DNA of 20,000 nucleotides from an uncultured virus (IMG/VR IMGVR_UViG_3300001528_000358) (lineage: Duplodnaviria > Heunggongvirae > Uroviricota > Caudoviricetes): IMG/VR virus record IMGVR_UViG_3300001528_000358; one strand, written 5' to 3'. The position numbers and the translations under genes are program-made. Below the pieces are notes generated by a model. The model searched no databases, was not told where the DNA came from, and worked only from the letters and a program-made list of their open reading frames with translations. Below are positions 1 to 20,000 of this stretch, in pieces (positions within the stretch are counted from its first letter, which is position 1; the number at the start of each line of letters is the position of its first letter).

Positions 1-328
1 CGCAATCTGAAATGAATAACGCTCGGTTACAACTTTCAGATGCTTCTCCTCTCATTTCACTTAATACCCATCGGTTTAATTTTTCACCGATTTCTTTTTC
101 TTTTCCAGAGAATCTGAAATTTTCTTTGTCTTCGTCATTTTCTTTAATATTAAGATTTGCAATAACGTGCTCTTGAATCCAATTGTCTTCTTTCACAGAT
201 GGATCTTTTTCTGCATATTCTGTGGACTCTGCATAAAAAGTGTGACCACTTTCAGATACAACACCAATGGAAATCAGTGCTGTATTTTTCTTTAAGCCAG
301 TAAATTCTGTGTCAAAATAAAATTTCAT
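1..328 (-). CDS. 3'-5' exonuclease, DEDD/DnaQ-like (Rv2179c/DUF5051-like exoribonuclease); 3' end runs off the window
   Basis: Not in the ORF track. Read by hand from ATG at 328 with GGAGG RBS at 336-340: MKFYFDTEFTGLKKNTALISIGVVSESGHTFYAESTEY...NWIQEHVIANL. The FDTEFTGL / LISIG / FYAE / WIxEHV pattern is the ExoI region of this family. Confidence 0.8.
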   Translation of the reverse strand, partial: MKFYFDTEFTGLKKNTALISIGVVSESGHTFYAESTEYAEKDPSVKEDNWIQEHVIANLNIKENDEDKENFRFSGKEKEIGEKLNRWVLSEMRGEASESCNRALFISDC

Positions 329-341
329 TTTTCTTCCTCCT

Positions 342-773
342 TTATGCTGCAACGCAGCGTGTTTTATAATAAACCTGATAATAGATTTCTCTTATTTCAT
401 CTACTCGTTTATCAAGTTCTTTATCAATATAGTACTCCATAAGCTGACGTACTTTATCCATGAATTCTACATCATAAATAAGGTCTTCTGGATTTGGAGA
501 ATTCATTACATGGTTAAATATAACTTCCACGTAATCTTCTTCAAATTCATAAATTAAATCAGCCATCATGTCATCCAACATTTCTTCTTCCGGCGGATAA
601 ATCACATTCATAAATGGATTATATATTGCCGAAAGGCACATACCAATTCTCCATCGTCTTTCGTCTTCATCATAATAGAAATCCATTTCAGACAATGTAA
701 TTTGAATTGGGTATTCATGATAAAATGTATTTAGTGTTTTATCATGAAAATCGATGTTTTTAATCTTATTCAT
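342..773 (-). CDS. hypothetical protein (143 aa, acidic)
   Basis: ORF track 342..794; start moved to ATG 773 (MNKIKN) because AGGAG lies at 781-785. Tightly packed between its neighbours. Confidence 0.75.
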   Translation of the reverse strand: MNKIKNIDFHDKTLNTFYHEYPIQITLSEMDFYYDEDERRWRIGMCLSAIYNPFMNVIYPPEEEMLDDMMADLIYEFEEDYVEVIFNHVMNSPNPEDLIYDVEFMDKVRQLMEYYIDKELDKRVDEIREIYYQVYYKTRCVAA

Positions 774-783
774 TTTTTTTCTC

Positions 784-1548
784 CTAGATTGCAATTTTTA
801 CTAACTTCAATAATACATTGAAGTAGTTAAAAGTGATATCAACATCTTCAATATTATCAGCATCATAGTCATAATAATCAATATCATCTTGCCCAAGAAT
901 GACATAATTACTTTTTGGATTAAAGCACCGATAATATCCAATGTTAAGTTCTTTATGCTTATATTTATCTATAAAACGTCTAAGAAAAGATAATACTCTT
1001 TTTTTATCCGACGTTTCCATCATCCTACAATATTGACACAAAAAGTCAATCATGTAGTCTTCATGATATTTGATTAGTTTATCACTGATTCCTTTATAGG
1101 AATATTCTATCGGGGAATAATAAAACTCTCGCCTTTTCTCAAATTGAAGATACGAGGTATAATTGTGTTTTGGACGAAAATCAATATATTCACCAAAATT
1201 GATATAATCACAAGTACGTTTTGTAAAAATGGCATCTTTCTTTATGCTGATAATATCATCATCCTCAATTTGATTTTTCTTAAAAAATAATTCTCTCGCA
1301 TAAATAAATGCATTCTTACTTTCTTCTTTGTACTTTGGATTACTTCGTTGGATTTTACCCAACTCAATTTTTCTTTTTTCTTTACTCATATGACTCAGAT
1401 TGCCAATAGTTTTTTCTGGAAGAAGCTTGAGTTCTCTTGCTAAAGAGAACCCTGCTTCCTTCATATCATATTCAATAATGTTTGCATTGAATAAATACGG
1501 AATGTTTGGATTGATAAACGAGTCTTTCATAAAAAGGTTACTACTCAT
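784..1548 (-). CDS. small divergent family-B-like DNA polymerase palm protein, no exonuclease domain (254 aa)
   Basis: Start reassigned to ATG 1548 (MSSNLF; AGGAGA RBS at 1555-1560). Motif A-like IIEYDMKEAGFS, motif C-like ISIKKDAIF and downstream YKGI occur in PolB order. Confidence 0.55.
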   Translation of the reverse strand: MSSNLFMKDSFINPNIPYLFNANIIEYDMKEAGFSLARELKLLPEKTIGNLSHMSKEKRKIELGKIQRSNPKYKEESKNAFIYARELFFKKNQIEDDDIISIKKDAIFTKRTCDYINFGEYIDFRPKHNYTSYLQFEKRREFYYSPIEYSYKGISDKLIKYHEDYMIDFLCQYCRMMETSDKKRVLSFLRRFIDKYKHKELNIGYYRCFNPKSNYVILGQDDIDYYDYDADNIEDVDITFNYFNVLLKLVKIAI

Positions 1549-1783
1549 TTTCAATCTCCTCTGAATCATATTCATTAATTTGAATATTTTTATATTCTTT
1601 CTCTCCAAAGATTTCGATTTCTTCTGGATTGTATTTATTCCAGAAGAAACGCATTTTCGGATAAGTTCCATCGTTCTTAACTTCATGAGCTGTAACAAGA
1701 TTAACACCTTTGCAGATTCTTTGACAAAAATCTACAATAAATAATCTTGTTACATCTAGCCAAAAAGTTGATCCTTTTTTCAT
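1541..1783 (-). CDS. hypothetical protein (80 aa)
   Basis: AGGAGG RBS just upstream of ATG 1783; its end overlaps the start of the next gene by 8 nt, consistent with operon coupling. Confidence 0.7.
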   Translation of the reverse strand: MKKGSTFWLDVTRLFIVDFCQRICKGVNLVTAHEVKNDGTYPKMRFFWNKYNPEEIEIFGEKEYKNIQINEYDSEEIENE

Positions 1784-1792
1784 AGTACCCTC

Positions 1793-2428
1793 CTAAAGAT
1801 TAATTAAAAGAAGTTCTTTCATCTCAGTTTTTGTAAGCGTATCGCTATATAAACCTCGTTTCTTTAATTCTTTTTTCAATCTTTTCTTATCATAACTATC
1901 AACTTGTCGTTCGAGAGTTTTTCTTCCTCTCTTTGTCCGTTTATTTTTCTCTAAATTTATTTTAGAGGATTTTTTCAAAACGGTTTTGCAAGTTTTTGCC
2001 ACTTGTTTTTCATCATAAGTCATAACATCACCCCAATTAATATAATGGTGATAATTAATCATCGGATATTTAAATACTGTCTCAACATACTCCGCAAGCC
2101 AAGATAAGTAATCCAACTTGCTTTCACTCTTGGTACATAGAAAAACAATCGTATACCGTTCTTCAATTGAACCAAGGATAAGTGTTGCAAGTAAAGGAAT
2201 CTGAGTATCTAATTGATTGAAGTATTCTTCCTTCATGTCATCTTCGTCGGCGTACTCGAACACCGAATTTCTCGGATAGAAAAAAGTGTAACCAGCAATT
2301 ATGTTTTTTTCGTTACGCTTTTTTATTTTAGTAGACACAAGGATATACTGAGTATTCAGTATATCCTTGTCATCTTCTATCTCAAGATATTCGTTCTGAT
2401 ACACCTTGCTATTCATATAACAAAGCAT
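1793..2428 (-). CDS. hypothetical protein, DUF488-like N-terminal domain plus C-terminal SAP/HeH-like motif (211 aa)
   Basis: AAGGAG RBS. FYPRNSVF...EEYFNQL...TIVFLCTKSE...WLAEYV resembles the DUF488 pattern; LKKELKKRGLYSDTLTKTEMKELL resembles a SAP/HeH helix pair. The CDS is secure, the domain calls are tentative. Confidence 0.45.
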   Translation of the reverse strand: MLCYMNSKVYQNEYLEIEDDKDILNTQYILVSTKIKKRNEKNIIAGYTFFYPRNSVFEYADEDDMKEEYFNQLDTQIPLLATLILGSIEERYTIVFLCTKSESKLDYLSWLAEYVETVFKYPMINYHHYINWGDVMTYDEKQVAKTCKTVLKKSSKINLEKNKRTKRGRKTLERQVDSYDKKRLKKELKKRGLYSDTLTKTEMKELLLINL

Positions 2429-2440
2429 ACAGACTCCTTC

Positions 2441-3859
2441 CTAGTTGAACGCTGTGAATGTACCAACTTTTCCGTCACTACTTCCACTTGTCTTCTGCTC
2501 TTCTTTTTCCTGTTTTTCTTTGTCAATAGTTTTGTTTGATGTCTGCATCATCTTTGCAAGACTCGCAGGATCAAAATTTTCATCTAAAGGCTGTGAAGGA
2601 TCATAGTCTTCTACCACAGGTTCTTCTGGTTGAGCAGGTTGAGGTTTTGATTTTGTATAGAAAATACCACTTGGTTTTTCTACAGTTTCTTCTTTCTTAG
2701 GAGTTGGTGGTACAACCACTTTTTGTTCTGTTGGAACCGTTTCTTTTGGCTGTGATGAAGATGTTACAGCCGCGATAAACGTATCTTTCACATCTTCTTC
2801 TTTTGATTCAGGTTCATCCTGCTCCAAAGTCTCTTCCACTTCTTCTTCCTCTGGAACATCGTTAGGGTCGTCAACAGTTTCTTCTTCACCTTCTGTTAAA
2901 TAATCAACGGTAGATTTAGTTGATTCTATTGCTTCTTCCATGTTCAAAACGTCCATGTCTGTAAATATTTTGACAATATCGTCTTCCATACTTCTTGTAA
3001 TTTTTGTACCTGGATCATTGGTAAAGACTTCCACAAAATCTTTATTATCAATTCCATCTTTGTAGGCTTTGATGTAATCAGTATTTCCATATTGGAATAC
3101 ATTAGCTTCTGTGTTACTTAAGATGAAACCAGCAGTAAGAATCTGCAGAGTCTTTTCAAAGCCATAAGCTTTCTCGACTTCATTGATTACTTCTGATGTA
3201 TTTGATACATCGTAAGCAAATACATTATTGTCAGCATCTGCGGCAAACAAGAATCGCTCATAATCGTACTGCTTCACCTGACGGAAATTTCTAAATTCAT
3301 CTTTAGTAAATACTGCCGAAGGATGTCTAGTAAGAATAATGCCAATATATAATGACATCATGATGTTGCTCATCTTCGTGTCAGTATCATACTGCTTCAT
3401 CTTTGCTTCATTCAAAACTGGATAATTGGAAAGACAATTAACCGTAAACGGAGCATAAGCATCCGCAATAATCAATTTATGAATGAAATCACGATACACG
3501 AAAACGACATCATTGCTGTCGTAATCTTCTTCGTCTTCATGTGACTCATTCTCTTCATTGCTGAAGTAACTGTTATTGTCACCATTGCGACGTTTAATTT
3601 CTTCAGAAATGATTTCTCTGACATCGTCTTCTTCGTACTTATCTTCATCTCCACCTGTTGGATCATGGAAAATATCCATAGAAGATCTTCTCTGTTTTTT
3701 GAATTTCTTCTTTTTGTTCTTTTTACGGAACATCTCTACTTTCTTTTCGTCGTCTTCGTCTTCTAAATTTTGAGCAAACTCAATTGAGTTCTCTAAACGA
3801 GTCTGGTCCTTTTTCTGCATTTCAAGTTCTACCTTCCAAAGTTCATCTGTAAATGACAT
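2441..3859 (-). CDS. hypothetical protein (472 aa) with a central globular region flanked by charged low-complexity tails
   Basis: Long ORF with AAGGAGG RBS; acidic/basic N-terminus and E/P/K/T-rich C-terminus. Confidence 0.85.
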   Translation of the reverse strand: MSFTDELWKVELEMQKKDQTRLENSIEFAQNLEDEDDEKKVEMFRKKNKKKKFKKQRRSSMDIFHDPTGGDEDKYEEDDVREIISEEIKRRNGDNNSYFSNEENESHEDEEDYDSNDVVFVYRDFIHKLIIADAYAPFTVNCLSNYPVLNEAKMKQYDTDTKMSNIMMSLYIGIILTRHPSAVFTKDEFRNFRQVKQYDYERFLFAADADNNVFAYDVSNTSEVINEVEKAYGFEKTLQILTAGFILSNTEANVFQYGNTDYIKAYKDGIDNKDFVEVFTNDPGTKITRSMEDDIVKIFTDMDVLNMEEAIESTKSTVDYLTEGEEETVDDPNDVPEEEEVEETLEQDEPESKEEDVKDTFIAAVTSSSQPKETVPTEQKVVVPPTPKKEETVEKPSGIFYTKSKPQPAQPEEPVVEDYDPSQPLDENFDPASLAKMMQTSNKTIDKEKQEKEEQKTSGSSDGKVGTFTAFN

Positions 3860-3900
3860 AATTTTTCCTCCTTGTGTATGTGCATTTTTTTATTTTTTTC

Positions 3901-3936
3901 ACATATAGATAGTATATTACTACACTATCTATATGT
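3901..3936. terminator. 13-bp stem-loop between the kinase gene and the 472-aa gene (terminator, processing or stabilising hairpin)
   Basis: ACATATAGATAGT (3901-3913) / ACTATCTATATGT (3924-3936). No U-tract follows on the coding (-) strand, so intrinsic termination is uncertain. Confidence 0.5.
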
Positions 3937-3943
3937 ATATAAC

Positions 3944-4834
3944 TTAATAATCTTCATCGTCAGTAATACGACGACTCTTTAAGAATTTCTTTATTTCTTT
4001 AAGCTTCTCTTTATTTGTAAGAGGTTTATTTTCCTCTTCTTTTTCAATTTCTTTCTGAACATCTTCGGGTTCAAATTCTTTTACAATTTCAACCTCTTGT
4101 TCGGGTTTAGAAAGATTGTAACTCAATCTGCTGATATCACCAATCTCTTCTTCCTGAAGTTTTTTCGTAATTCGCTTACGAATTTGTCCGAATGTGTATT
4201 TACGACCACAACGTGGACAATATAGATTGATAAAATCTTTATCATATCTTAATAATGTTTTTCCGTCACAATGACATAAGAATGTCTTATAAGACATATT
4301 ATAGACATAGGCGAAATCTAACATTACTAATTCACCATCTGTGCTTCTAGTTCCCCAATTGGCAAAGTTTTTTGATGTAATACCAACATCACCAATTAAT
4401 AATCTACTAGAAATATCGGATAAGATTTCTCTCATCTTTTCTTGATTTTCCGGTTTCGTGAACGCCTCGTAATCTAATACATTCACATACTCAGATACGC
4501 TAATCAAGCCATTCGGAATGCATTCATAGACTTTAATACAATATGGTTGCAATTCTTTTGCATAAAGAAATTCTCTCCGATTGTCGATCATGCCATCTTT
4601 ATCCAAAGAAAATTTAAATACATAACCTCCAATTAAAATTCCAATACGATTAGTACCAGAACCCAATCGTCCATATGGAACACCAAATCGTTCCAATAAT
4701 TTTTCAATTACTGTACCACGTTCGTTATTGGTAGATGTAGCCATTTTGGTTACTTTGTACAATTCAATGTACAGTTCATCACTAATGTATGTCTTTATTA
4801 ATGATTTCATGATCTTTTTTTCTTTTTTCTCCAT
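3944..4834 (-). CDS. protein-kinase-fold (Ser/Thr kinase-like) protein with C-terminal Cys4 zinc ribbon (296 aa)
   Basis: Gly loop LGSGTNR, beta3 Lys in YVFKF, alphaC Glu in NRREF, catalytic loop GDVGITSKNFAN, Mg-binding MLDFAY, then CHC...CPRC. Start set at ATG 4834 (GGAGG upstream). Confidence 0.8.
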   Translation of the reverse strand: MEKKEKKIMKSLIKTYISDELYIELYKVTKMATSTNNERGTVIEKLLERFGVPYGRLGSGTNRIGILIGGYVFKFSLDKDGMIDNRREFLYAKELQPYCIKVYECIPNGLISVSEYVNVLDYEAFTKPENQEKMREILSDISSRLLIGDVGITSKNFANWGTRSTDGELVMLDFAYVYNMSYKTFLCHCDGKTLLRYDKDFINLYCPRCGRKYTFGQIRKRITKKLQEEEIGDISRLSYNLSKPEQEVEIVKEFEPEDVQKEIEKEEENKPLTNKEKLKEIKKFLKSRRITDDEDY

Positions 4835-5072
4835 TGTAGTCTTCCTCCCAGCGAGACATAATATCCTGTTCGTAATCTTTAAAATTATCATGTTCTGTTA
4901 CAGAATGAAGAAGGATATTATCAAAGGATTCTCGATATTCCTTTTTGATACCTCTTACTCTTCTTCTTTTGATGCGTGCGTCGTCCGGAATATTTCTTGC
5001 TAATTCTTCAGTCCTTATTCTTCTTCTTTCCCTTCTTAGTCTTTCTTCTTCGTCTGGTATCATAGTCGACAT
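4782..5072 (-). CDS. hypothetical protein (96 aa, R/E-rich helical)
   Basis: GGGGG RBS before ATG 5072; fills the gap between the 430-aa gene and the kinase and overlaps both. Confidence 0.65.
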   Translation of the reverse strand: MSTMIPDEEERLRRERRRIRTEELARNIPDDARIKRRRVRGIKKEYRESFDNILLHSVTEHDNFKDYEQDIMSRWEEDYNGEKRKKDHEIINKDIH

Positions 5073-6300
5073 AATAATCCCCCATCTTTCTCTTCTTTTT
5101 CTTCTTATCCTTAGATTTAACTCCGGTCAAACTGTCATATTCATCATGAAGTTTCTTCTTTTCTTCTGTCATTCGAGTTAGTCGTTTCTTAATCTTTTTG
5201 ATATTCTTTTCTGTCCTTCTCTTTTGCTCTCTTCGTTTCTCTAATTCTTTTTCATTGTCATAGAGTTTACGAATATTCCATCCGCTTGATTGTAGGACCT
5301 CTTTTACTTCAAGCTCATTAATCTCTTCCATCGATTTCATTTTGCCTGAGTAATTTTCTTTGATATGCTCATCATTCCATTGACGTAATCGGAACATATA
5401 GCTATCAAATTCATCATCATCTAATAAATCGCCTTTATATACAGGCATCACATTATTAGAGCTATTTTTGAAATTCTGTTGAACATCATATCTTTGAATC
5501 TGTTCCATATCTTCATATGTCAGATTCGTTCCATATTCAGAAGCAATATCTGCATCATCACGGGATTTCTTGTAATGTTTCAATCCCACAATTACTTCCG
5601 GATATTCCTTGAATAATTTTTTGCTTTTATTTTCTGCTGGTTCTGCAACTAATTTTCTATCCAAAATATTATTACAGAACTTAATATCATTCTCTTTATC
5701 TTTTGAATGATCTAAAAGATGTTTTAACTCTTTCTCATCAAAAAGAGAATCGTAATATGCATGAAGTTGTTCTTCAGTCATATATTCATCATCATCTTTT
5801 GTTTCAAGAATTTCTTTTGAATCTCTGTCACTCAAGATAAAATCAACAACATATTTCCAGTTCAGTCTTTTTCTATCTTTACCTTTATAGGTAATTCGAT
5901 CAAGACCAGAAATATTTATTTCTCCATTTAGCCACTTTTTCTTAAAGACATCTGGAGAATAAACAAAGTTGTTTTGTGCAACAAGATCAAGACAATATAA
6001 TACGTCACGCATTGCGTCCACGTATTCATTAAGTTTATTATATTTCTTTTTCTTGTTATTAATTTTTTTGAAAGCGTCATAATATTTATTTCTCGCTCTC
6101 AATTCATCCTCGGGAATATGATAATCATCACCGTAATCATAAACAGCTACGGTATCATATTCTTCAAGAAGACGGTTTTTCGTTTTTTCCGAGATATAAA
6201 CATCTCGATGTTTGATGATACTTTTTGTTTCATCAATCATTTTTTGTCCGGCTTCTTTATCATTCGGATCATACGTTTCTTCAAAGCCTATCTTCATCAT
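5008..6300 (-). CDS. hypothetical protein (430 aa) with basic C-terminal coiled coil; first gene of an early-type operon
   Basis: Long ORF; start moved to ATG 6300 (MMKIGF) behind GAAAGGGG; early-type motif 31 nt upstream. Confidence 0.85.
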   Translation of the reverse strand: MMKIGFEETYDPNDKEAGQKMIDETKSIIKHRDVYISEKTKNRLLEEYDTVAVYDYGDDYHIPEDELRARNKYYDAFKKINNKKKKYNKLNEYVDAMRDVLYCLDLVAQNNFVYSPDVFKKKWLNGEINISGLDRITYKGKDRKRLNWKYVVDFILSDRDSKEILETKDDDEYMTEEQLHAYYDSLFDEKELKHLLDHSKDKENDIKFCNNILDRKLVAEPAENKSKKLFKEYPEVIVGLKHYKKSRDDADIASEYGTNLTYEDMEQIQRYDVQQNFKNSSNNVMPVYKGDLLDDDEFDSYMFRLRQWNDEHIKENYSGKMKSMEEINELEVKEVLQSSGWNIRKLYDNEKELEKRREQKRRTEKNIKKIKKRLTRMTEEKKKLHDEYDSLTGVKSKDKKKKKRKMGDYYVDYDTRRRRKTKKGKKKNKD

Positions 6301-6331
6301 TTTAAGTATACCCCTTTCATTTTTTATCATG

Positions 6332-6345
6332 AAAATAATATATAA
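6332..6345 (-). promoter_or_regulatory. putative phage early promoter TTATATATTATTTT
   Basis: Identical 14-mer also at 9859-9872 (-) and 11928-11941 (+), each oriented into the first gene of an operon; resembles TATATTAY early promoters of phiKZ/AR9-type phages. Confidence 0.7.
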
Positions 6346-6416
6346 AGATATTCCAAATCTTCATATTAAGCTAGAGTTAATCAGAAAATAAGAGTGAATA
6401 TTTTTTTATACCATCT

Positions 6417-6428
6417 AACAAAACTATA
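6417..6428 (+). promoter_or_regulatory. possible late promoter AACA-N6-TA
   Basis: AACA-aaacta-TA pointing at the 6482-6525 terminator; the motif is short and may be chance. Confidence 0.3.
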
Positions 6429-6481
6429 AAAAAGAAAAGAAAGTATGTTTATAAATACAACGATTCCTATTTCAACGCAAC

Positions 6482-6525
6482 AAAAATAAATCGAATATGG
6501 TTAATACCATATTCGATTTATTTTT
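6482..6525. terminator. bidirectional intrinsic terminator downstream of the HNH-like gene
   Basis: Perfect 20-bp inverted repeat AAAAATAAATCGAATATGGT / ACCATATTCGATTTATTTTT with a 4-nt loop and T-tracts available on both strands. Confidence 0.8.
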
Positions 6526-7195
6526 ACGCGGTCTGTTCTGTTTTGACAGGAAGTTTTTCCACATCACTAAAGTCTGGTACTTTAATGTATGTGAATTCTT
6601 TCGTAATTGCATCAAATGTTTCTGGCGTACATTTCTTTGTCTTATCCATTTCTCTTTCTAATTTATCATAAAGAGTATCCACATATTCACAGTTTTCATA
6701 GTCATTTAAAAATTCTGTATAATGACCATAAATCATATGTAATGGGATAAATAACTTATCGGTACCTGCATGAATTACTTCATGAATCGTTTTGGAAAGT
6801 GGAACCAATCCTACTTTATCCTCATAATGTAAACGTAATACTTCATCTGCAATTAATAAGTCGTTTAATGCTTTTCCTTCCTGCTGGAAATTTTCCACAA
6901 CTGTTGCACAATAATCATAAAGAGTAAATGGTGCATGATGAATCTCAATGGAAATTCTTTTCCGATTGTCTTTGTTATTACAGACTTTTTGGAAAAAAAT
7001 ACATTTATTCATATCCATATTCTCTTTTAAGAATTTGATATAATCTCTGTACTCATTTGATTGTCTTACTACTTTTTCAATATGATCTAAGAACCTTTTT
7101 TTCGTTTTACCAGTCGAAATATTGACAATATATTCAAACGGTTCTGGAGTAGGGATTGTGCGTTCAGAGATGTATTCACTCAGTTGTTTCTTCAT
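6524..7195 (-). CDS. HNH (beta-beta-alpha-Me) endonuclease-like protein (223 aa)
   Basis: IEIHHAP ... GLVPLSKTIHEVIH matches the HH...L..L...H...H layout of HNH nucleases. Start moved to ATG 7195 behind AAAGGTGA. Confidence 0.65.
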   Translation of the reverse strand: MKKQLSEYISERTIPTPEPFEYIVNISTGKTKKRFLDHIEKVVRQSNEYRDYIKFLKENMDMNKCIFFQKVCNNKDNRKRISIEIHHAPFTLYDYCATVVENFQQEGKALNDLLIADEVLRLHYEDKVGLVPLSKTIHEVIHAGTDKLFIPLHMIYGHYTEFLNDYENCEYVDTLYDKLEREMDKTKKCTPETFDAITKEFTYIKVPDFSDVEKLPVKTEQTA

Positions 7196-7196
7196 A

Positions 7197-7247
7197 TTAT
7201 CCATCACCTTTCATTATAAATTTTATTATAATGTCAGTGATGGATAA
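7197..7247 (-). promoter_or_regulatory. RBS-sequestering hairpin containing a late-type promoter (GACA-N6-TA, 7224-7235)
   Basis: TTATCCATCAC (7197-7207) / GTGATGGATAA (7237-7247) and CATTATAA (7212-7219) / TTATAATG (7226-7233); the stem covers the RBS of the HNH-like gene. Confidence 0.65.
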
Positions 7248-7253
7248 AACTGC

Positions 7254-7868
7254 TTATTTTAATAATTCTGAGAATCTTGTAACAAAGACTTCCATCTCAT
7301 CCACTGTCATAAGTGGCATATCGTAATCAGGGTCATCCCCATTTTCATAATCAATCTCGTCATTATAAATACCTGATCGATATAAATAATAGAGTTGTTT
7401 GTATGCTAAGAAGTCCATCATTCTTCGAATTTTACTATTAAAGAATGATGGATTGGCAACCATCATTTCTGGCGCACAAAAATCGGATTCCCCAAACAGT
7501 ACACCAGTATCTTCGATTGCGTCAGAAACAAACTGATATTCTGACATGGTCATCAATACATTTGCTTTTACCGTTTTCTGATTCTTTTCATATTTATGAA
7601 TTACAGTAAGTAATTCGTAATACTCTAACACGGTACTACGATTACGATTAGCAAAGATTCGATATTCTTCTTTACTCACTTTTGAACTGCATTCGTAAAA
7701 GCGTTTCATATCTCTTGTATTACGAAACTCTTTTGCCATCTTTTTATCATTTGTAACAGCATATAAGACATACTTGTCTTCGACATGAACTTTCTTATTA
7801 TGCTTTTCAATATAATCGGTTTCTTCTTCTGTTGGTATCCTATAAAATCTGTAGCAGTGCATTTTCAT
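7254..7868 (-). CDS. hypothetical protein, paralogue family member 4 (204 aa)
   Basis: Start moved to ATG 7868 (MKMHCYRFY; GAGGGGG RBS); contains the family motif LYAVTNDKKMAKEFRNTR. Confidence 0.85.
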   Translation of the reverse strand: MKMHCYRFYRIPTEEETDYIEKHNKKVHVEDKYVLYAVTNDKKMAKEFRNTRDMKRFYECSSKVSKEEYRIFANRNRSTVLEYYELLTVIHKYEKNQKTVKANVLMTMSEYQFVSDAIEDTGVLFGESDFCAPEMMVANPSFFNSKIRRMMDFLAYKQLYYLYRSGIYNDEIDYENGDDPDYDMPLMTVDEMEVFVTRFSELLK

Positions 7869-8445
7869 ATACCCCCTCTTTTGTGTAAGTATTCCCAAAA
7901 AGATACATATATACTTCCAATTCATTGATTGTAAAATAATTCTCATAATCATCATCAATTGGCATAGTATATATGACCTCAAATTGTTTTATTATCGTTT
8001 CTTTGAGTATGTGATGAATATATGGTTTAAATATTTTTTTAGAATTTTCTAAATACTCATCACTTAATACAGATAGCTCTTCTAGGATATAATCATATCC
8101 ATGATAACTAACCGTCTCATATTCTATCACTGTTGAAAGTAGTGGATATTGGTATGGTTTTATTTTTTTATCACTAACACTCGTACCAGTAAAATAATGA
8201 CAACTTAAAGCTTGGTCTGGGTGTTGATCCAGAAATTTCTCATATTTGTTCTTTGACATTTTTACTTCTTTCGTATAGAAGATATCTTTTTTTCTAGTAC
8301 GTTTGAAAAGATTTGCATCTTTTTTAGAATTTGTATATGCATATAATGCATATACCAATCCTTCATCTTCATTTACGGTATCTGGTAAGACAGCGTAATA
8401 GTCACTCATCTCACGGTCACAAATGTAAAACAGATACACTTTCAA
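7840..8445 (-). CDS. hypothetical protein, paralogue family member 3 (201 aa)
   Basis: TTG start with AAGGGGGTGA RBS; motif LYAYTNSKKDANLFKRTR. Confidence 0.85.
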   Translation of the reverse strand: MKVYLFYICDREMSDYYAVLPDTVNEDEGLVYALYAYTNSKKDANLFKRTRKKDIFYTKEVKMSKNKYEKFLDQHPDQALSCHYFTGTSVSDKKIKPYQYPLLSTVIEYETVSYHGYDYILEELSVLSDEYLENSKKIFKPYIHHILKETIIKQFEVIYTMPIDDDYENYFTINELEVYMYLFGNTYTKEGVYENALLQIL

Positions 8446-8463
8446 TTTCTCACCCCCTTTAAA

Positions 8464-9114
8464 TTAAAATGCAAAATGATAATTTTTAAGGAATATCGTT
8501 AATCTATCGTCTACTAGGTTTAACAATTTATGTCCTTCTAATGTCAAACCAAACGATGCTTGATAATCAGCATATTCTGTTCTGTCATCTATTTCATCAT
8601 CATCGTCAAATTTAGTGGAAATACCACATTGATCATATAGGGACGAATAACCCAGTATTTCTAAACACTCTCTATATTTTTCTTTGAAAAAATGATAATC
8701 GTAAGAAGTAGTTTCATAAAATTCATCATAAAACATTGCTTCTCCTTCAAACATCACCTCTTTATTTTCATGGAAAACAGATAAGATATGCTTTTCTGCT
8801 TCGTGTTTATTTTCAGTATCTTCACCTAGTTTTAATTCATCATAGAATGAATAGTACCCAATTTGATACTCTTTATTATATACACAAAACTTAGTATACA
8901 AATCTTCATCAATTTCATGTTTAATGACAATATACTTGTCTTTATTACGTACTTTAAAAAATTCTTTTAACAAAGATTTCTTTTCTGTCCATGCATAAAG
9001 ACCAGTATAATAATCACCTTTTTCTCTATAATCTTTTAAATTCGGTAAAAGATCTCTTACACGTTTTGTGAAATCTTTTACCGGTATTTTTATATATAAC
9101 ATGTATATCTTCAT
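8464..9114 (-). CDS. hypothetical protein, paralogue family member 2 (216 aa)
   Basis: ATG 9114 (MKIYMLY) is properly spaced from AAAGGA; motif LYAWTEKKSLLKEFFKVR. Confidence 0.85.
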   Translation of the reverse strand: MKIYMLYIKIPVKDFTKRVRDLLPNLKDYREKGDYYTGLYAWTEKKSLLKEFFKVRNKDKYIVIKHEIDEDLYTKFCVYNKEYQIGYYSFYDELKLGEDTENKHEAEKHILSVFHENKEVMFEGEAMFYDEFYETTSYDYHFFKEKYRECLEILGYSSLYDQCGISTKFDDDDEIDDRTEYADYQASFGLTLEGHKLLNLVDDRLTIFLKNYHFAF

Positions 9115-9119
9115 TATAC

Positions 9120-9653
9120 TCATCCTTTCATTAAATCTGAATACATGTTTAAAAAAGCGGATAAATAATCCGGTTCAAATTCTGAAGCAATATCTTCGAA
9201 GTAATCCAAATCAAAGTCTAAACAAAGATATCTATAAGCATTATAGTACCCTAGACGTACAAACATGTGTTTATATTTCTCTTTAAAAAGCATAGGATCA
9301 TAACTCACGCTTGTCCACATCTTTGACATAATCACATCCGTGCAAACATTCACTACGTTAAGTTTCTCTTCCTTTGTTGCCATAATAGAAAATTGATCTA
9401 TGTACTTCTCACTCTCTACTCTTGTTTTTCCTTCAAATGGAATAAGAAAAGAAGAATTGTATTCTTCGGTCAATTGGTGAATTTCTTTCTTTGTAAGTTT
9501 CTTCATCATAATAAGAAACTTATCCATGTTTCTTTCTTCTTTAAATTGCTTCATATATTTTTTATTATCAGTATAAGCATATAATTCATAAGCAATATCT
9601 ATATCTGTAGATTTAATATAGATGAGCCAATACTTATACTTCTGCTCTATCAT
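9120..9653 (-). CDS. hypothetical protein, paralogue family member 1 (177 aa)
   Basis: GGAG RBS; motif LYAYTDNKKYMKQFKEER. Confidence 0.85.
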   Translation of the reverse strand: MIEQKYKYWLIYIKSTDIDIAYELYAYTDNKKYMKQFKEERNMDKFLIMMKKLTKKEIHQLTEEYNSSFLIPFEGKTRVESEKYIDQFSIMATKEEKLNVVNVCTDVIMSKMWTSVSYDPMLFKEKYKHMFVRLGYYNAYRYLCLDFDLDYFEDIASEFEPDYLSAFLNMYSDLMKG

Positions 9654-9834
9654 TTATCTCACCACGTTTCATCAACTTGTCAATTTTTCCTTTTTCAATT
9701 GTGTCAATCATTTTATCTACCTTCTTTCTTAATTTTTCTACATGATTCACATTCAAATTTTTGTAACATATGAATGCAGATAATTGTTTGATTGTATTTA
9801 GATTTTCTACAATCATTTTCTCGTTTTTGTCCAC
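9634..9834 (-). CDS. hypothetical protein (66 aa), first gene of an early-type operon
   Basis: GTG start with GAAAGGAG RBS; early-type motif 24 nt upstream. Confidence 0.7.
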   Translation of the reverse strand: MDKNEKMIVENLNTIKQLSAFICYKNLNVNHVEKLRKKVDKMIDTIEKGKIDKLMKRGEINDRAEV

Positions 9835-9858
9835 ACTTTTTCTCCTTTCTAAATCAAA

Positions 9859-9872
9859 AAAATAATATATAA
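9859..9872 (-). promoter_or_regulatory. putative phage early promoter TTATATATTATTTT
   Basis: Identical to the motifs at 6332-6345 and 11928-11941. Confidence 0.7.
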
Positions 9873-9941
9873 CTTATACGCTGATATGTAATTATTATGT
9901 AAACTCTAAAATAAATATTAAACAGAAAGGAAGAAAATAGA

Positions 9942-10103
9942 ATGGAAAATTTAGGATGTAAGAATAATTATTCTGATAACGAAATTGAAAGATATTTTGG
10001 AGAATCAGAAGAAGCTATGGAGACATGTAATTCCTGTCCTTATCTTAATTACAAAAATGGACTCGTCACTTGCACAAAACCAAAGGAGGATCATACAAAA
10101 TGA
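9942..10103 (+). CDS. small Cys4 putative metal-binding protein (53 aa)
   Basis: Below the ORF-track cutoff. GAAAGGA RBS; MENLGCKNNYSDNEIERYFGESEEAMETCNSCPYLNYKNGLVTCTKPKEDHTK; its stop overlaps the next start (ATGA at 10100-10103). Confidence 0.75.
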   Translation: MENLGCKNNYSDNEIERYFGESEEAMETCNSCPYLNYKNGLVTCTKPKEDHTK

Positions 10104-11308
10104 TACTACAAAGAATAGATTTTTCAAACATGGATTTCTTAGTTAATACTGTATGTGCAGGTAGAACAAGCAAAGACCATAGAAAAGATTTGGGTCCTCA
10201 TATTAATAATATTTACAATCATGTGGAAGTTAAATTCTTATTAAGAGATGTAGATATTGTTACGGCGTATTACTTAAAAAAATTTTCACATGATAATATC
10301 ATCTTTATAGATTCTAATTTATCGGATGAATTGGTAAAAAAAGAATATAAAGATCTTTATAACAATACACATGTAGCAATGAAATTAGTAGAAGCTATTA
10401 GTAAAGATAGCGATGTTGGTAAAAAAGATTACTCTGAGTTATTCCCAGCAATTTGTATTAAAAAATCATTACATGTTACATTTACTGGTTCTTCTTTAGG
10501 ATTTTTATTTGGACCAAATCCAGATATAACTTTAAAAGAGTTATATTCCTTTAAAGAAGATAAAGACTTTAATTCAGATGTAATTAGAGAAAATAATTAT
10601 GAAGTATTAAAAAATTACTTATTTAATACTTTACTTCAATCTACTTATAAATTCATTGATAGAGAAAATCATACAATGGATTTATTAGCGGATTCAACGA
10701 TTAATCTTTATTACTATAATATAGACTATTTAGAAAGTTATCCATGTTGGTTAATGGAAACAAATTCTGTATTAGGAAGAAAGTCTTATTGCAGAAAAGA
10801 AACAGAACACGAAGACAGAGTAATGATTTCTAATTATGATAAAGTCTCTTTATTAAAAAATGTGAAATTAACATTTTCTGTCAAAGCACCTTATTATGCA
10901 TTCTTAGAAATGTTTATTGCATTACCATCACATTTCTTTTTAGATAGTGAGGATATTCGTTCTGTTGCAGCAAAAGAAGACTATAATGGAAACCATATGG
11001 TCTTAGATGACAAATACAAAATCCGTTTATCAGACTATTTTGTAAAGATGGCAGCTTCTTCAAAAGAATTGATTACTAACGAAAAAGCTTTAGATAAATA
11101 TTTCTATTTACCATTATCATCGAATATTCATTTTACAATGAATATTTCATTATATGATATTGCAAATGAAATAGAGACATATGAAACAAAGATTAAATGT
11201 CAAGGTTTATATGGAGATACCATTAATTACTTACCATCTCATATTTTAGATATTATCTTTTATATGAAGAGTTTTGCAACTATGGTTTATAAAGATTATT
11301 TTAATTAA
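10100..11308 (+). CDS. hypothetical protein (402 aa), degenerate tandem ThyX-like fold lacking the RHR catalytic motif
   Basis: Start ATG 10100 (AAGGAGG RBS). Two repeats of ThyX-like scaffold motifs: NHVEVKFLLRDV...ELFPAICIKKSLHVTFTGSSL and KNVKLTFSVKAPYYAF...YFYLPLSSNIHFTMNISLYDI. The CDS is secure, the fold call is tentative. Confidence 0.45.
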   Translation: MILQRIDFSNMDFLVNTVCAGRTSKDHRKDLGPHINNIYNHVEVKFLLRDVDIVTAYYLKKFSHDNIIFIDSNLSDELVKKEYKDLYNNTHVAMKLVEAISKDSDVGKKDYSELFPAICIKKSLHVTFTGSSLGFLFGPNPDITLKELYSFKEDKDFNSDVIRENNYEVLKNYLFNTLLQSTYKFIDRENHTMDLLADSTINLYYYNIDYLESYPCWLMETNSVLGRKSYCRKETEHEDRVMISNYDKVSLLKNVKLTFSVKAPYYAFLEMFIALPSHFFLDSEDIRSVAAKEDYNGNHMVLDDKYKIRLSDYFVKMAASSKELITNEKALDKYFYLPLSSNIHFTMNISLYDIANEIETYETKIKCQGLYGDTINYLPSHILDIIFYMKSFATMVYKDYFN

Positions 11309-11314
11309 ATAGAG

Positions 11315-11357
11315 AAAATGTAGATAGTAGAAAAACCATCTCTACTATCTACATTTT
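11315..11357. terminator. bidirectional intrinsic terminator
   Basis: 17-bp inverted repeat AAAATGTAGATAGTAGA / TCTACTATCTACATTTT just after the stop at 11308. Confidence 0.8.
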
Positions 11358-11435
11358 TAACAACTGTCAAAAGGAGAATACTATGAAAATACAAGAATAT
11401 CTTCAGTATTATATTTTATAAAAATATACTTCCTT
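11315..11435 (-). ncRNA. candidate small RNA 1 (contains anti-Shine-Dalgarno CUCCUUUU)
   Basis: AACA-taagtt-TA at 11435-11446 (-) points into an ORF-free stretch ending at the 11315-11357 terminator. Confidence 0.35.
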
Positions 11436-11450
11436 AAACTTATGTTAGGT

Positions 11451-11485
11451 AAAAAAATATCTACTAGATTCGAAAACCTAGTAGA
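11451..11485 (-). terminator. minus-strand intrinsic terminator with UUCG tetraloop
   Basis: On (-): UCUACUAGGUU-UUCG-AAUCUAGUAGA followed by UAUUUUUUU. The G-U pair, UUCG loop and U-tract work only on the minus strand. Confidence 0.75.
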
Positions 11486-11636
11486 CTAAAAATAATAAGT
11501 AAGATTTTACAGCATCAATAAAAAATAAACTCAACTTTATCTCACACAAGATGAAAAATCACATTTTACACATAACAGAAACGAAGTACTATGCTCTTAC
11601 TTATTTCTTTTTTATACTCTTGTATATAATAATTTT
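11451..11636 (-). ncRNA. candidate structured small RNA 2
   Basis: No ORF. An 11-bp long-range stem 11494-11504 / 11595-11605 (AATAAGTAAGA / TCTTACTTATT) closes the body. Ends in the UUCG terminator. 5' end uncertain (one-mismatch early motif at 11637-11648). Confidence 0.4.
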
Positions 11637-11675
11637 AAATATTATATAGAACACTAAATATTTTCAATAGACGAT

Positions 11676-11706
11676 AAAAAAAATGAATTGAGACAATCTC
11701 AATTCA
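11676..11706 (-). terminator. minus-strand intrinsic terminator
   Basis: TGAATTGAGA-caa-TCTCAATTCA preceded by A8 on +, i.e. a U8 tail on the minus strand only. Confidence 0.7.
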
Positions 11707-11770
11707 AAAAATTAAAAATGTGTAAATATATATAAATAATATTATTATATATATTATAATTATTATAAGT

Positions 11771-11830
11771 GATTGTTAATTATTGTTATTTATGATTTTT
11801 TATTGTTTTCTATTGTTAGTGATTGTTATT
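11771..11830. repeat. six 10-bp phased direct repeats (five with an ATTGTT core) next to a 46-bp pure A/T tract
   Basis: gattgttaat tattgttatt tatgattttt tattgttttc tattgttagt gattgttatt; 11723-11768 contains no G or C; C7 run at 11844-11850. Confidence 0.75.
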
Positions 11831-11873
11831 AATCTCTTAGGGTCCCCCCCTATAATACCTAACCATTCTATAT

Positions 11874-11885
11874 TACTAATATGTT
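11874..11885 (-). promoter_or_regulatory. putative late promoter AACA-N6-TA reading into the repeat/AT-rich tract
   Basis: AACA-tattag-TA on (-); a second match AACA-atcact-TA lies at 11766-11777. Confidence 0.4.
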
Positions 11886-11927
11886 AATAAAAAATAAAAT
11901 TAAATAAAATTCTATTTTACTAATTAT

Positions 11928-11941
11928 TTATATATTATTTT
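11928..11941 (+). promoter_or_regulatory. putative phage early promoter TTATATATTATTTT
   Basis: Third copy of the 14-mer, upstream of the 12004-13890 operon and followed by a short GAAGTT/AACTTC 5' hairpin. Confidence 0.7.
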
Positions 11942-12003
11942 TGCGAAGTTGATCGACCAATAACTTCAGACAAAATACACAAAAGAAAGAAGGTGTTCTC
12001 CCT

Positions 12004-12435
12004 ATGGGAAAGAAAAAAAAGAAGAAAGAAAAAGAGTCTATTTCTATATTAAATGAAATAGATAATTCTCTTAACGAATCTTATACGGATTTAATGCAAG
12101 AGATCCAAGATTATCAAATGGAGATTTATATTGCAGATAAAAAGTATAGAGAAAAGTTAGAGAAGAAGCTGAAAAAAGACCCGTATTATTTTGATACGGG
12201 TGGAAAATCCAAAGCACGAAAGAAAACTCTAAAGAAGATGGAATCTAATAATTTCTTCGATAGAGTTGAGAAAGCTTTAAAAGATTTATCTCCGATTATT
12301 GTTATTATCGGAAGATTAATCTGCAGCTTGATATTATCAATATTATCTATTGATACAGTTAAGACATCGATATCTAAAGGTACATTAGATAAAATGTCTA
12401 CTGTTTATCAGCTGGCGTATTCGATTGGTCGATAA
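12004..12435 (+). CDS. hypothetical protein (143 aa) with one hydrophobic helix, possibly membrane-associated
   Basis: AAGGTG RBS; poly-Lys N-terminus; LSPIIVIIGRLICSLILSILSI segment. Confidence 0.8.
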   Translation: MGKKKKKKEKESISILNEIDNSLNESYTDLMQEIQDYQMEIYIADKKYREKLEKKLKKDPYYFDTGGKSKARKKTLKKMESNNFFDRVEKALKDLSPIIVIIGRLICSLILSILSIDTVKTSISKGTLDKMSTVYQLAYSIGR

Positions 12436-12473
12436 CTTCTATTACAATATTCTTTTATTCGGAGGTAGTTTTT

Positions 12474-12899
12474 ATGTATTGTGTGATTTATAAGAATGAA
12501 GTAATTGCTTATCATAAAGATGAAAACGTGATAAAAGAATATTGTAAGTCACTCGTAAATAGCCACCCTTCTATGGATCTTCTAATTGGTAAATTGAAAA
12601 AGAAAAAAATACAAAAGAGCCAATTAGAAGATTTGTACTTAATAGAAAAGGATGGTATCTATGTTCCTTCGGGGTATGAGATTTATTATGATATCATGTC
12701 ACAGGATTATAATGAGTTTAAAAATACAAAAGACAATCTTTATGTATTTTTAAATACCGATTTATCTTTGAAGGAAAAAAGAACTATAAAAAAGGCCATA
12801 AAGATTTTAGAATCTCACGTTGATGAAAATGTATATGTCCCATCATTAGAAGAGTTGAGAAATGTAAAAAATCAATATGGTCAATACATTGAAAATTAA
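12474..12899 (+). CDS. hypothetical protein (141 aa), possibly a distant member of the 7254-9653 paralogue family
   Basis: GGAGGT RBS; MYCVIY...VIAYHKDENVIKEY echoes Y..Y...LYAYT.K...KEF. Confidence 0.8.
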   Translation: MYCVIYKNEVIAYHKDENVIKEYCKSLVNSHPSMDLLIGKLKKKKIQKSQLEDLYLIEKDGIYVPSGYEIYYDIMSQDYNEFKNTKDNLYVFLNTDLSLKEKRTIKKAIKILESHVDENVYVPSLEELRNVKNQYGQYIEN

Positions 12900-12911
12900 A
12901 GGAGAAAAACA

Positions 12912-13817
12912 ATGAAAAATATGTATCTTGATGAAATTAAATTAAATGAAATCTTATCCAATGGTATTCCTGTAATGTCATACAATGAACTTAGTGAATA
13001 TCAGAGACTCTCTATTGAGAGAAGAGTAAATCCATTATTTGATCGAAAGAAATTTGATCAGTTAGACCATTATGCTAAACATGAAAATCATAAAGGTTTT
13101 AAAACCAATTTCATTAAGTCGTTGAATGTTAATGATGATTATTATGGTTTTATTCGTGAAGGATTTGATTATGCTATCATATATTCTCAAACACCATTTG
13201 AGGATAAATTATATCGTGATGGTAAAGAAAGTTGTACTCACAGAACAACAAAAGAAGAAAGGGTTATTTATCCCAAAGCAAAATACAAATTTTTCTTGTC
13301 GATGAATAATTTTGAAACTTGTATGAGAAAACTGACTTCTGACAATCCAATCCCACTGTCTATGAAAGACGGAATTGAGAGTATGACGTATATCACTTTG
13401 ATGGTAAAAAATTCTGTGGGAATTGTCCTTCATTCAAGATATCACGATTTACATATCGTACATAGATTTGACAAATATGTAGAGTTTAAGTTCACTGAAA
13501 AAGAACTTCTCTATTTATTTGAGAAATCTTATACTGAGCCAAAGGATATACCTTTGGTGATTGGTGAGAAAATTGCCGAAGCATATCATAGAATAAAAAA
13601 TGATAGTGTATTCGACAAATTATTCGATCCCGATAAGAGTATTTTCAATCCATATACTAAGATGACGAAAGGTGGTGAAAAACATGGTTCCAAAAACAAG
13701 AAAAAGAAGAATAAGAAAGCTCCGAAGAAAACTCGGAAAACTTCTGTACAAAAAAATGAAAATCATGGCAGAAAGTCAGAGTCCAAAATCAAAAAAGGAG
13801 ACAAAGAAGTTAAATAG
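12912..13817 (+). CDS. hypothetical protein (301 aa) with Lys-rich C-terminal tail
   Basis: AAAGGAG RBS, long ORF. Confidence 0.85.
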   Translation: MKNMYLDEIKLNEILSNGIPVMSYNELSEYQRLSIERRVNPLFDRKKFDQLDHYAKHENHKGFKTNFIKSLNVNDDYYGFIREGFDYAIIYSQTPFEDKLYRDGKESCTHRTTKEERVIYPKAKYKFFLSMNNFETCMRKLTSDNPIPLSMKDGIESMTYITLMVKNSVGIVLHSRYHDLHIVHRFDKYVEFKFTEKELLYLFEKSYTEPKDIPLVIGEKIAEAYHRIKNDSVFDKLFDPDKSIFNPYTKMTKGGEKHGSKNKKKKNKKAPKKTRKTSVQKNENHGRKSESKIKKGDKEVK

Positions 13818-13890
13818 CAAACTTCAAAAGACTCTTTTAAAAATCAATAAGATTATGGAAGAACTTAATTGGTTCATTCACATGGATTAG
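13684..13890 (+). CDS. small highly basic protein (68 aa), overlapping the 3' end of the upstream gene
   Basis: AAAGGTGGTGA RBS before ATG 13684; MVPKTRKRRIRKLRRKLGKLLYKKMK...; ends just before the 13906 palindrome. Confidence 0.6.
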   Translation: MVPKTRKRRIRKLRRKLGKLLYKKMKIMAESQSPKSKKETKKLNSKLQKTLLKINKIMEELNWFIHMD

Positions 13891-13905
13891 TTCTTCCATC
13901 CTCAA

Positions 13906-13941
13906 TGTTTTCAGGTTATCTATATAGATAACCTGAAAACA
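13906..13941. terminator. perfect 36-bp palindrome at the operon boundary (terminator-like hairpin)
   Basis: TGTTTTCAGGTTATCTATATAGATAACCTGAAAACA is its own reverse complement. Confidence 0.65.
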
Positions 13942-13949
13942 ACTTTTTA
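13938..13949 (+). promoter_or_regulatory. putative late promoter AACA-N6-TA
   Basis: AACA-actttt-TA about 40 nt upstream of ATG 13991; matches the AR9 non-virion RNAP late consensus. Confidence 0.6.
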
Positions 13950-13990
13950 ATTATCTATAGAAATATAAAGAATAAGGAGGTTATTTTTTT

Positions 13991-15742
13991 ATGTTAACAG
14001 GTACTTCTTATGATGATATCGTAAAGATGATAGATGGTTTTCTTGAAAAAGAAGATAACACAATTACGACATTCTATGTCATGTTTTATATGTTCCCGAA
14101 CCTCTATAGGATTGATTATGATGATGAGGAAAAAGAATATACTGTTACTCTTGATAGTAAGGAAACATATGACCAAATGATGAATGAAGAGATAAATGAT
14201 GAAGAATACATTTCCATTATGGAAAGTGCAACAATAAAAATTGACAACTTAAATGTCTATCTTGCATTCAGTCATATCAAAGATACAAAGATTGTAGATT
14301 CTATTCCAGAAATAGATGATATGCGTAGTCATTATACTGCGACGATGGATGAAATTGTATTAGAAACATATGACGAAGAAACAGAAGATGAATTAATTTT
14401 TTCTAAAGTATTATTTGGAGAAAATGATAGTGACGATGAAGATAATATAGCAAAGTATATTATTTCCCATTACACATATCAGAATGAAAATACAATAGAT
14501 GAAAATATGAAAGCATTACCATCTATTGAAACTATCACTTTCGAAGATTCTGAAAATGTTGATTTGATGATAGAAGAATTGGTTTCATTGGGATTTGGTA
14601 GCACATATTCTATTCTTGAAAGTATTGCGAAACGTCCGCAGTTTGTGCAGGCAAGCCAAGAATCCATCAATGAAGAATTGGTTATTGATGCTGAATATGT
14701 TGCAAATGAAGTTGGAGAAGATGTGGACGATGATACTACAGATGACGATACCGAATTAGAAACTATAGAAGCTACTCCGGTGGAATTTTCTAGTGATGGT
14801 ATTGCGGTCTTTGGTGCTAAGAAAAAAACTTCGAAGAAAAAGAAAAATGTAAAGACTTTAAAAGTTACCACCACGAATATCAATCGTGCATTCAAACAGA
14901 TAAAGAATCAGCTTAATTTATCTTCAAAAGATTGGGATCGTTTATTAAAGAATATTCCAGGTACGTTTGTTAAATGTGTATATACCTATGATGGTATTGA
15001 AAGTCTTTGTAAACGGTCAGGCAAAACATACCATATGATTGCCCTTGGAACCTGCAATTGTTATGAGATTAAAAAAAATAATAAATCTTTTACAGTTACA
15101 CCTCGTGGTCGTTCCGATAAAACAGTTCATGATTGGTGTGCTACTTATAAGAATCTTATTTTTTGTTATAATTCTACAATCGCAAATTCATTTGCTCGTG
15201 TAAAAGAAAAGATTACTATAAAGAATTTGAGTGATATCGATGAGAATATTTACAAAGCATGGCAGCAAATTAAAGCGTTCACATTGAATTTCTTAATTAA
15301 AGGCGAAATAAAACCAGTTACATTGATGGGCTCTTCTATTCAAACTTTTTATGAAGCAGTAATTACTAGCAGTAAAAATAAAAAAGAGTTTGAAGGAACA
15401 GTCCTTGATGAAGTCGGTATACTTGGTTGGGATGGAAGTAATATCTATTATGCTGAAACAAATAAAACAGCACATTATGAATTAGATACTGATAAAGTTA
15501 TGACGGGGTTAGAGAGATTACTTCGGTCACAAGATTTATTAGGTAAATTAGATTCATGGATAACAAAGAAAGCAGACGAAAAAGATAAGAAGACAATGAC
15601 TAAACGTAAAGCTGCCGCAGAAAAAGCGGCTAAGAAAAATAAGAATAAAAAAACGTACACTGCAATAGCAACCAAAACAGCAACAGGTTATGTTAATGCT
15701 CAAACTGGAACAGCTTCTATAACACAATTCATTGATGATTAA
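13991..15742 (+). CDS. hypothetical late protein (583 aa), acidic N-half and basic C-half; possibly virion-associated
   Basis: AAGGAGGT RBS, own late-type promoter, flanked by hairpins on both sides. Confidence 0.8.
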   Translation: MLTGTSYDDIVKMIDGFLEKEDNTITTFYVMFYMFPNLYRIDYDDEEKEYTVTLDSKETYDQMMNEEINDEEYISIMESATIKIDNLNVYLAFSHIKDTKIVDSIPEIDDMRSHYTATMDEIVLETYDEETEDELIFSKVLFGENDSDDEDNIAKYIISHYTYQNENTIDENMKALPSIETITFEDSENVDLMIEELVSLGFGSTYSILESIAKRPQFVQASQESINEELVIDAEYVANEVGEDVDDDTTDDDTELETIEATPVEFSSDGIAVFGAKKKTSKKKKNVKTLKVTTTNINRAFKQIKNQLNLSSKDWDRLLKNIPGTFVKCVYTYDGIESLCKRSGKTYHMIALGTCNCYEIKKNNKSFTVTPRGRSDKTVHDWCATYKNLIFCYNSTIANSFARVKEKITIKNLSDIDENIYKAWQQIKAFTLNFLIKGEIKPVTLMGSSIQTFYEAVITSSKNKKEFEGTVLDEVGILGWDGSNIYYAETNKTAHYELDTDKVMTGLERLLRSQDLLGKLDSWITKKADEKDKKTMTKRKAAAEKAAKKNKNKKTYTAIATKTATGYVNAQTGTASITQFIDD

Positions 15743-15788
15743 TTTTTTGAATGGAATCCTGCAAAACCGTGGGATTCCATTCAAAAAA
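15743..15788. terminator. long hairpin at the gene boundary
   Basis: TTTTTTGAATGGAATCC (15743-15759) / GGATTCCATTCAAAAAA (15772-15788), extendable with G-U pairs on +; no free U-tail. Confidence 0.55.
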
Positions 15789-15798
15789 CATCTTATTA
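15787..15798 (+). promoter_or_regulatory. putative late promoter AACA-N6-TA
   Basis: AACA-tcttat-TA upstream of the metalloprotease gene, overlapping the hairpin base. Confidence 0.6.
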
Positions 15799-15831
15799 AT
15801 ATATTAGAATATGAAAGGAGGATGTAAACTC

Positions 15832-17133
15832 ATGTATTACTTAGATGAGTTATTCACCGAATCGTATTTCGGTAAGACCAAAAATCTTCAAATGGCTGAG
15901 CGTATTCTCGGACAAATGTTAGAGGTTATGCGGGAAAAGCCACATGGAGATTTTTCAAATCATCCATTGAATAAAGAATTAGAAAAAACTTTTCAAAGAC
16001 AGTTTGGGTTTAAACGCATTTACATTATTTGGGACAGAGCACCCCTCACATCTTTTAGAGCATTTACATTAAGCTCTTCGGATGTTTTATTTGACCCAAA
16101 ATATTATGCAGTAAAAAATAAAGAAAAAGGTTTCTATGATGAAAGTCATAGCCACATTGCATATATTCGTATTTCTGTAGAAATACCTCTGCAGTTAAAT
16201 TTTACACCAGAAGAATTACTCGGTACCATCTTGCACGAGCTTGGTCATAATTTTGATGATAGTTTGTATACAAGATTATCTGTTGGTGCTACCTATTTGT
16301 ACAATGTTGTGGGTATCATAAATGGACTATTCTTAGAAAATCCGGAATTAATTGGACAATATGCTGGTCAATTTGCAGGTTTATTGATATCGACTACAAA
16401 CACAGGTCATTTGGTTAATGCAAAATTAAATCATCTGTGTAATAAATTTTTAAACCATGTTCCAGCATTGAAAAAAATGAAGCTGGTTCTCAATAAAGTT
16501 TGTGATGTTATTTTTGCGGGATTGGATGTACTTAATAGTGCTGCCGGTTTGGTTATGTTGCCGTTAAATTTGTTATTATCCCCAGTTACACAAATGATGA
16601 CATTACTAACACGTAAAGGAGAAGAATTTGCGGATTCTTTCGCAGCTTCTTATGGATATGGTGCAGGTGTTATTTCTGGTCTTTCTAAAATGAGTGCAGC
16701 ACCATGGATGAAAGATAATAAAAAAAATATGGATTACGCGAATCCAGTATATAAAATTGCTACAGATATCTCTATGTTTCAACATGAAATCATGGCATTT
16801 GCAAATGGTGACCATGGAACAGAACTTACAAGAGCCGTTAGTATTAAACAGGAATTAATTCGTGATTTAAAGAATGCCGATTATCCACCAGCATTAAAAA
16901 GAGATATTCTTAATTCCATTAAGGAGTTAGATAATCTTCATAAAGAAATTATTGAATGTCAGGGAAATGATACAAACTTTGTTCTTACAGCATTTGCACG
17001 TCAATCACTGGATACGATTTTTAATGGACGTTCCGACTTTATTGCGAAACTCTTCCCTGCTAATACAGTAAGAACTGTTATGGGTGAAAGTACTGATGAT
17101 ATCGAATTGGATTTCGAAGGTATTTTATATTAG
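15832..17133 (+). CDS. zincin metalloprotease (M48/M56-like, HExxH), probably virion-associated (433 aa)
   Basis: ILHELGH (16234-16248), third-ligand region EEFADSFAASYGYG...LSKM and DHGTELTR (THP..R-like). Start ATG 15832 behind AAAGGAGG. Confidence 0.8.
   Translation: MYYLDELFTESYFGKTKNLQMAERILGQMLEVMREKPHGDFSNHPLNKELEKTFQRQFGFKRIYIIWDRAPLTSFRAFTLSSSDVLFDPKYYAVKNKEKGFYDESHSHIAYIRISVEIPLQLNFTPEELLGTILHELGHNFDDSLYTRLSVGATYLYNVVGIINGLFLENPELIGQYAGQFAGLLISTTNTGHLVNAKLNHLCNKFLNHVPALKKMKLVLNKVCDVIFAGLDVLNSAAGLVMLPLNLLLSPVTQMMTLLTRKGEEFADSFAASYGYGAGVISGLSKMSAAPWMKDNKKNMDYANPVYKIATDISMFQHEIMAFANGDHGTELTRAVSIKQELIRDLKNADYPPALKRDILNSIKELDNLHKEIIECQGNDTNFVLTAFARQSLDTIFNGRSDFIAKLFPANTVRTVMGESTDDIELDFEGILY
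16623..16660 (+). repeat. 38-nt exact repeat, copy 1 (copy 2 at 18807-18844)
   Basis: AGAATTTGCGGATTCTTTCGCAGCTTCTTATGGATATG is identical in both protease paralogues. Confidence 0.9.
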
Positions 17134-17151
17134 TAAAGGGGTGAAAAGAAA

Positions 17152-19959
17152 ATGATTATTTTTCCAGAAGATTTCAGTAAGATTACTGATCTTGAAGATG
17201 TTTTAACAACAATGATCGAATCTTCTAAAGAAGAATATATCAAACCTCGTGAAGTTCCTTCAGAATATGTAGAAAAATTTATGCATACAAAAGTAGATGA
17301 TATTTTTGAAAATGTGGAATATAGTTCTGCTATCCGACCATATGTTATGGAATCGGAATATTGTGAAGATATTAAAACACATATCGAAACAGATTATCTG
17401 ATGGAAGCAATTAGTGAGGATAGATATAAACGATTATTAAGAGATTTTAATTCTCTTATGATGGAAGCAATGAGTGAAGAAAACGTATCACTTGGTGCAA
17501 TGCTTCCACAACCAGGACAAGGAAAAAATCCTTATACAGAAGAAGAGGATGATGACGACGAATTAGAAATTGAAGAAGCTGTTATTGATTATATCAATAA
17601 CCCTACATATGAGTATACTGTTTATGTAGAGGGAGCCATTAAAAATATGGTAACAAAAGTAAAAGATACTGTAGGATCTAAGATTTCTATCAATAGTCAG
17701 TTATTAAAAGAAGTTGGTAAAAAGGTTGCTTTAAAGGCAAAGATTCGTATTGCGAAAATTAAAAAAGCCGACCCAAATAAATTAAATGACTTAAAGAACG
17801 AGTTAGTACAGGTGGAAGAAAATATCCGTAATTTAAAAAAGGGATTAACACCAGAAACTTTACAAGAGCTCGAAGAAGCAACCGCAAAAATGGAGCAAGC
17901 AATTAAAAAGAAAGAAGACGCTTCTGACGATAATATCAGTGCGGATGAATTGGTAAAAGGTGTTCTTGATATGGAAAACGAAACCAAAGACCAGCAAAAT
18001 ACCAACGAATCTGTTATGGTAGTAAAAGAGGCATACTTTGGCAAATCTTCTACTTTAGAACAAGCCGAAAGTATTATCGGAGAAATTATGAGAGTGATTC
18101 GGTTAAATCCATCTGGGGATTATACCAATCATCCATTAAATAAAAAATTAGAGATGTTGTTTGAAAAACAGTTTGGACTGAAGAATATGTATATTATTTG
18201 GGATAGAACCCCAATTAGTAAACCATCTGAGTTTTCTTTATGTTCCTCTGATATCTTATTTAATTCTCATTACATTATCCAGAAAGATAAGAGAAATGGT
18301 TTTTATGATAAAAACCATGTACATGTTGCATATATTCGTTTGTCTGTAAATTTAATTACATCAATTAATTTCACACCAGAAGAAATTATGGCATTGATGC
18401 TGCATAACCTTGGAACAAACTTTGATGGTTCAGTTTATAGTAGATTTAAAATTCTCTTAGGATATGTGAATGCTATTTTCGGTGCATTATATAGTTTGAT
18501 GGTTGGTACCATGCTTGGTGATGCGATGTTGGCGGTAAAACCAATTATTGCAGAAATTATTTCTATTATGATGATTTCTACAAATCCAGGTCATAAACTT
18601 CTTGCGAAGTTAAATCAGCTTTTAGAGAAGCTGATTGATAAAGTGCCAGTTTTAAAGAAGATTAGTTTAGTTTTTGGAAAGGTTGAGAATGTATTATATA
18701 AAATTGGTGAAATCGGCTTAGATGTATATAAGCTTTTCCGCATTCCATTCTATCTTATCTCTGCACCAATTAGTCAGTTATTCTCTTTATTTGGAAGAAA
18801 AGAATTAGAATTTGCGGATTCTTTCGCAGCTTCTTATGGATATGCTGCCGCAATGGCATCTGTAATTAATAAAGCAGAAGCATCTAATTGGATCAAAGAT
18901 ATGGAAGCTTTCCCTACGGAAACGAACGGCTTCTATCAACTGACCACAGATATTGCTCTCTTTATGAGAGAAGTAATAAATATCACATTAAAAGGTGGTT
19001 CCTCAGGTTCTCGTATCGTAAAGATTAAGGAAGACCTTGTATACAATATCAAAGGTGGAGACTATCCAAAAGAGTTAAAGAAAGACCTGTTGAAATCTAT
19101 TGATGATGTTGAAAGTGTGTACAGAAACTATACCAACTGTGATAGAAATGATAGTGGCTTAGTTGCAACTGCATTTGTCCGTAATGGTGTTGATGAATTA
19201 TTTGACGGTAGGACTGATTTAATTAATCAATTATTCCCAGACAATACAGTACGAAGTGCATTTGGTGAATCTGTCGATTGCGAGTATTTAGATCGTTTAT
19301 ATGATGATTATCAGGAAGCGAAATTCTTATTAGAAAAAGCAGAAAATGATAATAAACAGTCATTGATTCGTAGATATGAAAACCAAATTAAGTATTACGA
19401 AAAAACGATTGCTACGGAAGAAGCAATTTTAACAGAGAAAGCAAATATCGACAAAGATATGAAACCAATCATTGAAACATTAAACCGTAAAGGATATAAA
19501 ACTAAATATTCTTCTGCAGGACATACGCAGCTTAGAAAAAAAGAAGATAAATATCGTGATGGTATTTATGAAGGTAAATTATATTCCGATGCTCGTATTA
19601 TGTTTGATGGAGATTATAACTTCCCGAAAGCTCCTAAATATTGGATTTGGAGAACCGTTGATGAGAAAGATTATCTTGACGTAGATCCAAAAGCATATAG
19701 TATTGATAAAGGAGATAGTCCAGAAGATGCATTCAGAAAATGGAAAGCGGCTTATATGGGTACATTAAAAACATGGGTAGAAAATCTCCCAGAACGTGAA
19801 GAAACTTCTGGTAAAGCAGAAGCAAAAGATACAAAGGGAAGAAAAGTTGCATTAGAAAATACAGAAGAAGAAATGAACTTTGAAGATTTCTTCACTGAGA
19901 TGATGCATGATATTGATAATGAACTTATAGAAGAAGGATATGATTCATTATTGGTATAA
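17152..19959 (+). CDS. 935-aa multidomain probable virion protein: acidic leader, coiled-coil region, inactive zincin paralogue, C-terminal TYW3-like motif domain
   Basis: AAAGGGGTGA RBS. About 18028-19272 aligns end to end with the upstream protease but has HNLGT in place of HELGH. The C-terminal region contains IDKDMKPIIETLNRKGYKTKYSSAGH. Confidence 0.75.
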   Translation: MIIFPEDFSKITDLEDVLTTMIESSKEEYIKPREVPSEYVEKFMHTKVDDIFENVEYSSAIRPYVMESEYCEDIKTHIETDYLMEAISEDRYKRLLRDFNSLMMEAMSEENVSLGAMLPQPGQGKNPYTEEEDDDDELEIEEAVIDYINNPTYEYTVYVEGAIKNMVTKVKDTVGSKISINSQLLKEVGKKVALKAKIRIAKIKKADPNKLNDLKNELVQVEENIRNLKKGLTPETLQELEEATAKMEQAIKKKEDASDDNISADELVKGVLDMENETKDQQNTNESVMVVKEAYFGKSSTLEQAESIIGEIMRVIRLNPSGDYTNHPLNKKLEMLFEKQFGLKNMYIIWDRTPISKPSEFSLCSSDILFNSHYIIQKDKRNGFYDKNHVHVAYIRLSVNLITSINFTPEEIMALMLHNLGTNFDGSVYSRFKILLGYVNAIFGALYSLMVGTMLGDAMLAVKPIIAEIISIMMISTNPGHKLLAKLNQLLEKLIDKVPVLKKISLVFGKVENVLYKIGEIGLDVYKLFRIPFYLISAPISQLFSLFGRKELEFADSFAASYGYAAAMASVINKAEASNWIKDMEAFPTETNGFYQLTTDIALFMREVINITLKGGSSGSRIVKIKEDLVYNIKGGDYPKELKKDLLKSIDDVESVYRNYTNCDRNDSGLVATAFVRNGVDELFDGRTDLINQLFPDNTVRSAFGESVDCEYLDRLYDDYQEAKFLLEKAENDNKQSLIRRYENQIKYYEKTIATEEAILTEKANIDKDMKPIIETLNRKGYKTKYSSAGHTQLRKKEDKYRDGIYEGKLYSDARIMFDGDYNFPKAPKYWIWRTVDEKDYLDVDPKAYSIDKGDSPEDAFRKWKAAYMGTLKTWVENLPEREETSGKAEAKDTKGRKVALENTEEEMNFEDFFTEMMHDIDNELIEEGYDSLLV

Positions 19960-19972
19960 AAAAACATAAAAC

Positions 19973-20000
19973 CATACAGAGTTAATATTAACTCTGTATG
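19973..20000. terminator. terminator-like perfect palindrome after the 935-aa gene (may extend beyond the window)
   Basis: CATACAGAGTTAATATTAACTCTGTATG, 28-bp self-complementary, 13 nt after the stop. Confidence 0.7.

Follow-up and report, generated by a model that had tools for sequence, protein, structure and literature searches.

A two-copy A-rich element, a candidate transcription-primed replication origin, beside two probable small-RNA genes in an AR9-like jumbo phage

The largest intergenic gap of a 77-kb viral contig contains, in its right-hand third, an element of ~190 bases (unit 1) that joins a late promoter motif to a run of G and an A-rich tract and that occurs as two near-identical copies in each of two complete genomes of related phages. 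We place about even confidence in the reading that unit 1 is likely a transcription-primed origin of replication and that its two neighbors (units 2 and 3) are probably genes for small RNAs. The window referred to throughout is the whole stretch of 20,000 nucleotides that was analyzed, which is the last 20 kb of the contig.

Genomic setting

Judged by its sequence, the window belongs to an AR9-like jumbo phage. Tubulin-like and gyrase-like genes were recognized by eye among the ORFs of the contig, and the closest named phages are Bacillus phage AR9 and Goe21, with 24% identity for a 440-aa protein. AR9 (Takahashivirus PBS1) shares with the window phage its late motif, given as AACA-(6N)-TA/G in the cited passages of PMC5312081, and an AT-rich early box with a G at +1; it differs in having no detectable orthologue of the 143-aa gene to the right of the gap and no element of the unit 1 type. 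A near relative with a complete genome of 254 kb (G001) encodes split RNA polymerase subunits, a divergent DnaB-like helicase, a tubulin/FtsZ protein, an NAD ligase and a Dda-like helicase, as found by scanning 140 of its 159 ORFs of at least 200 aa.

The gap measures 695 nt and separates a gene of 402–412 aa from one of 143 aa, both on the plus strand. As a lead only, the left-hand protein may be a divergent ThyX-fold protein: a Thy1 annotation is found on 24–40% of the members of its cluster, and ThyX entries head the results of a search with its predicted fold, at E ~0.006 and TM 0.19. For either of the proteins beside the gap, a search with the predicted fold returned nothing at E ≤ 0.001. 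G001 also encodes a ThyA. The 143-aa gene has 119 homologues, and 11 loci with an orthologue were collected for comparison of the gap; further profile searches (baseplate alignment, 400-aa alignment, genome contigs) gave no additional loci. One of these loci (L030:4200-4520, minus strand) has a 57-codon gene, led by a Shine-Dalgarno (SD) site and followed by its own terminator, inserted in the equivalent gap, which indicates that the site accepts extra small units.

Elsewhere in the window, four tandem minus-strand ORFs of 177–242 aa (7254-9653) have a common LYAYT/LYAWT motif, and this paralogous array adjoins a strand switch and is kept in relatives. Two adjacent phrog_2767 paralogues (15811-17133 and 17152-19959) resemble the AR9 "zincin protease."

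The gap and its borders contain the following features.

10100..11308, plus: left flanking gene, ~402 aa, possibly a divergent ThyX-fold protein
11305..11435, minus: unit 3, probable small RNA ending at hairpin 3, with CAU and UCUCCUUU (11370-11377)
11315..11357, either strand: hairpin 3, bidirectional terminator-like, its inverted repeat perfect and bordered by T runs at either end
11370..11421, plus: SD site and 12-codon mini-ORF opposite unit 3, the ORF not conserved
11435..11446, minus: AR9-type late motif of unit 3, predicted start 11435
11451..11612, minus: unit 2, probable small RNA of ~160 nt, a closing stem followed by a terminator
11459..11486, minus: hairpin 2, terminator-like, with UUCG loop, G-U pairs and U-tract, identical in G001
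11618..11628, minus: putative early-type box preferred for unit 2, +1 A at 11612, overlapping the box at 11637-11648
11684..11706, minus: hairpin 1, terminator-like with U-tract, kept in G001 with a changed loop
11716..11909, minus: unit 1, two-copy element and candidate transcription-primed origin, the block common to both G001 copies
11723..11768, no strand: A/T-only run of 46 nt, candidate unwinding element, the longest in the 77-kb contig
11772..11826, minus: A-rich tract in which ACAAT occurs five times, phased at 10 bp
11844..11850, minus: G7 run close to where the predicted transcript begins, G5–G7 in all full copies
11874..11885, minus: late promoter motif AACA-N6-TA of unit 1, predicted start 11874
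11929..11945, plus: early promoter box of the 143-aa gene, with G at +1, placed back-to-back with the promoter of unit 1
12004..12435, plus: right flanking gene, 143 aa, all-helical, of a family of unknown function

Hairpins and promoter motifs

An earlier note had described the gap as an ORF-free island of three head-to-tail minus-strand units, each ending in a hairpin and each with its own promoter motif. We find the three hairpins at 11315-11357, 11459-11486 and 11684-11706, and their spacing, put at about 145 and 225 nt, measures 144 and 225 nt. The latter two have U-tracts solely on the minus side, as the note had said of two hairpins, and the UUCG loop that it saw in one of them is present at 11459-11486, together with G-U pairs that form on the minus strand alone. 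Hairpin 3 shows one compensatory change in G001, from G-C to A-U. Across the window there are 24 terminator-like sites, compared with 6.1 ± 3.1 in shuffled sequence. No minus-strand ORF in the gap has an SD site; the plus strand carries an SD-led mini-ORF of 12 codons (11383-11421). The note had overlooked this mini-ORF, as well as the G7 run, the phased repeats and the second copy of unit 1. ARAGORN found no tRNA or tmRNA, in keeping with the statement that none of the units resembles a tRNA.

The promoter motifs at 11435-11446 and 11874-11885 are exact AACA-N6-TA matches to the AR9 late motif, whereas the third one proposed, at 11637-11648, is an early-type box that lacks the +1 G, as does its G001 orthologue; the overlapping box at 11618-11628 fits better. 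Late motifs occur at 0.65–0.73 per kb per strand overall; at ~0.7 per kb per strand single matches mean little, and positional conservation is what counts. L001, L002, L003, L030 and L077 carry both motifs at the corresponding positions. In gaps between tandem genes, sense late motifs number 46 in G003 (23.1 ± 4.1 shuffled; 13 antisense) and 36 in G004 (22.8 ± 4.8 shuffled); the motif is weakly enriched in such gaps of G001 (25 versus 16.0 ± 4.2 shuffled) and shows no enrichment in the small set from G000 (5 versus 4.3). For early promoters, a G stands at +1 of 10 of 12 TATATATTAT and all 5 TATATAATAT intergenic boxes in G001.

Because late motifs arise at this frequency by chance, the gap might be decayed, mostly neutral DNA that holds terminators and accidental promoter motifs, and units 2 and 3 are 91% identical to G001 where the median of 14 other gaps is 89%. 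At fourfold sites, however, identity is just 67% over the whole genome (2059 of 3068) and 51% in the neighboring gene, the motifs keep their places in different lineages, and unit 1 exists as a homogenized pair. We consider neutrality very improbable.

The cluster of three units is not conserved as such. Rfam, which the note had named as a check, returned five sub-threshold matches, the best at E 0.044 to a miRNA hairpin, and 0 matches on seven related loci. The reading as three minus-strand noncoding RNAs is supported for units 2 and 3; unit 1 is unlike a structured small RNA.

Unit 1 recurs among relatives

The limits of unit 1 were set by blastn and a three-way alignment with the two G001 copies. 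The combination of late motif, G5–G6 run and A/purine-rich tract on the minus strand is present at 6 of the 11 loci (L001, L002, L003, L030, L035 and L077; 45–95% protein identity), L035 being the same as L002 in the gap. Two others (L031 and L032) have a 340-nt tract of 73% A with no late motif and no 5′ G-run, L081 has just the G-run in the gap, and in 2 of the 11 syntenic loci (L033 and L082) the element is absent from the gap. G004 has one divergent A-rich tract with no late motif or 5′ G-run. The longest A/T-only runs of the G001 genome, 52 and 49 nt, are those at its two copies.

A count of late motifs followed by G≥5 within 40 nt gave 2 of 364 in G001, 2 of 365 in G003 and 1 of 101 in G000, every one of them the element; G006 has 2 of 279, one of which is the element, and G004 has 2 of 354, neither of which is. 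AR9 has six among 412, none followed by noncoding DNA, and no counterpart of unit 1 was found among those 412 motifs.

Two contigs show related observations. The end of L034 (L034:1-30) falls within the G-run of the element, a break that would be expected if the assembler stopped at a two-copy repeat. On the minus strand of L081 (2750-2900), upstream of a cell-wall-enzyme-like gene, AACA-N7-TA is followed by GGGGAGGG, able to pair with CCCTCCCC ~70 nt downstream; this is possibly a different, folded element.

A second copy and concerted evolution

A search for G-runs located a second copy (B) in both complete genomes that carry the full element. In G001 it lies at 71808-71987, 136 kb from copy A in direct orientation and 94% identical to it; in G003 it lies at 63342-63537, 158 kb away, inverted and 86% identical. 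A collection-wide pattern scan returned seven stretches, all of them A or B copies, one being a B copy in a third contig. Both B copies come immediately after a short baseplate-wedge gene, orthologous between the two genomes (53% aa identity), and lie within 2 kb of a Dda-like helicase gene, a shared context which implies that the element was duplicated before G001 and G003 separated. The baseplate gene by which the B region is recognized is missing from G000 and G006, both of them incomplete; G006 has no ligase or Dda gene either. The baseplate-wedge homologue is itself short, ~132 aa (L040:1575-1973, L041:1101-1493) against 730–850 aa in AR9 and staphylococcal jumbo phages.

Despite this older duplication, the paralogues are closer to one another than the orthologues are. 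Diagnostic columns in the alignment of the window with G001 copies A and B comprise 22 that are paralogue-shared, 7 that are orthologue-shared and 5 of the remaining kind, and the corresponding numbers for copy A of G002 with G003 copies A and B are 17, 11 and 4. This pattern indicates concerted evolution, and the alignments thus describe copies that are homogenized within each genome. A role for unit 1 in recombination or inversion was considered and rejected, as the genes on either side of copy A, like the one upstream of copy B, have stayed in place.

Other repeats in these genomes are of different kinds. A dispersed repeat of 50–100 bp has a G8–G10 run that immediately precedes an early-type box, TATATACCAT-N6-G, with sites at 10506 (+), 43098 (−) and 45491 (+) in the G000 contig and at 45233, 59121, 111428, 254405 and others in G001, where a +1 G is present at 9 of 11 intergenic sites; it is probably a family of strong early promoters. 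G004 has a ~90-bp dispersed noncoding repeat, internally symmetric by inversion, whose very numerous copies lie in both orientations at dozens of sites (e.g. 102980, 130580 and 209061; L048:2290-2380). G003 has a family of ~230 bp with at least seven dispersed copies, 82–97% alike, including sites at 13315, 14315, 91319, 103329, 131605, 132333 and 133557.

Duplex stability, fold and genome position

The copies are usually the weakest duplex and the DNA most prone to RNA:DNA hybrids in their genomes. Among 100-bp duplexes, the two copies rank first and second in G001, and the element ranks first in G000, G004, G005 and at G003 copy A and second in G002. At G003 copy A the weakest duplex lies upstream of the promoter, copy B of that genome ranks 43rd, and in G006 the weakest duplex lies ~170 nt downstream, beyond the tract. 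Hybrid-minus-duplex energy for the transcribed strand falls in the top 0–0.5% of windows at 8 of 9 sites (2.2% in G006), compared with percentiles of 86–99.9 for the opposite strand. The weakest-duplex sites of AR9 were examined as equivalents of unit 1 and rejected; they are promoter regions in front of genes.

Unit 1 has no conserved predicted fold. Of 48 pairs predicted in the window, 21 are the same in G001, 1 has changed on one side, 13 are broken and 13 are gapped, with part of this loss (26 of 48) falling within the realigned terminator. The folding energy of the body is −1.6 kcal/mol in G006 and −0.1 kcal/mol in G004. Indels of 1, 3 and 11 nt argue against an encoded peptide.

Five of six sites lie at percentiles 85–99 for divergent gene orientation at every window size: 93–99 for G001 copy A, 94–99 and 90–95 for G003 copies A and B, 85–98 for G004 and 89–99 for G006. 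G001 copy B is at a strand switch just locally, at percentile 99 in 10-kb windows and 58–72 at 20–40 kb. The positions of the A copies are shared by descent and are therefore not independent. Residual nucleotide skew at fourfold sites revealed no consistent switch at the copies and no consistent origin or terminus, and thus lends an origin at unit 1 no support.

These data also bear on whether unit 1 acts as RNA. The two copies could be genes for an unstructured, A-rich RNA that acts in trans by sponging or scaffolding a protein that binds A-tracts, in which case the gap would hold three small-RNA genes, as the earlier note had proposed. A stretch of 110–200 nt runs from the promoter to what in most copies is a terminator-like hairpin; the RNA would be 48–60% A in full elements; homogenization is also known for duplicated RNA genes; and the adjoining units 2 and 3 resemble RNA genes. 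Yet neither sequence nor fold is conserved between lineages, the copies are genome extremes of duplex melting and hybrid stability, which are properties of DNA, and they lie far apart near strand switches. We regard an A-rich RNA gene as unlikely.

Unit 1 could instead be a DNA site with another job, in tubulin-system segregation or tethering, packaging or recombination, at which a phage protein would bind or bend the phased ACAAT repeats and A-tracts. The five ACAAT at 10-bp phase and a phage-encoded protein of the tubulin/FtsZ family would fit such a site, and two dispersed copies evolving in concert suit any protein-bound cis site. The repeats, however, are not retained in G003, G005 and G006, which keep the promoter motif, G-run and strand polarity, and with the genes beside both copies in place nothing indicates recombination. 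A site of this kind seems to us distinctly improbable.

Unit 1 as a candidate replication origin

If unit 1 is an origin, transcription by the phage non-virion RNA polymerase would begin at 11874, in the AACA-N6-TA motif, and the untranslated, purine-rich RNA with its 5′ G-run would stay hybridized to the pyrimidine-rich template as an R-loop, holding the adjacent A/T-only stretch open. The 5′ G-run and purine skew are features that favor RNA:DNA hybrid formation. The 3′ end of the RNA would then prime the phage DNA polymerase, and the DnaB-like helicase would load onto the strand that the RNA displaces. Unprimed transcripts would end at the hairpins downstream, which would also insulate unit 1, and the late-type promoter would tie origin firing to the appearance of the phage-made polymerase. 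The intrinsic terminator counts against an origin, as it releases the RNA, unlike what a primer needs.

Searches for DnaG_N, Toprim_2 and Prim-Pol gave no match in all five genomes examined, with controls matching in 10, 14 and 3 of 14, although such searches may miss divergent enzymes and the host primase could serve instead. RNase H was found in 2 of the 5 genomes and not in G001. Two 2026 preprints (PMC13648698, PMC13648687) state the same primase gap in the passages cited, describing Chimalliviruses as having no identified primase, and one speculates about RNA–DNA hybrids and R-loop initiation. The cited portion of PMC13282480 names no replication origin.

The closest parallel is with phage T4. 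According to the cited passages of PMC3016281, oriF and oriG each combine a phage promoter with an A+T-rich unwinding element of ~100 bp that lies downstream of it, and form a sequence-independent R-loop that is used as a primer, and three T4 origins lie near transcription strand switches. Unit 1 resembles oriF (uvsY) and oriG, as there described, in spanning ~100–200 bp with a phage promoter followed by an easily unwound A+T-rich stretch, and its phages would likewise have several origins per genome; five of the six sites lie near leading gene-strand switches, with residual skew inconsistent. A promoter motif stands immediately upstream in the window, L001, L002, L003, L030 and L077; an A+T-rich element lies downstream in G000 and at both G001 copies, an arrangement that is not uniform across lineages, since in G003 the weakest stretch lies upstream. 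Relative to the T4 origins in that account, the unit 1 promoter is of the AR9 late type, for a phage-encoded multisubunit polymerase, rather than a MotA middle promoter; a 5′ G-run and strong purine skew are added; the copies in one genome are almost the same, unlike the T4 origins, which have little sequence in common; and no primase was found. On the features compared, we propose by analogy that unit 1 would work like a T4 origin.

The G-run has its own parallels. In the ColE1 RNA II preprimer and at mitochondrial CSB II origins, a G-run in the transcript nucleates the RNA:DNA hybrid, as that of unit 1 would do. Unit 1 differs in having no conserved folded preprimer, its pairs not being kept and the G004 and G006 bodies being nearly unstructured, and no known equivalent of the antisense RNA I, and in being far shorter and AT-rich.

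Units 2 and 3 as probable small RNAs

Unit 2, found in the window and G001 alone, is on sequence evidence a probable lineage-specific small RNA. Its 17-bp closing stem pairs 11595-11611 with 11488-11504, and the box at 11618-11628 is preferred as its promoter because the +1 at 11612 falls exactly where this stem starts. The minimum free energy is −37.1 kcal/mol for the minus strand versus −23.1 kcal/mol for the plus strand. In a comparison of two sequences only, 44 of 50 pairs are the same in G001, 3 have one-sided changes, 0 are compensatory and 3 are broken. The one-sided changes are G-U/A-U exchanges, with pairing retained on the minus strand alone. The RNA may bind a protein or act by base-pairing, roles that two sequences do not separate. 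A hydrophobic 32-codon plus-strand frame over unit 2 was rejected; it has no SD site, and indels in G001 shift the frame. Beside copy B in G001, at ~71470-71720 (L040), we observe a second unit that has the layout of unit 2, with a TTATATACA box, a long closing stem and a terminator, in unrelated sequence.

Unit 3 keeps its layout in 6 of 6 genomes, which represent four lineages at 45–50% protein identity: a late motif, 24–59 nt, then UCUCCUUU with CAU just upstream, and a terminator hairpin. It is probably a small RNA, acting as an anti-SD repressor or a cis antisense insulator. Read on the plus strand, the anti-SD and CAU become an SD site and AUG that open ORFs of 1, 1, 9, 12, 35 or 60 codons, which vary in length and have unrelated sequences and hence encode no conserved peptide. 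A type I toxin–antitoxin system finds no support, as no conserved small toxic peptide ORF lies opposite unit 3 in the six genomes. The best trans duplexes have energies between −25 and −36 kcal/mol, where the means are −15 to −20, with the genes differing by lineage, and no target among translation starts within the six phage genomes is shared. A pattern scan that returned seven loci recovered three known relatives and four unrelated chance matches (L110 and L112–L114), which were dropped.

What is conserved may instead be the plus-strand SD/AUG, as the relic of a gene slot or a leader, with the minus-strand promoter making an antisense RNA that damps read-through to unit 1. L082 has an SD-led 8-codon ORF and no late motif, and L033 holds a real 105-aa gene in the unit 3 slot, so an SD slot can exist without the promoter; the absence of a shared trans target points the same way. 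Set against this are the variable length of the mini-ORF (1–60 codons) and the presence of a late motif 24–59 nt from the anti-SD in every one of the six genomes. We hold this reading as a real, if tentative, possibility. Returning to unit 3 as a small RNA, C/U-rich anti-SD small RNAs occur in Firmicutes, RoxS/RsaE being an example. Unit 3 is like them in bearing UCUCCUUU, complementary to strong SD sites; unlike them, it has no sequence or Rfam match to known members, carries an additional anti-AUG and has no shared phage target that we could find.

Implications for AR9-related jumbo phages

A blastn search against 50,697 phage records gave nothing above threshold, and searches of the openly readable literature turned up no description of the unit 1 element or of an AR9/PBS1 origin. 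In its most specific form, the proposal would be that unit 1 is the origin of a primase-less AR9/phiKZ-related phage, at which the late polymerase makes a dedicated G-run/A-rich primer RNA from two homogenized sites on opposite sides of the genome, and that the unit 3 RNA blocks ribosome loading on many mRNAs; we find this combination doubtful. Unit 3 is a candidate phage RNA complementary to translation starts (e.g. AAAGGAGA starts). The late motif, 5′ G-run and purine-skewed AT-rich tract together provide a search signature for other genomes. Short, sharply bounded, present in two copies and equipped with a promoter of known type, unit 1 is a substrate for transcription, R-loop and priming assays, and it bears on how jumbo phages related to phiKZ and AR9 begin DNA replication without a recognizable primase.
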